Notes under the pieces: generated by a model | Seen by the model: the letters and a program-made list of their open reading frames with translations, nothing else | What the model was told of the DNA's origin: nothing | Database searches by the model: none | From: Candidatus Aenigmatarchaeota archaeon | GTDB taxonomy: Archaea; Aenigmatarchaeota; Aenigmatarchaeia; GW2011-AR5; JAGGXF01 | Assembly (NCBI GenBank): GCA_021163205.1 | Contig: JAGGXF010000003.1 | Location: 1,200 to 65,199 of the forward strand | Direction of reading: 5' to 3' | Length of the DNA: 64,000 nt | Shown here: one piece after another, positions 1 through 64,000 of the stretch | How positions within the stretch are numbered: the first letter of the stretch is position 1 | How the letters are laid out: every line of letters begins with the position of its first letter | Made by a program: the position numbers and the translations under genes

Positions 1-814
1 TGAACTCATCAACTATCTCTTCTGGATAATCTAAAGAATATCGAGTTATCGTTGTCATGGCATTAAGGTTGAAATCGTTTTTGAATTCTTCTTTTATTCT
101 TTTTATCCAATAGACAACATCATCATATGTGCCCATGCCATTGAGATATTTTCTATTCTTGTTATGAACTTCTTTTGGCCCGTCTAGCGATGTTGCCAAA
201 CCCATTATATGATGTTTCTTAAGGAAATTTAGTTTGTCTTCATCAAATTTTGTTAAATTCGTGACAACGCTAAATTTCAGTTTTTTATTCTTTTCTTCTG
301 CCTTCTTTTCTGCGTATTCTATGACAAACTTCACAATATCAAAGTTCAGAGAGCAATCGCCACCTTGAAATTCTATTGACAATGTCTTTGCGGGCGATTT
401 GAAAATGAAATCCACAACTGCCTTTGCAGTGTCCTCGTCCATGTCATACCCTTCTGCGTTTTCCGGCTTAGCAACAGAATGACAATAAATGCAACGCTGG
501 TTACAACGAAAAGTAGGAATTAATATATGCAAAGACGGCCCATTAAAAAGAAAGCTATTACGCTCCCTGTATTTCTTAACGATGCGCTCAACGTTATTTT
601 TTGTTAATACCACTCCCTTCTCTTCCAGCACACCTAGAAGCATCGCATTCTCTCTAAGTTTCATAGACCTTAAAAGTCGATATTCATCATCAGTTAATAA
701 GACCCAGTCACCGTGATCAGTTGTCACTAGTATCTTGTCGTCTAACCTGAGGGTTCTGTAGAAATTTGGTATGTATCTCGAAGACAAATCAACACCAGAA
801 AAACTTTCTACCAT
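1..814 (-). CDS. radical SAM enzyme (N-terminal part; C-terminus lies beyond window start)
   Basis: Reverse translation from ATG (revcomp of 812-814) gives MVESFSGVDLSS...LHILIPTFRCNQRCIYCHSV..., a CxxxCxxC radical SAM cluster motif. The start overlaps the stop of the upstream small ORF (ATGA). The reading frame is open to coordinate 1. Confidence 0.7.
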   Translation of the reverse strand, partial: MVESFSGVDLSSRYIPNFYRTLRLDDKILVTTDHGDWVLLTDDEYRLLRSMKLRENAMLLGVLEEKGVVLTKNNVERIVKKYRERNSFLFNGPSLHILIPTFRCNQRCIYCHSVAKPENAEGYDMDEDTAKAVVDFIFKSPAKTLSIEFQGGDCSLNFDIVKFVIEYAEKKAEEKNKKLKFSVVTNLTKFDEDKLNFLKKHHIMGLATSLDGPKEVHNKNRKYLNGMGTYDDVVYWIKRIKEEFKNDFNLNAMTTITRYSLDYPEEIVDEF

Positions 815-1071
815 CACAACACCTTATTCTTGATAAGATACAACAAATAATTCATAAATTCATAACCAATTATTTCTAGATCCTCCTTTGAATCGACGAC
901 CTGTTTCGGCTTCAGAATAACCTTATGAATCTGCTCATTTTTTCTATCTTCAACTTCACAGACTTCTGAGTATTCTTCGATTGCCTTGTTAATGACTTCT
1001 TCTGGATAGAGATCACTATTAATGGTCAATTCTACTTTATTTTCATTCACAACTACATCATCGTTCATCAA
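814..1071 (-). CDS. small acidic protein, paralog A of tandem pair (possibly HxsD-like rSAM accessory protein)
   Basis: 85-aa ORF. It shares the motif (T/S)IN(S/P)x(L/I)YP(E/L)EVIxxA...K(L/P)K with the adjacent 173-aa ORF. It is translationally coupled to the downstream radical SAM gene. Confidence 0.5.
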   Translation of the reverse strand: MMNDDVVVNENKVELTINSDLYPEEVINKAIEEYSEVCEVEDRKNEQIHKVILKPKQVVDSKEDLEIIGYEFMNYLLYLIKNKVL

Positions 1072-1072
1072 T

Positions 1073-1594
1073 TCACTCCTCTTTTTTATTCTCTTCGCTT
1101 TCTTTTATTTTACTTTCTTCTTTGATATCCTCTTTAAGTTCTTCAGGCAGGTCTAATCCTTCTGCTTTTTCTGGTGTCCATGGTTCTGCTATGCCTTCTG
1201 GGTCTTCTATAAAATCAACGTCTTCTTCGTTGTCGTTGCCTTCATATTCATCCTCTGCCTGTAGATTTGTGCCAAGCGCTGCCTCAACAATTGCTTTTCT
1301 TATATCCTTGTTTCGAGCTGCCTGAACAACATAAACTGAGTAGTTCACAAGTTCGTTGTGGAACTCAAAAGCAGCCTTCTCTAGGTCTTCTTTACTTGTT
1401 GACTCTTTTGCTTTTAACTTGACTATTATCTCTGTTTCCGGGTCTCCATCTATTATTGTATAAAACTTGTCCAAGAAAACATACGCAGCTGAATATATGA
1501 CCTCAAGCGGATATATCTTAGGATTAATAGATATTACAACTTGGTTTTTCTCTTCTTCAACATCAATAGGAACAGGGACATCCAATAGAATCAC
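1073..1594 (-). CDS. small protein, paralog B of tandem pair with long acidic C-terminal tail
   Basis: 173-aa ORF. The N-terminal ~100 aa are paralogous to ORF 814-1071 (ISINPKIYPLEVIYSAAYVF vs LTINSDLYPEEVINKAIEEY). The C-terminus is a D/E-rich tail. There is a 1-nt gap to the next gene. Confidence 0.5.
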   Translation of the reverse strand: MILLDVPVPIDVEEEKNQVVISINPKIYPLEVIYSAAYVFLDKFYTIIDGDPETEIIVKLKAKESTSKEDLEKAAFEFHNELVNYSVYVVQAARNKDIRKAIVEAALGTNLQAEDEYEGNDNEEDVDFIEDPEGIAEPWTPEKAEGLDLPEELKEDIKEESKIKESEENKKEE

Positions 1595-1646
1595 CTCTCG
1601 TCTTATATATAGACCATAATATCTAGTCTGCTCAAAACTTAAATAA

Positions 1647-2771
1647 TCATCTCATGATTACCTTAATCCAATTAACAAAACTTCCGTGGAACAGCAATGT
1701 TAAGATGTAGCCAAGTAAAAGAAAAATTGCGAACGGCTGTTTCTGGAAAACTAGAATCTCGTTGAAATCTATTTTTTTCTCTTTTTTCAGTTTCTTGATT
1801 TTTTCGATATCTTCTTTTGTTAGTTCACCTAAACTATGAATATATCTTTCCTTTCGTTGTTGAAGCGTTTGTATAAGACTTGTCTGGAGAAAGCTGATCT
1901 TTTCTATCTTTTTATTTCGTTTAACTATCCCCTCCGCAAGAATCATACCCTCTTTCAGTTTATTTATTTTAACACTTTTTGTATAAGAATGGTAAGCTAT
2001 ATGTAGAATAAAAAACCTGAAAACGAGAAATATAAATACACTAACAGCAAACTGATAGAGGAATGCTGCCGTGTATATATTTCTGTAGTCTATGATAATT
2101 CTAATGATTGCACACAAAACAAAAAAGGCTTCTGTTTTTGCCGTGAAAAACATACGCAAGATTTCATATGCTATGAACATTGCGAATATGGTAACGAAAA
2201 AATTAGATGGTAATTTAAAAAGTGAAAGAAAAGTCGTGAATAACCAGGCAAAACCAAGGAATATTACAGATATCAATACAATCTTGTAGGGCTCGAATGC
2301 GTACTTAAATGCTTTTTTAATTACATCTGCTCTTGCCCTCACCAGAAGAATTACAAAAATAAAGAAGAATATTGGCACGAAAGAGTTAACCAAATAGTCC
2401 ATAACCACCGATGAATGTTTATAAAGAATTGGTGGGAACAGGAGGCTCAATGCAAGAAAAAGCTTTGCATCACCAGCAGGCCACATACCCAGATGCCAGA
2501 AAAGGATTGACACCAGAAATGAAGATAAAAATACATTCACAAAAACCGCCGGCTCGATACCAAAATAAAACTGAAATAAGATAGCATATAGAAGTAATAA
2601 AGCAATATACCTGTTCCTGATAACACCTTTCTTTAGATCTTCATAGGAAATTAAAATTCCTATTAGAATAGGAAAAATAAACTCTATCACGAGAGTCCCA
2701 TCCACTTTTTCTTCAGTTGTATGCTTTCTAAGCAAGCTTTGATGAGTTCTTTGTCTCTCAATGTTTGACAC
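1647..2771 (-). CDS. A24-family prepilin/preflagellin peptidase-like polytopic membrane protein with C-terminal extension (true start probably downstream of 2771)
   Basis: Multiple TM segments. The motif WPAGDAKLF matches the GxGDxK catalytic-Asp motif of FlaK/PibD-type peptidases. The C-terminal soluble region resembles that of the second A24-like gene at 22815. Confidence 0.55.
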   Translation of the reverse strand: MSNIERQRTHQSLLRKHTTEEKVDGTLVIEFIFPILIGILISYEDLKKGVIRNRYIALLLLYAILFQFYFGIEPAVFVNVFLSSFLVSILFWHLGMWPAGDAKLFLALSLLFPPILYKHSSVVMDYLVNSFVPIFFFIFVILLVRARADVIKKAFKYAFEPYKIVLISVIFLGFAWLFTTFLSLFKLPSNFFVTIFAMFIAYEILRMFFTAKTEAFFVLCAIIRIIIDYRNIYTAAFLYQFAVSVFIFLVFRFFILHIAYHSYTKSVKINKLKEGMILAEGIVKRNKKIEKISFLQTSLIQTLQQRKERYIHSLGELTKEDIEKIKKLKKEKKIDFNEILVFQKQPFAIFLLLGYILTLLFHGSFVNWIKVIMR

Positions 2772-3121
2772 ATAGTATTGTTCAGACTTATACGAGCCAC
2801 ACAGAACGTCCTGATCTCCCAGTCGTTTATTTCATAACAGATAGAAATGTTATTAGTTATTTCTGCGACATCTCCTATGCAAAATGACTTATTGACATGC
2901 CCACACACCCGCTTACAGTCCTCCAATGTCGAATGTTCTGGAAGTGAAAAATTTTCTTCACAACTCTTGTAAATTTCATATGAAATGTTTGTTATATTAT
3001 TAATTGTGTTATTAAAATCCTTTACTTGGTTTGTAGACGACTGATTTAGAGATATAACTAGACAAAACAGAATGGCCAATACCAGTGCCATCACAACTAG
3101 TTGATATTTTGTCTTCTTCAT
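2687..3121 (-). CDS. small Cys-rich protein with N-terminal signal peptide/membrane anchor
   Basis: 144 aa with N-terminus MKKTKYQLVVMALVLAILFCLVISL (basic n-region plus hydrophobic h-region). The mature part has 8-9 Cys and many N-x-S/T sequons. Its start overlaps the stop of the upstream radical SAM gene (ATGA). Confidence 0.45.
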   Translation of the reverse strand: MKKTKYQLVVMALVLAILFCLVISLNQSSTNQVKDFNNTINNITNISYEIYKSCEENFSLPEHSTLEDCKRVCGHVNKSFCIGDVAEITNNISICYEINDWEIRTFCVARISLNNTMCQTLRDKELIKACLESIQLKKKWMGLS

Positions 3122-4038
3122 ATTCTGGTCACTTTATTTCCCAACACGGGCTTGAATTCATCCCAGCCATATTTTTGTGGATATTCTTTCCACGGACCTT
3201 CGCATATCAAATCAAACTTGCATTTTTTACAGCCTTCAAACTTGGCTTTGCCACTCTCCTTTCGCCACCTATCAAAGTCCTTGATGACAAGCTCAGCATC
3301 TCTGACCTCGCCTCTGGGCATGAATAACTCTGAACAATACTTCTCATAGCCCCGCATAAAGCAGAATGGGAAAGCTTCAACCATCATTCTCACACCACTA
3401 TTCTTCCCTATGTCCAAAGCCCTGTGTATGTAAGGTTTAACATCGCTCTTCCTAGGGACAACTTTGTCAAAATTTTTCCAGGCATTTCCAACAGGGTGAA
3501 CAAAAGCAAGTTGAAATTGGTCAACACCCAATTTTATGAGCAGTTCGGCAAGCTCTGGTAAAGATTTATAATTATATTTTGTGACAACAGAATTGGTCAT
3601 AACATACTGATCAAGCTCGACAAGATTTTTTATTCCTTGAACCGTCTGAGCAAAACTGCCTGGTGCACGCGTTTGCATTTCATGTATCTCTGCTGTTGGT
3701 CCGTGCAACGCTGGCGAGAATTCTGTTGCACCGGCTTTGATTATCTTCTCACAAAAATTCTTGTAGGAAAACATACGGCCATTTGACTGTATCTGGATAG
3801 CTTCGTAACCCAAATCCTTTGCATATTTTACTAACTCTAGAATATCCTTCCTTATAGTTGGTTCTCCACCTGTGAAAACAACTTCCGTGCATCCGTCTTC
3901 TTTGCCCTCTCTAAGATGCTTCTTCAGCGCGTCTGTTGTCTGGTCTCCCAGATGCCTCTTATGCGCCTGCGCACAAAAAATGCAGTTATTATTACAACGA
4001 AATCCTACCTTAAGGTCAAGCCTCTTTTGTAACGACAT
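3118..4038 (-). CDS. radical SAM enzyme
   Basis: 306 aa. Contains FRCNNNCIFCAQ (CxxxCxxC), a GGEPT glycine-rich SAM motif, and C-terminal Cys pairs (CKKCKFDLIC). Confidence 0.75.
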   Translation of the reverse strand: MSLQKRLDLKVGFRCNNNCIFCAQAHKRHLGDQTTDALKKHLREGKEDGCTEVVFTGGEPTIRKDILELVKYAKDLGYEAIQIQSNGRMFSYKNFCEKIIKAGATEFSPALHGPTAEIHEMQTRAPGSFAQTVQGIKNLVELDQYVMTNSVVTKYNYKSLPELAELLIKLGVDQFQLAFVHPVGNAWKNFDKVVPRKSDVKPYIHRALDIGKNSGVRMMVEAFPFCFMRGYEKYCSELFMPRGEVRDAELVIKDFDRWRKESGKAKFEGCKKCKFDLICEGPWKEYPQKYGWDEFKPVLGNKVTRI

Positions 4039-4121
4039 AAGAGAAGTTTTATCCTGAAAATATTAAAAATAGTATTTGTCCACCTAATTAAACAGTTTAA
4101 CAAACTAAACTATAAATAATT

Positions 4122-4940
4122 CTATAATATCGTAAACACGGTATAACCGATAGAGCACAAGACAAAAGAATGTTTCAGACCGCCTGTTAAAGAACCCTCA
4201 GCCATCTGTCCTATTGCCAAACCCGCGAATATACCTTGAATAACTATAAGATGCATAAAAAGTGTTTTAAAAACCTGTTGCATCTGACCCACATCTACAT
4301 CAGATTGGTATTGAAAAGCGGGCACTAAAAAATTTGAAAGACCCCACATAACACCAAGGAACACAAAGAATATGATATAGCCATTTATCATCTGTGAATA
4401 AACTCTTGATGAACGTTCCCTCCTTATGTTTTCTATTTCTTGTGCAGATTCGGCAACAGCTGTCAAAACCTCACCAATGTTTCCGCCGGAGCGATGCGTC
4501 TCATTTATCGTTTTAACAGACCTTCTTACGGTAGGGCTGTTTATCTGATTCGCAAAATTCGTCAAGACCTTCTCAAAGCTTATCCCCCAATCTATCTTTG
4601 CTATAATTTGTTTGACGTAAGGATTCAAAACACCATAATCGTTTGATTTTGTGGCCTTGACTGCCTGCGGCAATGTCATGCCAGCATTGATGTTTGCAGT
4701 AATGTCTCTTAGAAAAATAGGGAAAACTGCGTCTATCTTTTTTACCTGTAAATACTTCGCATATCTTATCCCAAGTGGAACGCCAAGAACTATCAGCGCT
4801 GATAAAAAATTCAAAGGAGCAAACCAACGAGTCCCCATAAACATGGTAAAGTTTATACTTATGAGCGAAAAGCCTATAATGAAAGCTATAACTGTCGTAT
4901 TGCTTATCTTTATGTTTTCTATTGATTTCATTATAGACAT
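4122..4940 (-). CDS. type II secretion system F-domain membrane protein (FlaJ/TadC-like, C-terminal half)
   Basis: 272 aa, polytopic. Its soluble segment (...SPTVRRSVKTINETHRSGGNIGEVLTAVAESAQEIENIRRER) is typical of the T2SS-F/FlaJ cytoplasmic domain. Confidence 0.7.
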   Translation of the reverse strand: MSIMKSIENIKISNTTVIAFIIGFSLISINFTMFMGTRWFAPLNFLSALIVLGVPLGIRYAKYLQVKKIDAVFPIFLRDITANINAGMTLPQAVKATKSNDYGVLNPYVKQIIAKIDWGISFEKVLTNFANQINSPTVRRSVKTINETHRSGGNIGEVLTAVAESAQEIENIRRERSSRVYSQMINGYIIFFVFLGVMWGLSNFLVPAFQYQSDVDVGQMQQVFKTLFMHLIVIQGIFAGLAIGQMAEGSLTGGLKHSFVLCSIGYTVFTIL

Positions 4941-4941
4941 A

Positions 4942-5895
4942 CTAGACCCTCGGTTGAGTGAAGTGTAAGAACATTATGAAAATTGTATTGAGCATTGGTA
5001 TAACTCCATACACTCCTATCTTCATAGCATCTGTTATATCCATACCCATAACTCTTCCACCTATCAAAGACATAACAGATAATATTGATATGAAAAATAA
5101 TGGTGCAGCAATCATGACAGCTGTATACAAATCGGCATACGTTGATAGCGTAGATAAGTAGTGTTCTCTTTTCAGTCTGTAGTTAAATAATGCTTCTTTC
5201 GCGGCGTTTTTCAAGTATTGCGTCAAAGAGCCTCCAGTATCTATCGTAGAAACTATACCAAAAAGAAACTGACGAAATTCATCGCTCGGCGTTCGAGACG
5301 CAACTTGCTTTATTGCAGAGGTTATATCCATACCAAATGTCTCCACGTTCCTTGTTATTACTTTGGCTTCGTTAGATATCTCTTCGTATTCTTTTATATC
5401 TCTCAAAAGCTTGAACATGACATAAGGCGGAACACCACTACTGGATATAGCAGCCATGTGATTAATGGCAAAAGGCATAACCGCCTCTATGCTGGACTTT
5501 TTAGAGCTTATCTTCTGAAAAGGATAAGAATGAAAGGTTACGAGGATGATGAGGGATGTTATGAGACTGAAAAGAAGTGAGCCTATGAGCGATGTGGTTG
5601 GCTCTATTCCAGCAACAAAAACCAGCAGAACCAGCATCCAATCAAAGATAAGAAAAAATGAGAGAAAAGTAAAAAAGAACATCTTCCCTACATACGTTTC
5701 GTAAACCATCCTCAAGTTCGATTGTTCTATTTCCTGCTTTATGGGTTTCAGGTAATTTGGAAAGTGCTTAATACCAAATCTAGCAAAAAATCGTATGGAT
5801 TTTTTATACAAGTCTTTGGCTTTTTTCCACAACGCTCTAATATTCATATCTGCCTTCATAGACAATACCATTCGAAATATTTTATAGCAACCCAA
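4942..5895 (-). CDS. type II secretion system F-domain membrane protein (FlaJ/TadB-like, N-terminal half)
   Basis: 317 aa. Carries a T2SS-F cytoplasmic domain (ITSAIKQVASRTPSDEFRQFLFGIVSTIDTGGSLTQYLKNAAKEAL) followed by TM helices. Its stop lies 1 nt before the start of the next T2SS-F gene, in a different frame. Confidence 0.7.
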   Translation of the reverse strand: MGCYKIFRMVLSMKADMNIRALWKKAKDLYKKSIRFFARFGIKHFPNYLKPIKQEIEQSNLRMVYETYVGKMFFFTFLSFFLIFDWMLVLLVFVAGIEPTTSLIGSLLFSLITSLIILVTFHSYPFQKISSKKSSIEAVMPFAINHMAAISSSGVPPYVMFKLLRDIKEYEEISNEAKVITRNVETFGMDITSAIKQVASRTPSDEFRQFLFGIVSTIDTGGSLTQYLKNAAKEALFNYRLKREHYLSTLSTYADLYTAVMIAAPLFFISILSVMSLIGGRVMGMDITDAMKIGVYGVIPMLNTIFIMFLHFTQPRV

Positions 5896-5912
5896 GATTG
5901 AGCAACACCAAA

Positions 5913-6608
5913 TTAAATTATGCTATCTGTTTCGAAAACTTTGTCGTGGTAGACAAAAAATCCCTGACTAGTTATATCGTATGGATGTAGTTTTCTCGAG
6001 TGCTCTGTTGCCCTCATTTTCAATATTGTCAGGACACGATGAAATTCCCCATTCTTCAACACCCTATGTAGTAATATGATACCATCAGTTACAAACTCTT
6101 CTATTCCGAAGCGTGAGATACCTTCTCTTATGTTTGGTATTTCTGATATCACGATCCCTGTGCACTTGTTTTTTCGAATAAGATTATTCAGTTGTTGCAT
6201 CATTATCCTTATGTCATTTTTATGACCTATATGCATACCCAAAGCAGATACAGAATCAATAACAATTCTCCTAGCATTTATCTCCTTTATGCTATTCTGA
6301 ATTATGTCCATGATATCTTCTATCCTAAATGGGTCGTATTTAACAAGCCTTAACTTATTTTCGTCTTCCATTTTTTTCAAATCCCATCCAAATGTTTCCG
6401 CAGTTTCTCGAATTTGATCAAGGCTTTCCTCGAAGCTTACAAATATCCCAGGTTCAGGAGAACTTACCAAGAAATGCAACCCAAAAATAGTCTTACCTGT
6501 ACCAGCAAAACCTGTCAGAAGAATTAAATCAGATTCCGGAACACCTTCTGGGACGAGAGCATCAAACCCCGGAATGTTGAATTTTATTCTTTTGATACTC
6601 ATCACCAA
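5913..6608 (-). CDS. KaiC/RecA-superfamily ATPase, FlaH-like
   Basis: 231 aa. Walker A LLTGFAGTGKTIFGLHF. It is the size and position of FlaH between the FlaI-like and FlaJ-like genes. Confidence 0.6.
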   Translation of the reverse strand: MVMSIKRIKFNIPGFDALVPEGVPESDLILLTGFAGTGKTIFGLHFLVSSPEPGIFVSFEESLDQIRETAETFGWDLKKMEDENKLRLVKYDPFRIEDIMDIIQNSIKEINARRIVIDSVSALGMHIGHKNDIRIMMQQLNNLIRKNKCTGIVISEIPNIREGISRFGIEEFVTDGIILLHRVLKNGEFHRVLTILKMRATEHSRKLHPYDITSQGFFVYHDKVFETDSII

Positions 6609-6675
6609 TTGTTCTAGTTATTAGATAATTAATTGTAATGAAAAGTTTTAAATCCAAATTACAGGTGTAATTGAA

Positions 6676-8400
6676 CTATTTTTCCATCATCTTGAGAACC
6701 TGCTCTGGTTTTTTCCTATATAATCTTATATATCGAACGACATCACGCCAATCAGAAAAGCTTTTGTTTCGCAGCCACTCAAGAACCTGTTTGCGTCGGG
6801 ACAGCTCTTGCTGTATTCTGCTCATTGAAATGCCCTTCTCTGTCGATATCTTGTGCAGAAGCCACGAATTTCCGTTGTACTCGTAACTATCTTCTGCCGC
6901 AACCCAAGCAAATGCCCTCGTATATTTAACCTTACCCGTGTCTTGATCAACCATACGTATTTCGTCAATTTCTTTGATACGTCTGGCGGATTTTCCTTTT
7001 TCGCGCGCATGAACAAGAATTATTACCAAGTCTAACGTTTCTATTAACCCTGGGGACAGATTTATTGGTTCTGTTTCCAACCTTTTTATGACAGCATCAA
7101 CAGAGCCAGCGTGCATAGTTGCGAGCGACGGATGGCCAGAAGCCATGCCTTGGAACATGACATATGCCTCTTTACCTCTAATTTCACCTACTATCAAATA
7201 GTCTGGGTTTTGCCTGAATGATTCCTTAAGCAAGTCAAACATCGTCACCTCGCCAGTTTCATCCCCGCCAAAACCAAGTCGCGACACGCCAGGTATCCAG
7301 TTCTCGTGGGGCAATGCCAGTTCCCTTGTATCCTCTATAGAAATGATTTTTGCCTCTTCTGGCATAAACAATGATATAGCATTTAGAAAAGATGTTTTGC
7401 CTGTTGAAACGCCACCACATATGAGAATGTTGACTCCGTTTTCAACAGCAAACCATAAATAAGCCATCATCTCAGAGGATGCTGTGCCAAGATTGATTAT
7501 ATCAACTGGTGTAAACGGCGTTTCCCTGAACTTCCTTATAGAAAATGTGGGACCTCTCGTTGTCACGTCTCCGGCAAGTGATGCTTGTACTCGCGTGCCA
7601 TCTGGGAGCGAACCATCCAGGAGCGGCTCGGCATAGCTTATATATCTATTGCATCGCTCTGCAAGCTTTATGACAAATTCTCTAAGTTCTTCTTCATTGT
7701 TGTAGACTATATTTGTTTTTATAGAACCGTACTGTCTGTGAACAACATATATTGGAATTCCTACACCATCACAACCAAGGTCTTCTATGTAAGGGTCATG
7801 TAAAAGCGGTTCTATTATGTTGAGACCAACAAAATCCCTATAAATGTAATACATAATTCTAAAGTATTCTGTTGTCGTCAAATGAAATCCATATTCATCT
7901 ATAAGCATCTGAACGTTCTTTTCCAGGTAATTCATAAGTTTTTCTTGGCTTCTCACCTCGCTCAGGTTGACATCAATCACCTGAATGAGGCCCTCCCTTA
8001 TTTTTTTCAATATTCTTTTCTGCTTCTCGCTAAGTTCCGGCTCTATGACATAATATATATACTCTTCTCGAACAGGGTCCCACATAATTCTGGCATAAGC
8101 ATACGGCTCTATCAGAGGATATCGCATAGTCTTTGGAATTTCCTTAGAAAACATTACAAACCGCTTCGGTGTCCTGAACCTGAATCTCGGATACTTGAAA
8201 TGAATATGTTCGACCTTTTTCAATTTATATTTTTTATGACCATATTCTCCAAGCTTTTTAAGCTCAAGAAGCTGCCCTGCTCGTGTAGTGCTTCTCAAAA
8301 CAGGCTTTCGATATACCCTTATAGTGTTATCTCTCTTCGTCAACTTCCTATACAAAAGTCCTCTCATAGATTTTATTTGATCTAATATGCTTTTTGTCAT
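6676..8400 (-). CDS. type II/IV secretion system ATPase, FlaI/VirB11/GspE family
   Basis: 574 aa. Walker A ICGGVSTGKTSFLNAI. Conserved secretion-ATPase core (ISIEDTRELALPHENWIP, DYLIVGEIRGKEA). Has an N-terminal domain typical of archaeal FlaI-like proteins. Confidence 0.8.
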   Translation of the reverse strand: MTKSILDQIKSMRGLLYRKLTKRDNTIRVYRKPVLRSTTRAGQLLELKKLGEYGHKKYKLKKVEHIHFKYPRFRFRTPKRFVMFSKEIPKTMRYPLIEPYAYARIMWDPVREEYIYYVIEPELSEKQKRILKKIREGLIQVIDVNLSEVRSQEKLMNYLEKNVQMLIDEYGFHLTTTEYFRIMYYIYRDFVGLNIIEPLLHDPYIEDLGCDGVGIPIYVVHRQYGSIKTNIVYNNEEELREFVIKLAERCNRYISYAEPLLDGSLPDGTRVQASLAGDVTTRGPTFSIRKFRETPFTPVDIINLGTASSEMMAYLWFAVENGVNILICGGVSTGKTSFLNAISLFMPEEAKIISIEDTRELALPHENWIPGVSRLGFGGDETGEVTMFDLLKESFRQNPDYLIVGEIRGKEAYVMFQGMASGHPSLATMHAGSVDAVIKRLETEPINLSPGLIETLDLVIILVHAREKGKSARRIKEIDEIRMVDQDTGKVKYTRAFAWVAAEDSYEYNGNSWLLHKISTEKGISMSRIQQELSRRKQVLEWLRNKSFSDWRDVVRYIRLYRKKPEQVLKMMEK

Positions 8401-8466
8401 ATAACCTACCGAAGAACGTACCAGTTGACATAACCAATACTTGGTTGTTGGCCGTAAGAGGACCGC

Positions 8467-8757
8467 TCAAACAGGAAGTCTTGGGTTTTTTCTTGTTCTT
8501 GACTTTCTTGACTTTCCTATTTGCACTATTCCTCTATGACGTGCACAGCTTGGGCAAACATACATCTTTTGGCTGGCCAAACTCAACTGCCTCCGGTCTA
8601 TCTGCTTTCTTATTCCGGGGTCTGTCAACTTAAATCCCTTGAATACGGTAAAACATTTGTACCTAGGAACTTTTTTGCCACAGTAGGCACATGTTACATA
8701 GGACTCACGACCACGTCCCTTGGTATGATGATATGTCCTCTTATATGGCGCTCCCAT
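8467..8757 (-). CDS. rps26e: 30S ribosomal protein eS26
   Basis: 96 aa. KGRGRESYVTCAYCGKKVPRYK...KMYVCPSCARHRGIV matches the eS26 zinc-ribbon pattern (KGRGHV..CxxC..VPKDK...YCVSCAIH). Confidence 0.7.
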   Translation of the reverse strand: MGAPYKRTYHHTKGRGRESYVTCAYCGKKVPRYKCFTVFKGFKLTDPGIRKQIDRRQLSLASQKMYVCPSCARHRGIVQIGKSRKSRTRKNPRLPV

Positions 8758-9076
8758 TCATACCCCTCCGTCTGCTGTTTGTTGCCTTTTGATTTATCTA
8801 TCTTGTCCTAAAATCTTTCCTAAATCTTTTAATGCTTATGACAGCCTTTTAAATAAAGATTATACGTGGATGGTATATAAAATTTTTTAAATGATAATCT
8901 TGCTCAGAAGATAAGCTAATTCAACATAATTGGGATTGCTCCCGGTTTCCTACTAAAATTTCAGAGAGTTAGAATATATCATCGACAAAAGTCGAAATAC
9001 AAATCTTTTTATACCAAAAGTGTATAACTATAAAAAATATATATAAAAATTATTATCATAAAGTAGTAATATTCAG

Positions 9077-11572
9077 GTGTCGGAGATGGAAATCGGGACA
9101 CATAACAAAGCTTATGAAAATGGACCTAATTTAGATAGTGATTCAACTGAGATCATAAATAAGGTACTTTCTACGAATAAAACCAACCCATTTGAATACA
9201 TCTCTCAATTGAAGAACTATTCTGAATTCTTTGAAAATAAAAACGAAAAAGAGCTCCTTAAAGAAAGATTACCAGAAATTGTTGGTTATAATAATGTATA
9301 TGAAGAAATCACAGACAGAACAACAGCCGCGCTCGCTCTTATAAAAGATGCCATCGCCATCAAAGACTATGACGCGCTGAAGAGCTTCTCTAAGGAATTT
9401 GGGATATCATACGAAAAACTTCTCAAACTGGGGGAGAATATGGATGAGATAGAAAAGACCGTCCGAAGATATATTAGAGGCCTAGTAAAAGAGGAGCTAT
9501 CAGAAGCCAGGGAAAAAGTTAGAAACGAATCAGCGTTGTTGAAAAGGCTCGAAGACCCCGCATATGAAGCAGAGCTTATGAAATATCCGGCCTATCAGTG
9601 GGGTAAACTCTTGAAAGAACTTGAAGATGGGGTAAACAAAGGTTACATAAAGACAGATGATTATGGAAGATACATTCTCGAGCATAATGGAGAGCCGTTC
9701 GCATTGGTTGACCCAGAATACGGTATAATAACAGACAAACCAAATAAAATCTTCGGATGGGACCCAACCTACGACAGACTGGGAAACTATGCAGTTCCCA
9801 CAAAACAGTATCTTATTGATGTTGACAGAGAAGTTGAAATACCAGACTACATTATTGAGGACGTCAAGAAAGATTCTGAGCTAAAAGAAGTGAAAACGAT
9901 AAGAGACCTTCTCAAACTAAGGCCAAAAATTGCAAAGAAATTGGGCATATATGGAGAAAAACACATAGACCCGAAAAAACTAGAAAGCTTCATCTATCTT
10001 TCTGGCAAAAAATCAAGTCTTTGGAAAAAGATAGCATCAGTTCTCATTCCTGCAGCGTTTGTTACTGCAGGTCTTGGCTGTTTGAATGGTCCAAAAGAAA
10101 CAAACCCAACCACAACACCGCAGGTAACTACAGCGCCACCGACTGATACAACACCGCCCACATCAGCAGCGCCAACAACACCAGTGAAAACGCCATCGAC
10201 AACTCCACACGTGACAACAACCGTACCGCCAACAACAACCCCAGCCCCGGACTATGTAGGACCTTATCTGGATGTTTTGGGATTGCCAAGAACACCCGAG
10301 ACAGAAAAAGAAATTAATGAATACTTGATTGAAAAGAATATCAGTCCAGAAGATGTTGGAAAGGTTTTGAAGGAGTTATCAAACTATGGTTTTGTGTCTG
10401 ATAAAGAGGTTCATGATTGGATAACAGACGAGAGACTAACCATACCTGAGATAGCAAATATGTACGAACTAATAGAAGACGGTGCATCCACTGATGTTGC
10501 ACTTTTCTTGGGAGAATATAATGATTGGATAAAGAAGCTGCCGAATTATGAAGAGGTTTTGAAAACATTAAATAACCTCGACCCGAGAGATAAGAAATAT
10601 CTGTTTATACATCCCATGACCGAAGGACGTGTAGAGGCGGCTGATGTCTTCTCGGATTGGTGTAATGGTCAGTATGGTCGGTATGTTACTAATAAAGAAA
10701 ATATAACAGAATTTTCTGCACTTTCAATAATTTATTATTTACCAGCCAGCGAAGGACCAAAGAAAAAAATACTTAGCAGAATGGAAGAAAATTTTAAACA
10801 ATATCCGAAAGATAGACTTGACATGGTGGCAAAAGACCGAAGGGCGTTGTTCTTCCTTTTATACAATATGCACCCTACCCAATTAAATTTTGGATTTGAT
10901 ATAGATAATCAAACAGAAAGTATTATATATCCAGAAACTATCGAAAAAGCCCAGGATGCTGGAAAAATTGTAGATTTGAATCCAGATAATTTAACAGACG
11001 ATGAACTTGGTAGAATTTTCTACTATGTTGCCACAACTGTCAATGGGGGCAGAGAGCTGAGGGGGGATGCAAAAAAACTAGACAAGGCTTTTGATTTGTT
11101 TTTGAAAAGAGAAGAAGATTTTGGAGACTGTCAAGTTGACTCTGCTATATTTTCAAATATTATAAACAATAGCATTCCTTTTGATGGAGAGGGTAATTCA
11201 ATCGCCATAACAACTTTAAATTATGAGAAATTGACTGAAAGATTCGCACCAAGAGATCACGCCTCCCCACTAATTTTAAAAGAGGATAAGAATGGGGACA
11301 TAAATTGTTATGTTCCTTGGTATGATAAGCATAAGAAAAAAATTATTCTTGTTCGTGCAAAATTTTCAGGTTCTTATAGATTTATTTCTCCATATCTACT
11401 TTTAATTGAATATGGAACAGATGAGTATGGAAAGCCTATGCCTATAGTGCATCAATATATAAAAGGGTCTCGAACAGAATTAATAAAACTGCCTGAAGTT
11501 GATATAGATTCGGAGGGACTTGTAAACGAAATCTTTAAGTCAGGCGAAAAATTAATCAGAGCCTGGGATTGA
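9077..11572 (+). CDS. large single-pass membrane protein with Pro/Thr-rich linker; function unknown
   Basis: 831 aa. Has an N-terminal ~315-aa coiled-coil-rich domain and a TM helix (IASVLIPAAFVTAGLGCLNG). A ~60-aa low-complexity T/P linker (TTTPQVTTAPPTDTTPPTSAAPTTPVKTPSTTPHVTTTVPPTTTPAP) follows, then a ~430-aa C-terminal domain. The start may be GTG 9077 or ATG 9086. Confidence 0.6.
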   Translation: MSEMEIGTHNKAYENGPNLDSDSTEIINKVLSTNKTNPFEYISQLKNYSEFFENKNEKELLKERLPEIVGYNNVYEEITDRTTAALALIKDAIAIKDYDALKSFSKEFGISYEKLLKLGENMDEIEKTVRRYIRGLVKEELSEAREKVRNESALLKRLEDPAYEAELMKYPAYQWGKLLKELEDGVNKGYIKTDDYGRYILEHNGEPFALVDPEYGIITDKPNKIFGWDPTYDRLGNYAVPTKQYLIDVDREVEIPDYIIEDVKKDSELKEVKTIRDLLKLRPKIAKKLGIYGEKHIDPKKLESFIYLSGKKSSLWKKIASVLIPAAFVTAGLGCLNGPKETNPTTTPQVTTAPPTDTTPPTSAAPTTPVKTPSTTPHVTTTVPPTTTPAPDYVGPYLDVLGLPRTPETEKEINEYLIEKNISPEDVGKVLKELSNYGFVSDKEVHDWITDERLTIPEIANMYELIEDGASTDVALFLGEYNDWIKKLPNYEEVLKTLNNLDPRDKKYLFIHPMTEGRVEAADVFSDWCNGQYGRYVTNKENITEFSALSIIYYLPASEGPKKKILSRMEENFKQYPKDRLDMVAKDRRALFFLLYNMHPTQLNFGFDIDNQTESIIYPETIEKAQDAGKIVDLNPDNLTDDELGRIFYYVATTVNGGRELRGDAKKLDKAFDLFLKREEDFGDCQVDSAIFSNIINNSIPFDGEGNSIAITTLNYEKLTERFAPRDHASPLILKEDKNGDINCYVPWYDKHKKKIILVRAKFSGSYRFISPYLLLIEYGTDEYGKPMPIVHQYIKGSRTELIKLPEVDIDSEGLVNEIFKSGEKLIRAWD

Positions 11573-11603
11573 AAATTAACTGATTTCTATTAAACCAGAA
11601 GAC

Positions 11604-11648
11604 TCTTTTTGGGCGCTTTAAATAAAGCTGAAGCCTCTCGGCCGAGAG
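11604..11648 (+). terminator. oligo-T run followed by 14-nt perfect palindrome downstream of the 831-aa gene
   Basis: TTTTT at 11604-11608. CTCTCGGCCGAGAG at 11635-11648 is a perfect inverted repeat. Both lie 30-75 nt after the stop at 11572. Confidence 0.3.
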
Positions 11649-11736
11649 ATAATAGAGTAAAAACTGGCGCTGTCAGACAATAAAAAGATTATGCGCCTAT
11701 GCGCGACCGAAAGCTGAGCCTCCGGTACTTGTTTTA

Positions 11737-11764
11737 TATCAGCACTAGTTGGCTTTTGAAGAAT
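11737..11764. repeat. 28-bp direct repeat, copy 1 (TATCAGCACTAGTTGGCTTTTGAAGAAT)
   Basis: Identical 28-mer recurs at 14166-14193. The two copies bracket a three-gene cassette. Confidence 0.9.
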
Positions 11765-11916
11765 CCCCTTTAATATTGAATAGAATTGACTCGTTCCGTC
11801 ATTTTCTTAATAGAAAGAAAAAATAAAGGTCAAAAAACAAGTAAAGTAGAAGTCTTGGCTTTCGGCTCTTTCTTGATATTTTCAAGGTTGCTCATAAAGT
11901 TGTTAGAAACCGCCTA

Positions 11917-12306
11917 TCAAATAGTAGGTCCTGGACCAATATCTATGCAGCGACAGCAATAATCTTCTCCTGGCAAGTCTGGGTCGCAATCCTCTTCATA
12001 CCCAATACACTTGAGCGTGCCAACACTTCTACATGATGTCGAATCATCTACACACAAATAACCTGTGTTGCATTTAGTAACACCCTGGCTTTGCTCTTGC
12101 TCGGCTTTCACAACCTCTATGTCTTGCCAATCGGTCTCCCCGGCAGAATAATAACAGCACTGGTCGGGCTTAGAAGAACCATAAGAACTTCTTACGGATT
12201 CTGGGTCGTATGGCGGCGTCAACGACGCCAAATAAAAGAAGTAAGGCACGCAGCCGCACTCGCTGTAGCATTTCTGGCCTTCAGGACATGTGTCGTCATA
12301 CTTCAC
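11917..12306 (-). CDS. Cys-rich hypothetical protein (15 Cys in 129 aa), GC-rich relative to surroundings
   Basis: ORF MKYDDTCPEGQKCYSECGCVPYFFY...DYCCRCIDIGPGPTI has CC and CxC motifs throughout. Local GC content is visibly higher than the flanks. No signal peptide is evident. The coding status is uncertain. Confidence 0.4.
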   Translation of the reverse strand: MKYDDTCPEGQKCYSECGCVPYFFYLASLTPPYDPESVRSSYGSSKPDQCCYYSAGETDWQDIEVVKAEQEQSQGVTKCNTGYLCVDDSTSCRSVGTLKCIGYEEDCDPDLPGEDYCCRCIDIGPGPTI

Positions 12307-12378
12307 GATCCAATACTTAAGAGCAAGTTCTTTCTATTATTTAAGATAATTTTTAATACATAGAAATTAATTTATTTC

Positions 12379-13080
12379 ATGCTCTCCGTGATTCTGCCAG
12401 TTCACAACGAAGAAGAAAATCTTAAGCGGAATTTCTATAAAATTTATAAAAGTTTTGTTGGTCTTGGCGAAAAATTCGAAATCATAATTGCTGAGGACGG
12501 CTCTACTGACAACAGCCCAAAAATCTGCGAAAAATTTAAAAAGGAATTCAAAAATGTAAGGCACATTCACAGCAATACTAAACTGGGCAAAGGAAAGGCT
12601 CTTACTAATGCCATTCTAAAATCAAAAGGAAACAAGATCTGCTTTATGGACATAGACCTTTCGGCAGATCTTAGACACATTAAAAAAATAATAAAATGCC
12701 TGGAAACAAATGATATTTGCATCGGTTCTAGATATTCGAGAAGGAGCAAAAGATTTGGCAGTATGAAAAGGCTCTTGTTAAGCAGAGTATACAACTTTCT
12801 GGTAAGGATGGTTCTTGGCTCCAAAATCAGTGACCATCAGTGCGGTTTCAAGGCTTTTCGCAAAAAAAGTGTTCTGCCGATTTTGAAAAGGATGAAAAGC
12901 AAAAGCTTTTTCTGGGACACGGAAATGCTTGTTCTGGCGCAAAGAGCGCGCCTGAAGATAAAAGAAATTCCTGTTGTCTGGAGGGAGGGAAAAGACACGC
13001 GAGTAGATGTCATCAAGGACAGCATCTCAATGTTCTATGGAATAATAGAACTGAGAAAAAGATTGTCTAAAGGGTTGTAA
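12379..13080 (+). CDS. family 2 glycosyltransferase (dolichyl-phosphate sugar synthase-like)
   Basis: 233 aa. MLSVILPVHNEEENL...IIAEDGSTDNS...MDIDLSAD carries the GT2 DxD/ED signature of the DPM1-like architecture. Confidence 0.8.
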   Translation: MLSVILPVHNEEENLKRNFYKIYKSFVGLGEKFEIIIAEDGSTDNSPKICEKFKKEFKNVRHIHSNTKLGKGKALTNAILKSKGNKICFMDIDLSADLRHIKKIIKCLETNDICIGSRYSRRSKRFGSMKRLLLSRVYNFLVRMVLGSKISDHQCGFKAFRKKSVLPILKRMKSKSFFWDTEMLVLAQRARLKIKEIPVVWREGKDTRVDVIKDSISMFYGIIELRKRLSKGL

Positions 13081-14107
13081 TAAAATTCTTGAAAAAGGTC
13101 AGCGCTGTTTCAAAAACTCGCGGGCCGAACATGTTTTGCGTGCAATAATAACAGCTGAAAACGCATCCCTCGCATTTGTGCGCGAGCCTTTTCCTTTTTT
13201 CATGGAACTCCTTGCTACCATACCATTCCAAAAAATCCTTGTCAAGAATATTTTTTTCCATAGAAAAATCCTGGCATATATAAAATTCTCCGTCAGGCAT
13301 TATATCGAAAAAAACCAAACCGGCCTTGCAGTTCCACTTGTTCTTCTGGCTTATGAGATATTTCTCAGACAAACGCAGATAATAAGGCGGGGTCATCATG
13401 CCAGAAGAGAAGTATTGTCTTTTCAACAGCGAATATGTTTTTTTGACATCTTCAGAGTTCAGGTAACCATCACCTCTTGGCCTGAATCCATAATCGTCAG
13501 AATAGTGAGAATACATCACAGGTGACAAAAAGATATTAACACCAAGTGACTTGGCGAAGCTGACTATTTCAGGCAACTCTTTTATGTTTTTTTCTGTGAC
13601 CATCGTACTTATGTTAATGTTCTGTCCTTTTGCCTTATTTTTGGCGAGAAATTTAAGATTTTTCATGACCGTATCAAAATGTCCCCGTTGTGCATTATGA
13701 ACCTCTCTTTTTAGCGAATCCAATGATATTGATATTAAGTTTATTTTCGTGTCCAGCAGCCTTTTGTACATATGCTGAGGCATAGTGCCGTTGCTTGTTA
13801 TTTGTGTCCAAAAGCCTCTTTTGTTTGCATATTCTATGAGGTCAAAAATATCTGGGTTCAACAGGGGTTCGCCACCTGTAAAAGATATCTGGACAACGCC
13901 CATTCTATCCAGTATGTCGATAATCCTGATGAAACCTTCCTTGGATAATTCTTTGGGTATGACTTTTTCTCTAACACCACAATACTTGCACCTCAGATTG
14001 CATCTTTTGGTGACATGCAAATGCGCAAAAAAAGGTTTGTTTCGTAAAAAAAAGTTTCTGCTAGTCCTTAGCAATATCTTTGCAGTTTTAGCTGAAAAAT
14101 CAAACAA
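13067..14107 (-). CDS. radical SAM enzyme with C-terminal SPASM domain
   Basis: 346 aa. HVTKRCNLRCKYCGV (CxxxCxxC). The C-terminus CKAGLVFFDIMPDGEFYICQD...CEGCVFSCYYCTQ has SPASM-type auxiliary-cluster cysteines. Overlaps the GT2 gene end by 14 nt (convergent). Confidence 0.75.
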   Translation of the reverse strand: MFDFSAKTAKILLRTSRNFFLRNKPFFAHLHVTKRCNLRCKYCGVREKVIPKELSKEGFIRIIDILDRMGVVQISFTGGEPLLNPDIFDLIEYANKRGFWTQITSNGTMPQHMYKRLLDTKINLISISLDSLKREVHNAQRGHFDTVMKNLKFLAKNKAKGQNINISTMVTEKNIKELPEIVSFAKSLGVNIFLSPVMYSHYSDDYGFRPRGDGYLNSEDVKKTYSLLKRQYFSSGMMTPPYYLRLSEKYLISQKNKWNCKAGLVFFDIMPDGEFYICQDFSMEKNILDKDFLEWYGSKEFHEKRKRLAHKCEGCVFSCYYCTQNMFGPRVFETALTFFKNFITTL

Positions 14108-14165
14108 AAAATCACCTGTAATTATTATCTATAATTAAGCTAGATAATTAAAATCTTTGCCACAC

Positions 14166-14193
14166 TATCAGCACTAGTTGGCTTTTGAAGAAT
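14166..14193. repeat. 28-bp direct repeat, copy 2 (TATCAGCACTAGTTGGCTTTTGAAGAAT)
   Basis: Perfect match to 11737-11764. Lies 59 nt upstream of the radical SAM/SPASM gene start. Confidence 0.9.
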
Positions 14194-14339
14194 AAATATA
14201 ATCAGCAAAGAAATAGCTTTTATAAACTTGATGAAAATATTAATTATTGATATGCCTGACATTGCTTCACTCTATGAGTGAGCAACGCTGGGCTAATTTT
14301 TCGTTCAAAACTTACTCCCTATAGTGATTGTTTATTTTA

Positions 14340-15779
14340 TTATCCTTTCATAACAGCCAAAGGCACAAGCTTTGCAACAAGCTTTGCTATGCCCAAAGCA
14401 TCTGAAACGCGCACAACTTCGTCTATATCTTTGTAAGCTTTTGGCGCTTCCTCTGCCAAAACCTTCCACGAAGCAGAACGAACAAGTATATTCTGCTTTT
14501 CCAACTCTTCCTTAACCTTTTCACCACGCGTGGTTCTTAACATCTGTGCCCGACTAGAGACCCTGCCTGCGCCATGCGCCGTAGAGCCGAATGTAAGATT
14601 CATCGCCTCTTTTGTTCCATGAAGCACATAAGATGCAGTACCCATTGAACCGGGAATAAGAACAGGTTGTCCAACTTTTCTGTACACAGCAGGAACATCT
14701 TCATGTCCTGGTGGAAAACTTCGTGTCGCACCTTTTCTGTGAACATAAACTTTTCTTGTTTCACCGTCTATTTTATGCTTCTCAACTTTGCCAATGTTGT
14801 GACAAACATCATAAACAATATGCATACCTAGGTCTTCTGCGCTCTGGCCAATTACTTTTTGGAAAGCCTCGCGTGTCCAGTGGGTTATTAATTGACGATT
14901 GCACCATGCAAAGTTGGCAGCACATTTCATAGCTTCATAGTACTCTGCACAGGTGTCTGTTCCGGCCGGAGCATAAATGAGCTCTCGGTCCGGAAGCTTA
15001 GAAACGATGTCATTAAATTTATTTTCCATCTCCCTCAGATAATCTGTACAAACTTGATGACCAAATCCCCGAGAACCGGTATGAATCATAATACAGACTT
15101 GACCTTTTTCAAGACCAAAAACCTTAGCAACATCCTCGTTAAATATGTCTTTTATAAGTTGTATCTCCACAAAATGATTTCCTGCACCTGTTGTTCCTAT
15201 TTGCTCTTTACCGCGCTTAAGAGCCTTGTCAGAAACAGTGTCTGTATCAGCAAGCATGCTTCCATTCTCTTCTAGAAACTTCGGGTCTTCCTTCCAAGCA
15301 TATCCTTGTTCGACGGCCCACTTAACGCCTTTAGCAAGCGGCTCTAAAAGTTCTGACTTGCTCAATCGCAGCTTACCTGCCCGCCCAACCCCAGACGGTA
15401 TGTTTTTGAAAATCGTGTCCAGAAGCTCTTTGAGGTGTGGCTTAATATCGCTAAGCGTAAGGTTTGTGCGAATAATTCGAACGCCACAATTGATATCAAA
15501 ACCTATACCTCCGGGCGAAAGCCCACCTTTTTCATAATCAAGAGCAGCAACACCACCTATTGGAAAACCATATCCCTGATGACAGTCAGGTAATGCTATT
15601 GAATACTTATATATTCCAGGCAACGCAGCAACATTTTTAGTCTGCTCTATTGTGTTGTCCCCCTTTATTTTTTCAATAAGCTTTTCAGATGCAAAAATCC
15701 GACCAGGAACATTCATTTGACCTTCCTTCGGTATCTCCCAGACCATATCATTTATCTTTTTCAATTCCATAACCACCAC
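14340..15779 (-). CDS. rtcB: RNA-splicing ligase RtcB
   Basis: 479 aa. Motifs GIGFDINCGVR, HTGSRGFGHQV and NHAGAGR-like. Full-length with no intein. Confidence 0.9.
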   Translation of the reverse strand: MVVMELKKINDMVWEIPKEGQMNVPGRIFASEKLIEKIKGDNTIEQTKNVAALPGIYKYSIALPDCHQGYGFPIGGVAALDYEKGGLSPGGIGFDINCGVRIIRTNLTLSDIKPHLKELLDTIFKNIPSGVGRAGKLRLSKSELLEPLAKGVKWAVEQGYAWKEDPKFLEENGSMLADTDTVSDKALKRGKEQIGTTGAGNHFVEIQLIKDIFNEDVAKVFGLEKGQVCIMIHTGSRGFGHQVCTDYLREMENKFNDIVSKLPDRELIYAPAGTDTCAEYYEAMKCAANFAWCNRQLITHWTREAFQKVIGQSAEDLGMHIVYDVCHNIGKVEKHKIDGETRKVYVHRKGATRSFPPGHEDVPAVYRKVGQPVLIPGSMGTASYVLHGTKEAMNLTFGSTAHGAGRVSSRAQMLRTTRGEKVKEELEKQNILVRSASWKVLAEEAPKAYKDIDEVVRVSDALGIAKLVAKLVPLAVMKG

Positions 15780-15796
15780 CCTTCTGAATGTGTAAA

Positions 15797-16237
15797 CTAT
15801 GTGTCGACTATAACTTGAACTCTATATCCACCGTCTGTTTTTTTTATCTCCATCTTATGATACGTTATTGCTTTGACCTCTCCACGTATCTCGTGCCTAG
15901 CTAAATCTTCTCCACGTGCAACAGCATCCAAAAGCCATTTACTATCGGCACGAGTTATAGTTACAACAAATTCACCAAAAACAACATGCTCCGTGTCAAA
16001 TATGAATAAAATCTCTGACAACCAGTCATAGAGCAGTGCCTTATCGTCTCGAGCTTCTACATGAATTTTTCTTTCCATCTTTTTATTTATCTTCGATGTA
16101 TCTGTTATTATTTCTGTCATCGCCAACGCTGCATTAGCAAAAGCCTGTTCCAATGTATTGCCAAAAGCCGCAAAAGCACGATCTGCTGTCGCGATGTCAA
16201 GAAACTCATATCTTTTCTCCATTTTATCATACCACAA
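15797..16237 (-). CDS. archease (RtcB activator)
   Basis: 146 aa. MEKRYEFLDIATADRAFAAFGNTLEQAFANAALAM is the archease N-terminal motif. Located immediately upstream of rtcB. Confidence 0.8.
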   Translation of the reverse strand: MWYDKMEKRYEFLDIATADRAFAAFGNTLEQAFANAALAMTEIITDTSKINKKMERKIHVEARDDKALLYDWLSEILFIFDTEHVVFGEFVVTITRADSKWLLDAVARGEDLARHEIRGEVKAITYHKMEIKKTDGGYRVQVIVDT

Positions 16238-16321
16238 ATATCTTATGAAGGAAATATTTGCTATCTTTCACTATAAGTGTTGGTTAGAACCTTTTTAACT
16301 CTTATGTGTGATTAATTAAAT

Positions 16322-17380
16322 ATGTCTCCGGATATCAAAAAAATCCTTGCAGAAAAGAAGCCAATTATAGACAAAATAATAGAAAAATGGATCCCAAGAG
16401 CGTATGATGAAAAAACTTTGGCTAGGACAGCGGGAACAGGAAACTATGACATAGATGCTGTAAACAAGGTTATAACAGAACCTATTTGGGATTTGCTGGA
16501 TAGAGGCGGCAAACGCTGGCGACCTACCTTGATGCTGCTTATAATAGAGGCACTGGGCAAAGACCCTGAGGAATACATGGACTTTGCGGCTATACCAGAG
16601 CTTATTCATAACGGCACGCTGATGGTAGATGACATAGAAGATGACTCTGAACTAAGAAGGGGAAAGCCATGCACTCATAAAAAATTCGGAATAGACATCT
16701 CAATAAATGCGGGAAATATGCTTTATTATCTGCCTATGCAGATTGTTCTTAAAAGCAGGTTAAGCCCAGAAAAAAAATCTAAGATATACGACACATATAT
16801 TCAGGAGATGATCAACATCTCATTTGGCCAAGGGTTTGATATAGCATGGCATCGTGGCCTTGGAAAAGCCGATGATATTACAGAAGCTCAATATCTACAG
16901 ATGTGTGCATTTAAGACAGGCACACTTGCGCGCATGGCTGCAAAGCTGGGTGCGATACTGGCGGATGCTGATGATAAAACAATAGAAAAAATCGGTCGCT
17001 TTGCTGAAACCATAGGTGTGGCATTTCAGATACAAGATGACATACTCAACATTCAACCAACCAAAGAGTGGGGCAAAGAAATCGGAGATGACATAAACGA
17101 AGGTAAACGCACACTCATGGTCATACATACACTGAAAAAAGCAAGCGATGAAGATAAAAAAAGGCTTATCCAAATCCTGAACATGCATACAAAGGACCCC
17201 GAACTTATCAAAGAAGCTATAGACATTATGAAAAAATACGGTTCGATTAAATATGCGAAGGAATACGCAAGAAAAATGGTTGGTGATGCATGGAAAGATG
17301 TTGAAAAAATCCTTCCCGAGTCAGATGCCAAAAAAATACTAAAAAGCTTTGCAGAATTTCTAATCGAGAGAGAAATATGA
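16322..17380 (+). CDS. idsA: geranylgeranyl diphosphate synthase (trans-polyprenyl synthetase)
   Basis: 352 aa. First aspartate-rich motif LMVDDIEDDSELRRGKP (DDxxD). Second motif FQIQDDILN. Confidence 0.85.
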   Translation: MSPDIKKILAEKKPIIDKIIEKWIPRAYDEKTLARTAGTGNYDIDAVNKVITEPIWDLLDRGGKRWRPTLMLLIIEALGKDPEEYMDFAAIPELIHNGTLMVDDIEDDSELRRGKPCTHKKFGIDISINAGNMLYYLPMQIVLKSRLSPEKKSKIYDTYIQEMINISFGQGFDIAWHRGLGKADDITEAQYLQMCAFKTGTLARMAAKLGAILADADDKTIEKIGRFAETIGVAFQIQDDILNIQPTKEWGKEIGDDINEGKRTLMVIHTLKKASDEDKKRLIQILNMHTKDPELIKEAIDIMKKYGSIKYAKEYARKMVGDAWKDVEKILPESDAKKILKSFAEFLIEREI

Positions 17381-17399
17381 ATCAAGCCAGACAACATCG

Positions 17400-19631
17400 T
17401 TGAGTGATTATCTCTTTTTTAAATTTTGTTTTCAAGTTATTTCTATGCTTGTTAGAAAAGCCCGCCTACCAAATGAAATTACCGAGATATTCGAAAGCAG
17501 AGGAATAAAAAAATTTAACGAACCACAACAAATGGCGATAGAGTCTGGTATTCTCGAGGGAGAAAATATTGTTGTTGCGTCTCCAACAGCTTCTGGAAAA
17601 ACCATTATTGCAGAACTTGCATTCGTAAAAAAATTTCTGGAAAAAAGTGGAAAAACGGTCTATGTTGTTCCCCTAAAAGCGCTGGCAATGGAAAAATACG
17701 ATGAATTTAAAGTATATGAAAAAATAGGAATGCGTATTGCCGTCTCCATTGGAGACTATGATTCATCTGACGAGTGGCTGGAAAAATATGACCTTATAAT
17801 ATGTACATCCGAAAAGCTTGATTCGATTTTGCGCCACAACCCAACCTGGACTAGAGACATAGCGCTAATAATAATAGATGAAATCCATCTTTTATCTGAT
17901 ATGAGTAGAGGACCGACACTAGAGGTCGTGATTACAAGGCTAAGAAATCAGACAAGAAGTCAAATCTTGGCACTGTCCGCCACAATATCTAACGCAGAGG
18001 AAATCTCACAATGGCTCAATGCAAAGCTTGTGAAAAGCAATTATAGACCAATAAAACTTGAGAAAGGGATCTTTTTCAAAAACAAAATAGATTTTGGCCA
18101 TAAAACCATTGAAATAAATGACACCGAGGCAAAACCAAAAGATGATTTAATTCTTCTTGTTCAGGACACCATAAAAAGGAAGAAGCAATCGCTTATTTTT
18201 TTATCATCGAGGAGAGCAGCAGAATCTGCCGCAGAAAAACTTGGGAACGAAATAGGAAAAATGATAAAAAACAAAAAGGAGCTTGAAAAAATTTCAAGAA
18301 AAATATTGAACGTTCTCACGCACCCGACCAAGCAATGTAAACGGCTTGCGCGATGTGTAAAAAATGGGATAGCATTCCATCATGCCGGGCTTGCGGCTAT
18401 GCAGAGAAAGATTATAGAAGACTATTTCAGAAAAGGTCTGATAAAGATTATAACAGCTACGCCAACTCTAGCCATGGGTGTGAATCTTCCGGCGTGGCGC
18501 GTAATAATAAGAGATGTGAAGCGATACAGCGGCTCTTTTGGTTATTCATTTATATCTACCCTTGAAATACAACAAATGTGTGGAAGAGCGGGCCGGCCAA
18601 AATATGACAAAGAAGGACAGGCGATATTAATAGCGAAAAACGAGGACGGAATAGAAAAGCTCAGGCAAAGATATATTATTAGCGAAGCGGAGCCTGTGTT
18701 GTCAAAACTTTCTGTTGAGCCCACATTGAGAATGCACATTCTTGCCCTGATAGCGGATCACACGTGCTCATCAGATAGTGAACTGTTCAATTTTTTTGAC
18801 AAAACCTTTTTCGGTTATCAATATGGTTCTAAAAGTGAGATTAAGAGAAAGATAGATGAAATAATATACCAGTTAAGAGACTTTGGGTTTGTAGAATTTT
18901 CTGACAGGTCAGAAAAATCATTCATAAAGAGTAGTTTTATTCCTGCTTTCAACATCTCCACAGAGAAAAGGCTCAGTCCGACCAGGATTGGTAAACGGGT
19001 AGCACAGCTATACATAGACCCTATAACAGCAAAAAACATAATAGACAGAACCAAAAGAATAAAAAAAGACCTAGGAGATTTTGCACTTGTTGATATTATA
19101 TCTGATTCTGTTGAAATGTATCCACCACTAAATGTTAAGACAAAAGAATATGAAGATATAGAATCGCTCATCTCAAAAAAAGAATTGTACAGAGAACTGC
19201 CAGAACTGTGGGACATTGAATATCAACAATTTTTAGAATCGTTCAAGCTCTCTCTACTTCTCGGTGATTGGATGAACGAGATGGGAGAAGATAAAATATT
19301 GGAAAAATATGGCATACCCCCAGGCATACTCTATCAAAAGTTAAGAAATGCGGAATGGCTGCTATATGCAGCACAGGAGCTCGCAAAAGTTATGAAAAAT
19401 CGGAAAGCGGCCTCATTGCTGAATAGGGCAAGAATGAGAATAAGATATGGTGTCAGGTCTGAGCTATTTCCGCTTATAAGAATAAAGAACATAGGGCGCG
19501 TAAGAGCAAGACTGCTCTTTGACGCTGGCGTAAAGACCGTGGCAGATATCAAGAAAGCACCGAAACAAAAACTAATAAAAATTCTGGGCAATAAGTTAAC
19601 TGATAAAATACTTGAAGAAGTTAAATCTTAG
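17400..19631 (+). CDS. hel308: Hel308/Hjm-type Ski2-like DNA helicase (likely start at M 17445)
   Basis: 743 aa. Walker A VASPTASGKT and DEIH box. C-terminal domains are typical of Hel308. Confidence 0.8.
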   Translation: MSDYLFFKFCFQVISMLVRKARLPNEITEIFESRGIKKFNEPQQMAIESGILEGENIVVASPTASGKTIIAELAFVKKFLEKSGKTVYVVPLKALAMEKYDEFKVYEKIGMRIAVSIGDYDSSDEWLEKYDLIICTSEKLDSILRHNPTWTRDIALIIIDEIHLLSDMSRGPTLEVVITRLRNQTRSQILALSATISNAEEISQWLNAKLVKSNYRPIKLEKGIFFKNKIDFGHKTIEINDTEAKPKDDLILLVQDTIKRKKQSLIFLSSRRAAESAAEKLGNEIGKMIKNKKELEKISRKILNVLTHPTKQCKRLARCVKNGIAFHHAGLAAMQRKIIEDYFRKGLIKIITATPTLAMGVNLPAWRVIIRDVKRYSGSFGYSFISTLEIQQMCGRAGRPKYDKEGQAILIAKNEDGIEKLRQRYIISEAEPVLSKLSVEPTLRMHILALIADHTCSSDSELFNFFDKTFFGYQYGSKSEIKRKIDEIIYQLRDFGFVEFSDRSEKSFIKSSFIPAFNISTEKRLSPTRIGKRVAQLYIDPITAKNIIDRTKRIKKDLGDFALVDIISDSVEMYPPLNVKTKEYEDIESLISKKELYRELPELWDIEYQQFLESFKLSLLLGDWMNEMGEDKILEKYGIPPGILYQKLRNAEWLLYAAQELAKVMKNRKAASLLNRARMRIRYGVRSELFPLIRIKNIGRVRARLLFDAGVKTVADIKKAPKQKLIKILGNKLTDKILEEVKS

Positions 19632-19632
19632 C

Positions 19633-19726
19633 GGGTCTGTAGTCTAGCTAATGCGCAAGCATCTAGAATGGTCTAGGATCGGGCCTTCGGGAGGCTCAGA
19701 CAGGAGTTCAAATCTCCTCAGACCCA
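19633..19726 (+). tRNA. tRNA-Pro(CGG) with putative 20-nt non-canonical intron in the D-loop (19649-19668)
   Basis: Acceptor GGGTCTG/CAGACCC. T-arm AGGAG-TTCAAAT-CTCCT. Anticodon stem-loop GGGCC-TTCGGGA-GGCTC (anticodon CGG, U33, G37). The D-region is 20 nt too long: AGC[TAATGCGCAAGCATCTAGAA]TGGTCTA. Confidence 0.7.
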
Positions 19727-19727
19727 T

Positions 19728-20381
19728 ATGTTAAAGGCGGTCATATTTGATATGGATGGTGTTATTGTAGACAGCGAAGACTACCACGCATCCACAGAAC
19801 AAGAAGTGCTCAGAAATATTGGGATTAATGTCTGTGTAGAAGAGCTGAAAATGGATCTCGGAAAATCAGAAAAGGATTTCTTTAGGAGTGTACTAACTAG
19901 ACATAGAAAGACGGAAAACATTGAGGAAACAATTAGAAAACTCATAAAAGAAAAACACAAGACTTACCTAAAATTATTAAAAAACGCGAAACCCGTTCCC
20001 GGTGCCATCGAACTTGTAGAAAAACTCAGAGCTGCGGGAGTTAAAACGGCAATTGCCACAAGTTCAATAAGAAAGATGTTAGAAATAGTAATAGAAAACT
20101 TCAACCTTGAAAAATACCTTGATGCAGCAGTATGTATAGACGATGTGAAAAAAGGCAAGCCAGAACCTGATTTGTTTTTGGAGGCCGCCAAACGGATTTC
20201 AGTACAACCAAATGAATGCGTAGTTATAGAAGATGCGGCCAATGGTATAGAGGCAGCTAAGCGTGCTGGAATGAAAGCCATTGGATTTATGAGTAAGAGC
20301 AAACAAGATTTCTCAAAAGCAGACCTCGTGGTTAATGATTTGAGAGAGATAACCATAGAAAAAATTAGTAGATTATTTTAA
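19728..20381 (+). CDS. HAD-superfamily hydrolase (beta-phosphoglucomutase/phosphatase-like)
   Basis: 217 aa. Motif I at the N-terminus VIFDMDGVIVDS. Also carries motif III and motif IV (EDAANGIEAAKRAG). Confidence 0.8.
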   Translation: MLKAVIFDMDGVIVDSEDYHASTEQEVLRNIGINVCVEELKMDLGKSEKDFFRSVLTRHRKTENIEETIRKLIKEKHKTYLKLLKNAKPVPGAIELVEKLRAAGVKTAIATSSIRKMLEIVIENFNLEKYLDAAVCIDDVKKGKPEPDLFLEAAKRISVQPNECVVIEDAANGIEAAKRAGMKAIGFMSKSKQDFSKADLVVNDLREITIEKISRLF

Positions 20382-20814
20382 TGATAATCTCTCGGCCCTC
20401 TTGAATTTTCTTGACCAGGTTCCTTTTCAAATCTTTTGCCGCCTTATCTGCGCCCACTGCTAAGGTCCGGTTGTCTATGAAATTGCTCTTTCGTACAACA
20501 ATCTCTCTCTTACTCTCGAGTGTCAGGTCTTCATGACCATAAGCGCTTATTACATCGCTTATACCATCGCATTCTATTTTCACGGAGATCGCTCCGCCTT
20601 CGCGCAAATGTTTTTTTAATCTTTCTGGCAACTCATTGCACGCCTTGCTGGCGGAAACAGCAACAATACAATCTCCTCTCTTCGTGACACTATCCTCCTT
20701 CGTAAACTCTATCGTGGTTTTGTGTGTTGAACGAATGTTTTCGTGCCCTCTTGCCTGAATTATTTCGCAATCTTCCATAGAATCACGCATATTATTTTTA
20801 TTTCCGATTATCAT
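20365..20814 (-). CDS. conserved archaeal hypothetical protein (DUF371-like)
   Basis: 149 aa. Contains IIQARGHENIRSTHKTTIEFTKE, a pattern recalled from DUF371-family proteins. Assigned from memory only. Confidence 0.4.
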   Translation of the reverse strand: MIIGNKNNMRDSMEDCEIIQARGHENIRSTHKTTIEFTKEDSVTKRGDCIVAVSASKACNELPERLKKHLREGGAISVKIECDGISDVISAYGHEDLTLESKREIVVRKSNFIDNRTLAVGADKAAKDLKRNLVKKIQEGREIIIKIIY

Positions 20815-20841
20815 TAATTTTCTTTCTCGGTCTTTTGTTTT

Positions 20842-21615
20842 TCAGCCATTTTCTTTTTTTATCGGTATCTTTTTACTTACTTTTCTCGCAAACGTCAAAA
20901 ATCCCGTGTGTCCGAGCATGCGTGTCTTTGGCCGTGAAAAGTAGTCAGATTGCCACTCTCTCTCAATTACCTCTTTGGTTGTTATGTGCGCAAATCCGAC
21001 CGTTTGCATGACTTTTCTTGCACTAATAACTTGTTCTATGTAGGGTGAGTAGACAACCAACCAGCCGCCGGGCTTGAGCGCCTTGAACATCTTTTCTATG
21101 TATTGATCAACATTTCTAATATCCAATGTAATAAGATCAAGGCCCTTCTCATTCATCTTCTCTACTGGTTTGTTTTTTATCTTAACTATCTTTTCAAGAC
21201 CGCATTTTTTCACGTTCTGCTTGGCAACCTCTGCAAACTTTTTATTACTTTCATAGCTAACAACTTTGCCTCGTGGGCCGACAACATTACCTATCATCAG
21301 GGCAAGAAATGCAGAACCAGCACCAGCATCTACGCACTTCCATCCCGGTCGTATGCCTACATGAGCAACTATAGCAGCAGCGTCCTTTGCCGTGACAACC
21401 TGCGGCATCCTCTTCAGCTTTTTCATCATGTCTGATAGTGTTGGTTTAACTACCAAAAACAAAACGCCCTTATGCGTTCGAATGCTCTGCCCATATTTTT
21501 TGATCTTAGTTAGATTTATTACACCGAACTCTGTATGTAACTTGCCGTGCGACTTCTGAACAAGATAAGTGCGCTTCTCACTTAGGAGCAAAACAAAATC
21601 GTCTTTTCTAAGCAT
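20842..21615 (-). CDS. trmI: tRNA (adenine57/58-N1)-methyltransferase TrmI
   Basis: 257 aa. N-terminal MLRKDDFVLLLSEKRTYLV...HTEFGVI. SAM-binding motif VDAGAGSAFLAL. Confidence 0.8.
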   Translation of the reverse strand: MLRKDDFVLLLSEKRTYLVQKSHGKLHTEFGVINLTKIKKYGQSIRTHKGVLFLVVKPTLSDMMKKLKRMPQVVTAKDAAAIVAHVGIRPGWKCVDAGAGSAFLALMIGNVVGPRGKVVSYESNKKFAEVAKQNVKKCGLEKIVKIKNKPVEKMNEKGLDLITLDIRNVDQYIEKMFKALKPGGWLVVYSPYIEQVISARKVMQTVGFAHITTKEVIEREWQSDYFSRPKTRMLGHTGFLTFARKVSKKIPIKKENG

Positions 21616-21693
21616 AATAAGTTAATGAAGAAAGAATATTTATATTGATAATGTGATTGACTTTTTACTTACTGATTCACGTTATACTAACCC

Positions 21694-21915
21694 CTATTTC
21701 ATAAAGAAAAAGAGGGCAGCTACCGCAGCAATAAGAACTAGTATCCACTTAAACATCTTCGGGTCGTCTGCCCACCCAAAAGGTATTGGACCTATGAACC
21801 CACCAACAGCAATCTTCGTTTCATATTTCTCTGTGCCGGAAAGCGACGAAAAAATAACTATCAGAATACCAATAAGAATCAAAGCAAGACCAACTACAAG
21901 AAGATTTACTTTCAT
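21694..21915 (-). CDS. small two-TM membrane protein, unknown function
   Basis: 73 aa with two hydrophobic helices flanking a GGFIGPIPFGW loop. Confidence 0.4.
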   Translation of the reverse strand: MKVNLLVVGLALILIGILIVIFSSLSGTEKYETKIAVGGFIGPIPFGWADDPKMFKWILVLIAAVAALFFFMK

Positions 21916-22003
21916 AAGCCCACCTCTCTCAAAGCCCTCGCCAAATTAATCAACAATATAAAAACTATTTTAACTTTCTCTTAATTTCATCAATACCTAA
22001 GAA

Positions 22004-22750
22004 TCATCGCCCGAATCTTCTCTTACGGCTTTCGAATTCCTTTAGCGCATCGTTGAAATCCTTCTTCGTGAATTCAGGCCATTTTTTGTCCAAAAAAATT
22101 AACTCTGAGTAGGCTGATTGATATATTAAAAAGTTGGACAAACGCTTTTCCCCACCTGTCCGGATTATCAGATCAGGCGGCGGCCAACCATTTGTGTACA
22201 GATTGTGTCTAAATAACTTTTCATCTATTTCGTGTGGTTTGATTATCCCATTAGCAAGTTTAACAGCCACTTTCCTGGCAGCGTCAACAATCTCCTGTTG
22301 ACCACCATAGGCGACGGCTATCTGTAAGAAATATTTTTTGTTCTTTTTGGTATACTCTTCCACTTTTTTCATCTTTTCTTGCAATGTTTTCGGCAGTAGC
22401 TTTGTCCGACCAATGAACCTTACACAGACGCTGAATTTATTAACTGGGTGGTTTTTATCTTTCAGCATGGCATCGCATTCTTCTCCTATTTGGTTAAGAA
22501 TGAAAACAAGCTCTTTTTTTGGGCGAGATTTTAGATTTTCCAGAGAAAGTGTGTAAGCAGTCATGTATTTAATCCCCGCCTCTATGCCCCAGCTCAGGAC
22601 CTCTCTTGCTTTTAGTCTTCCTTTTTTATGACCAAAACTTGGTCCACGCATAAGATAGCGGGCATAGCGCCGATTGCCATCCATTATAACTCCAACATGA
22701 ACTGGCTTAACCAACATTACACACCCACAATCATTCAAGATATTAATCAT
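22004..22750 (-). CDS. uppS: undecaprenyl/tritrans,polycis-polyprenyl diphosphate synthase (cis-IPPS, UppS)
   Basis: Contains HVGVIMDGNRRYA, the catalytic motif of cis-prenyltransferases. The C-terminus RTGGEKRLSNFLIYQSAYSEL is also conserved. The real start is possibly M at ~22720. Confidence 0.85.
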   Translation of the reverse strand: MINILNDCGCVMLVKPVHVGVIMDGNRRYARYLMRGPSFGHKKGRLKAREVLSWGIEAGIKYMTAYTLSLENLKSRPKKELVFILNQIGEECDAMLKDKNHPVNKFSVCVRFIGRTKLLPKTLQEKMKKVEEYTKKNKKYFLQIAVAYGGQQEIVDAARKVAVKLANGIIKPHEIDEKLFRHNLYTNGWPPPDLIIRTGGEKRLSNFLIYQSAYSELIFLDKKWPEFTKKDFNDALKEFESRKRRFGR

Positions 22751-22814
22751 GCTATATTTAAAACTATTAATTTAACCAAATTTAAAAATTTAAAAATGTA
22801 TCTTAGATATATGG

Positions 22815-23648
22815 GTGATTGAAAAAATGATAAATGGTATTACATTCATTATAGCTTTTATTGGTTCCCTACTTGCAGCGATAGAAGACCTTAAAACAAC
22901 GGAAATACCAGACGAAATCCCATTTATGATGAGCACTTTAGGCGTATTTTACTGGTATATCTACTCACTAAACATAGGTGGATTTCAGCCGTTGTTGCTC
23001 TCTCTTGCTACTGGGCTGGTTTTATTGGCATTTGGTTGGTTACTCTACTTGGGTGGCCAATGGGGAGGAGGAGACGCAAAAGTTTTAGCAGGCATAGGCT
23101 TCCTAATGCCTTTTTATTCATGGTTCACAACGGGAATGGTGTCTCTATATGTAACATTTGTAATTAATCTATTTTTAGTTGGTTCCGCTTATATGATATT
23201 TTACACGCTGGTCATAGGTTTCATCGACAAAAAGGTCTTTCCAGCGTTTGTAAAGTCCGTGAGGGGAGATATTAAAATAGTCTTTGGTATACCAATCATA
23301 TCTCTCATGGTTGTTGTATTAATACTCAACACCGTAGGATTCATAGAGCCAATCATACTCATGTCAACATTTCTTATATCTCTTTTCATAACACTTTTTT
23401 GGAAATATGCCAAAACCATTGAAGATGTGGCTTTCAAACGACGAATACCTGTTTCAAAACTCAGGGAGGGTGATGTGCTGTTTGAATCAAAGAAGTGGAT
23501 AGGGCTCACAAAAGAAGAGGTTCGAAAAATAAAGAAAACGAGAAAAAGTGTCGTTATCAAGGAGGGTGTTCGCTTTGCGCCGGCGTTCCCGCTGGCTTTA
23601 ATTATTACATATTATCTTGGGAATATATTATTATTCTTGGTGATATGA
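22815..23648 (+). CDS. A24-family prepilin/preflagellin peptidase-like membrane protein (second copy)
   Basis: 277 aa, polytopic. Contains GGQWGGGDAKVLAGIGF (GGGDxK motif). The C-terminal soluble segment is similar to that of the gene at 1647-2771. Confidence 0.6.
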   Translation: MIEKMINGITFIIAFIGSLLAAIEDLKTTEIPDEIPFMMSTLGVFYWYIYSLNIGGFQPLLLSLATGLVLLAFGWLLYLGGQWGGGDAKVLAGIGFLMPFYSWFTTGMVSLYVTFVINLFLVGSAYMIFYTLVIGFIDKKVFPAFVKSVRGDIKIVFGIPIISLMVVVLILNTVGFIEPIILMSTFLISLFITLFWKYAKTIEDVAFKRRIPVSKLREGDVLFESKKWIGLTKEEVRKIKKTRKSVVIKEGVRFAPAFPLALIITYYLGNILLFLVI

Positions 23649-24670
23649 TGACAATGCTACCATTCATAATAGATATTGAGAGAAATATGATCAAAAAAAC
23701 GAATGATATAATCAGACCTGCAAATCTCGGAAAGCGTTGTGTTATAATAACAGGCACAAATACAAAAAAAATCGCAGGACAAAAACTATACAACGAGTTA
23801 AAAAAAGAATATGAAACAGATATTGTAATAAGTGTCTCGAATGAAAAAAAAGAGCTCGGGTCCTTTGCCAAAAACTTGGAACCGTACGACTTTCTTCTTG
23901 GAGTTGGTGGCGGTAAAATAATGGATATAACAAAATATTCTGCTTATTTGACAGGAAAGCCGTGGATTTCTTTTCCGACTGTCCTTAGCCACGATGGCAT
24001 CGTATCCTCGAGAGCCTCTCTCAGTGATAATGGAACCAAAACATCGATAGAAGCAAAGGGACCTATAGCAATATTGGCTGACTATGATATTCTAAAAGAA
24101 GCTCCAATGCGCTGGATGATATCGGGAGTTGCTGACCTAATTTCCAATTACTCTGCTGTTGAGGACTGGCGTCTGGCGAGCAACGCTGGAAAGGAAAAAT
24201 ACGACGAGCTGTGTGCAGGACTTTCCCTCACTGCAGCGAACGCATGCGTCGCAGAGATGAAAAACATAATAAGAAAAAATTATGAAGGCGTGAAAACACT
24301 TCTCGAAGCACTAGTCCTTTCTGGATTTGCAATGAATCTATTTGGCTCTTCTCGCCCATCGTCTGGATCAGAGCATAACTTTGCGCACGCTTTGGAGATG
24401 ATGAACGCACCCGGCCTGCATGGAGAGCAATGCGGCCTCGGAACAATAATTTCGTCCTACCTGCAAAAAAAGAACTGGGTAAAAATAAGGGAATATCTCA
24501 AAAACTTTGGCGCGCCAACAAAAGCCTCAGAAATAGGCATAACGGACGAACAAGCCATTTCAGCCCTTGTTCAAGCACCGAAAATACGTTCAAGATATAC
24601 CATATTAAATCGATACGATATAGACAGAGAACTGGCTAGAGAGATTCTCGAAAAAGTCGGTGTTATATAA
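23645..24670 (+). CDS. egsA: glycerol-1-phosphate dehydrogenase [NAD(P)+] (EgsA)
   Basis: Start MMTMLPF overlaps the upstream stop (ATGA). Motifs GVGGGKIMDITKYSAY and VLSHDGIVSSRAS are typical of G1PDH in the DHQS-like superfamily. Confidence 0.8.
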   Translation: MMTMLPFIIDIERNMIKKTNDIIRPANLGKRCVIITGTNTKKIAGQKLYNELKKEYETDIVISVSNEKKELGSFAKNLEPYDFLLGVGGGKIMDITKYSAYLTGKPWISFPTVLSHDGIVSSRASLSDNGTKTSIEAKGPIAILADYDILKEAPMRWMISGVADLISNYSAVEDWRLASNAGKEKYDELCAGLSLTAANACVAEMKNIIRKNYEGVKTLLEALVLSGFAMNLFGSSRPSSGSEHNFAHALEMMNAPGLHGEQCGLGTIISSYLQKKNWVKIREYLKNFGAPTKASEIGITDEQAISALVQAPKIRSRYTILNRYDIDRELAREILEKVGVI

Positions 24671-24752
24671 AAATAAAAACTATACAGAAAAAAGTTACCA
24701 AATTCTAGCAGAAATGAGAGACCACCGAGATTTACTTCATAGCATCGATTGA

Positions 24753-25502
24753 TTAGTGTCTGAAATCCTTCACAGCTCTTATAATCGACTTCATCGTATT
24801 CTCCATGTCATCTGACTCGCATGCTGTGCCTGTCACAATTATATCTGCTCCGGCTTCTAAGCTCGCTGTAACCGCGTCTGCTGTTTTCATGCCACCACCA
24901 ACTATCAGTGGTATATCTATGGCACTCTTTACCGTTTTTATTATCTCGGGTGATATTGGCTCTTCTACCCCAGATCCCGCCTCCAGATAAACTAAAGACA
25001 TACCAAGATATTGTGCGGCCAACGCATAAGCAGCGACGAGTTTTGGCTTGCTCCTTGGCAACGGCTTTGCATCGCCAACAAAGGAGACGGTTCCACCGGG
25101 TTCTATTACCAGATAGCCCATTGATATGGGCTCAATACCAAAACGCTTAACAAGGGGCGCGCCCAGAACTTGCGCTCCAACTATCCAGTATGGGTTTCTA
25201 GAGTTTAACAAAGACATGAAAAATATTGCATCAGCCTGTCGGCTTATCCCGCTGGTATTGCCAGGAAAAAGTATGACCGGCAATGAACAATTTTCTTTAA
25301 CCGTACCAACAACATCATCTAGAATGCTCGAAACTATGTTAGTCGAACCGCCAATCATTATCGCATCTGTGCCAAGCTTTTCTAGTATGCGAATCTTTGA
25401 CGCTACGTCATTTATGTCTTGTTTAAGTGGGTCTGGGTCTATTAAAGAAAAGTGCAGCCGACCTTTTTCAAGTTTTTTTCGTATATAATCGAAAACCTTC
25501 AT
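24753..25502 (-). CDS. geranylgeranylglyceryl phosphate synthase (GGGPS)
   Basis: 249 aa. MKVFDYIRKKLEKGRLHFSLIDPDP and AIMIGGS, with GGG near the C-terminus. PcrB/GGGPS family. Confidence 0.85.
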   Translation of the reverse strand: MKVFDYIRKKLEKGRLHFSLIDPDPLKQDINDVASKIRILEKLGTDAIMIGGSTNIVSSILDDVVGTVKENCSLPVILFPGNTSGISRQADAIFFMSLLNSRNPYWIVGAQVLGAPLVKRFGIEPISMGYLVIEPGGTVSFVGDAKPLPRSKPKLVAAYALAAQYLGMSLVYLEAGSGVEEPISPEIIKTVKSAIDIPLIVGGGMKTADAVTASLEAGADIIVTGTACESDDMENTMKSIIRAVKDFRH

Positions 25503-25543
25503 AAAATCACTAGAGAATATTGATAGAGTATTTTTTTAAAGAT

Positions 25544-27601
25544 TTATTCTATCACAAATGCACCAGATCCTGAGGCTACTCGCATTTCTATGTCAGATAA
25601 CCTCTGTTCAAGTCGCCTTATCCTATCCTCTATGTTATGCGTTGATACTTTGGTCGGGGCTGGTGATGACACACTTAGCGGTATTGCTTTCATTCTCATG
25701 AGCTCATCTTTTGTGACAAGCTCAGGCAATTTCCTATCCAGCGTTTCGGCGAACTTCTCAAGGTTTTTGGTAACTAGCGATACAATCCGATCATCTAAAT
25801 CTTTCTTAATTTTTTCTTCCAAGTCTGTCTCTGGCGACTTTTCAGACAGCCGGGCCTTTATCTCTTCTATATCGCGCATCGCAGAATCAAACCTTCTAAT
25901 CTTGTTCTCCACGCCAGAACTCATAGTTTCTATCTTTCTGACTATATCGCTTGCCTGGTCAATCTTCGATTGTATTTTTTCAGCATCAATTGTCATCTGG
26001 TTCAGGGAATCTATTTTTGTATACACCGCATCCTTCAAAGCATTCATATTGTCTATATAAGCCATGAACTTTTCCTCATTTACTTTGGACCTGTTTTCCA
26101 TCTCCTGTTGTAACTCAGAAATTCTTCTCAATCCTTCATCTAGAGCCTTCGACTTTTCTTCCACCATAGAACGGAATGCCTCTATTGATGCAACCTTCTT
26201 GTCAAAATCGTTTTTAATCTGCCTAATACGAGACTCTATAGCACTCAGCTGGTCAACCTTGCTTCTGACGTGGTCAGCAAGTCGCTCAGCTGTTTGCAGC
26301 CTTTTATCCATCGCTTCAAGCCTCTCATTCATAGCATCGTTTATGGCTTTCATGTTGTCAATATTATTTTTCATTTTATCTTCGAATATCTTTCTCGTAG
26401 CATCGATATCAGCACTTATCTTTTCTACCTCAGCCAGTTTTTCATCTGTTTTCGAGAATTTTTCTTCTATGTTTCTATCGAGAGAATCAAGCCTTTGAAT
26501 ATCGTTTCTAACTTTTTCCTCGATTGTGTTCATTTTAGTAATAGCGGCTTCCACTTTTTGTAGGACTGCGTCAGCAGTTTCAGCCTTATCTTTTATCTTT
26601 CCAAGTGCCAATATAAGCTGGTTTATCATTTCCCTGCTTCGATTAAGCTCTTCCTGATCCTTTTTCATTTCAGCCCGAGCAGAGCGTATCTTTTCAAGAA
26701 ACATATCCATACCTTTTTGGGTAAGCATTTTTCCCGAGTTCTCCACCAACTCTTCGATCTTATCAATCTTGGAGCGAATCTCAGCCAGATTTTGCTCCAT
26801 ATTTTTCTCTATTTTTTCGACGTGATTTGCTTGAAGAAGTATTTCTTTTTTGAACTCTGTTTGTAACTCATCCTTCAGATTATCAATATCTTTTTTCAGT
26901 TCTTCTATATGGCTCCCAAAAGAATTTGCTGATCGACATGTACTTTTCAGATTCTCGATGTCTGAAGAGAGACTCTTGATTTGTTCATCTATATCCTTAG
27001 TCTTCTCGTTGTAACTTTGCTTAATGGCATCGATGTCTTTTCTTAGACCTTCAATAATGCCAGATTCTACGCCAGACGGCTCTTCTATAATAGCGTGCTT
27101 AAGAGCTTCTATTTTTGATTCTAGCGCCTTTATACGGTCTTCATCTATACCAGACCCGCGAAGATGTTTTATTCTTTCTTCTATTTTCTGCATAATGCCT
27201 TCGCCCGGAACACCTGCTCCTATTTTCTCTAGTCTCTCTTCTAAAGAGGCGACCTTTTTTTGTAGGTCCTTCATTGTTTTTTCCTGTGTTATATCGAGCT
27301 TCTCTCCTCGCTCCAAAAGAAATTCTTTTAATTTGACCATTTCTGCCTCAAGCAACATCTGTAAGTCTTCTATCTCCAATATTCTCTCGTTCAGCTCCTC
27401 AATACCAGAAGGTGAACTTGGTCCTGGGCCAGAAACAATCTCTACGTTCTCAGAATTTGGCTCTTCTGTTTCTGATTCAGTTTCTTCTTTACTCATATTT
27501 CCCCTATCTTTACCCACTTCACTAGGCGTGTCTGTTTCTGAAATACTAGAATGGGACTCGCCAACATTTTTTACGTCTTTTTCTTCTTGCATAGATACCA
27601 A
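25544..27601 (-). CDS. 685-aa coiled-coil protein (acidic N-terminus, ~550 aa continuous heptad-repeat region)
   Basis: Extremely E/K/L/I-rich with periodic hydrophobics throughout. No Walker motifs. Antisense ORFs on the + strand (25590-26498, 27024-27611) are low-complexity artifacts. Confidence 0.6.
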   Translation of the reverse strand: MVSMQEEKDVKNVGESHSSISETDTPSEVGKDRGNMSKEETESETEEPNSENVEIVSGPGPSSPSGIEELNERILEIEDLQMLLEAEMVKLKEFLLERGEKLDITQEKTMKDLQKKVASLEERLEKIGAGVPGEGIMQKIEERIKHLRGSGIDEDRIKALESKIEALKHAIIEEPSGVESGIIEGLRKDIDAIKQSYNEKTKDIDEQIKSLSSDIENLKSTCRSANSFGSHIEELKKDIDNLKDELQTEFKKEILLQANHVEKIEKNMEQNLAEIRSKIDKIEELVENSGKMLTQKGMDMFLEKIRSARAEMKKDQEELNRSREMINQLILALGKIKDKAETADAVLQKVEAAITKMNTIEEKVRNDIQRLDSLDRNIEEKFSKTDEKLAEVEKISADIDATRKIFEDKMKNNIDNMKAINDAMNERLEAMDKRLQTAERLADHVRSKVDQLSAIESRIRQIKNDFDKKVASIEAFRSMVEEKSKALDEGLRRISELQQEMENRSKVNEEKFMAYIDNMNALKDAVYTKIDSLNQMTIDAEKIQSKIDQASDIVRKIETMSSGVENKIRRFDSAMRDIEEIKARLSEKSPETDLEEKIKKDLDDRIVSLVTKNLEKFAETLDRKLPELVTKDELMRMKAIPLSVSSPAPTKVSTHNIEDRIRRLEQRLSDIEMRVASGSGAFVIE

Positions 27602-27607
27602 CTTTGG

Positions 27608-28252
27608 TTAAACGTGATAATTATTTTTTGTTCTTTTTGGAATATATAAGTTTTCTTTTTTGGTTTTCATTCTTTTGGCCTTGAATTTCTCTCTTTCCTT
27701 GAAATAGTGTCCAAACCATTTTGAGCCTTTATACCAGTAAATCCAACACACGAGAAGAACTGCTATAAGCCCCCAACTCCACAGCGTTTTGTGTATGATT
27801 TCGAATTTTTCTACCCCGAAGCTCGAAACAAAGAAAAAGACAAACCATACGCGCATTATGTTAGCCAGATATAAAAGAGGGATGAAAATCCAGGCGTTGA
27901 GCTTTTTTTTCCAGTCTGTTGGGGTTGCTACAACAAGCGCGATGAAAACCAGGATAGACTTCCACCCGGTACAATCCCAATCGATTGTTCCGCCAAACAT
28001 CCCTGTTTTTATAGGAACCGTTATCATAAGCCCACTAAGCCCAGCGCGGATGCCCGTAATATTCAGAAACATTGTGACAACTCTGGCTGTGAACAACTGA
28101 AGAAAGTAGATGTTATTCCGGGTGAGAAAATATAGAGGTATGATAAAAATATTAAATACGACAGAAAATTTGAGTATCTTGATGAGTTTAGTATTAAGCC
28201 TTGTTTTTTTGATTCTAAGCTTTACTCTCGGCTTAGATAATGTGCTAGTCAT
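27608..28252 (-). CDS. exosortase/archaeosortase-family transmembrane protein (small variant)
   Basis: 214 aa, polytopic. Motif TIDWDCTGWKSILVF resembles the exosortase active-site C(S/T)G...S block. Conserved R and N lie in later TM helices (ANIMRVWF). Confidence 0.5.
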   Translation of the reverse strand: MTSTLSKPRVKLRIKKTRLNTKLIKILKFSVVFNIFIIPLYFLTRNNIYFLQLFTARVVTMFLNITGIRAGLSGLMITVPIKTGMFGGTIDWDCTGWKSILVFIALVVATPTDWKKKLNAWIFIPLLYLANIMRVWFVFFFVSSFGVEKFEIIHKTLWSWGLIAVLLVCWIYWYKGSKWFGHYFKEREKFKAKRMKTKKENLYIPKRTKNNYHV

Positions 28253-29357
28253 TCATACGACCTCTATAATTTTTTATCCAGCTTTGAAACCATGTCTTAA
28301 GATGTTCCTGCATGAGCCTTTCTATATCACACCGGCACACGAAAAACCCACCACCAATTTTTTTTATTCTCCCCCTAAATCCTGTTACATTCCTGATGAC
28401 AGGTATCGTCGTTTTTAAGCTAACCGAATCTGGTGATATAATTAATCTTGGTTCATGCTCCTCTAAATAGCTTACATTACCACGCAACTTTTCGACGAAA
28501 AGCACCTTTCCTCTAATTTTTCCTGCTTTCATAAGTTCTGCCTTGCTCAAGTCTTTCAGAATGATGATATTTTCGTATGCTTGGAGCAACTCTTTTCGTT
28601 CCTCCAAATGCTTTGCTAGTTCTTCTTTGTAGAGTTTTTTCAGATTATCAAGTTGAAAAACCAATTTTTCCAACTTTTTCGGAGTAATTCTTCTTATTTT
28701 GGTTTTCCTTATATGTTTTATCTTTTCTTTCAGCTCCTCATTCTCCCTCTCTAGCTTCTTTATGGTATGCTTTAGCGCTCTTTCGGACATCTCTAGATGT
28801 CTCAGTTTTTGTTCAAGAATGCGTGAGCTTCTAGCTACAACAACGGTCTGGTGCACAATCCTTTTTTGTTCAGGTTTCTTGTTCATTAAAACATTAAGCG
28901 CATCACTCACCTTTAACTCATTCTTGAAGACAAGCGAAATGATATCTTCCTTGAGAGAACCCAGTTTCTCTTTCTCTAGAATCTTATCTATTCTTTTCAC
29001 TTTTTCCCTTACCTGATTAAATGCGAACAAAGCTGACGCTAACGCATCCTCTTCATGGTCGTTTTTGATATATTTATTATACCCCCTAATCAGATCGATT
29101 TTTTCTTGGCTTGGTATATCCTTGTTTGGTGCAATTATTTTCGAACCGAATGTTCTGGCTATCTGTCTGACCAGGTTTGGGACTTTTTTCTTGTCTGTTG
29201 TAATAACAACGGGGTCTCCAAGTTTCGCTATTTCATATATAATGTCATCTCTAGAGAATCCCTTTCTGCTAACAGCGCCTACAAAGTTCGAATTGAAATC
29301 GATTGCAGAAACGGCTGTCGTAAGACCGGGGTCTATCCCGACAATGAGCTTTTTCAA
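28245..29357 (-). CDS. RNase H-fold (YqgF/RuvC-like) nuclease-domain protein with C-terminal coiled coil (DUF460-like)
   Basis: N-terminus MKKLIVGIDPGLTTAVSAIDFNSNFVG matches the YqgF-type start. The middle region has long K/E-rich coiled coils. Confidence 0.5.
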   Translation of the reverse strand: MKKLIVGIDPGLTTAVSAIDFNSNFVGAVSRKGFSRDDIIYEIAKLGDPVVITTDKKKVPNLVRQIARTFGSKIIAPNKDIPSQEKIDLIRGYNKYIKNDHEEDALASALFAFNQVREKVKRIDKILEKEKLGSLKEDIISLVFKNELKVSDALNVLMNKKPEQKRIVHQTVVVARSSRILEQKLRHLEMSERALKHTIKKLERENEELKEKIKHIRKTKIRRITPKKLEKLVFQLDNLKKLYKEELAKHLEERKELLQAYENIIILKDLSKAELMKAGKIRGKVLFVEKLRGNVSYLEEHEPRLIISPDSVSLKTTIPVIRNVTGFRGRIKKIGGGFFVCRCDIERLMQEHLKTWFQSWIKNYRGRMND

Positions 29358-29486
29358 TAAAAACCACTCCTGTCCTTTTTTGCATCTTTTGACCTACTAA
29401 TAAATGTGCATGAAAAATTAAAAGAATTTACTGAGCCACGAAAATGCTTGTCACTCTCTCGAGCACTTCTATCGACACGCCGATAT

Positions 29487-29576
29487 ATGACACGTGTACT
29501 GATTATGATTATAAGAACAACAGACATGGCGGGTTGTTGAGAATCTCTTGAGCTCACCAGAGCTAATTTTCATTGC
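29487..29576 (+). repeat. ~90-bp intergenic repeat element, copy A (46-nt perfect core 29531-29576)
   Basis: Core GGGTTGTTGAGAATCTCTTGAGCTCACCAGAGCTAATTTTCATTGC is identical to 40773-40818. The preceding ~45 nt are ~80% identical, in the same orientation. Confidence 0.85.
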
Positions 29577-29598
29577 ATTCATTGATCACATTTCTAGC

Positions 29599-30774
29599 CT
29601 AGTTTCGCAAGGTCTTGAAAACGATTTCTGCGCTTTCTGCGCTTTTCCACAGCCTTAAAAGCTCATTCAGTTTCGATATTCGCATACCTGCTATTCCGAA
29701 TTTAGCAAGAGGAACAAGTTGTGCAAGCTTTGAAACCACACCACAACACGTTTCTCCGCTCCTGTGTGAGACGATAGGAGTTATGTCGTTTGCATTGGCT
29801 ATTTCAATGAGCTTCATACAATCGGTTATTGTTCCTATCTGGTTCGGCTTTACAATGACGCCACTCATAGCTTTTCGTTTGACCGACTCTTCCAGACGTT
29901 TTGGACTCGAAGCAATTATATCGTCTCCAGTTATTATGACATTTTTCAGTTTTTTTGTCAGCTCTGAAAACCCATCAAAATCTGCCTGTTCAAATGGGTC
30001 TTCTATGAAGTAAAGATTATACTTTTTTGCTAACTCAACAACATAATCTACCTGCTCACCCGGACTCAACTTTTTGTCGTAGTAGACATACTTTCCAATC
30101 TTTTCATCCCAGAATGATGTCGCGGCCATATCGACACCAAGCAATGCTCTGTCGCCAACAATATCAGATATTATGTCTAGCGCTTTCTCATCTTCGATAT
30201 CAGCTGTCCAGCCAGACTCATAATCAAGACCGACATGGCCAATCTTCAAAAGTCTTTCTCTCACCTCTTTCCATATCTCAAAGTTCGATTTAAGCACATC
30301 CCACATCGTCTCTATCTCCCCACACACTTTTGTCGTGACAAGAAATTCTTGTATCGAGGTCTTCCTGGACCCGGCGTGTTTTCCTCCCCCGACTACCTTT
30401 CCGAGTATGTTTGGAAAGGTATTTCTAGTTGGAGTGGATGAAAAAAATGCAAGAGATATGGCTGTTGTGACTTGTGATCCAAGCTCATTTATGTGTTTTT
30501 TTAACAAAGCATCTAAACGCTCCTGAGTAAAGTCTCCGAGAAATTCGTTTTTCAAGGAAGAAAAGGCATTTATAGCTGTATCGGGAGATATTGCTCCCTG
30601 CGCAAACTTGCTGACACTTGTTCCACCAGCAGCACTTGCTCTATAGACAGCTTGATCGCCGAAAATGGTTGCTTCTATGGTTTCGTGTCCAACAGAATCA
30701 AATATTTTTATGAGTTTAATATCTTTGATTAACATAGAATAACTATACATATCTAGCCATATAAAACTAACCAT
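29599..30774 (-). CDS. eno: enolase (divergent; SHRSGETCC in place of canonical SHRSGETED)
   Basis: 391 aa. N-terminus IKDIKLIKIFDSVGHETIEA. Also DMAATSFW, VKPNQIGTITD, SHRSGETCCG and a C-terminal KLNELLRL. Confidence 0.75.
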   Translation of the reverse strand: MVSFIWLDMYSYSMLIKDIKLIKIFDSVGHETIEATIFGDQAVYRASAAGGTSVSKFAQGAISPDTAINAFSSLKNEFLGDFTQERLDALLKKHINELGSQVTTAISLAFFSSTPTRNTFPNILGKVVGGGKHAGSRKTSIQEFLVTTKVCGEIETMWDVLKSNFEIWKEVRERLLKIGHVGLDYESGWTADIEDEKALDIISDIVGDRALLGVDMAATSFWDEKIGKYVYYDKKLSPGEQVDYVVELAKKYNLYFIEDPFEQADFDGFSELTKKLKNVIITGDDIIASSPKRLEESVKRKAMSGVIVKPNQIGTITDCMKLIEIANANDITPIVSHRSGETCCGVVSKLAQLVPLAKFGIAGMRISKLNELLRLWKSAESAEIVFKTLRN

Positions 30775-30942
30775 ATACTGCCACTAATCCTTTCGGCAAG
30801 TGTGTGATGAATGAAAATTAAAGCACGATAAAATCACAAACATATTGATAACTATTCTCGATGGTCTAACGTCATGAACAACACATAAATTTTTGATGAG
30901 AACTATCGTGGCCGCTCAGATTTTTGACCTTTTTGATGATCG

Positions 30943-31908
30943 CTATTTTCTATTTTTCGGGTATATTCCAGGCTCCATTATAACTCTGTCTGTACGGACA
31001 ATGATTCCCCCCATAGGAACTTTTGATTTTTTTATATCTTTCCAGTCAACATTTGAAATTCCCAGAGCAACCAATTCTCCCTTACCTGTTATCATAGCAA
31101 CAAGACCATCTTTTTTTATACTATCTTCAAATTTACAAATACCTCCAATGTAAAGCGGTGAACCGTTGCAAATAGAAAAAACGGCAGAGTCTTTTATTAT
31201 CAACTTCGGTATGTGCTCGACAGCAGCCTCAACAGGCAACAAGATTTGTCTGAGTTTTTGCTCAGCACTGCCCACACCATTCTTGTAGAATTCAAATGTA
31301 TCTTTGAGCTCCTGAAAGGTGTGTGCTTGCTCTTCCTTGTATGGTCCGACTTCCGTGCGACGCAACTCTACCATGTGTGCGCCTCCTATCTTCTCACCGA
31401 TCTGATGAACAAGCTTTCTTATGTAAGTTCCTGCCTCACAGCGAATGTCCAGCACAGCATTTCTTCCAACTATGTCAACGACCTCTAAAGAATATATTTC
31501 CCTTTTGCGTTTCACGCGCCTGACGGCAGACCTGACGGGAGGCTTCTGAGTTATTTTACCAACAAATTGCCTACAAATCTCTTTAAGTTTTTCCCCATCG
31601 ATGTCCTTATGCAGGCGCATAACAGTCACATACCTCTTGCTCAGACCCTGGAGCGCAGGCATCACTCGTGTTGCTCTATCAAGGACGATTGGCAAAACGC
31701 CTGTGGCGCGGGGATCTAAGGTTCCGGAATGTCCGGCCTTGTCAACACCCAAAATCTTTTTGACCCACGAAACACATTCGCGAGATGTCGGACCAGGAGG
31801 CTTGTCCAGAACAAGCAACCCATTGTGAATGAGCTCTTCTATGGAACGAATACCCGGGTATCTCCCATAATCAGGGCTGGATATTTCATCACACAATGTT
31901 ATCCACAT
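30943..31908 (-). CDS. cbf5: tRNA/rRNA pseudouridine synthase Cbf5 (TruB family, with PUA domain)
   Basis: 321 aa. Contains GHSGTLDPRATGVLPIVLDRATR (catalytic Asp motif). Has a C-terminal PUA-like region. Confidence 0.85.
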   Translation of the reverse strand: MWITLCDEISSPDYGRYPGIRSIEELIHNGLLVLDKPPGPTSRECVSWVKKILGVDKAGHSGTLDPRATGVLPIVLDRATRVMPALQGLSKRYVTVMRLHKDIDGEKLKEICRQFVGKITQKPPVRSAVRRVKRKREIYSLEVVDIVGRNAVLDIRCEAGTYIRKLVHQIGEKIGGAHMVELRRTEVGPYKEEQAHTFQELKDTFEFYKNGVGSAEQKLRQILLPVEAAVEHIPKLIIKDSAVFSICNGSPLYIGGICKFEDSIKKDGLVAMITGKGELVALGISNVDWKDIKKSKVPMGGIIVRTDRVIMEPGIYPKNRK

Positions 31909-31987
31909 ATCTAAAGAATTGGTGAAAAGAATTAAATGGTTATTCTTAGAATGTCAAAACACCAAAAAAGATTAACCCGCGCTTGCC

Positions 31988-32650
31988 TCATATCGCAATT
32001 CCCATAATCTTCTTCAAGACTAACATTATAGGCATACTCACTAAGAAATAAAAAAGAAGCCAACCGATATCATTGCCTATAAGAGGTAGTGTTATCGGCA
32101 GGTAATAGACAACCTGCTGCATTCGCAACTTGTGGTCCCTGAGCATAATATTAAACTCCCTGCCAGCGAACTTCTGTTTTTTCGCAATAGATAGGGTTGT
32201 CATGTTACCGCTTGCTGTATTAATGATAGTGAGATTATTGCCTGCAATTGTTATGTTGTAACTCTCTCCAAGAAAAATGAAACTGCCTGTATTATTTTCC
32301 AGCGGCACAAGAATGTCTCCATAGCTTGCCCGAAGCCATGGTATGACAAGAAAAAAAATAGCAAGAGATATGATGAGCGGTTTTATCGTGTGACTCATTA
32401 TGCGACTATTGAGTTTCATGGCCTCATTCATATATTCAGTGGCTTTATCAATCCTATCGTCTTTCTGAGCTTCCTTCATTTTTTTACTCAGCTCTTTCTG
32501 CCTTTCCTTTAGTTCTTTTACCTTTTCGTGGTCCACGAGAAACTTGTAAGGCAACTGCGTTATAAAAAGTATAACTAAAGCAAAAAGAAAAATAGCCATA
32601 GCTGGAGAATAAGAACCGAATATGAGAGATAAAAAACTATCGAAAAACAT
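31988..32650 (-). CDS. DUF106-family membrane protein (archaeal YidC/Oxa1-like insertase homolog)
   Basis: 220 aa. TM1, then a K/E-rich coiled coil (KVKELKERQKELSKKMKEAQKDD), then TM helices. This architecture is typical of DUF106. Confidence 0.5.
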   Translation of the reverse strand: MFFDSFLSLIFGSYSPAMAIFLFALVILFITQLPYKFLVDHEKVKELKERQKELSKKMKEAQKDDRIDKATEYMNEAMKLNSRIMSHTIKPLIISLAIFFLVIPWLRASYGDILVPLENNTGSFIFLGESYNITIAGNNLTIINTASGNMTTLSIAKKQKFAGREFNIMLRDHKLRMQQVVYYLPITLPLIGNDIGWLLFYFLVSMPIMLVLKKIMGIAI

Positions 32651-32721
32651 TTTATTCTCCTGTGTTTATTTTAGTTAATGATCGCGCTCCTCTGATGGTT
32701 TTTCATAATACTATCAAATCC

Positions 32722-33324
32722 TTATATGGAGTCTTTCAAATCATCCCAGATTTTCCTTGCGGCCTGCTTTGCGTGGCCAAGAGGTTCTGTTTCTTCGCCC
32801 TTCGCCTCCACAATCTTAACTGCAGCGCCAACAAGAGCCGCATAAGCAATAACAAACGCCCTGTTTATCTTCTGGTGAAGATCTATCTCTTCGGCCGTTT
32901 CCTTGTCCCTGGCACCAATCTTTTCCCTTTCCTTATCTCCAGCTCGCTTTTCCAATATGATTTGCGGGTCTTTCTCCAGCGAAATTATAACATCGGGTTT
33001 GAGTATTTTTAATATGCTTTCGGGAAGCCCCGACCAATAACCAAACCTCGTCTTTATAGAAGCATGTGTATCTATGATAACACTACCCGTTATCTCACTG
33101 ATTTTTTTTGCAGCAGCAAGTTGAAGCTCTTCTTGAACGTTTTTAGGCAATGGCCTCATACCATCCCTATGCTCAGCAAGACCACGCTTTTTTGCCTCTT
33201 CGAACATATAGTCTCCAAAATTGGCAAAGACCACATTTTTTTTATCTTCTTCTGCATGTTTTTTCAAGAAGTTAAGAACAGTTGTCTTTCCGCAACCGGG
33301 AACAGCTGTAATGATAATCTTCAT
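32722..33324 (-). CDS. adkA: archaeal-type adenylate kinase
   Basis: 200 aa. P-loop MKIIITAVPGCGKTTVL. AdkA-like length and organisation. Confidence 0.8.
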   Translation of the reverse strand: MKIIITAVPGCGKTTVLNFLKKHAEEDKKNVVFANFGDYMFEEAKKRGLAEHRDGMRPLPKNVQEELQLAAAKKISEITGSVIIDTHASIKTRFGYWSGLPESILKILKPDVIISLEKDPQIILEKRAGDKEREKIGARDKETAEEIDLHQKINRAFVIAYAALVGAAVKIVEAKGEETEPLGHAKQAARKIWDDLKDSI

Positions 33325-33384
33325 CTCATATCACCCCTTGCTCCTTATTCTGTATCTGGATTCTGTTACGAGTATGAAGAACAA

Positions 33385-33678
33385 TTACGCCTTCTGTATT
33401 TCGAATTTCTTTACGCGAAATCCACTGCCAATGGGCTGTAATTTACCACACTCTTTACATCTGTACCTCAGGTCCAACTTTCTGGTTGGTTTCTCCCTCC
33501 CCTTTGGGTTTTCCTTCGGAAATGAACCATATCCTTTTAACTTACGCTTGAATCGCCTTTGGCTTTTTGAGTTCTTCTTTCTTGGTCTTCTTTTAGCTAT
33601 CTCAACCGTTTGCTCGGTATGTTTTTTACAATATTTACAATACCTTCTCTGTGTCTTAGGAACTTTCATCTTGACCAT
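33385..33678 (-). CDS. rpl44e: 50S ribosomal protein L44e (eL42)
   Basis: [16 protein letters not shown]...[17 protein letters not shown]...FEIQ matches the L44e zinc-ribbon pattern (YCPHC..H..H...KKTDLKYRCGECGK). Confidence 0.7.
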
Positions 33679-33683
33679 CTCTC

Positions 33684-34268
33684 TCAGTCAACAACCTTTG
33701 CAAGCCCTCTTTTGATGAGTAGGTTTTCAATTTTTTCATCAAGCGATATTATATCATTTTTCTTTAATGAATAGCTTTTTAAATCTGTCCCTACGAACTC
33801 TGGAATGTCTTGAACTACTCTAATCTGTCTTTTTTTCGTTTTTTGCTTTTCAGATTTGTCATTACTACCGTTTTTTTTACTGATGTCGCCATTACTTTCC
33901 ATCCTAACCATGGCGACCGGATTTCCAAGCTTATCCAAAAACTCCTCTCGAAAAGTCTTCAGAATATTTACGAGACTATAAAAAAGCTTCTCTTCCTCCT
34001 TTGTCAGGTTTTCAACAGGCAGACCTGTCCTCACGGAGTAAAGCGCGAGGTTTAATATCTTACGCTCTCTTATCTCAAAAAGGTCTTTAATTATATTCTT
34101 TATGTTCTCCAGTTCATAAACATCTGTGCTCGTCTTTTCTTTTATGTGCTGTTTCCGCTCTATATAGTCAGCGGCTTCTTTCATTATGTTGTCTGGAAGT
34201 TTCTCTAATTTTCTCGATTCTTTCTCAGCGCGGTGTATATCCCTAATTTTCTCAAATGTTAGAACCAC
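33684..34268 (-). CDS. gins51: GINS complex subunit Gins51 (Gins15)
   Basis: 194 aa. Runs collinear with Thermococcales Gins51: [55 protein letters not shown]. Adjacent to priS, a conserved pairing. Confidence 0.65.
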
Positions 34269-34377
34269 ACAAGCACCTCATAACAATGATAAGATTTTCT
34301 GAACAACAACTGCATAAACTATTGAAAAAAAAGATTTAAAAGAATAGAACTGAAAGAATAGAACCGACCTTTTTGGT

Positions 34378-35739
34378 TTACTTCTTCTTTATTCTGCCTT
34401 TTTTAATTATCCTACCAATTCTAGGCTCGTTCTTTTCCTTGCGCTGTTTCCTCTGTCTTGGCTTTTTCCTTTTGGTGATACCCAGCTTTTTCATCTTTCG
34501 AAACGGATACGTAACTGGATTTTTTATATTTTTACACAATTCATCCTTATTACAGCAAAAACCGTAGAATTGCTCGTTGGTGCAGTTAGCTGGTAAATGT
34601 TGCTTTTGTTGCTGGTTCCAACGAAGTTGTCCAATTATTATGTTATCTGGAAGCGGTGGATTATTTTTCTTGTTCCACTCCCAGAGCCTCTGCTCTATCT
34701 CAGACCACGACCAGTTCATCATCCGCAGGAAGTTTATTATCGTGAACAAAGACCTCTTTCGGCCATCGGACAACCCGGCAAGAATAAATTTTATGCAAGG
34801 CGGAAATAAGTTTTCGCTAACTTTTTTCTCCCAGTTTATTACTCGCTTTTTCACTGGCTTTTTTTCATTCTCTTTTTTATGTGCTGCATACCAGTCAAGG
34901 GCTTCTGTTAGCAGGTCAAGTGCCTCGTTTTCTTCAGCTGGCTTAATAAATGGACCCTTCTTAGATTTCAAAACCTTTTCTGGCCTCGCATGCTCTGGCT
35001 TGAATTGCTCCAGCTCGTTTTCGCTCAACGGGAAAGAAACAAGCCAAGTTTTGTTGTTGAAAGAGTAAGGCATCCTGAATAAATGGCGCGCGCCCCAGTC
35101 CTTCTCAACCTCGACAAAATAATAGGGATTCATCTCTGTGGGTGGTTGTTCAAGAACTTCGATAAGCTCTTTCGCTCCTCTGGTCTTAATGAGCTCTTTC
35201 ATGAGATTCTCTGCTATACTCTCCCTAATGAACAAAGCGATAATTCTCGGATAAGCCGGGTACTGATTCTTGACACGCTGAAAATTTATCTCTTTTGGAA
35301 AGGCTTCCCACGGCACACATATGTGAAAACCACGGCGGCCAGAAAATTTCAGACCGTAGTTCTTTATCCCATATTTTTTCAAGAATTTGCATATCATCTT
35401 TGCAGTGATTTTTGCCTCTTCAATACCGACCTTTGAATCTATGTCCAAAATAAAATCCCATCCAACACGCAATTGGCTCTGATTGTCTTGAGTTATGCTC
35501 ATTGGACTGGACCATCGCTCCACAGAGGCGTGAAAAGAAACAATGCCCCTCCTAACCATTTCTTTGATATCATCTGGATATTGAAGTATGTTTGGCCTTT
35601 TATCATAGGAGCCGTCATAAAAAGTGCCGACGACCTCTCTGTTGTCAGCTATAGACAATATTTGCTCGATGATGTCTGGATTGAAATAGTATCTAAGAAT
35701 CTCTGTTTTGCTCAGCTGTTTGATGCCAATATCTCCCAT
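34378..35739 (-). CDS. priS: DNA primase small (catalytic) subunit PriS with basic C-terminal extension
   Basis: 453 aa. Catalytic motif VGWDFILDIDS and GRRGFHICVPWEAF. The C-terminal ~50 aa are K/R-rich. Confidence 0.8.
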   Translation of the reverse strand: MGDIGIKQLSKTEILRYYFNPDIIEQILSIADNREVVGTFYDGSYDKRPNILQYPDDIKEMVRRGIVSFHASVERWSSPMSITQDNQSQLRVGWDFILDIDSKVGIEEAKITAKMICKFLKKYGIKNYGLKFSGRRGFHICVPWEAFPKEINFQRVKNQYPAYPRIIALFIRESIAENLMKELIKTRGAKELIEVLEQPPTEMNPYYFVEVEKDWGARHLFRMPYSFNNKTWLVSFPLSENELEQFKPEHARPEKVLKSKKGPFIKPAEENEALDLLTEALDWYAAHKKENEKKPVKKRVINWEKKVSENLFPPCIKFILAGLSDGRKRSLFTIINFLRMMNWSWSEIEQRLWEWNKKNNPPLPDNIIIGQLRWNQQQKQHLPANCTNEQFYGFCCNKDELCKNIKNPVTYPFRKMKKLGITKRKKPRQRKQRKEKNEPRIGRIIKKGRIKKK

Positions 35740-35919
35740 AGTTATTCATAGGTATGGAAATGTTTTTATTATAAATATGAACAACGGCTCGTAGAATAAA
35801 TCCTATAAAATCACAGATATACGTTTTTTAGTTTGCTTTTGTTATAATAAATACCTTCTTGAAGCTCCCATCACATTATCAAAAATTAATTTAAATCAGA
35901 TAGTACATAAAACTAAATC

Positions 35920-36399
35920 ATGGAAGTAAGAGAGATCATGACCAGAAACCCTGTATTCTTAAAACCCACTAATAATTTGAAAGATACCATAGAGGTATTT
36001 GCGAATAACAAGGTGGAAACCTGTCCTGTTATCGGCCCAAATAAGGAGCTTGTAGGAGTCGTTTCATATGGTGATGTGCTCAGAATAGCAGACATTCACT
36101 CAAAAATACAGGAATCTACGTCAAAAACATTTCCAATTGTTATCGGACTTCTAAAAGGAAGGGAACATTTCGAATCTCTTGAGGAGGGACTAAAGAAAAT
36201 TTTAACTGTTCCCGTTTCCGAGTTCATGACCAAAAAGATAAAAAGTATTTCTCCCGAAGACGATGTTTACGATGCTTTGAAAATTATGAACGAAGAAAAG
36301 ATTAACACACTACCTGTCGTAAAAGACAGCAAGTTAGTGGGGGTCTTGTCGAGAGTAGATATAATCGAAGCACTTGAAAAAAATATGAAAAAAAGATAA
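35920..36399 (+). CDS. CBS-domain pair protein
   Basis: 159 aa with two CBS repeats (IMTRNPVFLKPTNNLKDTIEVF...; FMTKKIKSISPEDDVYDALKIMNEEKINTLPVV). Confidence 0.7.
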   Translation: MEVREIMTRNPVFLKPTNNLKDTIEVFANNKVETCPVIGPNKELVGVVSYGDVLRIADIHSKIQESTSKTFPIVIGLLKGREHFESLEEGLKKILTVPVSEFMTKKIKSISPEDDVYDALKIMNEEKINTLPVVKDSKLVGVLSRVDIIEALEKNMKKR

Positions 36400-36530
36400 G
36401 AACGGTTATGCTATAAACAAATCTGAAAAAAGACAATTGCTGGCGTACTTCTTGCAATAACCTTCAAAAACAATAACTCCATTTTGCTGTTGTCGGTTTC
36501 AAAAACTCAATACAGATGTAAGTTATATAA

Positions 36531-36887
36531 TTATTGTCTTTCTTGAAATATAATCGCGAGACTAAAAACAATTGTCAGAATTCCGACTAGAAATATACTT
36601 ATATTGAGATTTCTCAACACCAAATTTACAAAGAATAAAAGAATGGCGAGAAAAACCAAGAAAATCCCCCGAATTTCTGTAGCACTAATTAAGATAAAAA
36701 ATGAGTTTACAATAACCATGGCCAATGAGACACTAAGAAACCAATTATTGTTAATACCGTATAGAACAAATGCAACAACAACACATAACATCAACAAAAA
36801 ATTAAATATCATAAGTCCGGCAAAAAATCCGGGCTTAATTTTATCTGGAATCTTCTTTTTTCCCTTGTATTTTTTCATTAGGCACAC
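36531..36887 (-). CDS. small hypothetical membrane protein
   Basis: 118 aa with three predicted TM helices. No recognisable motifs. Confidence 0.35.
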   Translation of the reverse strand: MCLMKKYKGKKKIPDKIKPGFFAGLMIFNFLLMLCVVVAFVLYGINNNWFLSVSLAMVIVNSFFILISATEIRGIFLVFLAILLFFVNLVLRNLNISIFLVGILTIVFSLAIIFQERQ

Positions 36888-36940
36888 CTACTAAATTTAG
36901 GTAGGCAATCGACATATAGAATGTCTCTGCATATAAATAA

Positions 36941-37129
36941 TTATCTTTCTTTGCTTTTAAACTTTCTTGAAGTTTCTGTCCACTTGACTGATTTTGGGTC
37001 TCTTTTAAGTTTCATCATGTTTTTTTCACACTTGGACGAGCAAAACCAAAGCAATTTTCCAGTATTGAGAACTAACAATTTTCCCGTTCCCTTCTCAAAC
37101 TTATTTCCACAAAATGAGCATACAGGCAT
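36941..37129 (-). CDS. rpl24e: 50S ribosomal protein L24e
   Basis: MPVCSFCGNKFEKGTGKLLVLNTGKLLWFCSSKCEKN is the L24e TRASH zinc-finger signature. Confidence 0.8.
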   Translation of the reverse strand: MPVCSFCGNKFEKGTGKLLVLNTGKLLWFCSSKCEKNMMKLKRDPKSVKWTETSRKFKSKER

Positions 37130-37134
37130 TTTTA

Positions 37135-37344
37135 TTACCTTCTCTTACCAAAATTATCAGCAGCTTCTATTTCTGTTTCTACCAGCATAACAATGTCTCC
37201 AACTTTCGTGGGTCCGAGTATATTTCTGATCAATATCTTTCCAGCGTCTCTTCCTTCAAGTACTTTACACCTAGCTCTAATAACTCCACGATTCCCAGTT
37301 CTCCCCAAAATCTGTACTATCTCAGCGGGAACAGCTTCTGTCAT
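37135..37344 (-). CDS. rps28e: 30S ribosomal protein S28e
   Basis: AEIVQILGRTGNRGVIRARCKVLEGRDAGKILIRNILGPTKVGDIVMLVETE matches the S28e consensus. Confidence 0.8.
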   Translation of the reverse strand: MTEAVPAEIVQILGRTGNRGVIRARCKVLEGRDAGKILIRNILGPTKVGDIVMLVETEIEAADNFGKRR

Positions 37345-37372
37345 ATCTTCGCCTTCTTTTTAAGTGCATCAA

Positions 37373-37702
37373 CTATCCAACAAGTTCTTTGATTATTTTT
37401 TGACTTCCGCCGGGTTCTGCTATTGCAACAGCAGCACAGGAAACTTCAATGCCGGCAGCTCTTCCAAGCTCGCTTTTGCTTGGCACCTCCACGAGCGGTA
37501 TGTTTTTTTCTTCGCAAAGAGGTTTCAGATGCATAACTATTTCTGGTGGGTCAACATCCTTAGCAACAGCGACTAGCTTTGCTATGCCGCGTTCAACTGA
37601 CTTGGTAACTTCGTTTATACCCTTACGTATTTTTCCTGTTTCTCTTGCTATCTCAATAGCTTCCAAAGTTTTTTCAACTTTTTCATCTGCCATTTTTTCC
37701 AC
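37373..37702 (-). CDS. rpl7ae: 50S ribosomal protein L7Ae (K-turn binding; also C/D and H/ACA RNP component)
   Basis: [59 protein letters not shown]. Likely start MADEK at 37693. Confidence 0.85.
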
Positions 37703-37862
37703 CTCAGTATTGAGAATATTCGGTATTTAATACTGGTCTAAAAGTATTTAAATTCTAATTCTTTATTAAGATATGCCCAGAAAACGTTATTAACATGACT
37801 CTTCTGGGCTAGTCCATAAGAAATTTACGAAAAAAGAGCTAAAAAGATTAACTAAGTGTTGA

Positions 37863-38045
37863 GTGGTGTTTATCATGGAACCAAGCAAATTTCTGAAGGT
37901 TAAATGTAAAAAATGTAAGAACGAACAAATAATTTTTAACAAGGCATCAACACCTGTTAAGTGTCTTGTATGTGAAAGCGAGCTTCTAGAAACAACAGGC
38001 GGAAAATCAAAAATAAAGACAAGCATACTTGAAGTTCTCGACTGA
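37863..38045 (+). CDS. rps27e: 30S ribosomal protein S27e
   Basis: [42 protein letters not shown] is the S27e C4 zinc-finger pattern. Confidence 0.75.
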
Positions 38046-38838
38046 TTTGCAAGAAGTGAAAAAAATGATTATACCAAAACAAAAAGATTTTCCTAGGAAG
38101 GGTGAGTTAGTAATAGCCAAAATTATCAATGTCGGTCCATATTCTGCCTTTGCTGAGCTTGAGAATTATGATCATAAAGGTATGATACACATCTCAGAGG
38201 TATCTAGTGGGTGGGTTAGAGATATTAGAAGACATGTCAAAAAAGGCGATGTAGTTGTGCTCAAAGTATTAGATGTGAATGAAAAAAATGGTCATATTTC
38301 TTTATCTCTCAAGCGGGTGAACAAGAAGCAGAAATACGAAAAACTGAGGGAGCAAAAAATGGAGCAGAGGGCAATGAAAATGTTAGAGTTTGCAGCTGAG
38401 AAGCTCGGAAAGACCGTCGAAGAAGCGTATGATGAAATAGGGAAAAAAATAAGAGAAGAATTGGGAACGCTTTTTGCTGCCTTTAAGGAATCTCTGAGAA
38501 ACCCCGAAAAACTCAGGGCACATGGAATACCAGAAAAGTGGATAAAAGCCATCCGAGATGTTGCTGAAAAAAACATAACACAGAAAGAATTTGAACTCAA
38601 GGCAAAGCTGGATGTTATTAGCTATGATCCAAATGGACTAGACGCTGTTAAAAAAACGCTTCAAGAGGCTGAGAAGCTCGGGTTGTCCGTCTCTTATGTT
38701 TCATCCCCGACATATCTTGTTAAGTATGTTACAAAAGATGCTAAAAAGGGGGAAAAAATATTTATGAACAATCTAGAGAAAATCATTAAATTTGGAAAAA
38801 ATCTAAACGCCGTCGTAAGCTTTGAACGGATCAACTAG
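38029..38838 (+). CDS. eif2a: translation initiation factor 2 alpha subunit (aIF2-alpha); probable start MIIPKQ at ~38065
   Basis: S1 domain ([59 protein letters not shown]) followed by helical and alpha/beta domains. Confidence 0.8.
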
Positions 38839-38903
38839 CTCCAAGCGAGTAAGATACATAAGCTATAAGAGCATCGAAAATGACTGGGTGTGGCGTGATT
38901 AAT

Positions 38904-39056
38904 ATGCTACTTAGAAAATGCCCCAGATGTGGGTCTTATTCTCTGCGAGATAAATGCGAAAAATGCGACTCTGTCACACGAAACCCGCACCCTCCGAAAT
39001 TCTCTATAACAGATAAATACGCTAAATATCGCCAGAAAGCAAAGATGAAAATATAG
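38904..39056 (+). CDS. nop10: H/ACA RNP protein Nop10 (50 aa; absent from ORF track because <60 aa)
   Basis: Translation MLLRKCPRCGSYSLRDKCEKCDSVTRNPHPPKFSITDKYAKYRQKAKMKI matches the Nop10 zinc-ribbon plus PxxFSP..DKY..YR consensus. Canonical position after aIF2-alpha. Confidence 0.7.
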   Translation: MLLRKCPRCGSYSLRDKCEKCDSVTRNPHPPKFSITDKYAKYRQKAKMKI

Positions 39057-39259
39057 AATTTAGGTATATCCAAATCTTTTTAATTATACCCTTTGTGGCC
39101 CAAGACTTTGATGATCATTTATGCGGTTTTTCATCAATTTATCTGAACATTTATTGAGGTTATAGAGAAATGTCAGTTAAATATATATTCTAAAACGACT
39201 TTAAAGGATTGTAATAATTTTTATATACTAATACAGACACTTTATTTATAGGTGATTGC

Positions 39260-40036
39260 TTGCATCAGACAAGAATAAAAATGATTTATAAACCGCGCCT
39301 GAAGAACCCCCTTCTTATTGAAGGACTTCCGGGCGTTGGAAATGTGGGTAGGGTTGCTGCTGGTTATCTGATACATGAGCTTAGAGCAAAAAAAATTGCC
39401 GAGCTGTACTCACCGCATTTTCTCCCCCTTGTCGTTCTTCAGCCGAATTCACTCGTACATGTATTGAACATGGCATTCTATTTATACAAAGGAAGAAAAA
39501 GAGACATTGTGATACTGACGGGGGATAGTCAAAGCATAACACCATATGGCCACTATGAAATATGTGGCGAGATAATAAATCTCTGCAAAAAACTGAAGAT
39601 AAAAGAAATTATAACCCTTGGGGGCTTTGCGTCTGGAAGATCTCCAAAAACACCAAGAGTTATCGGAGCTACCAACTCAGAAAAGTTAATAGAGAAGTAC
39701 AAAAAATATAAAATAGATTTTTCGGGAAATCATAACATTGGTACAATTGTTGGTGCAAGCGGTCTATTACTTGGTCTTGGAAGAGCTGAAAATATAGATG
39801 GTCTTTGTCTTATGGGAGAAACTGTTGGATTTCCATTCTTGCTAACAGACCCAAAAGCAGCAGAGGCAATCCTCAAAGTTGTCACAAAGATATTAAACAT
39901 AAAAATTGATATGACCAAACTAGACGAGAGCGTAAAAGAGATGGAAGAATCGATCAAGAAAACAGAAAAGATACATCAGGAAATGCTCTCTCAGATAATA
40001 AAAGAACGGAAAACACCAACGCACTACATTGGTTGA
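39260..40036 (+). CDS. PAC2-family proteasome assembly chaperone-like protein
   Basis: 258 aa. N-terminus LLIEGLPGVGNVGRVAAGYLIHEL is typical of the archaeal PAC2 family. Conserved neighbour of aIF2alpha-Nop10. Confidence 0.6.
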   Translation: MHQTRIKMIYKPRLKNPLLIEGLPGVGNVGRVAAGYLIHELRAKKIAELYSPHFLPLVVLQPNSLVHVLNMAFYLYKGRKRDIVILTGDSQSITPYGHYEICGEIINLCKKLKIKEIITLGGFASGRSPKTPRVIGATNSEKLIEKYKKYKIDFSGNHNIGTIVGASGLLLGLGRAENIDGLCLMGETVGFPFLLTDPKAAEAILKVVTKILNIKIDMTKLDESVKEMEESIKKTEKIHQEMLSQIIKERKTPTHYIG

Positions 40037-40110
40037 GCAATAAGAACAAATAACAAAGACTTTTAAATATTTCTATTTTAATCTATATACCTAAGCTAGT
40101 TGGTGATTTT

Positions 40111-40302
40111 ATGATAAATAAAGAAGACTATACAAGATTCGAGCGAACACGTATCATATCTGCTAGAGCATTACAGATAGCTATGGGTGCTCCTATACTC
40201 GTTAAAACAAAATCCGGAGACCCGGCAGAAATCGCAAAACTGGAATTCGAGAAAGGTATTCTGCCGATAACAGTTAGAAGACATTTACCAGAGAAACAAT
40301 AA
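40111..40302 (+). CDS. rpoK: DNA-directed RNA polymerase subunit Rpo6 (RpoK)
   Basis: 63 aa. [24 protein letters not shown]...[21 protein letters not shown] matches the Rpb6/RpoK core. Confidence 0.7.
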
Positions 40303-40528
40303 CCACGCTGTTGACTTTTTTGAAATCTCTATCACCACGTGACTCATCTTCATATTTCTCATCTGTCGCTGTACATACGCGAAGGGGATGAACAAAGTAA
40401 AAAGACCGAGAATAAGGCACGCATTCGACTTTTAGTTCTTTCTCGTTGTGCTTTTTTTGAAGGTGGCTTAATAACGATAACTATTAATACTTTTTCTTAT
40501 TTTAAATGCTATCAGCAGCGGTGGTCTT

Positions 40529-40645
40529 ATGGACGACGAGTTTGATGACATGGAACTAGAAGACGACGAGTTTGATGATGACTTTGATGACGAAGACTAT
40601 TTCGATGAGGACGATATTGACGACGAAGATGAAGATGATCTCTGA
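40529..40645 (+). CDS. candidate 38-aa hyper-acidic microprotein (MDDEFDDMELEDDEFDDDFDDEDYFDEDDIDDEDEDDL)
   Basis: Uninterrupted ATG..TGA frame. GGTGG Shine-Dalgarno-like motif 5 nt upstream. Internal DDEFDD duplication. Not in ORF track (<60 aa). Speculative. Confidence 0.25.
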   Translation: MDDEFDDMELEDDEFDDDFDDEDYFDEDDIDDEDEDDL

Positions 40646-40726
40646 TTAGAATGTCTTTGTCACCAAAAGTCAGAGTTTTATTCTCTTTTTTAATTCAGAT
40701 TACCCAATTTCTCAACAAGCCCAATT

Positions 40727-40818
40727 ATGACACGTATATCTGATTATGACATAAGAAGAATACACATGATATGGGTTGTTGAGAATCTCTTGAGCTCACC
40801 AGAGCTAATTTTCATTGC
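40727..40818 (+). repeat. ~90-bp intergenic repeat element, copy B (46-nt perfect core 40773-40818)
   Basis: See copy A at 29487-29576. Same orientation on + strand. Lies 62 nt upstream of the Trm112-like gene start. Confidence 0.85.
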
Positions 40819-40880
40819 GTTTGTCAGGTTCGCTGGGTAATATTATAAACAATAAATTTCTTACTACTAATGGTTTTAAT

Positions 40881-41045
40881 ATGGTATCTAGAAAATTGTT
40901 GGACATTCTAGCCTGCCCAAAATGCAAGAAACCGATAGACTATGATAAAGAAAATAATCAACTAATTTGTCACAGATGTAGATTAAAGTTTAAAGTAAAA
41001 GATGAGATTCCGGATATGTTGCTGGAAGACGCAGAAGCATTTTAG
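40881..41045 (+). CDS. Trm112-like small zinc-finger protein (DUF343)
   Basis: MVSRKLLDILACPKCKKPIDYDKENNQLICHRCRLKFKVKDEIPDMLLEDAEAF matches the Trm112/YbaR pattern (LLxILxCPxC...L.C..C...YP..DGIPxML). Confidence 0.6.
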   Translation: MVSRKLLDILACPKCKKPIDYDKENNQLICHRCRLKFKVKDEIPDMLLEDAEAF

Positions 41046-41047
41046 GT

Positions 41048-41195
41048 GCTGGGGTAGCCAAGTCAGGTCCAAGGCGCCAGCTTGGAGTTTAAAACAGAAA
41101 GCTGGTGAGCTTCGGCTCGCGTGGGTTCAAACCACCCCCTACGAGTTCGTCACTTAGTCGTAGACGGAGGGGGTGTGAAAATCCCATCCCCAGCG
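41048..41195 (+). tRNA. tRNA-Ser(GGA), class II, 148 nt, with two putative introns (anticodon loop ~12 nt; T-loop ~51 nt)
   Basis: Acceptor GCTGGGG/CCCCAGC plus G73. D-arm GCC-AAGTCAGGTCCAA-GGC. Anticodon stem CCAGC/GCTGG with loop TTGGA(G) interrupted by TTTAAAACAGAA. Variable arm TGAGCTTCGGCTCG. The T-arm 5' half GTGGGTTCAAA is separated from its 3' half TCCCAT by ~51 nt. That insert includes a CACCCCC/GGGGGTG helix. The intron-free tRNA at 57476 has the same T-arm uninterrupted. Confidence 0.6.
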
Positions 41196-41249
41196 TTGAA
41201 AGATTTAAAAAGCTTTGTGTAAAATCTTAATGAATTGGGGTTGTTACGA

Positions 41250-41783
41250 ATGGCACTAAGACCAGCAAAATGTTATAGAAAGGTGCATCGCGCCTACACA
41301 AGAGTATCAAGAAGAAAACCTAGGAAAAGCTATGTCAAGGGTGTTCCTGGCTCTAAAATTCACCAATTCGAGATGGGCGAAAAAGGAAAATATGACTATG
41401 TCCTATATCTCGTAGCTAAACAATCCGTGCAAATAAGGCACAATGCTCTTGAGGCTGCAAGAATGGCAGTCACACAACACATAACGAAGAGACTAGGTAA
41501 GGGAAAAAGCTATTTTTTCAAGGTTAGACCATATCCTCATCAGGTTCTGCGCGAAAATCCTCTGGCAACCGGTGCCGGAGCTGACAGGTTTCAACAGGGT
41601 ATGAGAATGTCATTCGGCAGACCCATAGGAACTGCAGCCATAGTTAAGCCAGACCAGAAGATATTAGAGCTTCATATAAACAACTCCGGGCTCGCTGTTG
41701 CCAAAAAGGCGTTGAAGATTGCCGCCCACAAACTCCCCACAACCACAAGGATAGTGATAGAAGAAACTAAAACAAATAAATAA
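41250..41783 (+). CDS. rpl10e: 50S ribosomal protein L10e (uL16)
   Basis: MALRPAKCYRKVHRAYTRVSRRKPRKSYVKGVPGSKIHQFEMG is the L10e N-terminal consensus. Confidence 0.85.
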   Translation: MALRPAKCYRKVHRAYTRVSRRKPRKSYVKGVPGSKIHQFEMGEKGKYDYVLYLVAKQSVQIRHNALEAARMAVTQHITKRLGKGKSYFFKVRPYPHQVLRENPLATGAGADRFQQGMRMSFGRPIGTAAIVKPDQKILELHINNSGLAVAKKALKIAAHKLPTTTRIVIEETKTNK

Positions 41784-41833
41784 GAGGCTGAAATAAAACG
41801 AGATTTAAAGTTGTAAAAAAACGATGATAACAC

Positions 41834-42067
41834 ATGAAGCATAAATTTTCATTCTTAGAAGTGGTCTTTCTTAAGTGTCCAAAATGCGGCAATGTGATAG
41901 TAGAACCGTCTTGGCTTTCTGATATAGACCAAGACTTTCAGTGTGCCGACTGCGGCGAATTCTTTTCTGCGAAGAATAACGAGCTAGATAGAAAAATGTT
42001 GAAATTTGCTATTGATGAAGACGAAAGGATAGAAAACGTGTCCTTTGAAGATTCTAAAAAGGTATAA
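41834..42067 (+). CDS. small zinc-ribbon protein, unknown function
   Basis: 77 aa with CPKCG...CADCG (C4 ribbon). Confidence 0.4.
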   Translation: MKHKFSFLEVVFLKCPKCGNVIVEPSWLSDIDQDFQCADCGEFFSAKNNELDRKMLKFAIDEDERIENVSFEDSKKV

Positions 42068-42212
42068 AAATTTCAAAGCAACCCTTTTTGGCATTTAAGT
42101 TTTTTGTTATGAAAACAGGGCTCGGGTTTCTCTTGAGGATTGAATCAAGAGGGCATTTGTACTTTTCAAATCTCTTAACCAATGAACCTTGTTATGCGCC
42201 TCGTTATATGTT

Positions 42213-43052
42213 TCATTGTATTATGATCCCAGCGTAGCTTACAAAAGAGTCAGAAGGACTTACCTCTAGACTGGTTTTATATTCTATAAGTTTACCTTTC
42301 TTCGCCCGAATTTTTTTCATTACAAGGAGCATGAGAGTTATCGGCACTGCTCCACAAACAGTACACCCATTCTCTTGTATAGTGTCCCAGAATTTTTGTG
42401 GCTTGAGTTCGCATATATAAGTTATCAATTCTTTGTCCATTTTTTTTACGAATTTGATTTGCTCCACCGGGTTTCCTTTTTTTGGTTCGTAGCCATACAT
42501 CGGCCCAAAGTGTGTAAAATCAGATGAAATAACAAAGAAACATTTCTTGCACACAGATGCAAAGGTTTCAGCGATCTTTTCCAATGTTGAATATGTCACG
42601 AGTTGCAGACACACCGGAACGATGCGCAAATCAATAGAACGCTTTTTTGCAAGGTATTGAAGAAATGGCAATTCAACTTCTATTGAATGCTCTCTACTAT
42701 GTGCAGTTTCATCAACACGAATTGTGAAATTTTCGCAAAGTTTTTGTATTGTTTCTGTATCGGTCTTGATTTCCCCGAGAGGAGTTATCCATGTCTGCTT
42801 ACTCAAAGCAACAGGATAACCAAGACCGGTGTGATTTGGCCCTATGATAACAACAGGACTTTTTATAGCTTTCTCTGCTACTAGCATTGTTTTGGCAGTT
42901 ACAGAACCAGAATATATATAACCAGCGTGTGGCACAATAACTGCTTTTACATTGTCAACCCTCTTCACCCTTGTGTTAAATAGTTCTTGAAGGGTTCTTT
43001 GAAGGGTTTCATTACCACCGGGATAAAAACCAATGGCAACAGGTTCTCTCAT
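42213..43052 (-). CDS. MEMO1-family protein (AmmeMemoRadiSam system protein B-like)
   Basis: 279 aa. MREPVAIGFYPG...KAVIVPHAGYIYSGSVTAKTM...VVIIGPNHTGLG are the MEMO/extradiol-dioxygenase-B fold signature blocks. Confidence 0.7.
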   Translation of the reverse strand: MREPVAIGFYPGGNETLQRTLQELFNTRVKRVDNVKAVIVPHAGYIYSGSVTAKTMLVAEKAIKSPVVIIGPNHTGLGYPVALSKQTWITPLGEIKTDTETIQKLCENFTIRVDETAHSREHSIEVELPFLQYLAKKRSIDLRIVPVCLQLVTYSTLEKIAETFASVCKKCFFVISSDFTHFGPMYGYEPKKGNPVEQIKFVKKMDKELITYICELKPQKFWDTIQENGCTVCGAVPITLMLLVMKKIRAKKGKLIEYKTSLEVSPSDSFVSYAGIIIQ

Positions 43053-43149
43053 ATTATCATCTTTATATTTTATGAAACATCTCTTATAGACGAACTTATT
43101 CTATATATCTCAGTTAAACTTTATTTAATTTCCTATATAAGTATTTTTC

Positions 43150-44841
43150 ATGTTATACAGAGAGCTTGTAGATATCTACAAGCGACTGGAAGCAACAACC
43201 AAAAAACTGGAAAAGGTAGATATTCTTAGTCGGTTCTTTTCAAAGGTGAAAAAAGAAGACCTTGCTAATGTTGTTCTTCTGTCGGCTGGAATTGTTTTTC
43301 CAAAGGTTGAACAAAAAGATCTGGGCATTGCTCTGGAGATGATGAAAAGAATTGTACAGAAGGTCGCTGGGGTTGATAAGGCAGAATTCAACAAAATTTA
43401 CAAAAAAACCGGTGACATGGGATTTACCGCTAAAGAGCTTATCAAAAACAAAAAACAACGCTCTCTTGGAAAGAAAGAGCTTACGGTAGAAATGGTTGTC
43501 ACAAACCTGAGAAGACTGCCTGCGATAGAAGGATGTGGAAGCCAAGAAAGGAAGATTTCTCTCGTTTCAGAGCTCCTATCAAATGCCAACCCAGATGAAG
43601 CTATGTATCTCGTGAGGACTATTCTTGGAGAAATGCGTATAGGCGTTGCTGAGGGTATAATAAGAGATAGCATAGCCAAGGCTTTCGATGTTAGCCCAGA
43701 AGATGTCGAACACGCATACAATCTTTTGAATGATTATGGTATGGTTGCAGAAATGGCAGCTGATAAAAAGCTTTCTGGCCTTGCTGTTAAGATAGGCAAA
43801 CCAATACGTGTCATGCTTGCTGAAAAAGCCCCGGATCTTAAGACCGCGCTAGAGAGTTTTAAAAACCCGGCTCTAGAAATAAAGCTAGACGGCTTCCGGG
43901 TGCAAATTCATAAAAAAGGAAAAAAAATCTGGATATTTTCCCGTCGGATGGATGATGTCACAAAGCAGTTTCCAGAAGTTGTTAAATGGGCGCGAGAGGC
44001 TATAAAAACAGATGTCTGTATAGTTGAAGGGGAAACGATTGCTGTCGACCTAAAGACTGGAAAACCCTTACCGTTTCAGCACTTGTCAAGGCGCATACAA
44101 AGAAAGTATGACATAGAGAAGATGGTCAGAGAAATACCTGCTCAGGTCAATCTTTTTGAGTTAATATACATAGGCAATAAAAACTATATGAATGAACCTC
44201 TGCGAAAAAGATGGTCAAAGCTTAGAAGTATTGTGAAGGAGATAAAAGGAAAATTTGTTCTGGTGGAACATATAGAAACCAATGACTATAATGAAGCAGA
44301 GAAATTCTACAAAAGATCGCTTTCTATGGGTGAAGAGGGAGTTATGGTCAAGAACCTTGATGCTGTTTATCAGCCCGGAAAGCGCGTTGGCTATTGGCTT
44401 AAGGTTAAGCCCATTATGGAACCTCTGGATTTGGTAATCATAGGTGCAGAGTGGGGAACAGGAAAGCGTGCTGGTTGGTTTGGCTCCTTCCTTCTCGGTG
44501 CCAGGAATGGTGATAAATTTGTTCCTGTTGGAAAGCTGGGGACAGGACTCTCTGACAAAGAGTTTAAAACCATGACAAAAAAACTGAAGAAGCTTATCAT
44601 AGAAGAAAAGGGAAGAAATGTTAAATTCAGACCAGAAGTTGTCATAGAAGTTGCCTATGAGGAGATACAAAAAAGTCCTAACTATGAGTCTGGTTTTGCG
44701 CTACGGTTTCCTCGTATGCTCCGTATCCGTGACCCAGAAGACAAAGGACCGGGGGATGCTGACACGATAGCTAGAATCAAAAAGCTTTATAATCAGCAAA
44801 AAGGACGTCAGTCTAAAGAGCGAGGAAGTCAAGCAAAGTGA
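43150..44841 (+). CDS. lig: ATP-dependent DNA ligase
   Basis: 563 aa. Adenylation motif I EIKLDGFRVQIHK (KxDGxR). Also motifs III, IV (EGVMVK) and V (WLKVK), plus an OB domain. Confidence 0.9.
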   Translation: MLYRELVDIYKRLEATTKKLEKVDILSRFFSKVKKEDLANVVLLSAGIVFPKVEQKDLGIALEMMKRIVQKVAGVDKAEFNKIYKKTGDMGFTAKELIKNKKQRSLGKKELTVEMVVTNLRRLPAIEGCGSQERKISLVSELLSNANPDEAMYLVRTILGEMRIGVAEGIIRDSIAKAFDVSPEDVEHAYNLLNDYGMVAEMAADKKLSGLAVKIGKPIRVMLAEKAPDLKTALESFKNPALEIKLDGFRVQIHKKGKKIWIFSRRMDDVTKQFPEVVKWAREAIKTDVCIVEGETIAVDLKTGKPLPFQHLSRRIQRKYDIEKMVREIPAQVNLFELIYIGNKNYMNEPLRKRWSKLRSIVKEIKGKFVLVEHIETNDYNEAEKFYKRSLSMGEEGVMVKNLDAVYQPGKRVGYWLKVKPIMEPLDLVIIGAEWGTGKRAGWFGSFLLGARNGDKFVPVGKLGTGLSDKEFKTMTKKLKKLIIEEKGRNVKFRPEVVIEVAYEEIQKSPNYESGFALRFPRMLRIRDPEDKGPGDADTIARIKKLYNQQKGRQSKERGSQAK

Positions 44842-44876
44842 ATCATGTAGTTCTAAAGAATCAAAGTGTGTGCTAA

Positions 44877-46253
44877 CTAGACTTTGATGCTTTTCACGAG
44901 CCTAATTCCATCTGTTAGAAGTTTATTTGCTTTTTTTTCATTCATTGACTCACAAGTGATTCGTATTAAATGTTCTGTGCCGCTGGGTCTTATCAACATG
45001 AACGAGTCTTTCCAGTCCAACCTAATGCCATCTATCTCGTTGATTGTAGCATCTTTATATTTATTTTTGAGCGTTGCTATTATTTTGGCCATGCTTTCTT
45101 TTTTGTTTTTTACCTCAACTTTTCCCTTCTTAAGATAAAATTTCGGGAATTTTTCTATTGTCTCTCTTATCTCGCTTGTTTTGATCATGTTACTGAAAAG
45201 CCAGAGTAGAGAGTACGTTGGCCCAGGACCGGGCAAGAACTCTCTGGAAAAAAGATGTCCACATTGTTCTACCGCTGTTTGCCCGTCTTGCCTTAACATC
45301 TCATATGTTATTGACACATCACCTACTCTGGTTTTGAAAAGTTGGCCACCAGCATCTGCAACCATAATATCTATTATTTTCGATGCGTCTATGTTTGTGG
45401 AGACCTTTTTATTGTTAAGAACTTTACATCGTTTCCACGCAAAAAATGCACAGAATTCGTTTAGTGGAACAAAGCCCTCTTTATCAATCAACGCAATTCT
45501 GTCACCATCCCCGTCATATGCTATGCCAAAATCAGCGTTGTTTTTTTTGACAGTTTCTATCGTTTTCTGTAGCGTCGATTCGGTGGGTTCTGGCGAACGA
45601 CCCGGGAAAGAGCCATCTGGTGTTTCATTCATCTCAAGAACATCAAAGCCCAGCTCTTTATAGAATTCCGATAGCCGCGTTGCCGCACCGTTCGCCATAT
45701 CGAGAACTATTTTATAATCCATGTCCAGCTTTGGAAGCATATTTTTTATTTCTTTTGTGAATATCTCAATACCATTTATCTTTTCTATCTCTGGTTTTTC
45801 TTTTGCTTCTATAATCTTTATCGATTCAAAAATCTTTTCAAACTCATCTTCTTCGTCGCTGTAAAATGCTATTCCACGTGGATTGAAAAATTTAAACCCA
45901 TTGTAATCTGGTGGGTTGTGGGACGCTGTTATCATAACCCCGAACGACCTGAACTTTTTGGACATGAGTGCGAGGCATGGTGTCGGAACTATTCCAAAAT
46001 CCTTCACATTAATATCGGTATCTAGACCTGATATGAAAGCTCGCTTGAGCATATTGTTGCTTAGTCTTGTATCTGTTGCTAGACAGATACTCTCCCCCCC
46101 ATATTTCTCTACTAATTTGCTTGTCACAGACCCTATCTTTCTGGCAAATTTCTCATTTATTTCTTCCGGGACCAATCCCCTTATTCCTGCGGAACCAAAC
46201 ATCGACATAAAAACACCTTTAATTTTTGGCAGATGATATAAAAATAAAGTCAT
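44877..46253 (-). CDS. glmM: phosphoglucosamine/phosphomannomutase (alpha-D-phosphohexomutase family)
   Basis: Active-site serine loop ITASHNPPDYNGFKF. Metal-binding DGDGDR. Sugar-binding GTEH-like. Likely start MSMFGSAGIRG at ~46211. Confidence 0.8.
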   Translation of the reverse strand: MTLFLYHLPKIKGVFMSMFGSAGIRGLVPEEINEKFARKIGSVTSKLVEKYGGESICLATDTRLSNNMLKRAFISGLDTDINVKDFGIVPTPCLALMSKKFRSFGVMITASHNPPDYNGFKFFNPRGIAFYSDEEDEFEKIFESIKIIEAKEKPEIEKINGIEIFTKEIKNMLPKLDMDYKIVLDMANGAATRLSEFYKELGFDVLEMNETPDGSFPGRSPEPTESTLQKTIETVKKNNADFGIAYDGDGDRIALIDKEGFVPLNEFCAFFAWKRCKVLNNKKVSTNIDASKIIDIMVADAGGQLFKTRVGDVSITYEMLRQDGQTAVEQCGHLFSREFLPGPGPTYSLLWLFSNMIKTSEIRETIEKFPKFYLKKGKVEVKNKKESMAKIIATLKNKYKDATINEIDGIRLDWKDSFMLIRPSGTEHLIRITCESMNEKKANKLLTDGIRLVKSIKV

Positions 46254-46293
46254 TTCGAAATGTCTATGTGAATATTTTTTAGCGATTTGTTAT

Positions 46294-48018
46294 TCATTTA
46301 ACAGTTACGCTCTTTGCGAGGTTTCTTGGCTTGTCTATTGGCAATCCCTTCTCAAGAGCTATATAATATGTTAGCATTTGCCCTATCATGTTCGACAAGA
46401 TTGCAAATGTCCCCCCGTTTCCGGATGGTATGGCGAAATCAGTCTTTTTCATGGGTTGCGAAGAAATTATTATTGTTCTCGCTCCCCGTGCCTCGACTTC
46501 TTTTGTGTTTGAGATTATGTCTTCATCGCCTTCTGGTATGAGTGATATCACAGGCACACCGTCTTCTATTAATGCTATTGTACCATGTTTAAGTTCACCA
46601 CCCATCATTCCCTCTGCGTGTATGTAAGATATTTCTTTGAGTTTGAGTGCTATCTCTCTTGCAACAGGATAAGCCATTGCGCGCCCGATAACATAAATGT
46701 CTTTTTTGTCTTTGAGCTCTTTGGCAAGCTCTTTTATTTTTTCTTCCTGTTCGAATATATTTTGCATATTTCTTACAAGCTCTCTGAAATTTGTCTTGTA
46801 CCCAAGTAAGGAACATAGATAAAGCAGAAGAATTACCTGATTTGTGAACGTCTTTGTTGAGGCAACACAGATTTCTTGCCCGGCAAGTATATTTAGCGAG
46901 ATGTCAGAAAGCCTTTGTATGGATGAATACGGAACATTGACGATGGATGCTATCTTTGCGCCGCTCTCTCTTGCGAATTTTATTGACTTGATGACATCCA
47001 TAGTTTCGCCACTTTGGCTTATTGCTATTATAAGCGTTTCGTCGTCCACTGTCGCAAAGCTGTTAAATTCTGAGGCTATCAGCGCGTGAGCCTCTACGCC
47101 AGATTCGTGTAAGAAATAGGTTCCGAGAAGAGAGGCATGGTATGAAGTTCCAGCAGCGACAAAAATTATCCTTTTCGCATTTTCGATCATATTTTTAAGT
47201 TCCAATATCTTTTCTTTTTGTTCTGTTTCCAGTGACCTGATAAGTCTCTCAGCAACGATAGGCTGTTCTTTTATTTCTTTTATCATGAAATGTTTGTATT
47301 TCTTTTTTTCTTCCTCTCTTGATGACCATTCGAATTCTTGTACGTGTTTTTCTATCGGATTTCCTTCTTTATCAAAAAACTCATATGAACGTGGTCCAAT
47401 AATAGCAAATTCATTATCATCAAAAAATATTGCTTTATTGGTTTTGTCAGAAAAAGCATATATATCGCTTCCTATTATATTCATTCCATCTGCAATTCCA
47501 AGTGCCAGTGGGGAATCTTTTTTCAACGCGTAAATCTCCTCCCCGCCTTTTTTTATGATGAGAACAGCAAAAGTTCCACGAACTTTTTTAAAGAAATCTA
47601 CACACGCCTTTTTTATGTCCTTTCCTTCAAAGAAATGTGCAATGAGTTCACTATCAGTATCTGAGATTATTTTATGACCCTCCTTTTTTAGCTCATTTTT
47701 TAATTCAATAAAGTTTTCTATAATTCCATTGTGTACTATCATTATATCTCCTGAGCAGTCTGTGTGCGGGTGTGCATTTGTTTTTGTAACACCACCGTGT
47801 GTTGCCCATCTTGTGTGTGATATTGCAACCTTGGCTGTTTGCTTGAGGTCAACACGAGTCATAAAGTCTTTTATCTCTCCAACATCCTTTTCGACAACTC
47901 CCTTATCAGTTGCAAAGCCAACAGAATCATAACCGCGGTATTCAAGCCTTTTTAGCGCTTTTATGAGCTCTCCGACCTCAAATGGCTTTTCACTCACTAT
48001 TCCCACAATTCCGCACAT
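46294..48018 (-). CDS. glmS: glutamine--fructose-6-phosphate aminotransferase (GlmS)
   Basis: 574 aa. N-terminal MCGIVGIV (Ntn Cys1). Two SIS domains. C-terminal ...KSVTVK. Confidence 0.9.
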   Translation of the reverse strand: MCGIVGIVSEKPFEVGELIKALKRLEYRGYDSVGFATDKGVVEKDVGEIKDFMTRVDLKQTAKVAISHTRWATHGGVTKTNAHPHTDCSGDIMIVHNGIIENFIELKNELKKEGHKIISDTDSELIAHFFEGKDIKKACVDFFKKVRGTFAVLIIKKGGEEIYALKKDSPLALGIADGMNIIGSDIYAFSDKTNKAIFFDDNEFAIIGPRSYEFFDKEGNPIEKHVQEFEWSSREEEKKKYKHFMIKEIKEQPIVAERLIRSLETEQKEKILELKNMIENAKRIIFVAAGTSYHASLLGTYFLHESGVEAHALIASEFNSFATVDDETLIIAISQSGETMDVIKSIKFARESGAKIASIVNVPYSSIQRLSDISLNILAGQEICVASTKTFTNQVILLLYLCSLLGYKTNFRELVRNMQNIFEQEEKIKELAKELKDKKDIYVIGRAMAYPVAREIALKLKEISYIHAEGMMGGELKHGTIALIEDGVPVISLIPEGDEDIISNTKEVEARGARTIIISSQPMKKTDFAIPSGNGGTFAILSNMIGQMLTYYIALEKGLPIDKPRNLAKSVTVK

Positions 48019-48082
48019 TTAATCACCTTTTTATGTTGTTTGATTTTATTAAACTGGTTGATTATTAACACGGCTACGGATC

Positions 48083-49276
48083 TTAGATACTTCCTCCGTT
48101 GCCAGTATTCTTCCTTGGGTTGTTAACTTCATTTTTCCATTCTTCCATGCTAACACTCAACAGGTCTTTTGTTATGACCTGGTGTGGTGGTATTAGCAGA
48201 TTCGGATATATTTTCACGCCAGGCATTATAGAACAGTTTATCCCGAACTTGCAATTACTTCCAACGACACCGCCAAGTTTGCGTCGGCCGCTGTCAATGC
48301 GCTCTCCCTTTATGTTCATTTTAATGTTTTTATCGTCCAGTCTCAGATTAGCAAAAATCGTGCCTGCAGCAATGTTGCAATTGTCGGCAACTATGCTGTC
48401 TCCAACATAACTAAGATGTGAGACATATGTGTTTTTCATTATAACTGAATTTTTTATCTCGCTCGCATTCCCAATGCGGCAATCTTCTCCTATAGAAGAA
48501 TATGGCCTAATAAAAGAGTTTGGACCAACAACAGACCCCCTACCAATAAAGACGGGGTCTTGTATAAATACGCCGGGTCTTATCTCAACGTCGTCTTCTA
48601 TAATTGTTCCTGTTCTGTCTAATATTATTTTATTCGCATCGAGAATGTTCCATGGATAACTCACACTTATCCATTGTTTGAGCTCTGTTGGTCTAATTTC
48701 GATACCATCTTCTATCATCATGTTAAGGGTTTTAGTTATCTCATACTCCCCACGCTCTGAGATTGGAGTTCTCTTTATAAAATCGAATATTCTTTTATCA
48801 AATACGCCTATACCCGCATTGACGAGGTTACTCGAAGGGTTTGGAGACTTTTCCTCTATGTGTGTGATAGTTCCATCGACAACTCTTATCGCTCCGAATC
48901 GCTCTGGGGTTTCAGACTTGTAAACAGCCATTGTGTACGCACGGCTTCTGCAAATTTGTTTTATATCCTCTTCTGATACGATTTCATCACAATTCATGAG
49001 AATAAATTCGTCTTCGATAAGATTTTCAACAACAGAAACAGCATCAGCAGTACCCCGCTGCTCTTTCTGAACAACAAAGTTGCACCCATCTATGCTCAGA
49101 ATATCTTTCTGTCCTTTTCTCACGACAATAATTATATCATCTACATATTTTTTTAGTGTGTCGATTGTCCACTGAATCATTGGCTTTCCTGCTATAGGTA
49201 TCATTGCTTTTGACATGGTAATTGTCAACGGTCTGAGTCTAGTTCCATTCCCTGCTGCTAAAATAACTGCTTGCAT
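48083..49276 (-). CDS. bifunctional sugar-1-phosphate nucleotidyltransferase/acetyltransferase (archaeal GlmU-like)
   Basis: N-terminal MQAVILAAGNGTRLRPLT (nucleotidyltransferase G-loop). The C-terminal half has hexapeptide-repeat left-handed beta-helix sequence (IGxxxxI repeats). Confidence 0.75.
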   Translation of the reverse strand: MQAVILAAGNGTRLRPLTITMSKAMIPIAGKPMIQWTIDTLKKYVDDIIIVVRKGQKDILSIDGCNFVVQKEQRGTADAVSVVENLIEDEFILMNCDEIVSEEDIKQICRSRAYTMAVYKSETPERFGAIRVVDGTITHIEEKSPNPSSNLVNAGIGVFDKRIFDFIKRTPISERGEYEITKTLNMMIEDGIEIRPTELKQWISVSYPWNILDANKIILDRTGTIIEDDVEIRPGVFIQDPVFIGRGSVVGPNSFIRPYSSIGEDCRIGNASEIKNSVIMKNTYVSHLSYVGDSIVADNCNIAAGTIFANLRLDDKNIKMNIKGERIDSGRRKLGGVVGSNCKFGINCSIMPGVKIYPNLLIPPHQVITKDLLSVSMEEWKNEVNNPRKNTGNGGSI

Positions 49277-49440
49277 TGCTTATCTACCAGATTTGAAGAT
49301 TGAATTCCATAGAAATATCTATAGTAGCGGATAGTTTAAATACTTTTATTAAAATATTTTTAATACTATTAAAAAAATATTTTTAATATAAATGGAAGTT
49401 AACTTCAAAGTGGAAACAGCACACAAAAAAGAACGAGGTT

Positions 49441-50337
49441 ATGAAAATGTTTGTTGTCAGAAGAGGAAGAGATTCTCTAGAATCGATAGAAACGGTTGAA
49501 TTCACTCCGAATATAAACCCAATAGAGAAAAAAATAATTTCACTACTAATCCGAAGGAGTATGTATCCAAGAGAAATTGCAAAGGCGTTGAATATCGAAC
49601 AACAGAAAATATATTACCATATACGGAAGATGGAAAAAATGGGAATTGTGGAGGTTGAACACGTATCAAGAAAGGATATTTTAACAAAGTTTTATCGGCT
49701 CAGAGCGCCATCATTCCTGTTGCGCGTCGGGGAGTTTGAGCCCGTAAATAATATAACATTTCTGAGTAAAAAGAAAAGAGAGTTTCTCAAACCATTTGTA
49801 GAGAATGGCCGAATAAACACAAAAATTGTTCTTGGCTCTCCTGATCCGCATGGGGCTCTGTCAGCAAGAGCTCGGGACGGATACTATGCGTCTGACCTTA
49901 CAATGTTTCTTGGCTCGTTTTCTTCTTTTCCGCCGAAGCCGTGTGTCGTTTTGGATACCGAGATAAAAAACTTAGAACAAAATATGATAATCGTCGGTGG
50001 ACCGATTGTTAATAGAATTGCAGAAAAAGTGAATAATAGATTACCAATATTTTTTAAGAATAAAGCGATATACTCAAAACTGACTAAAAATTTTTACAAA
50101 TCTGACAATTGCGGCATTGTGATAAAAACCAAAAATCCATTCAACCGAAAAAAGTATATTATGGTTGTCGCGGGGATTCGTTCGCAAGGAACACGTGCAG
50201 CGATATTGGCATTCCTACAGCGCTTTGATGAACTATGTAAAGGAAATGAAAAAAATAAAAAAGTCTACGCACATGTTGTTCAGGGTGTGGACAAAGATGC
50301 TGACGGTGTTATCGATTTTGTTGATATAATTGAGTGA
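49441..50337 (+). CDS. winged-helix (HTH) domain protein with uncharacterised C-terminal domain
   Basis: 298 aa. The N-terminal ~90 aa resemble an ArsR/MarR-like wHTH (EKKIISLLIRRSMYPREIAKALNIEQQKIYYHIRKMEKMGIV). The C-terminal domain has no recognised motif. Confidence 0.4.
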   Translation: MKMFVVRRGRDSLESIETVEFTPNINPIEKKIISLLIRRSMYPREIAKALNIEQQKIYYHIRKMEKMGIVEVEHVSRKDILTKFYRLRAPSFLLRVGEFEPVNNITFLSKKKREFLKPFVENGRINTKIVLGSPDPHGALSARARDGYYASDLTMFLGSFSSFPPKPCVVLDTEIKNLEQNMIIVGGPIVNRIAEKVNNRLPIFFKNKAIYSKLTKNFYKSDNCGIVIKTKNPFNRKKYIMVVAGIRSQGTRAAILAFLQRFDELCKGNEKNKKVYAHVVQGVDKDADGVIDFVDIIE

Positions 50338-50393
50338 ACAAAGAGAATCTTGGCACTGCCTCCTGTTGTCATAGACCAAGTAAACTAGAATAA

Positions 50394-51113
50394 TTGTTGG
50401 TGAAGAAGATGAAAAAAGTGATAAAGTACATATTTTTTGATCTGGACAACACACTCGTAGATTTTATGGGGATTAAAAAGATGTGTTGCTCTGCTGCTGT
50501 AGATGCAATGATAAAAGAAGGATTAGAGATGAGCAAAAAGGACGCAATGAAGATACTTTTCGAATTATACGAAAACTATGGAATAGAGTATGATAAGATA
50601 TTTCAGAAGTTTCTTATAAGGGTTATGAAGAAGATAGACTATAAGATACTTGCGAGAGCTGTATATGAATATAGAAGGGTTCAGTTGAGACACCTGAAAC
50701 CATATCCCGGTGTTGTTCACCTTATGAAGAAATTGAAGCAAGAAGGCTACAAACTTAGCATAGTTTCTGATGCACCGAGTATGAAGGTATGGCTCAGGTT
50801 GTTTGAAACGGGTCTGGCAGAATATTTTGATTTTGTCGTTGCTTTTGATGAAACGCGACAGAAGAAGCCAAGCCGGGGTGTTTTCAGATTGGCAGTCAAA
50901 AAAGCCGGATGCAAACCACATGAAATATTATTTGTCGGGGATGACCCGATGCGGGATGTTAACGGTGCAAAGGCTGTTGGAATAAAAACAGTTTTTGCAT
51001 TATATGGCCTGGTGCCAAAGTATAAAAAGTATGTAAAGAGTATCAGTCCTGACTATGTGATAAGACGCCCAAGTGAGTTGCTCGATGTTCTTAAGCGCAT
51101 CAATGGGGGTTAG
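50394..51113 (+). CDS. HAD-superfamily hydrolase
   Basis: Motif I IFFDLDNTLVDF. Motif IV LFVGDDPMRDVNGAKAVG. Confidence 0.7.
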   Translation: MLVKKMKKVIKYIFFDLDNTLVDFMGIKKMCCSAAVDAMIKEGLEMSKKDAMKILFELYENYGIEYDKIFQKFLIRVMKKIDYKILARAVYEYRRVQLRHLKPYPGVVHLMKKLKQEGYKLSIVSDAPSMKVWLRLFETGLAEYFDFVVAFDETRQKKPSRGVFRLAVKKAGCKPHEILFVGDDPMRDVNGAKAVGIKTVFALYGLVPKYKKYVKSISPDYVIRRPSELLDVLKRINGG

Positions 51114-51114
51114 G

Positions 51115-52188
51115 ATGATAAAGACCATCAAAGAGGGTTCTGCTCGATTATATGTGCCAAATGTGAACAAGCCTGAGCAGGGGCGGAGAGAAGGATTTTA
51201 TAATCCAGCCATGACTAAAAACAGAGACATATCTGTCGCGTGTCTTGCTGTTCTATTCAAAGTTTCCAAGAAGAGAGCAAAAAATAGGATGAGAATTTGT
51301 GATGCGCTGACTGCTACAGGCGTTCGGGCAATTCGGTACAAGAAAGAAGTTGGTGGTGAGGTTTGGGCGTGTGATGTCAATGAGAACGCGATTAAGCTTG
51401 CCCGAAAAAATGCATACTTAAACAAAACCAAAATAAATTTTGTTAATAAAGATGCAAATGCCTTTCTAAGTGAAAACGGGTTTGATTTTGTTGATATAGA
51501 CCCCTACGGGTCCCCCGTTGGATTTATTGCGGCAGCGGGGCATTCACTTGGTAGGAAAGGTTATTTAGCAGTAACAGCAACAGATACCGCGGCGCTTAAT
51601 GGCGTCTATCCCCGTGTTGCTGAGCGAAGATACGGAATACGTTCTGTCAGATGCTTCTATTCAAAAGAGCTTGGCACGAGAATTCTAATAACATCTATTA
51701 TTCGAATACTCATGCAACAAGACAAGGCTTTTCAGCCTCTTCTGTGTTTTCAGGATAGACATTATATAAGAATATTCGGCTCTGTCTTGAGGGGTGCTAA
51801 AAAGTGTGATGTATTGCTTGACAAAATGAAGTATATAGTTGCCGACAAGGATAGTTGGGAAATAAGAGAGCACCCCAGTGAGAAATCCATTGGTCCTATC
51901 TACATCGACACGATACAAAAAAAGAATTTTTGTATGTCTGTCCTAAAAGAGCTCAAAAAACGAAATCTCACAGGACAAAACATAGTCAGACTTGCTGCAG
52001 AAGAGCTCCAAGAACCATTTTACTATGACACGCATTTTTTATCCAAAAAATACAAAAAGCCACTAGTCAGCCTGTCTAAAATTATTGATACTCTCTCCAA
52101 AAGGCATAAAGTTAGCAGAACAGTGTTTTGCCCTACCGCCATAAAAACAGATGCTGGGCTTGAGAAAATATTAGCTGCGATGGAATAA
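51115..52188 (+). CDS. trm1: tRNA (guanine26-N2)-dimethyltransferase Trm1
   Basis: MIKTIKEGSARLYVP...FYNPAMTKNRDISV...ICDALTATGVRAIRY...VDIDPYGSP are Trm1 signature blocks. Confidence 0.8.
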   Translation: MIKTIKEGSARLYVPNVNKPEQGRREGFYNPAMTKNRDISVACLAVLFKVSKKRAKNRMRICDALTATGVRAIRYKKEVGGEVWACDVNENAIKLARKNAYLNKTKINFVNKDANAFLSENGFDFVDIDPYGSPVGFIAAAGHSLGRKGYLAVTATDTAALNGVYPRVAERRYGIRSVRCFYSKELGTRILITSIIRILMQQDKAFQPLLCFQDRHYIRIFGSVLRGAKKCDVLLDKMKYIVADKDSWEIREHPSEKSIGPIYIDTIQKKNFCMSVLKELKKRNLTGQNIVRLAAEELQEPFYYDTHFLSKKYKKPLVSLSKIIDTLSKRHKVSRTVFCPTAIKTDAGLEKILAAME

Positions 52189-52224
52189 TGGTATGAAATA
52201 AATGAAACGGAAGTGGGGCTGATA

Positions 52225-53187
52225 TTACTGTTTCTTCTTTCGCTTTTTGCCGCCCTCCTCTTCTTTTGCCTTCTTTTCGACTTCTTCTTCGATGTTTAGG
52301 GCTTCTGCTATCTCCTTGTATCTATTTCTTATAGTAACCTCTGTTACACCAACAACATCTGCTACCTCTCTCTGTGTTCTTCGTTCCCCTTCCAATACAG
52401 ACGCTATATATATCGCTGCTGCTGCACAGCCGCAAGGCCCCTTTCCAGATATCACATCCTTTTTTCTCGCCTTTTTTAGTATGTTAATAGCCTTAACCTG
52501 AACCCTGTCGCTGAGATTAAGCATGGATGCGAACCTTGGTATATATGAAGCTGCCTTCGCGGGAAGAATTCTCATTCCCATTTTTCTTGATATGTATCTA
52601 TACGTGCGACCTAGTTCTCTTTTTTCTATTCCAGATGCCTGAGATATTTCTGTTAATGTTCTTGGAGTTCCGTATTCCCGACATAGCGAATAAACAAGAG
52701 CTGCAATTATGGATTCAATTGAACGACCACGGACAAGACCCTTTTCTAGTGCCTTTTCGTACAGTTTTGCAACCTCTTCGTGCAGAGTGGCGGGTAGCCC
52801 CAAATACGAAACCAATCTCTGAAGCTCGCCCAACGCAAATGAAAGGTTTCTGTCTTTCGATGTTAGTAGACGCTTCTGCCATTTCCTGATTCTGAAGAAC
52901 TGAGAACGTTTTTTGGCAGGCACCTTAAAAAGCTCTGTCACACCTTTGCCTATTTCAGTCGTGAGGCCCTTGTCATGCCTTCTGTGTGTTAGAGGGGCAC
53001 CTGTCCTCGCCCTTTTTTCTTTCTGGTCGTCTGTGAATGCTCGCCAATCCTGAGAAATATCAATCATAGAATCCTCAATCACCCTACCACATTTAGCACA
53101 TATCAGCTCTGCCCGTTCGGGGTCTTTATAAAATTCAGTAGAACCGCAGTCCGGACATTTAAAAATCTTCTTTTTTATCATACTCAC
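52225..53187 (-). CDS. tfb: transcription initiation factor TFB (TFIIB)
   Basis: N-terminal Zn ribbon CPDCGSTEFYKDPERAELICAKCG. Two cyclin-fold repeats. Has a K/E-rich C-terminal tail. Confidence 0.9.
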   Translation of the reverse strand: MSMIKKKIFKCPDCGSTEFYKDPERAELICAKCGRVIEDSMIDISQDWRAFTDDQKEKRARTGAPLTHRRHDKGLTTEIGKGVTELFKVPAKKRSQFFRIRKWQKRLLTSKDRNLSFALGELQRLVSYLGLPATLHEEVAKLYEKALEKGLVRGRSIESIIAALVYSLCREYGTPRTLTEISQASGIEKRELGRTYRYISRKMGMRILPAKAASYIPRFASMLNLSDRVQVKAINILKKARKKDVISGKGPCGCAAAAIYIASVLEGERRTQREVADVVGVTEVTIRNRYKEIAEALNIEEEVEKKAKEEEGGKKRKKKQ

Positions 53188-53385
53188 ACCCCATTGTTAC
53201 CATCTAATCGTAACATAGCAAAAAGACAAACTTTATAAAAGTTGAACCAAAAACTATTTAAAGTTTTCTATGCTAGAAGCTTAAAAATGTTTGGATTTGT
53301 CAAATTTTTGAGATATTTTAGGTGTTTTGTGCTATCTTAAGGCATTTAAAAGGCTTTCAACTAATTTATTATATCTGGTGTTTGT

Positions 53386-53595
53386 ATGACGTTACCAATT
53401 TTTCCTTTTGGTTTAATAGCCAAGAAAGCCGGTGCGAAGCGTGTTTCTGCCGATGCTATTGAAGAGCTTCGCGACACTGTGGAGGAGATTGGTTTGGACA
53501 TAGCGAGGAAAGCGGTTCTCATAAGTCAGCATTCTGGGCGCAGGACCGTTCAGAAAAAAGATATTGAATTTGTTATAAAGCATAAAATGGTATAA
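53386..53595 (+). CDS. archaeal histone (HMf-like)
   Basis: 69 aa. LPIFPFGLIAKKAGAKRVSADAIEELRDTVEEIGLDIARKAVLISQHSGRRTVQKKDIEFVIKH is a single histone fold with conserved R/T pair residues. Confidence 0.7.
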   Translation: MTLPIFPFGLIAKKAGAKRVSADAIEELRDTVEEIGLDIARKAVLISQHSGRRTVQKKDIEFVIKHKMV

Positions 53596-53687
53596 TTGTG
53601 AACACCGTTGACACGATTTGGCAAAGAAGATAATAATTTAAAGCCAGTTGATAACTAATCAATAATATTTTTGCGGGAGGTTATAAA

Positions 53688-54080
53688 ATGGAGACGACGG
53701 TTGAAGAAATCAAAAAATGTCGCGAAGGTAAATTTATTCTTATTGATAACGCGCCTTGCAAAGTAACAAGCCTCAAAATATCCAAGCCGGGAAAACACGG
53801 CGAAGCAAAGGCACGACTAGAAGCGGTTGGTATATTTGATGGTCAGAAACGCGTTATTGTGAAACCGGCTGGCCATAAAGTTAGAATACCAATAGTCATA
53901 AAAAAGAATGCTCAAGTTATATCAATTTCGGGTGATAATGCTCAGTTAATGGATTTGGAAGATTATTCTATGTTTGAAACCCGCATACCAGACGACCTCA
54001 AGGGAAAAGTCGTGGAAGGTGGCGAGGTCGTGATATGGAAGTTCGGCGACTATGTCATGATCAAGGGCGTCAAAGCTTAA
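53688..54080 (+). CDS. eif5a: translation initiation factor 5A (aIF5A)
   Basis: Hypusination loop SKPGKHGEAKARLEAVGIFDGQKR. Followed by an OB domain. Confidence 0.85.
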   Translation: METTVEEIKKCREGKFILIDNAPCKVTSLKISKPGKHGEAKARLEAVGIFDGQKRVIVKPAGHKVRIPIVIKKNAQVISISGDNAQLMDLEDYSMFETRIPDDLKGKVVEGGEVVIWKFGDYVMIKGVKA

Positions 54081-54271
54081 TGAACATTACTTAAAGTTCG
54101 TTCGTTTGGGAAGACAGGTAGTTCTCGTATATGGCTTTCGTAATTGGTCTTGTGTTAGATCAAGGTGTATCATATGTGTTATGAAAAGTTTTGAGAGAAA
54201 CCCACAAAAGTGGACAAGGAATATTTAAAAAGATTTCTAATAAATTCATTTGAGTTAAACGGATTGGAAGG

Positions 54272-54868
54272 ATGATTATGGCTAAAGAAAAAGACATGCT
54301 TGTTCCAAGAGAACAATATCTCAAAGCCGGAGCTCATATAGGCATGACCTTCAAGACAGCGGACATGCAACGATTTATTTATAAAATTAGACCAAATGGT
54401 CTTGCTGTTCTGAATATAGGGATTCTCGACAAACACATTCATGCTGCTGTCAAGATGCTTGCAAGGTCGAAAAAAATTCTGGCTGTTTCTAGAAAGGAGA
54501 ATGGAAGAAAACCCGTGAAAGCTTTTGCGAAGGCTGTTGGGGGAAAATGTATAGCAGGAAGATTTATGCCCGGCTCCTTAACAAATCCAAATTTTAAGGA
54601 CTTTTTCGAGCCAGAAATAATTGTCATTACTGACCCAGCCATAGACAAACAAGCCCTTAAAGAAGCTGTCAAGATTAGGATACCTATAATAGCGTTGTGC
54701 GACACATTCAATCAGACATCTTTCGTGGACCTCGTAATACCATGCAACAACAAAGGGAAGAAATCACTCGGATTGATATATTACATTTTGGCAAAGTATA
54801 CCCTTAAAGAGCGCGGACAAGACGTGGACGCCGCCAAGCTCAAGCTAGAAGATTTTGAAACAGAATAA
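54272..54868 (+). CDS. rps2: 30S ribosomal protein S2 (uS2)
   Basis: LLVPREQYLKAGAHIGMTFKTADMQRFIYKIRPNGLAVLNIG matches the archaeal S2 N-terminus. Confidence 0.85.
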   Translation: MIMAKEKDMLVPREQYLKAGAHIGMTFKTADMQRFIYKIRPNGLAVLNIGILDKHIHAAVKMLARSKKILAVSRKENGRKPVKAFAKAVGGKCIAGRFMPGSLTNPNFKDFFEPEIIVITDPAIDKQALKEAVKIRIPIIALCDTFNQTSFVDLVIPCNNKGKKSLGLIYYILAKYTLKERGQDVDAAKLKLEDFETE

Positions 54869-55262
54869 TTTAATTATTGCCATGATATAGATAACTTCTA
54901 TTTGGTTATGTTAAATCGAAAAGTTAATGATATTGTCGGTCTCTGCTATTTATAAGCGTCTAAAAGACACCGTATTCAGAGGACACAATTTATTTCCTAT
55001 CGTCGATAGTCGCGAGAGAAAAAAGAAAGTTTTAAAAAACTTTTCTCTAATAAGATAAGAGTAAAATAATTGTAAAACAAAGTCGGTTTCGAACAATCCC
55101 CGCATGAGGGGTGCCGGCGGTTATGCTTCTTAAAGAAGGCATAACCTAAAATGTTCCGAGAAACATTAAATGTTTCTAGTGGAGCAATTGTGGCTAACAA
55201 GTTATTTGTTTTCCATAAACAGACGACAGACACTAGCTATAATTAAAAAGAAAGTTGATATT

Positions 55263-55724
55263 ATGGGAGAAATGACGGAAACAAAAAAAATTGTAAGACT
55301 TATAAACACAGACTTAGATGGCAATCTTAGCGTTGCAAGAGCGTTGCAAAAAATAAAAGGCATTGGGCCAACAATAGTAAAAGCTGTATGCATAAAAGCA
55401 AAAATAGACATGAGGACTAAACTCGGTAGCCTCAGTCAAGATGAGATTAATCGTATAGAAGAGGTTATAAAAAAATCTGATTTTCCTCATTGGATAACAA
55501 ATGCGAGAAGCCAGACAGAGAAAACGCATCTAGTTTCATCTAAAATAGACTTTGAGGTAAGAAAAAGAATAAATGTCCTGAGGCAGATCAGAGCATATCG
55601 CGGCATAAGACACGAACAAAATCTTCCAGTGCGTGGACAACGGACCAGAGGAAGTTTTCGACACAATAAAACTGTTGGTGTTCAAAAAAGAAAGGCTTTA
55701 CAAGCCAAGCGTGGAAAAAAATAA
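55263..55724 (+). CDS. rps13: 30S ribosomal protein S13 (uS13)
   Basis: VRLINTDLDGNLSVARALQKIKGIGPTIVKAVC...RQIRAYRGIRH matches S13. Confidence 0.85.
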   Translation: MGEMTETKKIVRLINTDLDGNLSVARALQKIKGIGPTIVKAVCIKAKIDMRTKLGSLSQDEINRIEEVIKKSDFPHWITNARSQTEKTHLVSSKIDFEVRKRINVLRQIRAYRGIRHEQNLPVRGQRTRGSFRHNKTVGVQKRKALQAKRGKK

Positions 55725-55734
55725 AGTGATGTGA

Positions 55735-56232
55735 ATGGGTCATCCAAAAAAACCAAGAAAAAAATATGAAAAACCAAAGCGTCCTTACGACAAAGATAGA
55801 ATCGCCAAAGAAAAAAAGCTTATGAATGAGTTTGGCTTGAGGAGAAAGAGAGAAATCTGGAAAGCAGAAAGTATTTTGAGAGACTTCAGAAAAAGAGCCA
55901 GGGACCTCCAGGGAAAAAGAGATGAGGAAAAAGAAAAAGAGCTGATAAATAGACTTTACAGGCTTGGATTAGTGACCAAATCCGCTAGCCTGGATGATGT
56001 TCTTGAGCTTAAATTAGAAGACATATTATCTAGAAGATTACAAAGCATAGTTTTCAATAAAAAAATTGCAAATAGCCCAAAACACGCAAGGCAGTTAATT
56101 GTTCATGGTCATATCTTAATAAATGAGAGAAAAGTTAGATGGCCAAGTTTTCTAGTTCCGACAGAACTTGAAAATAAAATAAGGCTAAGTCCAAAAATAA
56201 AAAACCAACTGATAGCTGGTGAAAAAGAATGA
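55735..56232 (+). CDS. rps4: 30S ribosomal protein S4 (uS4)
   Basis: [23 protein letters not shown]. Has an S4 RNA-binding domain ([21 protein letters not shown]). Confidence 0.85.
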
Positions 56233-56627
56233 CCAAAAAAGGAAAAATAAGATGGGGAATAGCAAACATATTTTCATCCACTAACAACACAATAATTCAT
56301 ATAACAGACATCACTGGGTCTGAAACCATTGCAAAATATTCCGGTGGGATGATAACTAACCAAGATAGGCTTAAAGGAAGTCCATTTCCTGCGATGAAAG
56401 CAGCACAGAAAGCTGCAGAAGACGCGCTAGCTCACAACATTAACGCTGTTCATATCCGTGTAAGAGCACCGGGAGGGCATAAGTCAAAAATTCCGGGCCA
56501 AGGTGCGCAGCCTGCAATAAGAGCACTTGCCCGTTCTGGTCTCAAGATAGGAAGAATAGAGGATGTTACGCCCATACCCCACGATTCAACAAGAAAGAAG
56601 GGCGGCAGAAGAGGGAGAAGGGTGTAA
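56229..56627 (+). CDS. rps11: 30S ribosomal protein S11 (uS11)
   Basis: [34 protein letters not shown]...[10 protein letters not shown] matches S11. Start overlaps the S4 stop. Confidence 0.85.
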
Positions 56628-56630
56628 ATT

Positions 56631-57425
56631 ATGAATATGAAAATCTTGGAGAAGAGTCCAAAGTTTGTGAAATTCGTTTTGGAAAAAACTACCCCAGCGT
56701 TTGCAAACGCCTTAAGAGAGATTATGGTAGCAGAAATACCAACTATGGCTATTGAATATGTAGACATAGAAAAAAATACAACAGGTTTATTTGATGAGCT
56801 TCTTGCTCATCGCCTGGGGTTAATACCACTAACCTTCGACTCAAGGCTTTTCAACCTCAAGGAAGAATGTAAATGTGGTGGTAAAGGATGCAGTAGATGC
56901 GAAGTCATATTAACTCTTGAAAAAAAAGGACCATGCAAAGTATATTCTGGTGACCTGAAAAGCAATGAGGACAGCGTAAAACCAACAAACCCAAACATAC
57001 CAGTAGTTGAGTTGCTTGAAGGCAGAGAACTCAAACTACAAGCTGTTGCATCACTCGGAATAGGAAAAAACCACGCAAAGCATCAGGCAGCTGTGGTGGG
57101 CTATCAATATTTGCCACACATAAGAATAGATAAAGATAAGTGCAATAATTGTGGTGTGTGTGTGGAGAAATGCCCGAAAAAAATTTTACAGAAAAAAGAT
57201 GGAAAGGTTTGCATAGTCAACAGCATGGAATGTTCACTCTGCATGTACTGCGTTGATAATTGTGAGAAAAGAGCGATAGCCGTAAGCGGAGATGAAAAAA
57301 ACATTTTATTCCGCGTTGAAACAGTCTCTGGTTTGACAGCACCAGAAATCATAAAACAAGCTTTTAATGTGCTAAACAAAAAATTATCGATTTTCAAAGA
57401 TGGGCTCGAAAAGGCAGTCAAATGA
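56631..57425 (+). CDS. rpoD: DNA-directed RNA polymerase subunit D (Rpo3) with 4Fe-4S ferredoxin-like insert
   Basis: 264 aa. Dimerisation domain. CNNCGVCVEKCP and CSLCMYCVDNC cysteine clusters (domain 3 of archaeal Rpo3). Confidence 0.8.
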   Translation: MNMKILEKSPKFVKFVLEKTTPAFANALREIMVAEIPTMAIEYVDIEKNTTGLFDELLAHRLGLIPLTFDSRLFNLKEECKCGGKGCSRCEVILTLEKKGPCKVYSGDLKSNEDSVKPTNPNIPVVELLEGRELKLQAVASLGIGKNHAKHQAAVVGYQYLPHIRIDKDKCNNCGVCVEKCPKKILQKKDGKVCIVNSMECSLCMYCVDNCEKRAIAVSGDEKNILFRVETVSGLTAPEIIKQAFNVLNKKLSIFKDGLEKAVK

Positions 57426-57475
57426 ACCCTCTGGGCGAATCTTTTAATAACGAAATGAAATAATACTGATATAAC

Positions 57476-57620
57476 GCTGGGGTACCCAAGTCATGGTCTT
57501 TTTGACCACTTGAATGGCCAAAGGGGCAGGTTCATTTGACTCCTGACCAAAGGTCAAATGATGTCATACTTAAGATCCTGTGACTTAGTGTCTGCGTGGG
57601 TTCAAATCCCATCCCCAGCA
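57476..57620 (+). tRNA. class II tRNA (probably tRNA-Leu, anticodon likely CAG) with putative 20-nt D-loop intron (57499-57518) and ~38-nt anticodon-loop intron
   Basis: Acceptor GCTGGGG/CCCCAGC plus A73. Intact T-arm GTGGG-TTCAAAT-CCCAT. D-arm CCC-AAGTCATGGTC[TTTTTGACCACTTGAATGGC]CAAA-GGG is collinear with the tRNA-Ser D-arm once the insert is removed. Anticodon stem GCAGG/CCTGT encloses ~45 nt (TTC...AGAT). Long variable arm GACTTAGTGTCTGC. Isotype assignment is uncertain. Confidence 0.55.
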
Positions 57621-57630
57621 TTGTATCAAT

Positions 57631-57972
57631 ATGGGCGATTTGATGAAAAAAACAGACAAAACCTTGATTGAACTTGTAAAGAAGTTGAAAAAACGCAAAG
57701 AGGGGTTTTACCAAGCATTGGCTAGATATCTATCGGCAGCGAGAAGAAAACGCACCGCTGTAAATATCGCGAAGATAGACAAAATTGGAAAAGAGGGGGA
57801 ATTGATTGTCGTTCCAGGAAAAGTTCTTGGGAACGGAATATTAACAAAAAATATCTCCGTATGTGCATATTCATTCAGTAAGTCTGCTGAGAAAAAAATA
57901 AAAGAAAGGGGAAATATCGTGTCTTGGGATGAGCTCATTGAGAAAAATATGCGAGGAAGAATCATTATATAG
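57631..57972 (+). CDS. rpl18e: 50S ribosomal protein L18e
   Basis: KTDKTLIELVKKLKK...YQALARYLSAARRKRTAVNIAKIDKIGKEGELIVVPGKVLGNG matches L18e. Confidence 0.8.
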   Translation: MGDLMKKTDKTLIELVKKLKKRKEGFYQALARYLSAARRKRTAVNIAKIDKIGKEGELIVVPGKVLGNGILTKNISVCAYSFSKSAEKKIKERGNIVSWDELIEKNMRGRIII

Positions 57973-57988
57973 AACTATGGTGTGAAAA

Positions 57989-58393
57989 ATGATAATAGAT
58001 GCAAAAGATGCTGTGCTTGGGCGACTATCAACATTCGTAGCTAAAAAACTCTTAGAAGAAGAAAAGATTCACATAGTCAATAGTGAAAAGGCTATAATAA
58101 CAGGGAATAATAAAAAAATTTTTGAAAAATATCTCCAGAGAAGACATCGCGGAGATGTGTATAAGGGTCCCTTTTTTCCGAAAAAACCAAATATGATCGT
58201 AAGAAGAACGATAGCGGGAATGTTACCGAAAAATAAAAGAGGCAGAAATGCAATAAAAAGACTGAAAGTTTATATAGGAATTCCAGAAAAGTTTAAAGAC
58301 AAAAAAATAGAAAAGTTCGACAACAAGAAGAACATTAGAACGAGCTTCGTGCGTATAGAAAAAATATCACAAGAATTGGGCTGGTCTGAATGA
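57989..58393 (+). CDS. rpl13: 50S ribosomal protein L13 (uL13)
   Basis: [39 protein letters not shown] matches L13. Confidence 0.85.
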
Positions 58394-58800
58394 AGAAAAA
58401 AATTATAGTTGCGACGGGAAAGAGAAAAAAGGCAATAGCAAGAGCCACCATCAAAGATGGTTCTGGTGTGGTTAGAATAAACTCCAAACCAATTGAGAAT
58501 ATAACCCCAAGACTTGTGCGTATGAGAATAGAAGAGCCACTTCTACTTGCCCCGAAACTAGCAAAAAAAGTAAACATAAATGTAAATGTTAGAGGTGGTG
58601 GCATCTCAGGACAGGCTGACGCATGTAGAACAGCCATAGCCAATGCACTAGTTAAATTCGAAAACGACAAAAAACTTAAAGAATTGTTTATCAATTATGA
58701 TAGGTCTCTGCTCATATCGGACTCGAGAAGAACAGAACCCCACAAACCTTCAAGAAGCTCTGCTGGCCCAAGAAGAAAGAAACAGCAGAGTAAAAGATAG
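58390..58800 (+). CDS. rps9: 30S ribosomal protein S9 (uS9)
   Basis: [28 protein letters not shown]...[19 protein letters not shown]...[26 protein letters not shown] matches S9. Confidence 0.85.
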
Positions 58801-58873
58801 CCTGAAGAACCAGATAGTGAGAATCTGATGTACAGTTTGATGAATTAAAACAAATGGATTAAAGGTGATAATT

Positions 58874-59068
58874 ATGTTGATACCTGTTAGATGCATGACT
58901 TGTGGCAGACCAATTAGTCAGTACTGGGAAGAATTCAAGAAGCGGGTCAAAAAAGGTGAAAAACCAGAAAAAGTTCTGGATGACCTTGGAATCAAAAATT
59001 ATTGTTGCCGAGCGTTGTTTTTAACACACCAGGACACGTTCAGAGAAGTCGCAAAATTTCTGCCGTAG
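58874..59068 (+). CDS. rpoN: DNA-directed RNA polymerase subunit Rpo10 (RpoN)
   Basis: MLIPVRCMTCGRPISQYWEEF...GIKNYCCRALFLTHQD matches the RpoN/Rpb10 zinc-bundle consensus. Confidence 0.8.
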   Translation: MLIPVRCMTCGRPISQYWEEFKKRVKKGEKPEKVLDDLGIKNYCCRALFLTHQDTFREVAKFLP

Positions 59069-59192
59069 AAAAACACCCTGACAATAGTTGACTTATTGTT
59101 GGCCTGATCTATTGATAATTAAGTTTCGCATCCAATATAACTCTTCGTAGTAAAATCTTTAGATACCTTTCCTAACCAAGCAAAATAAAAAA

Positions 59193-59375
59193 TCAGGCTA
59201 TTATTACTTTGTTTTTTCCCTTGAATTTCGTCCCGGTCTTCGTTGTTTTCGGTCTGTAACCCTCTGCGAGTTTCCTGATACTCTCCAGCGCTGCTACCTC
59301 AGACGCCGTCATATTTTTTCTGGTCTCTTTTGTTTTCTTAGATCTTTTCTTTTTATGTCTTTTTTTCTCTACCAC
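59193..59375 (-). CDS. small highly basic hypothetical protein
   Basis: 60-aa ORF, K/R-rich (MVEKKRHKKKRSKKTKETRKN...). Co-oriented downstream of thiL. Coding status uncertain. Confidence 0.3.
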   Translation of the reverse strand: MVEKKRHKKKRSKKTKETRKNMTASEVAALESIRKLAEGYRPKTTKTGTKFKGKNKVIIA

Positions 59376-59408
59376 ACAATCACCATAGTGGTTGGATTCT
59401 TAGAATCT

Positions 59409-60392
59409 TTATTTATGACTATCATTTATATTACTTTTGAAGTGGTCATATCCATCCCCAAGTTTTATTTTTTTCCCATTGGATACCATATATATTCCCC
59501 TATTTCTGGGCAAAATTCTTCCAACCACAGAAAAGTTCTTGAATTGTTTTTTCAGCTTTCGCAAATTTTTTTCAGAAATCGTGAAAACAAGCTCGAAATC
59601 CTCTCCACCGTACAAAGCAAAATCTATGGGATCCTTACCTAGTATTTTCCCGGCTTTTGTTGTGTGCCTCGAGATTGGTATCTTTTCCTTAAAAATTACT
59701 GCCCCCTTCTTACTCATGTCACAAATGTGTCTGATCTCTGACGCAAGCCCATCCGAAACATCAATCATGGCATTTGCAAACTGAGAAATTATCTGCGCTT
59801 CCTTGAGTCTAGCCTTCGGCTCAAGATATGGCTTAATATATCCCTTCTTTTCTTTAATTAAAAGACTTAAACCTGCTGATGATTTTCCCAGATGACCTGT
59901 CACACATACAAAATCTCCTGTCTTTGCTCCTGACCTTAATCTCAGATTTTCTTGACTAGTTTCACCAAGCATAGAAACAGTTATAGAAATCTCTGAACCA
60001 TGTGTTATATTACCACCAACTATCTCGAAGCCATATTTTTTTGCGACAGAGCAAATTCCCCTGTACAAACCATCGACAAAACCCACGGGCGTATTCTCAC
60101 GCAGGCATAACGATACCAGCGCATACTTCGGAATCCCACCCATCGCTGCAATGTCTGACACGTTGCTTTCCATAGATTTTTTTCCAACCTGAACTGGAGT
60201 AAACCACTTGAAACTAAAGTGGTCGTTTTCAACGAGCGTGTCCGTTGTCCAAAGAAGGTACTTTCCACTTATATTTATAACTGCTGCGTCATCTCCAACG
60301 CCAATAAGAGCGTTTTTGCTCTTTATATCTCTCGAAATTCTTTTTATCAAATCAACTTCTCCGATATCTTTTATACAAAATTTCTTTCTCAT
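59409..60392 (-). CDS. thiL: thiamine-monophosphate kinase ThiL (PurM-like superfamily)
   Basis: DLIKRISRDIKSKNALIGVGDDAAVINISGKYLLWTTDTLVENDHF matches the ThiL N-terminus. Downstream of thiE. Confidence 0.75.
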   Translation of the reverse strand: MRKKFCIKDIGEVDLIKRISRDIKSKNALIGVGDDAAVINISGKYLLWTTDTLVENDHFSFKWFTPVQVGKKSMESNVSDIAAMGGIPKYALVSLCLRENTPVGFVDGLYRGICSVAKKYGFEIVGGNITHGSEISITVSMLGETSQENLRLRSGAKTGDFVCVTGHLGKSSAGLSLLIKEKKGYIKPYLEPKARLKEAQIISQFANAMIDVSDGLASEIRHICDMSKKGAVIFKEKIPISRHTTKAGKILGKDPIDFALYGGEDFELVFTISEKNLRKLKKQFKNFSVVGRILPRNRGIYMVSNGKKIKLGDGYDHFKSNINDSHK

Positions 60393-60401
60393 AAATACCG
60401 C

Positions 60402-61043
60402 TTAATTGTTGTTAGAGAATTTCACATAATTCTTAATCATTTCTCTTAGGATTCTAACCTCTTCTTCCACATTATTCTTTCCAGCAATAGCCGATATCAT
60501 ACAAACTCTCTCTGCGCCGGCGTTCAGAACATCTTTCAGATTTTCTCTGTTTATTCCACCAATAACGGCAAATGGTATTTTAAGATTTGCTTTCGCCTGT
60601 CTTATTATATCAAGTCCGATGGGCTCTCCAGCATCTTTTTTCGTCTTCGTCTTGAATATTGGCCCAAAGCTTATGTAATCTGCTCCCAGTTCTTCATACT
60701 TTTTTGCATCTTCCAAAGACCGGACAGAGACTCCTATGATTTTTGAATCGCCTAATATTTTTCTGGCTGTCATAAAATCTATGTCGTCATCTCCTATATG
60801 AACGCCATCGGCACCTGATGCCAGAGCTACATCGACTCTATCATCCACGATAAAAACTACGTTTTTTTGTTTGCATATCTTTCCTATTTCTCTCGCTTCT
60901 TTTATCATTTCTCTGGTGCTCTTTTCCTTTTCTCTATATTGAACTATTCGCACCCCACCTCTGATAGCAGATATCACATCATCAACGATTCCTTTTTTAG
61001 AAAGATGTCTGTCTGTTATAAAATATAAATCGAAATCAATCAT
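60402..61043 (-). CDS. thiE: thiamine-phosphate synthase ThiE (start likely MIDFDLYFITD)
   Basis: LYFITDRHL...VRIVQYREK...GADGVHIGDDD...VIGGI are ThiE signature blocks. The ORF-track start at 61139 is probably too far upstream. Confidence 0.75.
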   Translation of the reverse strand: MIDFDLYFITDRHLSKKGIVDDVISAIRGGVRIVQYREKEKSTREMIKEAREIGKICKQKNVVFIVDDRVDVALASGADGVHIGDDDIDFMTARKILGDSKIIGVSVRSLEDAKKYEELGADYISFGPIFKTKTKKDAGEPIGLDIIRQAKANLKIPFAVIGGINRENLKDVLNAGAERVCMISAIAGKNNVEEEVRILREMIKNYVKFSNNN

Positions 61044-61239
61044 TCCGCAACACCCCATTCTTAAAAATTTGGCTGATTTAAATTTTGATCGCTTTGACCG
61101 ATTTAAAAATAAAATCATGATATTAGATTTATAAAGCATACTGCATTGGATTCGACACCCCCAGAACCATTGCTTTCACGTTTTTTCCGGATGCTCTCCA
61201 AAATTGCTTTTATATGCTTTTCTAGAAATTTTAGTAATT

Positions 61240-62376
61240 ATGCTGTCCAAAAAATACAAACCAGGAACGACAGAAGAAATTTTAGGCAACCAGAAACAGG
61301 TTTTTGAAATCAAAAAATGGATTAAGAAAAATAAAAAAGGTGGCGCACTTATCATAACAGGACCCCCAGGCTCTGGTAAGACCTTATCTGTTGAACTTAT
61401 TGCAAAAGAGCTTAAATATGATTTGATAAAGCTTGGTGCGGGGGATTTTAGAAATCCAGAAAATATCAAAAAGCTGCTGTTATCAAGCCAGCAGAAAAGC
61501 CTGATGTCAAAAGGAAAAATCATATTTATAGATGAGTTGGACAGCGTTAGTTCTTCTGGGTTTAAAGCAGTACACGAGCTGATAAAACAATCTCCTTACC
61601 CGATTGTTATGATAGTTGATGATATTTACTCAAGAAAACTTGTAAATATAAAGAAAAAATGTGATATCGTAAAATTTTACAAAATAAGGCAACCCTCTCT
61701 TATGAAATTCCTGAAAAAAATAGCAGAAAAAGAGGGAATTAGAACCAACGATATAATACTCAAAAAAATAGTGGCGACTTCCAACGGAGACGTCAGGGCA
61801 GCACTAAACGACTTGGAATCTTTGTCTGTTAACCCAGGCGAAGATAATTACAGGGATGTAGAAAACAAAATCTTCGAAACGATCAACGTTATATTGAAAA
61901 CAAAAAACCCCGAAAATGTAAGAATAGCATTGAAGAATTCAAATAAAACTCTGGATGAAATCGTCTGGTGGCTCGAAGAGAATATAAAAAGAGAGTATGA
62001 AAAAAAGGAAGAACTTGCAAAAGCATATGATGCCTTATCACGCATAGATGTCATACAAACCAGAATAATGAAGCGACAAGCGTGGTCTTTACAAAGCTAT
62101 ATTCCGGACCTCGTTATAGCCATTGCTCTGTCTAAAAATGAAAAATATAAAAAATTTGTGAATTACAGCCCACCCACTTTCTTCCTTATGTATGGAAAAA
62201 GGAAATCAAAAAAGCTAGACGCTTTGCTTGAAAAAATGAGCAAAGAACTTCATGTCTCAAAAAAGACTGCTATGAACTATCTTAATCTCGTTGCTATGCT
62301 CGTTAAAAACAAAGTAATAAAAATCGACAAAGAAGATAAGCACATCCTTTTCGAAGCAACAGGACAGATAAAATGA
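61240..62376 (+). CDS. rfcL: replication factor C large subunit (clamp-loader AAA+ ATPase)
   Basis: MLSKKYKPGTTEEILGNQKQ (the WxxKYRP-like RFC box II). Walker A ITGPPGSGKT. Walker B IFIDELD. No SRC motif. Sensor 2 region SNGDVRAALNDLE. Confidence 0.7.
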   Translation: MLSKKYKPGTTEEILGNQKQVFEIKKWIKKNKKGGALIITGPPGSGKTLSVELIAKELKYDLIKLGAGDFRNPENIKKLLLSSQQKSLMSKGKIIFIDELDSVSSSGFKAVHELIKQSPYPIVMIVDDIYSRKLVNIKKKCDIVKFYKIRQPSLMKFLKKIAEKEGIRTNDIILKKIVATSNGDVRAALNDLESLSVNPGEDNYRDVENKIFETINVILKTKNPENVRIALKNSNKTLDEIVWWLEENIKREYEKKEELAKAYDALSRIDVIQTRIMKRQAWSLQSYIPDLVIAIALSKNEKYKKFVNYSPPTFFLMYGKRKSKKLDALLEKMSKELHVSKKTAMNYLNLVAMLVKNKVIKIDKEDKHILFEATGQIK

Positions 62377-62387
62377 ATTAACCATAC

Positions 62388-62816
62388 TTAGGATACGGAA
62401 TGTGCCCAAGAATCTTGTATTGTCATCTGATTGGAACGAAGAGAAGCGGTTAAAAATATGGTGGGGCAAGAGATTGTGTAATTCACATCAAGATATTTTC
62501 CTTTTTTTCCCATTTCTTCTCTGGCGAACTCTATAAACTTGTTCAGATTTTTTGTGACGTTTGAGCAATCAGATGAGTCTATCACATTATTCAAGTCGGA
62601 TTGGATATTTTCAAAATAATAATCTTCATCTATGGTTGCAGAAGAAGAGGTATCAATCAAATAATAGCCCTTAAAAAGCATTGAAATTACAAGGAAAGCG
62701 CTGGATATGACAATAGCTGATATTATGAACCACTGCCCTTTTTTTCCAGCGAAATGCTCCGAGTTATGTGTCAAATCATATGATCTTGATAATCTGGGCA
62801 TGGAAACTATCACCAA
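62388..62816 (-). CDS. small hypothetical membrane-anchored protein
   Basis: 142 aa with a single N-terminal TM helix (WFIISAIVISSAFLVISMLF). Confidence 0.35.
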   Translation of the reverse strand: MVIVSMPRLSRSYDLTHNSEHFAGKKGQWFIISAIVISSAFLVISMLFKGYYLIDTSSSATIDEDYYFENIQSDLNNVIDSSDCSNVTKNLNKFIEFAREEMGKKGKYLDVNYTISCPTIFLTASLRSNQMTIQDSWAHSVS

Positions 62817-63105
62817 TCTTCATTACACCATTTTTGTCAACAAGTCCTGCTTCTAGAAGTACCTTAACTGCTCTCTCACCAACGATGTTTGCGATGGTGC
62901 ACGACTTAACAAGCTCTATAATCTTTTCTGAGCTGACAAGCTCTGTTCCGTAGAACGATTTCTCTATGGCCATCTCTATATCGTCATCTCTCAAAATTTT
63001 GCCAATAAGCTCTTCATCTGCTATGGCAACTAGAACATCTTTACCTTGCCTGAAAACCTTATGAAAAAACATTTCAGACATATCTCTTAGCCCCACATGC
63101 CTCAC
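62776..63105 (-). CDS. conserved hypothetical protein (start may be internal Met)
   Basis: 109-aa ORF co-oriented with and overlapping the end of aIF2-beta. No recognisable motif. Confidence 0.35.
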   Translation of the reverse strand: MRHVGLRDMSEMFFHKVFRQGKDVLVAIADEELIGKILRDDDIEMAIEKSFYGTELVSSEKIIELVKSCTIANIVGERAVKVLLEAGLVDKNGVMKIGDSFHAQIIKII

Positions 63106-63469
63106 ATTTCAGAACCATTGCCCTGCCAGACTTCTCTAACTTTGTGTCCGGCTTGCCACACTCTTTGCAGAAAACGAACTGATTGGCATAGGACAATATT
63201 TTCTGGTTTATTATATCCTCACTAAGCTTTCTCTGTAAAATTAGTTTATTCCCTTGTATAGAACCAGGTGTAGCCAGGGCGCTATATAAAAATTTTGCGA
63301 CATGTTTCGGTTCTCTCCGAAGTGCCTTAGTTATCTCGTTGAAATTTTTTATCATGGTTTGATTTCCAGCAAGAGATATAACAACCTTAGGTATTTCAAA
63401 TCGTTCCTTGTGTGCACCTTTCTCTGGTAATTCCTCAAATGCCTTTTTCAGTAGTTGTTCATAGTCCAT
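63074..63469 (-). CDS. eif2b: translation initiation factor 2 beta subunit (aIF2-beta)
   Basis: Contains ITKALRREPKHVAKFLYSALATPGSIQGNKLILQRK. C-terminal zinc ribbon CKECGKPDTKLEKSGRAMVLKCEACGA. Confidence 0.85.
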   Translation of the reverse strand: MDYEQLLKKAFEELPEKGAHKERFEIPKVVISLAGNQTMIKNFNEITKALRREPKHVAKFLYSALATPGSIQGNKLILQRKLSEDIINQKILSYANQFVFCKECGKPDTKLEKSGRAMVLKCEACGAKRYV

Positions 63470-63803
63470 TAAAACACCCGCTCAACTGCTTATTATGAAA
63501 CTATATTCACCTGAAAAACTATAAAAAAGAAATATTTATAAAGAATTCCAATGCCAACTATAAAACCTTGACAAGAATTATCATAACAGCTGCTAGAAGG
63601 CCAGAATACTCAACGAGCTCGAATTCTCGAATTGACTCAGAAAAAATATTTATCTCACCCTCATCCTTGTATGTTTCTGTCTTGTTCGTCGCTTCAAAGA
63701 AAACAGGATACGAGCCAGATGCACACCCTATTATCTCATTTATAACTATTGAAATTCTGGTATATAAAGCTTACTTCTGAAATTTCTAATTGATTTCTCC
63801 CAA

Positions 63804-64000
63804 TTAGTCTGTCTTGTTCCTATACTTCCTAGCCATGTGCCTAACAACATATCTTAAGTCATACCAATAATCTTTTAACGAGCGTTTTCTCCTCCTTATG
63901 AGATATAGAAAGTTTCTGAAGCCATCCCCCACTGTAACGCCTTTGCCTCTTATGTAACGCGGAGATTTTATAGGAACATTACACGCTCTAAGTTCATGTT
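63804..64000 (-). CDS. hypothetical protein, C-terminal fragment (N-terminus beyond window end)
   Basis: Open frame on - strand ends ...GKGVTVGDGFRNFLYLIRRRKRSLKDYWYDLRYVVRHMARKYRNKTD with stop at 63804-63806. Confidence 0.3.
   Translation of the reverse strand, partial: HELRACNVPIKSPRYIRGKGVTVGDGFRNFLYLIRRRKRSLKDYWYDLRYVVRHMARKYRNKTD

Follow-up and report, generated by a model that had tools for sequence, protein, structure and literature searches.

A cysteine-rich open reading frame on a strain-variable segment of an Aenigmarchaeota genome and its probable relationship to repeats of an archaeal surface protein

Does the small cysteine-rich ORF located beside an rSAM gene and a GT2 gene in a 64,000-nucleotide stretch of a Candidatus Aenigmatarchaeota genome (contig JAGGXF010000003.1; hereafter, the window) encode a protein and, if so, is this protein the substrate of its neighbors? 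A preliminary description of the locus had proposed that the product was the foremost candidate for a substrate of the rSAM/SPASM and GT2 enzymes or, alternatively, that the frame was a fortuitous one within a non-coding GC-rich element. The present analysis leads us to favor, with some reserve, another answer: the ORF would be a genuine protein-coding accessory orphan gene, carried by a dispensable and strain-variable cassette of 583 bp, that includes a stand-alone copy of an eight-cysteine module and evolves under relaxed selection.

The ORF is located on the minus strand at positions 11917 to 12306, as previously described, and comprises 129 codons from a GTG start to a TGA stop that is followed by a TAG. 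The first upstream in-frame stop (TAG) lies 9 codons before the GTG, which gives an open stretch of 138 codons. NCBI annotates the product as a hypothetical protein of a Candidatus Aenigmarchaeota MAG (MCD6557433.1, locus tag J7K31_00155). This product contains 14 Cys (positions 7, 13, 17, 19, 50, 51, 79, 85, 92, 100, 107, 117, 118 and 120), and not 15 as initially counted; the CC and CxC motifs that had been pointed out are present, together with a CCxC motif. Cys and aromatic residues (11 Tyr, 2 Phe and 1 Trp) each represent 10.9% of the protein, which is devoid of His and acidic (pI 4.05; 23 Asp+Glu versus 9 Lys+Arg). The absence of a signal peptide was corroborated: the N-terminus is not hydrophobic (residues 1 to 20, MKYDDTCPEGQKCYSECGCV; maximal 15-residue Kyte-Doolittle average of 1.1) and, since only 72 bp separate the start codon from the divergent GT2 gene, which begins at 12379, a longer N-terminus or a hidden signal peptide is impossible. 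Both the length of the frame and its Cys content are more than chance. Frames of at least 138 codons were obtained in 0.7% of the shuffles of the 806-bp inter-gene region, and translations of the shuffled ORF contain 3.6 ± 1.8 Cys and never more than 11 (3000 shuffles) versus the 14 observed. Two features, the GTG start and the lack of a Shine-Dalgarno sequence, do not favor efficient translation. On the opposite strand, an antisense ORF of 90 aa (12091 to 12363, plus strand) forms an Arg/Leu-rich shadow frame that is also open, with 6 amino-acid changes, in the related contig L054.

The locus had been described as GC-rich within a genome of about 35% GC. This holds for the ORF itself (47.7% GC, among the top 0.6% of 390-bp segments) but not for the background, since the window has a GC content of 38.4%. 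With the codon usage of the window, the amino-acid sequence of the product would be expected to give 45.2% GC. About two thirds of the excess thus result from the amino-acid composition, because the protein is rich in Cys, Gly, Pro, Asp and Ser and poor in Lys, Ile and Asn. The residual excess is found at third positions (GC3 of 46.1% versus 36.7% expected, P ~0.02), within the range of the other genes of the window (maximum 47%). Among the two causes that had been put forward, composition therefore forces most of the excess, whereas foreign origin is reduced to a possibility: a strain-variable segment with a mildly raised GC3 fits an accessory segment that was possibly acquired.

What kind of protein does the ORF encode? 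Searches against Pfam, NCBIfam, PHROGs, PADLOC and PDB sequences gave no match. A word-indexed protein search retrieved only the ORF itself, on the JGI contig L001 that carries 100% identical DNA, and only two sequence versions of the product were found among about 15 billion proteins. An exhaustive HMMER search with the product against 1.84 billion representatives identified three other proteins (P0002, P0003 and P0004). P0002, a protein with Big_3 repeats, was rejected: its three matches of ~14 bits cover residues 25-82 only and are inflated by repetition, and the ORF product has no Pfam match to Big_3 (PF07523, a domain of ~68 residues) at E ≤ 0.1. P0004, a protein with Sushi repeats, was also rejected as a homologue, its weak matches of ~14 bits being summed and either inflated by repeats or compositional. 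P0003 was found at E = 6e-6 through three repeats. Its gene call is truncated; the full ORF on contig L003 (JGI 3300014913, positions 226-2871) encodes 881 aa including 116 Cys, with a signal peptide (MRNLKIEIVFLFIILFSSIFLSRIVSAG) and a C-terminal end composed of LPEF, a TM segment and an RRKF tail, which shows a weak similarity to the PEF-CTERM sorting signal of archaea. The presence of both a signal peptide and an anchor-like tail indicates that the repeats of P0003 are extracellular. A CV[DH]DSTSC motif recurs in the N-terminal repeats of this protein.

The region of the ORF product that matches the three diverged repeats of P0003 is the eight-cysteine module (residues 76-121, VTKCNTGYLCVDDSTSCRSVGTLKCIGYEEDCDPDLPGEDYCCRCI; 11944 to 12081, minus strand). 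Its pattern, to which the ORF conforms, is C-x2-GY-x-C-x6-C-x(7-8)-GY-x3-C-x5-G-x-[DE]-YCC-[KR]-C. The module and the repeats have in common eight Cys each, two GY pairs and the G-x-[DE]-YCC-[KR]-C ending, and they exhibit 29-41% identity. Their alignment (A2, four rows) includes 13 invariant columns, seven of which are Cys, the eighth Cys (C100 in the ORF product) being shifted in each copy and unaligned. The comparison of the ORF product with P0003 reaches 31.3 bits versus at most 6.5 bits in 400 composition-preserving shuffles and at most 7.9 bits when the positions of the Cys are kept fixed; the best single repeat scores 32.8 bits, which alone corresponds to E ~0.007 at the size of the library. 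On the basis of these comparisons, the homology of the module with the repeats of P0003 is probable, not certain, and the family would include only these two members. If so, the ORF is not the fortuitous non-coding frame that had been considered, since its 46 C-terminal residues are homologous to a protein module.

The module gave no match in Pfam, in NCBIfam, among PDB sequences or at the level of folds. None of the sequences of a word-indexed database (5.8 billion sequences) passed with the four-row profile, which is too short for a database of this size. A scan of metagenome and viral contigs with the pattern retrieved the contig of P0003 itself as the sole true relative. Matches from human gut and viruses were rejected because they have only the 12-residue G-x-x-YCC-x-C pattern in common with the module, and L044 was rejected because the match is a spurious frame within a bacterial secY gene. 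The literature that associates Aenigmarchaeota or DPANN with Cys-rich or PEF-CTERM proteins yielded nothing relevant. The module is thus undescribed and absent from Pfam and NCBIfam, and belongs to the broad class of small Cys-rich domains. When modeled by AlphaFold2 from the four-row alignment, it gave a best model with a pLDDT of 86 and three beta strands, the four other models having values of 43-69.

The N-terminal half (residues 1-75; 12082 to 12306, minus strand) harbors the six other Cys (C-x5-C-x3-C-x-C … CC) and an acidic Gln/Glu-rich linker. It is not a second copy of the module, since the module HMM does not match it, and the exhaustive HMMER search gave no trustworthy homologue for these 75 residues. 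The AlphaFold2 model of the full-length protein has a mean pLDDT of 45, with values below 50 in this half. Because its N-terminal part has neither homologue nor predicted fold, the whole protein may not be one folded functional unit. Compared with the PEF-CTERM-type anchored surface protein P0003 and its tandem Cys-rich repeats, the ORF product has the same module and the same logic of Cys spacing, but it carries a single module instead of tandem ones, is devoid of signal peptide and anchor, has an unrelated N-terminal half and is encoded by a different and less AT-rich genome.

The ORF is carried by a cassette of 583 bp (11763 to 12345; GC 42.4%) that consists of 39 bp upstream, the ORF and 154 bp downstream. 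Two putative signals can be read from its sequence on the minus strand: (i) a TATA-like box (CTTAAATAATAG, 12334 to 12345), located inside the cassette 28-39 nt upstream of the GTG and recognized from the usual geometry of archaeal promoters, and (ii) a T-rich tract (TTGTTTTTTGACCTTTATTTTTTCTTTC, 11813 to 11839), located ~80-105 nt past the stop codon, which is a plausible archaeal oligo-T terminator. The cassette looks like a self-contained transcription unit that would most likely produce a monocistronic mRNA, leaderless or with a very short leader according to the placement of the TATA-like box. It also includes a perfect 12-bp inverted repeat (TAATAGAAAGAA / TTCTTTCTATTA), whose arms (11808 to 11819 and 12328 to 12339) bracket the ORF. 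Whether the cassette was inserted in some strains or deleted from others is not separable without an outgroup, and the mildly raised GC3 leans to acquisition.

The distribution of the cassette was examined in contigs found through the members of the 90% clusters of GT2 and rSAM. Three contigs (L046, L056 and L057) were left out since they end before the site of the ORF. The cassette is present in the window, in L001 and in L054 and absent from L055, L058 and L059, where the alignment shows about 30 unrelated bp in its place. In these three contigs, the distance between GT2 and the next gene is 270 bp versus 806 bp in the window, and tblastn of the ORF against their loci gave no match. They belong to a sister clade, their rSAM genes having 87-90% nucleotide identity with that of the window, and they keep rSAM and GT2 although they lack the ORF. 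The rSAM cluster also includes Aenigmarchaeota archaeon ex4484_14. Hydrothermal sediments of the Guaymas Basin are the subject of a paper (PMC5569505) that made use of the ex4484 genome series.

L054 has ~97% identity with the window across the ORF, where 12 substitutions (four synonymous and eight non-synonymous) were found. Codons 70 (CAA) and 74 (CAG), both in the linker (12085 to 12099, minus strand), are replaced by TAA and TAG, and Gly113, invariant in the module, is changed to Glu; all 14 Cys are kept in both alleles. The density of substitutions between the window and L054 is 3.1% in the ORF and 3.5% in the adjacent non-coding DNA; no indel occurs in the ORF, compared to 47 and 3 indel columns in the two flanks. 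The dS value (0.059) is the same for the ORF and GT2, and dN/dS reaches 0.42 for the ORF versus 0.15 for GT2 and 0.12 for rSAM; this value of 0.42, obtained from 12 substitutions, is statistically compatible with neutrality as well as with moderate constraint. It should be emphasized that L054 looks like a mosaic: its rSAM gene becomes identical to that of the other clade in the 3′ part, so that this contig may result from recombination or from a chimeric assembly. The part with the cassette is itself found in one clade only.

Overall, six independent contigs span the site, and in four of them the ORF is missing or inactivated. Since the sister strains lack the gene and a close strain carries it inactivated by two nonsense codons, it is dispensable and selection on it is relaxed, and its broken frame in L054 shows that it is decaying in at least one strain. 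The preliminary description had made the coding nature of the ORF depend on the preservation of its frame among relatives. The outcome is mixed: the frame is broken in L054, but the homology of the module indicates a coding ancestry. According to the explanation that we favor, the protein, if made, would stay in the cytoplasm or leave the cell by a non-classical route, its module would form a small knot rich in beta structure, stabilized either by four disulfides or by bound metal, and it would act as a binding module rather than as an enzyme. As a strain-specific orphan, the gene itself is nothing out of the ordinary. It resembles other strain-specific ORFans and remnants found in intergenic indels by its presence or absence between strains of ~90% identity, its nonsense alleles, its raised dN/dS, its slightly atypical GC3 and its almost complete lack of homologues. 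However, it differs from them in that part of its product has homology at the level of a domain and is therefore not a de novo ORF.

An unlikely but serious alternative is that the ORF was dead on arrival, i.e., that it is a scrap of a larger gene encoding a Cys-rich surface protein, which either reached this intergenic region from elsewhere or stayed behind there. Deprived of signal peptide and anchor, this scrap would never have had a function in this genome and would still be open in the window only for lack of time. The absence of a signal peptide from the ORF product while the only homologous module is extracellular would fit such a fragment, as would the orphan N-terminal half with its low pLDDT, the two stops of L054, a substitution density equal to that of the adjacent non-coding DNA, the lack of the cassette in the sister clade and the existence of only two sequence versions among all the proteins searched. 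However, the window copy keeps all the invariant residues of the module, the 14 Cys are retained in both strains, indels are restricted to the flanks and a frame of this length is improbable by chance. Furthermore, the cassette starts just upstream of the TATA-like box and of the start codon, a rather neat arrangement for a random scrap.

We consider as rather improbable that the ORF encodes a functional accessory protein under selection wherever it is kept, L054 being in this case a loss-of-function variant. Such a protein could be a cytoplasmic binder of a hydrothermal-sediment archaeon, stabilized by disulfides or metal, or a DPANN-host factor exported by a non-classical route. Cytoplasmic disulfides are known in some thermophilic archaea, and the even number of Cys (six in the N-terminal half and eight in the module) is compatible with full disulfide pairing. 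The conservation of the module residues relative to a distant homologue, the confident best AlphaFold2 model of the module, the promoter-like and terminator-like sequences of the cassette and the origin of relatives from Guaymas Basin hydrothermal sediments also argue for a function. Moreover, two records that were assembled independently, an NCBI MAG and a JGI contig, carry an intact ORF; however, these are 100% identical in DNA and therefore count as one observation. Against such a function stand the loss or inactivation of the gene in most of the contigs that span the site, a dN/dS about three times that of the neighboring genes and the absence of orthologues elsewhere. Metallothioneins have in common with the ORF product CC, CxC and CxxxC motifs, the absence of His and a small size. 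However, they have a very high Cys content, compared to only 10.9% here along with as many aromatic residues, and the homologous module of the ORF occurs in a secreted protein. Classical metallothioneins are largely devoid of aromatic residues. No metallothionein model from Pfam or NCBIfam matched the product.

It is also very unlikely that the locus is a non-coding GC-rich element, either a structured RNA or a MITE-like insertion, in which the ORF is fortuitous. The broken frame of L054, the perfect inverted repeat around the ORF and the presence/absence polymorphism of the segment would be expected from such an element, but the protein-level homology is far above that of composition-matched shuffles. 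No Rfam family matched at gathering or relaxed thresholds, and the region downstream of the ORF is not unusually structured in comparison with shuffles (z = -1.3). MITE-like elements have terminal inverted repeats, a target-site duplication and many copies, whereas nothing of this kind was seen for the cassette: the arms of its repeat do not coincide with the exact ends of the indel but are located 6 bp and about 45 bp inward of them, no target-site duplication was found at the cassette, and neither the window nor any of the loci examined contains a second copy of the segment. The significance of the inverted repeat is itself uncertain, since finding one such 12-bp repeat among 800 AT-rich bases is only slightly surprising.

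The neighborhood that had designated the ORF as the prime candidate for a substrate of the rSAM and GT2 enzymes is less suggestive than it seems. The strands of the three genes alternate: the ORF (minus) and GT2 (plus; MCD6557434.1) are divergent, and GT2 and rSAM (minus) are convergent with an overlap of 14 bp. Therefore, they do not form an operon. The rSAM protein matches only Radical_SAM and Fer4_12 in Pfam and has no match to the Pfam SPASM and RRE models; only inspection by eye reveals a SPASM-like Cys pattern at its C-terminus (C-x12-G-x4-C … CxxCxxxCxxC). Both rSAM and GT2 are far below all the cut-offs of the named maturase families of NCBIfam; the best scores of rSAM are for NirJ2 (100 bits for a cut-off of 500), StsB (99 for 625) and the mycofactocin rSAM (88 for 265), and it has other sub-threshold similarities to MoaA, to the PTO1314 family and to sactipeptide and ranthipeptide maturases. 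A search of the rSAM protein against the contigs of GTDB species representatives gave no close relative. Its homologues (38-45% identity) are found amid genes encoding DedA/VTT proteins, GT2/GT9, methyltransferases, CDP-alcohol phosphatidyltransferases and nucleotidyltransferases, with one distant locus organized as GT2-rSAM-GT2, and no Cys-rich ORF comparable to that of the window was found near them. Since these contexts are related to lipids and sugars, rSAM and GT2, which constitute a conserved pair of their own, more likely act on a sugar or a lipid.

Known rSAM/SPASM RiPP systems (sactipeptides, ranthipeptides/SCIFF, and mycofactocin, in which MftA is associated with MftC and the GT2 MftF) do resemble this locus in that a small Cys-rich ORF lies close to a SPASM-like rSAM and a GT2. 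However, RiPP precursors are co-oriented and co-occur with their maturase and are typically under 100 aa, all of which differ from the ORF, whose 129-aa product is domain-like, and RiPP maturases belong to recognized families with SPASM and RRE. The pair is intact in the three sister contigs that lack the ORF, and L054 keeps both enzymes intact beside an ORF interrupted by two stop codons. Consequently, the ORF is not supported as a substrate and, devoid of functional tie to rSAM and GT2, is not a RiPP precursor. Although the Cys-rich product is encoded within 1 kb of an rSAM with a SPASM-like Cys pattern, sub-threshold similarity to maturases and a GT2 neighbor, the proposal that it is a large RiPP-like precursor cross-linked by rSAM/SPASM and glycosylated by GT2 is largely refuted by the alternating strands, the persistence of the enzyme pair where the ORF is absent or nonsense, the remote and NirJ2-like affinities of the rSAM, the lack of a comparable ORF near its homologues and the homology of the product to a folded domain rather than to a leader-plus-core peptide, and we regard it as extremely improbable.

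This work has no bearing on any long-standing open question, but it removes a tempting wrong annotation, that of a Cys-rich RiPP precursor encoded next to an rSAM gene, and illustrates that gene proximity alone is misleading in the compact genomes of DPANN. It also provides a small and clean example of accessory-gene turnover in a population of uncultured archaea, where the alleles at a single site are intact, nonsense or absent. Finally, it documents an undescribed eight-cysteine module that the product of an Aenigmarchaeota orphan gene has in common with a surface protein secreted by an archaeon. More speculatively, and with a low probability for the whole of this proposal, the module may define a new family of disulfide-rich folds on the surfaces of DPANN and other archaea, of which the ORF product would be a functional soluble form, kept as a strain-level polymorphism, that is, a cytoplasmic binder stabilized by disulfides or metal in a thermophile, a host-interaction factor released by a non-classical route or, for a smaller share, an unusually large substrate of rSAM/GT2.

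The interval between the RtcB and rSAM genes carries a second presence/absence polymorphism, at the AbiEii site, less than 3 kb from the first one, the ORF cassette. In the sister clade, this interval is occupied by an AbiEii toxin gene and, upstream of it, a gene of about 205 codons that probably encodes the AbiEi antitoxin (L046:8307-9841, L055:4307-5841 and L057:1023-2536), while the same interval in the window (14108-14339) and in the related contig L056 is only a 232-bp gap. The rSAM gene of L054, the contig of a strain about 97% identical to that of the window, is itself a mosaic (L054:1543-2583) when set against its counterpart at 13067-14107: its first ~600 nt share 94-100% identity with the window, whereas over the final ~250 nt it matches the sister clade (contig L058) at 100% identity and the window at just 79-83%. 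L054 also has a GT2 gene (237 aa) whose 3′ end is of the sister-clade type. Either strains have recombined here, or MEGAHIT assembled a chimeric contig.

Concerning P0003, whose repeats match the eight-cysteine module of the ORF, the public gene call (697 aa) begins at an internal methionine. The full ORF (L003:226-2871) encodes an 881-aa protein that carries a signal peptide, 116 cysteines (13%), several kinds of cysteine-rich repeats and a PEF-CTERM-like tail; it matched no Pfam family. A 12-residue motif containing G-[DE]-[DE]-YCC-[KR]-C is also highly conserved in a protein found in many human-gut metagenome and phage contigs (L005-L043 and L060-L094). However, homology of this protein to the module is unlikely, since this short pattern is all that they have in common.

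The convergent neighbour of the ORF (9077-11572) encodes an 831-aa protein that has its N-terminal region in the cytoplasm, crosses the membrane through one transmembrane segment and continues via a Pro/Thr-rich linker into an outer region of about 430 aa. It belongs to no Pfam family and no identical sequence was found in the protein collection; it is kept in the sister clade. Downstream of this gene lies an intergenic stretch of ~190 bp (11573-11762) that is about 85-97% conserved between clades, the dS of the neighbouring genes being 0.33-0.40. Within it, CTCTCGG/CCGAGAG forms a perfect palindrome and GGCGC...GCGCC a stem; the Rfam search of this stretch gave no match and its folding z-score was not significant. 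The stretch may serve as a 3′ UTR or terminator, or else encode a small RNA. Elsewhere in this DPANN genome, a ribosomal protein S26e homologue that narrowly passes the Pfam cut-off (27.8 bits for a threshold of 27) is encoded at 8467-8757. Directly after a Hel308-like helicase gene, Rfam detects a 94-nt tRNA (19633-19726, 44 bits), probably an intron-containing archaeal tRNA; ARAGORN reported zero tRNAs across the whole window.

The rSAM family, represented in the window beside GT2 (12379-13080), recurs in distant bacteria and archaea (L048, L050, L053). Its recurrent neighbours there, namely DedA/VTT, GT2/GT9, methyltransferase, CDP-alcohol phosphatidyltransferase and nucleotidyltransferase genes, suggest that the rSAM and GT genes form an uncharacterised lipid- or sugar-modifying pair.

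Follow-up and report, generated by a model that had tools for sequence, protein, structure and literature searches.

The window, by which we mean the whole 64-kb stretch of DNA that was analysed, is a segment of an archaeal genome. Pfam searches of about 60 ORFs place TFB, RpoD, L7Ae, Cbf5, Trm1, GINS, primase and an ATP-dependent DNA ligase in it; glycerol-1-phosphate-dehydrogenase-like, PcrB, GGPP synthase and UPP synthase genes and an archaeal type-IV pilus cluster are also present. A separate curiosity of this otherwise well-annotated region is an 831-aa ORF at 9077–11572 (+), which has no Pfam match at E ≤ 1e-5.

At 19633–19726 on the forward strand, an archaeon of the Aenigmarchaeota (DPANN) carries a genuine gene for tRNA-Pro(CGG). 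Gene order around it runs RtcB, archease, GGPP synthase, Hel308 (17400–19631, +), tRNA-Pro, HAD, DUF371 and GCD14/TrmI. The protein encoded by the adjacent HAD gene shares 98% identity with a protein of 'Candidatus Aenigmarchaeota archaeon ex4484_14', and the best Hel308 homologues, at 48–59% identity, are labelled Aenigmarchaeota or Aenigmatarchaeota. The ATG of the HAD gene, at 19728, does adjoin the tRNA as the sequence-only reading had described; the distance is a single base (T19727) rather than the 2 nt then given. In two relatives, automatic gene calls start the HAD ORF inside the tRNA-Pro gene (L009, 3001–3747; L010, 2088–2834), giving a product of 248 aa compared with 217 aa in the window, probably a mis-annotation that stems from the undetected tRNA. 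On the other flank, several Aenigmarchaeota homologues of Hel308 (P0158, P0174, P0185, P0186, P0208, P0216 and others) are 1170–1265 aa long and carry the intein/LAGLIDADG domains PF14528 and PF14890, a domain content that indicates intein insertions in some relatives, but not in the window's own Hel308.

The tRNA-splicing ligase RtcB (14340–15779, −; PF01139, 571 bits) and its activator archease (15797–16237, −; PF01951, 147 bits) are adjacent to one another 3.4 kb upstream of the tRNA gene and form the predicted ligation machinery. The order RtcB, archease, GGPP synthase, tRNA and HAD is kept in the relative L009. The tRNA-splicing endonuclease EndA (tRNA_int_endo) was not found by Pfam among the about 60 ORFs of the window.

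The anatomy of the tRNA can be read directly from the sequence. The acceptor stem is GGGUCUG/CAGACCC, followed by U8 and A9 and closed by discriminator A73; the D-stem is GUCU/GGAU; the anticodon arm GGGCC-UUCGGGA-GGCUC places CGG at 19688–19690 with G37 beside it; a 4-nt variable loop precedes the T-arm AGGAG-UUCAAAU-CUCCU. Every helix is intact, and U8, A14, G18G19, U33, G37 and the UUCAAAU T-loop are all there. The Rfam tRNA model RF00005 matches the gene at 44.4 bits (E 3.4e-6; gathering score 29), aligning end to end on the same coordinates (model positions 1–71) with a 28-nt insertion in the D-loop. The match and the sequence bear out the earlier assignment to tRNA-Pro(CGG) with a drawable acceptor stem, CGG anticodon arm and T-arm. 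The gene specifies a 94-nt precursor body without an encoded CCA. The stretch GATAAAATA at 19602–19610 (+), its centre about 27 nt upstream of G1 and within the 3' end of the Hel308 ORF, is a possible archaeal TATA-like box for this gene.

ARAGORN reports zero tRNAs on the raw 64-kb window; the insert thus hides the tRNA-Pro gene. Its intron option, which models anticodon-loop introns only, returned nothing useful on the precursors, and Rfam at E ≤ 1 across the window detected no family besides tRNA. A scan of the 64 kb for a T-arm with a matching acceptor strand yielded two candidates only: tRNA-Pro and a locus at 57476–57620 (+).

The interruption of the D-loop is very probably an archaeal endonuclease-type, or bulge-helix-bulge (BHB), intron of 19 nt lying between positions 17 and 17a of a functional tRNA-Pro(CGG). 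The 94-nt precursor folds with a minimum free energy (MFE) of −37.1 kcal/mol, a value matched by none of 200 shuffles (z = −3.1), and its MFE structure keeps the acceptor, anticodon and T arms while U11–G15 pair with C31–A35, leaving a 3-nt bulge CUA and an AUGC/GCAU helix capped by a GCAA loop. In motif terms, the 5' strand of the central helix H is CUAG at 19644–19647 (tRNA positions 12–15), which pairs with the intronic CUAG at 19663–19666 in both the MFE fold and the BHB scan. The 5' bulge CUA (19648–19650), which is also the 3-nt bulge of the MFE structure, contains the predicted cut U19649/A19650. The inner helix h' (19651–19662), 4 bp of AUGC/GCAU around a GNRA tetraloop, GCAA, appears in both MFE and centroid structures. 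The 3' bulge AAU (19667–19669), which the scan leaves without a closing outer helix, contains the predicted cut A19668/U19669. All of these elements are on the forward strand, and between the two cuts lies the predicted intron A-AUGC-GCAA-GCAU-CUAG-AA (19650–19668; gene nt 18–36 in the scan).

The insert therefore shows the features by which BHB introns are recognised: a 4-bp H with a 3-nt bulge on each strand, both predicted splice sites within the bulges, and an intronic h'. The strict hBHBh' form, with an h of at least 2 bp, is not present; the scan finds only a lone U11.G38 pair (h = 1), and since the outer helix amounts to one G.U pair, the modelled motif is of the relaxed HBh' class. A comparable motif (4-bp H, 3-nt bulges, h' of at least 4 bp, and a loop of 8–11 nt left behind) arose in only 1.1% of 20,000 shuffles of the 30-nt D-loop. 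A lenient BHB scanner yields many chance matches, and BHB geometry alone is not decisive. Group I and group II self-splicing introns are ruled out, the insert being 19 nt long and the Rfam intron families unmatched.

The predicted boundaries follow from a rule by which cleavage falls between the second and third base of each 3-nt bulge. Applied to tRNA-Pro, the rule takes out 19 nt (19650–19668) and leaves a 75-nt tRNA with the exons joined as ...GUCUAGCU|UGGUCUAGG... The 5' exon (19633–19649, +) would then carry the acceptor 5' strand, U8 and A9, the D-stem strand GUCU and D-loop residues A14, G15, C16 and U17; the 3' exon (19669–19726, +), delimited by the sequence, Rfam and ARAGORN on the spliced form, would start with the D-loop remainder UGGUCUA and continue through the D-stem 3' strand, anticodon arm, variable loop, T-arm and acceptor 3' strand to A73. 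The resulting D-loop, AGCUUGGUCUA, has 11 nt with A14, G18G19 and A21 in place, and ARAGORN recognises the 75-nt spliced sequence as tRNA-Pro(cgg) with a score of 117.6.

The same intron with another boundary would lose 20 nt (19649–19668) and join the exons as ...AGC|UGG..., leaving the 10-nt D-loop AGCUGGUCUA. This is how the sequence-only reading had drawn it; the 20-nt string that it named, TAATGCGCAAGCATCTAGAA, is indeed present at 19649–19668, and what the symmetric rule changes is the extent of the insertion (19 nt, 19650–19668) and, with it, the 10-nt D-loop expected after removal, which becomes one of 11 nt. The 74-nt product of the longer removal scores equally in ARAGORN (117.6), and the shorter spacing, AGUUGG, is found in L021 and L030, orthologues without a D-loop intron. 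Its cost is an asymmetric cut, after the first base of the 5' bulge and after the second of the 3' bulge. For the 30/31 intron of the tRNA-Leu gene described below, which has a strict hBHBh' motif, the symmetric rule reproduces a perfect 5-bp anticodon stem with a CUUAAGA loop, and for the 59/60 introns of orthologues it reproduces 7-nt T-loops. For three different D-loop introns it gives an identical 11-nt D-loop pattern, AG[C/U]UUG[G/A]UCUA, whose AG[C/U]UUG[G/A] portion fits the D-loops without an intron in L024 (AGCUUGG), L026 (AGUUUGG) and L028 (AACUUGG) at the junction. Orthologues alone do not settle the matter, as genes with no D-loop intron show both AGYUUGG and AGUUGG. On balance the 20-nt boundary is improbable, and cuts at 19649|19650 and 19668|19669 are the predicted ones.

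The second candidate in the window is a tRNA-Leu(UAA) gene (57476–57620, +) with two introns, identified by the BHB scan and by ARAGORN after splicing. It had been described earlier as a Leu-like gene with a D-loop intron at a similar position, and the description holds: a 22-nt D-loop intron (57493–57514) sits at the same gene position as that of tRNA-Pro (nt 18), within a motif made up of H CAAG/CUUG, bulges UCA and AAU, an h' of 5 bp and an h of 2 bp. The second intron, of 37 nt (57531–57567), lies at 30/31. The spliced form is 86 nt long and scores 116.9 in ARAGORN as tRNA-Leu(taa); the unspliced gene is missed by ARAGORN, and by Rfam even at E ≤ 1.

Orthologues of the tRNA-Pro gene were sought by exact search of metagenomes for its T-arm/acceptor 3' end and in contigs encoding HAD and Hel308 homologues. 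Ten distinct tRNA-Pro(CGG) genes were obtained, mostly in a shared Hel308/GGPP-synthase/GCD14/UPPS neighbourhood. A scan of genome contigs for Hel308 gave only distant relatives, from DPANN and elsewhere (39–45% identity), and no orthologous tRNA. One Nanoarchaeota MAG contig (L003, JBBSVT010000079.1) carries a 119-nt tRNA-like gene at 1786–1904, whose acceptor strands match and whose D-arm is followed by a long insertion, and a partial Rfam tRNA match lacking an acceptor stem at 2068–2127; the two probably represent additional disrupted tRNA genes, here of a different DPANN lineage.

Intron content differs widely among the orthologues. L005–L008 and L012 have a tRNA gene identical to that of the window, with the 19-nt D-loop intron and no other. 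In L009–L011, where the HAD protein is 73% identical, the identical 19-nt intron is accompanied by 50 nt at 37/38. In L013 the same D-loop site is occupied by an intron of 131 nt (H GUAG/CUAC, h' of 12 bp, bulges UUU and AAU), and a further intron lies at 37/38. In L014, L015 and L016 a 64-nt D-loop intron lies two bases upstream, at 15/16, with H GUCU/GGAC, bulges AGU and AAU and, in L014, an h' of 5 bp; these genes also have a 37/38 intron. L024 has no D-loop intron (D-loop AGCUUGGUA) and one intron at 37/38; L026 likewise has none in the D-loop (AGUUUGGUA) and seems to be interrupted at 24/25, 37/38 and 59/60; the sole intron of L021, 31 nt long, is at 59/60, and L028 and L030 have no introns at any site. 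Rfam at E ≤ 1 missed the multi-intron orthologues L013 and L014. L024 and L026 were spliced by homology; the splice solutions that the scanner and ARAGORN offered for these two were spurious, with wrong anticodons. The L026 locus (GCA_039091535.1, JAWCLW010000004.1, about 4224–4375) appears to have a 24/25 mini-intron of 11 nt, GUAG-AAA-UCAU-CUAC-AAU, without an h' helix, and its 59/60 intron is 31 nt long.

Comparison at the D-loop site bears directly on the predicted motif. In L013 exon position 12 is G, not C, and its two partners, D-stem position 23 and the H strand of the intron, have changed to match. H thus covaries in a compensatory manner, CUAG/CUAG in the window vs GUAG/CUAC in L013, a comparison that draws on a single independent same-site intron (L013), together with that of L014, which is shifted, and that of tRNA-Leu, the nearest relatives' introns being identical to that of the window. 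The sequence-only reading had proposed that the intron should be given up if no BHB could be folded around it; the BHB core is present in both the fold and the scan, and its H covaries with an orthologue. The BHB core and the orthologue comparison together support the earlier proposal of a D-loop intron at a non-canonical position.

The same comparison weighs on the idea that the hairpin is retained, so that the mature tRNA has an expanded D-loop with an extra stem-loop of structural rather than intronic character. A short, stable, GNRA-capped insert would suit such an element. Against it, 0, 19, 64 or 131 nt occur at or near the site between identical or near-identical exons, as is typical of an excised spacer; an exact 3-4-3 BHB geometry frames the insert, with an H strand that covaries with exon position 12; and in a D-loop of 30 nt, G18G19 would be set apart from A14, to the detriment of the D/T-loop tertiary core. 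Retention is accordingly very unlikely.

Eight of the sequences, spliced or naturally free of introns, fit one cloverleaf. Pairing holds in 99.4% of cells, and changes on both sides are seen in 12 of the 21 pairs; none of 500 shuffles equals the real set, and slid alignments reach at most 50% paired, although the spliced sequences were made by the BHB rule and homology, which leaves the test partly dependent on the model. Set against this, the notion of a decaying pseudogene, or of an assembly or insertion artefact without function, is barely credible. Standard finders miss the gene, and a view of 64 kb of genome allows for a second tRNA-Pro(CGG) copy elsewhere. Yet the identical sequence recurs in at least five independent assemblies and samples, helices and conserved positions are intact, and the gene is syntenic across Aenigmarchaeota with strong compensatory covariation; DPANN genomes are, moreover, small, and their tRNAs are normally single-copy. 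The reading that we favour remains a functional tRNA-Pro(CGG) gene whose BHB intron is predicted to be excised.

The proposed pathway to the mature tRNA would begin with the precursor, in which C12–G15 of the D-arm would pair with the intronic CUAG in place of the D-stem, giving a 4-bp helix with the bulge CUA on one side and AAU on the other, together with a 4-bp h' capped by GCAA. EndA would cut after the second base of both bulges (U19649|A19650 and A19668|U19669), and RtcB with archease would ligate the exons. The D-arm could then refold into the D-stem GUCU/GGAU and the 11-nt D-loop, and RNase P, 3' trimming and CCA addition would complete a 75-nt tRNA (78 nt with CCA). Both cleavage and ligation of this precursor are predictions from the motif, and they call for a host EndA of broad specificity, since the outer helix is missing and the enzyme would have to tolerate a motif without it. 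Two considerations count against the intron reading at this step: BHB formation competes with the D-stem, and, by analogy with characterised enzymes, classical α4 and α'2 EndAs would be expected to cut the relaxed motif poorly (PMC3241643, PMC5829648).

The bulges offer a further point of comparison. The 3' bulge is AAU in four of the four D-loop introns compared (tRNA-Pro, 19667–19669; tRNA-Leu, 57513–57515; L013; L014), perhaps because the endonuclease prefers it or because the introns share an ancestor. AAU is also seen in the 24/25 mini-intron and the 59/60 intron of L026. As the Pro and Leu genes share an intron site, AAU is invariant and the orthologues vary from zero to three introns at no fewer than five sites, one could envision an Aenigmarchaeota-specific D-loop intron hot spot 5' of G18G19 (15/16 to 17/17a), a product of intron mobility or of an unusual EndA specificity. 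This is a speculative and rather unlikely proposal. Were it true, the introns might be actively mobile, for example through reverse splicing by endonuclease and ligase and subsequent retro-insertion; alternatively, selection might favour introns because they hide tRNA genes from integrating elements; and the EndA of Aenigmarchaeota might be distinctive in its specificity for HBh' motifs whose bulge is AAU.

Whatever the cause, the tRNA-Pro(CGG) series, with zero to three introns at 15/16, 17/17a, 24/25, 37/38 and 59/60, provides a record of gain, loss and sliding in a little-studied phylum. There are practical consequences for annotation, as ARAGORN sees none of the two window tRNAs and Rfam one of the two. 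With such genes missed by the finders, DPANN genomes such as those of Aenigmarchaeota will look tRNA-poor unless BHB-aware tools are used, and missed tRNAs affect both completeness estimates and claims about decoding capacity. For enzymology, the relaxed motif predicts a broad-substrate Aenigmarchaeota EndA. The established picture of archaeal tRNA splicing is left unchanged; the locus is mildly interesting for a D-loop site that recurs in both detectable window tRNAs, for a 3' bulge that is always AAU and for the speed with which introns turn over among orthologues.

Non-canonical BHB introns, those of the D-loop included, are textbook archaeal biology (PMC4090602, PMC8450103), and ARMAN-2 is a DPANN precedent for disrupted tRNA genes (PMC3239211). 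As far as the compared parts of three surveys reach, the tRNAs of ARMAN-2/Micrarchaeum and of Thermoproteales resemble those described here in several respects: introns at many non-canonical positions (for example 20/21, 22/23, 25/26, 29/30, 30/31, 45/46, 53/54, 56/57 and 59/60), up to three introns per gene, fast gain and loss among relatives, invisibility to standard finders, and an intron load that goes with a broad-specificity EndA (PMC3239211, PMC4090602, PMC8450103). Position 17/17a is absent from the positions given in those parts, and Aenigmarchaeota are likewise absent from the surveyed sets as presented there (PMC3239211, PMC4090602, PMC8450103). The tRNA-Pro intron is thus a known phenomenon in a phylum where, as far as the compared literature shows, such introns appear to be uncatalogued. 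Among DPANN archaea, EndAs with an 'L3' loop go with heavily disrupted tRNA sets, and incomplete tRNA sets point, according to the same authors, to unidentified disrupted genes (PMC5829648).

Two individual tRNAs provide the closest parallels. The pre-tRNA-Thr2(UGU) of Aeropyrum pernix has a D-loop BHB intron that EndA alone cuts in vitro, and the tRNA matures in vivo; this intron is cut more slowly than introns at 37/38, and a euryarchaeal α2 enzyme cuts it poorly (PMC3241643). Like tRNA-Pro, it is an endonuclease-type D-loop intron in which BHB formation competes with the tertiary core; its excision by EndA requires neither guide RNA nor extra proteins, whereas excision from tRNA-Pro is predicted. 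The settings also differ: A. pernix is a crenarchaeon with an (αβ)2 EndA bearing a Crenarchaea-specific loop and acting on what is described as a canonical BHB, while the present case is a DPANN archaeon with a 19-nt intron and no outer helix. The pre-tRNA-Glu(UUC) of Methanopyrus kandleri has a D-loop intron at 20b/21 in a relaxed HBh' motif (PMC5829648). Its intron lies 3' of G18G19, whereas that of tRNA-Pro, at 17/17a, lies 5' of them, and the phyla are different; what the two have in common is a relaxed HBh' motif within the D-loop and a family that can also bear a 37/38 intron, as L009, L013 and L014 do here.

Follow-up and report, generated by a model that had tools for sequence, protein, structure and literature searches.

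The window analysed here, a 64-kb stretch of a Candidatus Aenigmatarchaeota (DPANN) genome, raises the question of whether an archaeosortase-like membrane protein, an RNase H-fold protein and a long coiled-coil protein encoded side by side act together, and whether the coiled-coil protein is a substrate of the sortase.

Gene organization of the locus

Re-derivation of the ORF coordinates placed the three genes on the (-) strand, which carries all the features described below, in the order DUF460/COG2433 protein (28245..29357; 370 aa, in which a coiled-coil hairpin stands between a RuvC-like RNase H-fold domain and a small C-terminal one), mini-archaeosortase of an unnamed subfamily (27608..28252; 214 aa) and coiled-coil partner, hereafter the rod (25544..27601; 685 aa from a TTG codon, or 682 aa from the ATG at 27592). 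Homologues exist for each of the three ORFs, which indicates that they are real genes, and their original placement was confirmed, including the 8-nt overlap between the DUF460 stop and the sortase start. The 6-nt gap reported between sortase and rod was also recovered when measured from the sortase stop to the first possible rod start (TTG), but it is partly accidental, since alignment of the DNA with the near-identical locus L001 revealed a poly-A run of six residues in the window (27656..27661) and seven in L001, and the A6 run puts ~16 codons at the end of the basic sortase tail out of frame. The conserved reading of this tail is present in P0001 and P0002, the corresponding sortase-rod gap in relatives is 19-28 nt, and the likely ATG start of the rod in the window lies 15 nt past the sortase stop.

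Family membership and predicted topology of the sortase

Profile searches with the 214-aa protein gave matches above cutoff to TIGR04178 (55.3 bits, cutoff 23) and PF09721 (52.3 bits, cutoff 25.7), in agreement with the resemblance to exosortases and archaeosortases noticed in the original prediction. The TIGR04178 match defines a signature region at residues 89-173 (27734..27988), and the DWDCTGWKS block that had been proposed to hold the catalytic Cys falls inside it. This region contains Cys94 (27971-27973), Asn131 (27860-27862), Arg134 (27851-27853) and His154 (27791-27793). Among 128 diverse relatives, every one of which matched TIGR04178, the first position is Cys in 107 and Ser in 21, Asn is kept in 126, Arg in 128 and His in 126; the conservation of Cys, Arg and Asn that the original prediction had made a check thus extends to His. 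The nearly invariant Cys, Arg and His constitute the putative catalytic triad of the superfamily (Haft). The catalytic residues are kept in all rod-partnered sortases, with a Cys-to-Ser replacement in L007, L009, L012 and L013. Altogether, the sequence comparisons identify the 214-aa protein as a true exosortase/archaeosortase superfamily member, with the putative Cys/Arg/His triad and the Asn intact.

As judged by profile scores, the sortase falls outside every named subtype, none of the subtype cutoffs being reached: XrtH (46 bits vs 86), heimdallarchaeosortase (39.5 vs 130), XrtA (37.8 vs 208), ArtB (33.8 vs 150), XrtG (31.3 vs 102.75), ArtE (31.1 vs 95), ArtA (26.5 vs 75), ArtF (26.5 vs 150) and pacearchaeosortase (9.8 vs 80), the last model being touched by 81 of the 128 relatives. 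Of the two models originally suggested for this protein, TIGR04178 was therefore matched and TIGR04125 (ArtA) was not. In size, the protein resembles the mini-sortases of ~150-200 aa, which comprise ArtE (MMJJ_17200 of Methanococcus maripaludis, without an assigned sorting signal), XrtH, ArtB, ArtF, pacearchaeosortase and heimdallarchaeosortase; XrtH and heimdallarchaeosortase are its best partial subtype matches, each far below cutoff.

The AF2 model of the sortase (pLDDT 89.6), combined with positive-inside statistics, predicts a protein that crosses the membrane four times, keeps both termini inside and has an outer helix as well as a three-stranded sheet. Mean numbers of Lys plus Arg over the 128 sequences were 4.45 for the N-tail, 3.12 for the loop 110-117 and 3.52 for the C-tail, vs only 0.13 and 0.16 for the loops 44-48 and 146-153. 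In this model Arg134 lies in the outer half of H4, and Cys94 and His154 where helices end on the outer side; the termini are probably cytoplasmic and the catalytic residues probably lie at the outer-leaflet side. Canonical archaeosortases cut their signal where a transmembrane helix reaches the outer face. The predicted position of the catalytic residues is the geometry that these enzymes need, which suggests that the C-termini of exported proteins are most likely processed.

The window sortase shares with ArtA of Haloferax volcanii, which acts in the PGF-CTERM system, the TIGR04178 and PF09721 signatures, the same putative Cys/Arg/His triad and a predicted membrane-embedded active site at the outer face. 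At 214 aa and four crossings it is much smaller than ArtA, whose 271-position model it matches over positions 78-199 only. Partners like its DUF460 and coiled-coil proteins are not known for ArtA. A further difference is that neither the 64-kb window, as originally noted, nor ~330 kb of related loci yielded a PGF-CTERM or other tripartite C-terminal signal.

The DUF460 protein

The first gene product scored 112 bits against PF04312 (gathering score 28). Its residues 1-160 (28878..29357) form a RuvC-like nuclease-fold domain with conserved D9, D55, H101, E102 and D104, which are invariant or nearly so in alignments A6 and A8. The order of strands and helices in the AF2 model is that of an RNase H fold of the RuvC/YqgF type, the acidic residues of the active site being conserved, and the assignment of a DUF460-like YqgF fold made from the sequence was correct in this sense. 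DUF460 is described as retaining the classic RNase H-like active-site aspartates (PMC3985635); no biochemical data on any DUF460 protein were reported in the literature searched. A coiled-coil hairpin follows at residues 162-298 (28464..28874; AF2 helices H162-218 and H226-298) and is missing from the short DUF460 forms of ~160 aa found in L005, L006, L008, L011 and L014. Identity to RuvC Holliday-junction resolvase and YqgF/RuvX is just 18-19%, and, unlike these proteins, DUF460 is archaea-specific, has the added hairpin and C-terminal domain, is a putative nuclease, and in this clade is translationally coupled to a membrane protein.

Sequence features of the rod

In the rod (25544..27601), an acidic extension at the N-terminus precedes a conserved head, and a long rod proper connects this head to a tail domain, likewise conserved, that ends in a pentapeptide. 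The heptad autocorrelation of the protein was 0.29 (lag 7) and 0.21 (lag 14), residues 176-589 are devoid of Pro, and the net charge is -31 for the whole chain and -13 for its first 70 aa; the periodicity and the charge support the earlier description of a coiled-coil protein with an acidic head. Rod identity across loci is only ~21%, and length ranges from 224 to 947 aa. The head motif (aa 67-94, 27320..27403; IEELNERILEIEDLQMLLEAEMVKLKEF) was recognised in the head alignment across loci, and a local HMM built on the head matches the downstream gene in 25 groups of relatives. The tail domain comprises the last 95 aa (25547..25831; NLEKFAETLDRKLP ... RIRRLEQRLSDIE ...), and a local tail HMM matches in 22 groups. 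No family of Pfam or NCBIfam was matched above cutoff, and on the basis of these alignments the rods form a coiled-coil family of their own, as yet unnamed, which is defined by its conserved head, tail and pentapeptide.

Assignment of the rod to SMC or Rad50 was considered and rejected, the scores being 51.7 vs 567 for TIGR02168 and 39 vs 700 for Rad50, with matches to coiled-coil segments alone and no ATPase head. In its long heptad-periodic rod and its distinct head and tail it is similar to crescentin-type CCRPs and SMC-like rods; its matches to the crescentin rod, EzrA and SMC coiled coils were weak, all below cutoff and compositional. The cytoskeletal or scaffold role originally proposed for the protein is a putative one. 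The family has charged, helical N-termini (e.g. MDDFHQLSERL..., MVSMQEEKDV...). Neither a hydrophobic N-terminus nor a TM segment was found in ~25 family members, and no 19-residue hydrophobic window occurs in any member, which argues that the rod is cytoplasmic.

Conservation of gene order in relatives

Linkage was counted in 42 non-redundant groups of relatives, the rod being scored in the 32 with enough downstream DNA and DUF460 in 36. The rod gene was directly downstream of the sortase gene in 25/32 groups and absent from that position in 7/32; it never lay on the opposite strand, and the gap between the two genes had a median of 63 nt (25 to 27 groups). DUF460 was found upstream of the sortase in 17/36 groups, usually overlapping it (median -7 nt), and DUF460 fragments were also present in L054, L056 and L057. 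These gene pairs are still found at ~25-30% sortase identity and where the flanks have been rearranged, the sortase-rod pair outliving changes of the upstream (M50 protease, aIF5A or enolase) and downstream (GGGPS, HAD, UbiA) neighbours. These data establish the combination of a RuvC-like protein, a small archaeosortase and a coiled-coil protein as a real, previously undescribed conserved pairing. Ether-lipid synthesis genes also occur in the conserved gene block.

It has to be noted that background synteny is strong in this lineage, so co-linearity alone proves little. The trio might have no direct functional link and be kept adjacent by the slow-changing gene order of small genomes, in which case the sortase would act on unrelated exported proteins, DUF460 would be an independent nucleic-acid enzyme, and the pentapeptide of the rod would serve self-assembly or bind a partner encoded elsewhere. 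Consistent with this, housekeeping neighbours that have no plausible connection to the sortase are conserved too (aIF5A in 18, GGGPS in 13, TFB in 10 and G1PDH in 8 of the 42 groups), DUF460 is also present without a sortase in archaea such as Woesearchaeota, and L018-L020 have a sortase with neither an adjacent rod nor DUF460. However, the rod is the most frequent, the closest and an invariably co-oriented neighbour, and DUF460 overlaps the sortase start, whereas aIF5A and GGGPS lie hundreds to thousands of nt away from the sortase; furthermore, the pairs survive at low sortase identity, and in the window the trio is intact although the aIF5A linkage is broken. We regard a mere accident of gene order as possible and somewhat unlikely. 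The conservation of gene order on which the original prediction depended was thus found down to ~30% sortase identity, with the reservation that part of it is background synteny, since aIF5A neighbours the sortase as often as DUF460 does.

The C-terminal pentapeptide and the substrate question

The rod of the window ends in AFVIE-COOH (25547..25561), for which the family consensus is P-[IVFA]-[VI]-[VLI]-E-COOH. The pentapeptide is present in 22/22 complete tails from non-redundant groups, with Glu at -1 in 22, Val or Ile at -3 in 22, Val, Leu or Ile at -2 in 22 and Pro at -5 in 19; positions -4 to -2 are aliphatic or Phe in all 22, and the window clade has Ala instead of Pro at -5 (GAFVIE). 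It was found in 0/373 unrelated ORFs; in the related loci (402 complete ORFs with a minimum length of 150 aa) and in the window (140 ORFs), no ORF outside the rod family carries it. The original statement that the coiled-coil protein lacks a sorting signal stands for signals of the tripartite type, no C-terminal TM helix being present in the rod, and it missed this invariant, family-specific motif.

According to the criteria of Haft, a sorting signal comprises a motif at the extreme C-terminus, a TM segment after it and a terminal basic cluster, on a protein with an N-terminal signal peptide, and in dedicated systems the genes for the enzyme and its target are near one another. The rod tail has a motif at the extreme C-terminus, and the rod and sortase genes are adjacent in the 25 groups mentioned above; the rod ends with the motif, no TM segment following it, no basic cluster is present, the last residue being Glu in 22/22 tails, and no signal peptide was detected in the rod family.

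These features bear on the possibility that the rod is the single dedicated target of the adjacent mini-archaeosortase, P-x-V-V-E-COOH being a helix-less recognition and cleavage motif. The last few residues would be removed and the new C-terminus maybe transferred to a lipid, anchoring the rod to the membrane with a logic similar to that of CAAX/Rce1. The one-to-one systems described by Haft have the same arrangement, in which the sortase gene is directly followed by that of a product with a family-specific motif at the extreme C-terminus, and the near-invariant Pro has its equivalent in the PEP, PGF and PEF motifs. In addition, catalytic residues are retained in the partnered sortases, the Cys-to-Ser swap keeping a nucleophile, no other candidate substrate is encoded nearby (window and ~330 kb of loci), and the ether-lipid genes of the block parallel the artA-pssA-pssD synteny (PMC7157517). 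On the other hand, known dedicated targets carry the full tripartite signal plus a signal peptide, whereas the rod has no TM helix, basic cluster or signal peptide and is predicted to be cytoplasmic while the active site is predicted at the outer face, which makes a classical enzyme-substrate relation doubtful. The Ala of the window clade at -5 and the several sortases of the clade without an adjacent rod gene also speak against it. We consider such a dedicated enzyme-target pair unlikely.

The more specific claim that the P-x-[VI]-[VLI]-E-COOH tail is a new sortase recognition signal, and that the rod is trimmed and covalently attached to a membrane lipid, appears to us still less likely. If this holds, archaeosortases would have their first target outside the exported surface proteins, and prokaryotes would have an equivalent of CAAX-type C-terminal processing. 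Rce1 is an intramembrane protease acting on CAAX-box proteins, in which a short, helix-less C-terminal motif of aliphatic residues is recognised; its substrates are first prenylated on Cys, and the site is reached from the cytoplasmic side. The likeness is one of analogy only, and the enzyme folds are unrelated.

A possible membrane-proximal assembly

The explanation that we tentatively favour is a lineage-specific operon of Aenigmatarchaeota-type DPANN in which a processing enzyme that faces outward is co-expressed with a scaffold that stays in the cytoplasm and docks through its tail. The sortase would most likely process exported proteins at the C-terminus, the genes for these proteins lying elsewhere in the genome, and the rod would most likely be its cytoplasmic partner rather than its substrate. 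The last residues of the rod, three of them aliphatic and the final one an invariant Glu with its carboxylate free, could act as a docking peptide, the prime docking candidate being the basic cytoplasmic face of the sortase, and docking would tether or position the sortase at a defined membrane site. DUF460, presumably cytoplasmic and with its own hairpin in the long form, may join the same membrane-proximal assembly. The confinement of Haloferax ArtA to midcell is a precedent for the spatial confinement of an archaeosortase (PMC7157517).

A membrane-associated nucleic-acid machine, in which a DUF460 nuclease, the membrane protein and an SMC-like rod would work in DNA uptake, transfer or segregation, is highly improbable: the complete RuvC-like catalytic set and fold of DUF460, the weak rod matches to SMC and Rad50 coiled-coil segments and the loss of natural transformation upon artE deletion in M. 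maripaludis, the sole genetics on an uncharacterised mini-archaeosortase (PMC10133366), would fit it, but the SMC/Rad50 matches cover rods only (51.7 vs 567) and lack an ATPase head, the sortase is not ArtE by model (31 vs 95), so that the ArtE phenotype, which may itself be indirect via surface-protein or pilus maturation, is not transferable to it, and PADLOC, which models known anti-phage defence systems, returned no match for DUF460 or the sortase and only compositional matches of the rod to the SMC-like JetC and LmuB rods.

Regarding the docking arrangement that we favour, a conserved C-terminal motif encoded beside a sortase gene looks like a target under the rule of Haft, an observation that runs against it. 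The strong background synteny, the seven groups in which the rod gene is not adjacent despite sufficient DNA, and the failure to find a conventional substrate in the window and ~330 kb of loci count against it as well. As to the surface that would receive the rod tail, the C-tail of the sortase is not the docking site, since L005 and L010, whose sortases have no long basic tails, still have a rod partner.

Gene layout in the window

The trio consists of three minus-strand ORFs encoding a DUF460 protein of 370 aa (28245-29357), a 214-aa mini-archaeosortase, hereafter the sortase (27608-28252), and a 685-aa coiled-coil protein, hereafter the rod (25544-27601). The positions assigned to these ORFs in the original prediction were exact, as was the 8-nt overlap between the DUF460 and sortase ORFs. 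The 6-nt gap described between sortase and rod is correct up to the first possible rod start, but it is partly accidental, owing to an A6 run. The junction reads TAA CCAAAG TTG GTA TCT ATG, and the true rod start is probably the ATG located 15 nt past the sortase stop, in agreement with near-identical contigs, on which the gene is called as 682 aa. The homopolymer at 27656-27661 is A6 in the window vs A7 in the near-identical contig L001, so that the last ~16 codons of the basic sortase tail are frameshifted in the window (...KKENLYIPKRTKNNYHV vs ...KKRKLIYSK[KR][NT]KK in relatives). The reading kept in relatives stops earlier, leaving 19-28 nt to the rod gene. Either an indel introduced during sequencing or assembly or genuine homopolymer variation could account for this difference; the catalytic core of the sortase is unaffected by it. 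A scan with bacterial promoter and terminator models, which are not applicable to archaea, gave 12 sites against 10.6 expected, with no enrichment.

The sortase and its predicted topology

To our knowledge, ArtA is the only archaeosortase that has been studied, the others being known through computational pairing with tripartite signals, and we know of no target for several small subtypes, including ArtE. The sortase of the window scored above the cutoffs of the general signatures (55.3 bits with TIGR04178, cutoff 23; 52.3 bits with PF09721, cutoff 25.7) and below those of every named subtype: XrtH (46 vs 86), heimdallarchaeosortase (39.5 vs 130), ArtB (33.8 vs 150), ArtE (31.1 vs 95), ArtA (26.5 vs 75), ArtF (26.5 vs 150) and pacearchaeosortase (9.8 vs 80). 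Of the two models by which the protein had been proposed to be recognized, TIGR04178 and TIGR04125 (ArtA), the first thus identified it and the second did not. Judged by these profile scores, the sortase falls within a known superfamily, in an unnamed subfamily, and hence the finding is not categorically new.

Relatives retrieved by an exhaustive profile search numbered 993 at E<=0.001, 220 of them at E<=1e-10; each represents a cluster built at 50% identity, and most are 150-210 aa long. Conservation of the Cys, Arg and Asn residues was borne out across 128 aligned relatives: Arg134 was invariant (128/128), Asn131 and His154 were each found in 126/128, and position 94 was occupied by Cys in 107 and by Ser in 21. 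Cys, Arg and His are the putative triad of the sortase family (Haft preprint). The motif WDSSGWKS, with Ser for the Cys nucleophile, was observed in the sortases of related loci L007 (4524-5099), L009 (179-826), L012 (4640-5233) and L013 (2477-3067), all of which retain a rod partner with the C-terminus RVP[VI]VVE.

The AlphaFold model of the sortase (pLDDT 89.6) contains helices at 21-43 and 49-65 and three strands at 71-89, followed by helices at 92-109 (beginning at Cys94), 114-145 (containing Asn131 and Arg134) and 150-201 (beginning near His154). Mean K+R counts over the 128 sequences were 4.45 in the N-tail, 3.12 in loop 110-117 and 3.52 in the C-tail, and 0.13 and 0.16 in loops 44-48 and 146-153, respectively. 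From this predicted secondary structure and charge distribution, the positive-inside rule would place both termini and loop 110-117 in the cytoplasm, and helix 2 and the three-stranded sheet outside. Cys94 and His154 would then lie at outer helix ends and Arg134 in the outer half of its own helix, a predicted geometry that matches the expectation for enzymes cutting a motif that abuts the outer end of a transmembrane (TM) helix.

The rod family and its C-terminal pentapeptide

None of the Pfam and NCBIfam models reached its cutoff with the rod. Its assignment as an SMC, Rad50, crescentin, EzrA or ATG17-like protein was rejected, the matches being compositional and far below cutoff, and a DUF7310 match on the tail was dismissed as coiled-coil noise because its positions were inconsistent and its scores below cutoff in the seven relatives checked. 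The coiled coil with an acidic head described in the original prediction was recovered: hydrophobic autocorrelation reached 0.29 at lag 7 and 0.21 at lag 14, residues 176-589 are proline-free, 39% of residues are charged, and the whole protein has a net charge of -31, its first 70 residues one of -13. By its heptad periodicity, the rod is a genuine coiled coil.

The rod proteins encoded downstream of the sortases range from 224 to 947 aa and are ~21% identical along the rod, and all share a head motif (ER-h-x-E-h-EDL-h-LLLQVE..K) and a tail domain (NLE-x-FA-x-x-h-D-+-x-x-P ... R-h-x-x-LE). The final residue was Glu in all 22 complete tails from non-redundant groups; position -5 was Pro in 19 of them and otherwise Ala (the clade of the window) or, in a single tail, His, with Ile, Val, Leu, Phe or Ala at positions -4 to -2. 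This ending, P-[IVFA]-[VI]-[VLI]-E-COOH (AFVIE in the window), is hereafter called the pentapeptide. Of 402 complete ORFs in the loci with a length of 150 aa or more, 29 carried it, every one of them the rod partner, and among the 140 ORFs of the window the rod was its sole bearer. No hydrophobic N-terminus or TM segment was found in any rod family protein examined. The rod had been described as devoid of any C-terminal sorting signal of the PGF-CTERM type; this holds for such tripartite signals, but the invariant pentapeptide had been overlooked.

Two consecutive genes encode the rod downstream of the sortase in loci L005, L010, L023, L025, L031, L037, L041, L044, L047 and L049: a head protein of 160-220 aa ending in LLSxVQxILxR and a tail protein of 460-780 aa bearing the pentapeptide. 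Since it recurs across several clades, this split is probably real and not a frameshift artefact. A reverse, word-indexed search starting from the rod tail gave only three fragments, and the one contig examined, L061, ends upstream of the tail. In L011, a locus with no rod, the protein following the sortase (8443-9138) starts with MFYDLHVHTN, is PHP/RNase P p30-like by eye and ends in GVSIVE, a loose likeness to the pentapeptide that is probably coincidental. Across loci, the length of the sortase C-tail showed no correlation with rod presence.

The DUF460 protein

The DUF460-like identity proposed for the 370-aa protein was upheld by a PF04312 score of 112 bits (cutoff 28). Its AlphaFold model shows an N-domain with pLDDT >95, then a helical hairpin (162-218 and 226-298) and a poorly predicted C-terminal part. 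Residues D9, D55, H101, E102 and D104 show complete or almost complete conservation, consistent with the sole literature on the family, in which DUF460/COG2433 is placed close to RuvC, YqgF and Tex, as an RNase H-like group confined to archaea whose catalytic aspartates are intact (PMC3985635). Long-form proteins carry a C-terminal motif W-[IL]-K-x-Y-[KR]-E-[KR], encoded at or overlapping the sortase start (28248-28290 in the window) and also seen at equivalent ends in L027, L028, L034, L036, L040, L051, L052 and L057; short-form proteins (~160 aa) carry neither this motif nor the coiled-coil hairpin. An archaea-wide rule pairing DUF460 with a sortase was rejected, as no sortase lies beside DUF460 in the Woesearchaeota locus L058 or in loci L059 and L060, which carry its long form. 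With DUF460 as the starting point, the pairing is specific to this clade.

Conservation of the neighbourhood

Related loci from the genome collection are assigned to Candidatus Aenigmatarchaeota, a lineage of DPANN archaea, whose cell biology is, as far as we know, almost unexplored. Fifty-five related loci and the window were clustered at 85% sortase identity into 42 groups, and local HMMs for the DUF460 N-domain, rod head and rod tail were applied to every locus. In the nearest related locus, the sortase is 68% identical and the adjoining genes 83-86%. The gene order, whose conservation the original prediction presupposed, was kept: the rod gene was present in 27/42 groups (25 of the 32 whose downstream DNA spanned 700 nt or more), invariably on the downstream side and on the same strand at a median of 63 nt, and DUF460 lay directly upstream in 17 of the 36 groups with upstream DNA, at a median of -7 nt (overlap). 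The full trio was present in eleven groups, C-terminal DUF460 fragments overlapped the sortase start in three more contigs (L054, L056, L057), and conserved neighbours extended to sortases just ~25-30% identical to the query.

Housekeeping neighbours were frequent too: aIF5A upstream in 18 groups (median 461 nt), GGGPS downstream in 13 (~2.7 kb), TFB upstream on the opposite strand in 10 (~2.9 kb) and G1P dehydrogenase downstream on the opposite strand in 8 (~4.2 kb). This lineage therefore rearranges its gene order slowly, and co-linearity by itself counts for little; that the trio are neighbours purely through such slow change is a serious, though rather unlikely, explanation. The rod and DUF460 genes differ from the housekeeping neighbours in being directly adjacent, always on the sortase strand, and in persisting while the flanks change (M50 protease, aIF5A or enolase upstream; GGGPS, HAD hydrolase or UbiA downstream). 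In relatives, those 18/42 groups have aIF5A close upstream of DUF460 or the sortase, with TFB at a greater distance (loci compared: L004, L005, L008, L010, L014, L020, L024, L028, L046). In the window, aIF5A (53688-54080) and TFB (52225-53187) are ~25 kb from the trio, with enolase and Cbf5 upstream of it instead, a displacement that indicates a rearrangement breakpoint right beside the intact trio.

Possible relationships between sortase and rod

The sorting-signal attributes listed by Haft are C-terminal location, invariant motif, TM segment, basic cluster and signal peptide, and dedicated one-to-one systems have enzyme and target encoded by consecutive genes. The rod tail agrees in location, motif and adjacency, and fails in TM segment, basic cluster and signal peptide. 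We ranked the explanations on these agreements and failures together with the predicted topology. Our leading reading, tentative and of somewhat less than even probability, is a scaffold or docking relationship, in which the sortase would be a working outward-facing enzyme and the rod a cytoplasmic partner docking through its terminal pentapeptide. The midcell confinement of ArtA offers a precedent for spatial organisation of an archaeosortase (PMC7157517); the rod, if a scaffold, would become the first candidate agent for placing such an enzyme in the membrane, the question raised by ArtA.

Behind both docking and slow gene-order change, we consider it distinctly unlikely that the rod is an unconventional dedicated substrate, for which motif and adjacency speak, since an active site predicted outside and a rod predicted inside make a classical substrate relation hard to picture. 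If the rod were nevertheless the target, sortase signals would have to be defined more broadly, and a lipid-anchoring route for intracellular scaffolds would be uncovered. A DNA-related membrane machine, suggested by the RuvC-like DUF460 partner and by the dependence of natural transformation on ArtE in M. maripaludis (PMC10133366), is very improbable. The trio components were also rejected as a known defence system (PADLOC).

In full-text literature searches, no paper was found tying archaeosortases to DPANN, DUF460 or a coiled-coil partner. The system is set apart by its unnamed subfamily, its clade-specific RuvC-like coupling and a partner whose invariant C-terminal peptide is helix-less. 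The association is solid, reproducible and unexplained, and its mechanism only inferred. It provides a clean, testable case of a mini-sortase tightly and repeatedly paired with one protein that, beyond its invariant terminal peptide, has nothing else expected of a sorting signal; DUF460, an archaea-wide RuvC-like protein with no assigned role, gains its first consistent genomic partner.

Genes flanking the trio

Genes for ether lipids and the envelope form a block beside the trio in the window (22004-25502), comprising a cis-prenyltransferase (22004-22750), an A24 prepilin-type peptidase (22815-23648), glycerol-1-phosphate dehydrogenase (~23633-24670) and GGGP synthase (24753-25502); the block of relatives additionally has a UbiA prenyltransferase and a HAD hydrolase. 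The dehydrogenase ORF start listed at 23495, which overlaps the A24 gene, is probably too far upstream. The enolase ORF (29599-30774; 391 aa), called as 318 aa in L001 and L002, matched in Pfam the C-terminal TIM-barrel domain only (residues 124-376), with no Enolase_N match, which suggests that its N-terminal part is divergent or its start miscalled. ARAGORN found no tRNA in the window, and Rfam placed one at 19633-19726 (44.4 bits); it spans 94 nt vs the 71 positions of the model and probably represents an archaeal tRNA with an intron.

Follow-up and report, generated by a model that had tools for sequence, protein, structure and literature searches.

The 64-kb stretch of DNA analysed here, referred to throughout as the window, contains housekeeping genes only, and no integrase, transposase, tyrosine recombinase or reverse transcriptase is encoded within it. 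Two of its intergenic spacers each carry one copy of a repeat unit of ∼115 nt, which we designate E (copy A, E_A; copy B, E_B). Copy A (29463–29579, + strand, ∼117 nt) lies in the 241-nt spacer that separates the stop codon of enolase at 29599 from the start of DUF460 at 29357, two − strand genes to which it is antisense. The enolase gene (29599–30735) was assigned by Pfam and by its place in the gene order of L002, the nearest species representative (a Candidatus Aenigmatarchaeota MAG found by a primase-anchored search, 79% primase identity), from which its start codon is inferred; the DUF460 gene (28245–29357) forms the other flank of the copy A junction. The DUF460 protein of the window is identical to MCD6557450.1 (Candidatus Aenigmarchaeota), and a search with it returned this species only, followed by a next protein at 59% identity.

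Copy B (40704–40821, + strand, ∼118 nt), which is found in all strain contigs listed, follows a small Asp/Glu-rich (acidic) ORF downstream of rpoK (40529–40645, + strand; T-rich terminator at ∼40676–40692) and precedes a Trm112-like gene (40883–41045, + strand), whose promoter is conserved with L002 from ∼40838. It is situated 64 nt upstream of the Trm112-like ATG (40883) and also upstream of the Trm112 TATA-like box, 15 nt past the acidic-ORF terminator and 17 nt ahead of that box. An initial annotation of this DNA had placed copy A antisense in the enolase/DUF460 gap and copy B in sense orientation 5′ of the Trm112-like gene, and both placements hold. The 11.2 kb between the copies encode enolase, Cbf5, a YidC-like protein, a kinase-like AAA protein, L44e, GINS and PriS, together with a CBS-domain protein, L7Ae/S28e/L24e, S27e, eIF2-alpha, PAC2 and RpoK.

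At the heart of both units is a 46-nt core, GGGTTGTTGAGAATCTCTTGAGCTCACCAGAGCTAATTTTCATTGC, which occurs exactly twice in the window, at 29531–29576 (copy A) and 40773–40818 (copy B), both on the + strand, as had been reported; a third match was not found in the window at up to three mismatches, and none of 100 dinucleotide-preserving shuffles contained a match. The core is the same in every strain contig examined. Upstream of it, the two window copies are 72% identical over an arm of 68–69 nt with five gap columns, a figure that rises to 77% when copy A of a sister clade (see below) is used instead, so that the homology described previously for ∼45 nt upstream of the core is real but its degree falls short of the ∼80% then estimated. 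The unit is also longer than the ∼90 bp first proposed, because strain variants, alignments and an nhmmer profile place the start of homology between the copies further upstream, at ∼29463 and ∼40704; its downstream end lies 3 nt past the one originally given. The resulting unit (29463–29579 and 40704–40821) is composed of an imperfect palindrome of ∼80 nt, followed by a 33-nt tail that carries a terminator-like hairpin and a T-run.

Folding and inverted-repeat scans locate the palindrome of copy B at 40706–40788, where it ranks second in length among the local inverted repeats of the 64 kb. Its right arm is formed by the first part of the core, GGGTTGTTGAGAA, and its left arm, TTCTCAACAAGCCC, is found at the far upstream end of the unit; the initial annotation had overlooked this long inverted repeat. 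Positions 40709–40731 pair with 40765–40786 in copy B, around a centre TTATG-A-CATAA near 40745–40755, and the nhmmer profile of E matches its own reverse strand as well. The predicted RNA fold of copy B reaches −32.9 kcal/mol on the + strand, at z = −4.9 (−4.2 for the − strand), and its DNA fold has z = −3.7, with no equally stable fold among 200 shuffles. The same region of copy A yields no significant hairpin (z about 0; DNA z = −0.6 and +0.4), and its arm (29463–29530, + strand) is a decayed quasi-palindrome that includes a hypervariable segment, as judged from folding and strain alignment. The 33 nt of the core that lie outside the palindrome carry AGCTC-ACCA-GAGCT (29551–29564 and 40793–40806) followed by AATTTT, a + strand terminator-like signal recognized in both copies by a consensus scan (29551–29570 and 40793–40812, both + strand) and, for copy A, recovered in every fold. 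This was one of two short inverted repeats noted earlier within the core; the other, given as GAGA-AT-TCTC, actually reads GAGA-A-TCTC. Folded by itself, the 46-nt core is no better than its shuffles (z = +0.25).

E is a species-restricted, two-copy, non-coding repeat in the data searched. No exact match to a 20-mer of the core was obtained among 185,579 species represented by one genome each, and searches of IMG/VR with three different sub-patterns of the core came back empty. Among JGI metagenome contigs the 20-mer matches three, which carry either copy A or copy B from this very species, in a scan that is not exhaustive (it missed the known carriers L011 and L015); a single sample, Ga0164318, contains exactly one contig with copy A and one with copy B. 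Neither BLASTN nor tblastn of E returned anything in L001, L002 or L025, and an nhmmer profile built from the four sequence variants of E, all of which have identical cores, detected no diverged copies in the window or in the loci of relatives.

Metagenome contigs carrying these loci fall into two clades, one >99.7% and the other about 98.2% identical to the window, and both copies occupy the same sites in both. The organism is present in samples of the ENA SPET22-1 and DOMB18-1 series and in JGI 3300017593, 3300013103, 3300014913 and 3300005265. The E_A unit is identical in the window-type strains L004, L005 and L026, of which L005 ends its contig with a join of 29600 to 27349, and E_B is present in all of the strain contigs L008–L015, L018–L020 and L022. 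Between the clades, the background of 8–10 differences per 500 nt leads to an expectation of ∼0.8 changes per core, and none was seen in either copy in either clade. This invariance is unexceptional, both because so few changes are expected and because the adjacent unique spacer is equally unchanged: the flanks of copy A at 29350–29477 and 29530–29631 show no differences between clades. The core is thus no better conserved than the unique spacer DNA that adjoins it.

Differences are concentrated in the arm of copy A, where 29478–29529 holds 13 differing alignment columns, the rest of the 241-nt spacer being identical; the 8 substitutions and 2 indels in these 68 nt of arm make up the densest substitution cluster in 20 kb. 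Counted by eye, the two copy A alleles differ at ∼10 sites, and at 7 of these the sister clade has the state of copy B, which fits patchy conversion between the copies. Through two changes, the arms of the window allele gain a new complementary CGCC/GGCG pair, the kind of change that template switching would make. Copy B differs between clades solely by the loss of 19 nt from the sister clade (40724–40742 on the + strand, with equivalent placements up to 40733–40751) within 40695–40994; 40695–40723 and 40743–40994 are unchanged. The direct repeat ATTATGACA...ATTATGACA loses one of its units in this way, and the shortened copy still forms a hairpin (z = −3.5 for RNA, −4.2 for DNA). The initial annotation had suggested that a neutral duplication remnant would show just two copies, unexpressed and with one of them decayed in close relatives, and in copy number and decay this is largely the picture obtained: two copies only were found, and the structured part of copy A has decayed and differs sharply between close strains.

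The surroundings of the two copies have been rearranged relative to related genomes. L002 encodes on one strand, in order, z′, CBS...RpoK, the acidic ORF, enolase, rps2, PriS-GINS-L44e-AAA-YidC-Cbf5 and Trm112-L10e, where z is the window block 55271–57971 and z′ the same block inverted, upstream of CBS. L025 has the order TFB, histone, eIF5A, DUF460 and an EpsH-like gene, with a spacer of 68 nt between eIF5A and DUF460. In relatives rps2 follows enolase, and in L002 Cbf5 is directly upstream of Trm112. The genes between the two copies are syntenic with L002 as blocks, and six adjacencies are new in the window: acidic ORF|Trm112, Cbf5|enolase, enolase|DUF460, eIF5A|rps2, PriS|CBS and rps2|z. 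Under a double-cut-and-join (DCJ) model, in which each cut-and-rejoin of two adjacencies counts as one event, the six resolve into three independent two-break cycles, so that the window differs from the two relatives by three or more rearrangement events. Two of the three jointly shift the segment enolase-rps2-PriS...Cbf5 by ∼13 kb in circularly permuted form, and the third is an inversion.

E is present at two of the six new junctions, with copy B at acidic ORF|Trm112 and copy A at enolase|DUF460. Promoters and terminators that the window shares with the relatives (the acidic-ORF terminator, and the enolase, rps2, Trm112 and DUF460 promoters) extend up to the junctions, and the acidic-ORF terminator is the last sequence in common with L002 before copy B. 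The new DNA that is left amounts to ∼145 nt (40693–40837) and ∼170 nt (29443–29612), and E accounts for ∼115 nt of each; the chance that two randomly placed intergenic elements would both fall in junction spacers is ∼0.016. At the other four new junctions, a search for E-like sequence gave nothing past an 11–14-nt AT-rich match, and no significant alignment to a potential E donor was obtained in the ancestral junctions (the Cbf5 3′ end and the acidic-ORF-enolase, enolase-rps2 and eIF5A-DUF460 spacers). When the inversion is undone, the copies become inverted and lie at the outer edges of the entire reshuffled segment. No single recombination of E with E yields the present gene order, as it could produce only a DUF460-Trm112 join plus an 11-kb circle.

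On the basis of the observed anatomy of E, its copy number in the data searched, its location at junctions and its pattern of variation, we consider the chances about even that E is a low-copy, species-restricted, quasi-palindromic non-coding repeat whose duplication was tied to the break-up of the rpoK-enolase-rps2 cluster; it resembles a remnant of genome rearrangement more than a family of sRNA genes. Each copy represents most of the new DNA at one new gene junction, where it may have been inserted as a small non-autonomous element of the hairpin type, or may have been copied in as junction filler. We infer the mechanism of duplication, including the choice between these two routes, as well as the absence of a cellular function. 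The perfect core would reflect a duplication too recent for ordinary sequence to have diverged, making selection unnecessary; recent duplication explains it better than selection does, because the unique spacer around copy A is equally unchanged. Divergence of the arms, in turn, could be attributed to the tendency of imperfect palindromes to act as mutation hotspots (through template switching and slippage), in combination with short-patch exchange between the copies. Copy B is predicted still to form a hairpin or cruciform, and copy A is decaying. Consistent promoters, Rfam matches and conserved reading frames were not found for E.

Several observations run against this explanation. Only two of the six new junctions contain E, no single recombination event accounts for both copies, and neither hallmarks of transposition nor a donor sequence in the ancestral junction regions were found. 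The count of two copies comes from the window, the loci of relatives and database scans, of which the metagenome scan missed known carriers. The copy B hairpin survives in both clades, its stem intact after the 19-nt deletion, and could be under selection. Nucleotides 1–13 of the core, which are part of the palindrome, never vary, whereas the partner arm does.

E is another small hairpin repeat of a known sort, not a new class. MITE-like elements (the enterobacterial RU/ERIC units and the Neisseria Correia elements) and REP-type palindromes are small intergenic hairpin repeats (PMC3184786), and E resembles them in its size range (∼100–130 nt), in being non-coding and intergenic, in its sharp ends and long stem-loop, and in adjoining gene ends and rearrangement points. 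Unlike these repeats, E has two copies in a single species, without a target-site duplication, a related transposase in the window or evidence of mobility; nor does it have terminal inverted repeats at its true ends, because its inverted repeat runs from the left end of the unit only as far as the middle. Inspection of the flanks of both copies revealed no shared or duplicated bases that would denote a target-site duplication, the two ends match over just ∼4–5 nt (GCAMT...ATTGC), and presence/absence polymorphism of the insertion was not seen among strains. Of the three possibilities raised in the initial annotation (a small ncRNA gene family, a miniature mobile element and a shared regulatory site), the miniature element is closest to the evidence in its sharp ends, its hairpin-forming quasi-palindrome and its intergenic location at synteny breakpoints, although none of the hallmarks of mobility was found.

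Quasi-palindromes are also hotspots of template-switch mutation (PMC7202029; PMC9435742). E shares with these hotspots clustered changes and small indels confined to an imperfect inverted repeat with identical flanks, along with a deletion between direct repeats; switching would here be a reading of two alleles, and some of the changes match conversion from copy B instead.

The chief alternative, that E is a pair of paralogous + strand sRNA genes, each producing a lineage-specific transcript of ∼35–45 nt, appears unlikely to us. Its proposed layout comprises a putative TATA-like box in the proximal arm (the ATAAGAA region), a start near the beginning of the core and an end at AGCUC-ACCA-GAGCU plus the U-run. 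Despite their opposite gene contexts both copies would then be self-contained units, each made up of a possible promoter, a segment that does not vary and a terminator-like end; ATTATGA, ATAAGAA and ACATG are common to all four arm variants, and the 19-nt deletion in copy B is upstream of the putative promoter, which it spares. The box of the window copy A, ATTATAAG, is similar to the TATA-like boxes of neighbouring genes, but that of copy B, GACATAAG, makes a poor TATA, and the spacing from box to core differs by 2 nt between the copies. De novo derivation of a promoter matrix by Gibbs sampling, applied to 51 upstream regions, yielded no stable motif at a defined position. At the Rfam gathering threshold the window contains only a tRNA (19633–19726), and permissive scans of both copies give only sub-threshold matches at chance level; similarly, antisense matches to the core within the window are 10–12 nt long, as expected by chance. 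The fold of the core (z = +0.25, as above) counts against this reading, as does its invariance, which is no greater than that of the adjacent unique DNA and is thus no sign of purifying selection, and a homologue outside the one species was not found in the databases searched. The suggestion of a small ncRNA gene family made in the initial annotation hence finds no positive support, given Rfam matches at noise level, a core without a special fold, a poor box in copy B and a total of two copies.

Quite improbable, in our judgement, is a role for E as a cis-acting structural element at the new junctions, in the form of a terminator or insulator, an mRNA 3′-end stabiliser or a protein-binding site. 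An insulator would be useful at copy B, between the acidic-ORF terminator and the Trm112 TATA, once that junction had formed; neither clade has lost the hairpin of copy B, and both copies carry the terminator-like motif. A terminator or insulator suits the position of copy B but not that of copy A. Copy A is antisense to both flanking genes: a + strand terminator there would be without a target, because no + strand gene lies upstream, and on the − strand its T-run reads as an A-run. Its long hairpin, moreover, has decayed. The terminator-like motif has an upstream gene on the same strand at copy B only, and that gene has a T-rich terminator of its own, conserved in L002. Four Ts are a weak termination signal in archaea, which counts against this alternative.

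A third alternative holds that E is a recombination site of folded DNA, attC-like or based on another hairpin, through which the ∼10-kb segment enolase-rps2-PriS...Cbf5 was moved via a circular intermediate. We regard this as only remotely probable, and the corresponding scenario, in which both copies are the surviving sites of hairpin-DNA recombination and the block was excised as a circle and re-inserted ∼13 kb away, as very unlikely. Two of the three inferred events do amount to excision and re-integration of a circularly permuted block, with E marking the donor scar and one of the integration junctions, but E is missing from the partner products Cbf5|enolase and eIF5A|rps2. The stem CTCAAC...GTTGAG is reminiscent of the R″/R′ boxes of attC (YYYAAC / GTTRRR), with one bulged base, and as in integron attC sites the imperfect palindrome falls within the 60–140-nt range, has a variable centre and RYYYAAC/GTTRRRY-like stem ends, and includes an extrahelical base (the bulged G). 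E differs from attC, however: an unpaired central spacer and a cassette array are missing, the window encodes no integrase, and the copies of E share primary sequence, including the identical 33-nt tail, which extends past the putative crossover and is unexpected for attC. A tyrosine recombinase is not encoded in the 64 kb, and what lies between the copies are essential housekeeping genes, not cassettes. Were this reading true, E would point to a cassette-like shuffling of core replication and translation genes in a DPANN archaeon.

Finally, it is barely plausible that the − strand of E codes for a small Cys-rich protein (MKISSGELKRFSTTRHVCCSYNHNQYTCHISACR in copy A) with a conserved, core-encoded N-terminus and a variable C-terminus. 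Both alleles of copy A keep the frame open (a pair of opposite indels, 5 nt from each other, restores it, and four of four Cys are kept), the 19-nt deletion in copy B falls past the stop codon of a 23-aa version, and on the − strand the copy B ATG is preceded at 26 nt by TTTATAAT, the Trm112 TATA region in reverse complement, but the C-terminal parts are unrelated because two frameshifts separate copy B from copy A, the GGTG-type ribosome-binding site of neighbouring genes is missing (copy A has a weak GTGAT, copy B none), no gene caller called the frame in >10 contigs, and tblastn found no relative in the outgroup loci. About one-third of the substitutions are synonymous, close to what neutrality would roughly predict, and silent divergence is very high; in this only open frame, 4 of the ∼13 changed nucleotides are synonymous, and silent divergence exceeds the background several-fold, which indicates a mutational or recombinational process and not selection on a peptide.

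Other identities were considered and rejected. Small ORFs on both strands are frameshifted between the copies, and a + strand ORF is destroyed (MT*) in the sister-clade copy B. A tRNA, a split tRNA or a tRNA-like 3′ end (CACCA) can be set aside, with no ARAGORN prediction at the repeat and a misfit of T-arm and D-arm. C/D and H/ACA sRNAs were discarded on missing boxes and sub-threshold Rfam scores. E is like archaeal box C/D sRNAs in its terminal stem and its internal CUGA and UGAU-like motifs, which give rise to sub-threshold Rfam snoRNA matches (16.5 bits vs. a cut-off of 44, and 20.3 vs. 75), but unlike them it has no canonical C box (RUGAUGA) and no D box beside the terminal stem, the best candidates being AUGACAC and AUGA with a C-to-D′ spacing of 8 nt, which is wrong for this class with its guide regions of ∼12 nt. 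The template/variable pair of a DGR does not fit, as the 15 mismatches between copies A and B involve all four bases and are accompanied by indels, both copies are intergenic and the window has no reverse transcriptase. A replication origin, with inverted boxes flanking AT-rich DNA, is at odds with direct copies 11 kb apart, with the lack of a nearby Orc1/Cdc6 gene and with a skew that follows the coding strand. An integrated element between the repeats was dismissed on the housekeeping content of the segment, which has no integrase or foreign genes: as with attL and attR, an 11.2-kb segment lies between two direct repeats that are identical over at least 46 bp, but in contrast to attL/attR the bracketed segment contains neither an integrase nor a tRNA target, and its base composition is not atypical.

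A perfect core beside a diverged flank mimics the signature of selection on an RNA, and the case of E is a caution in this respect, as comparison of orthologues shows the reverse: nothing sets the core apart, and it is the flank, a quasi-palindrome, that mutates fast. Provided that E is indeed linked to rearrangement, it marks the outer boundaries of a block interchange that split the widely conserved rpoK-enolase-rps2 cluster, and would offer a small, datable case of gene-order change in a reduced DPANN genome with almost no mobile DNA. As direct repeats, the two copies could still recombine with one another, looping out 11.2 kb of essential genes.

The same break sites, at 30597-30654 and 38939/38940, recur in independent assemblies of different samples. 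The first lies in the 5' part of the enolase gene, where two contigs stop at 30654 and a gap of Ns spans 30597-30653 in one scaffold; positions 38939-38941 form the break point of three contigs. No repeat connects the two sites, and possible causes of the shared breaks are strain-level structural variation or drops in coverage.

At the end of a metagenome contig from a window-type strain of the same species (JGI 3300017593, Ga0187538_172788), window positions 29502-29600 are fused to position 27349 onward. The fused segment comprises copy A (one of two ∼115-nt repeat copies, 29463-29579, + strand, between enolase and DUF460) together with its right flank as far as the enolase stop codon, the join point at 27349 falls within an ATG17-like gene, and the join displays microhomology (CATTTCT(A)GCCT). 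This join, seen in a single contig, could mean that a subpopulation carries DUF460, an EpsH-like gene and copy A as a tandem duplication or circle of 2.25 kb; alternatively, the contig could be an assembly chimera.

The enolase itself (29599-30735, - strand) is short, at ∼378 amino acids, and matches the Enolase_N domain only faintly. Its counterpart in L002, the corresponding locus of a related genome (8114-9238), is likewise short with a faint match, suggesting that reduction of the N-terminal domain is a trait of this lineage.

Rfam identifies a tRNA at 19633-19726 (+ strand, 44.4 bits), which probably contains an intron, given its length of 94 nt; ARAGORN reports no tRNAs in the whole window.

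The divergent spacer between PriS and a CBS-domain gene (35740-35919) is one of the window's new junctions (gene adjacencies absent from its relatives) as well as the local switch point in gene strand, and 8-nt and 2-nt indels within it separate the two clades of strains. The cumulative GC skew reaches its minimum nearby, at ∼36-38 kb; a replication origin at this spacer is only a thought, because the window harbors no Orc1/Cdc6 gene. In L002, the PriS-GINS interval contains a 1.2-kb insertion (11360-12545) that the window lacks, in which a candidate NUDIX-like ORF and a candidate RelE/ParE-like toxin-antitoxin pair were recognized by eye.

Downstream (3') of rpoK lies a 38-amino-acid ORF (40529-40645, + strand) in which nearly all residues are Asp, Glu or Phe. 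L002, whose proteins are ∼79% identical to those of the window, retains this ORF (7858-7974), its promoter (AACTATTAATAC...TTTTAAAT) and its T-rich terminator; the ORF is probably a real gene encoding a small acidic protein. The 226-nt spacer separating rpoK from this ORF (40303-40528) contains no annotated gene, and a comparison of the 98%-identical clades reveals six substitutions clustered within 30 nt of it (40363-40392).
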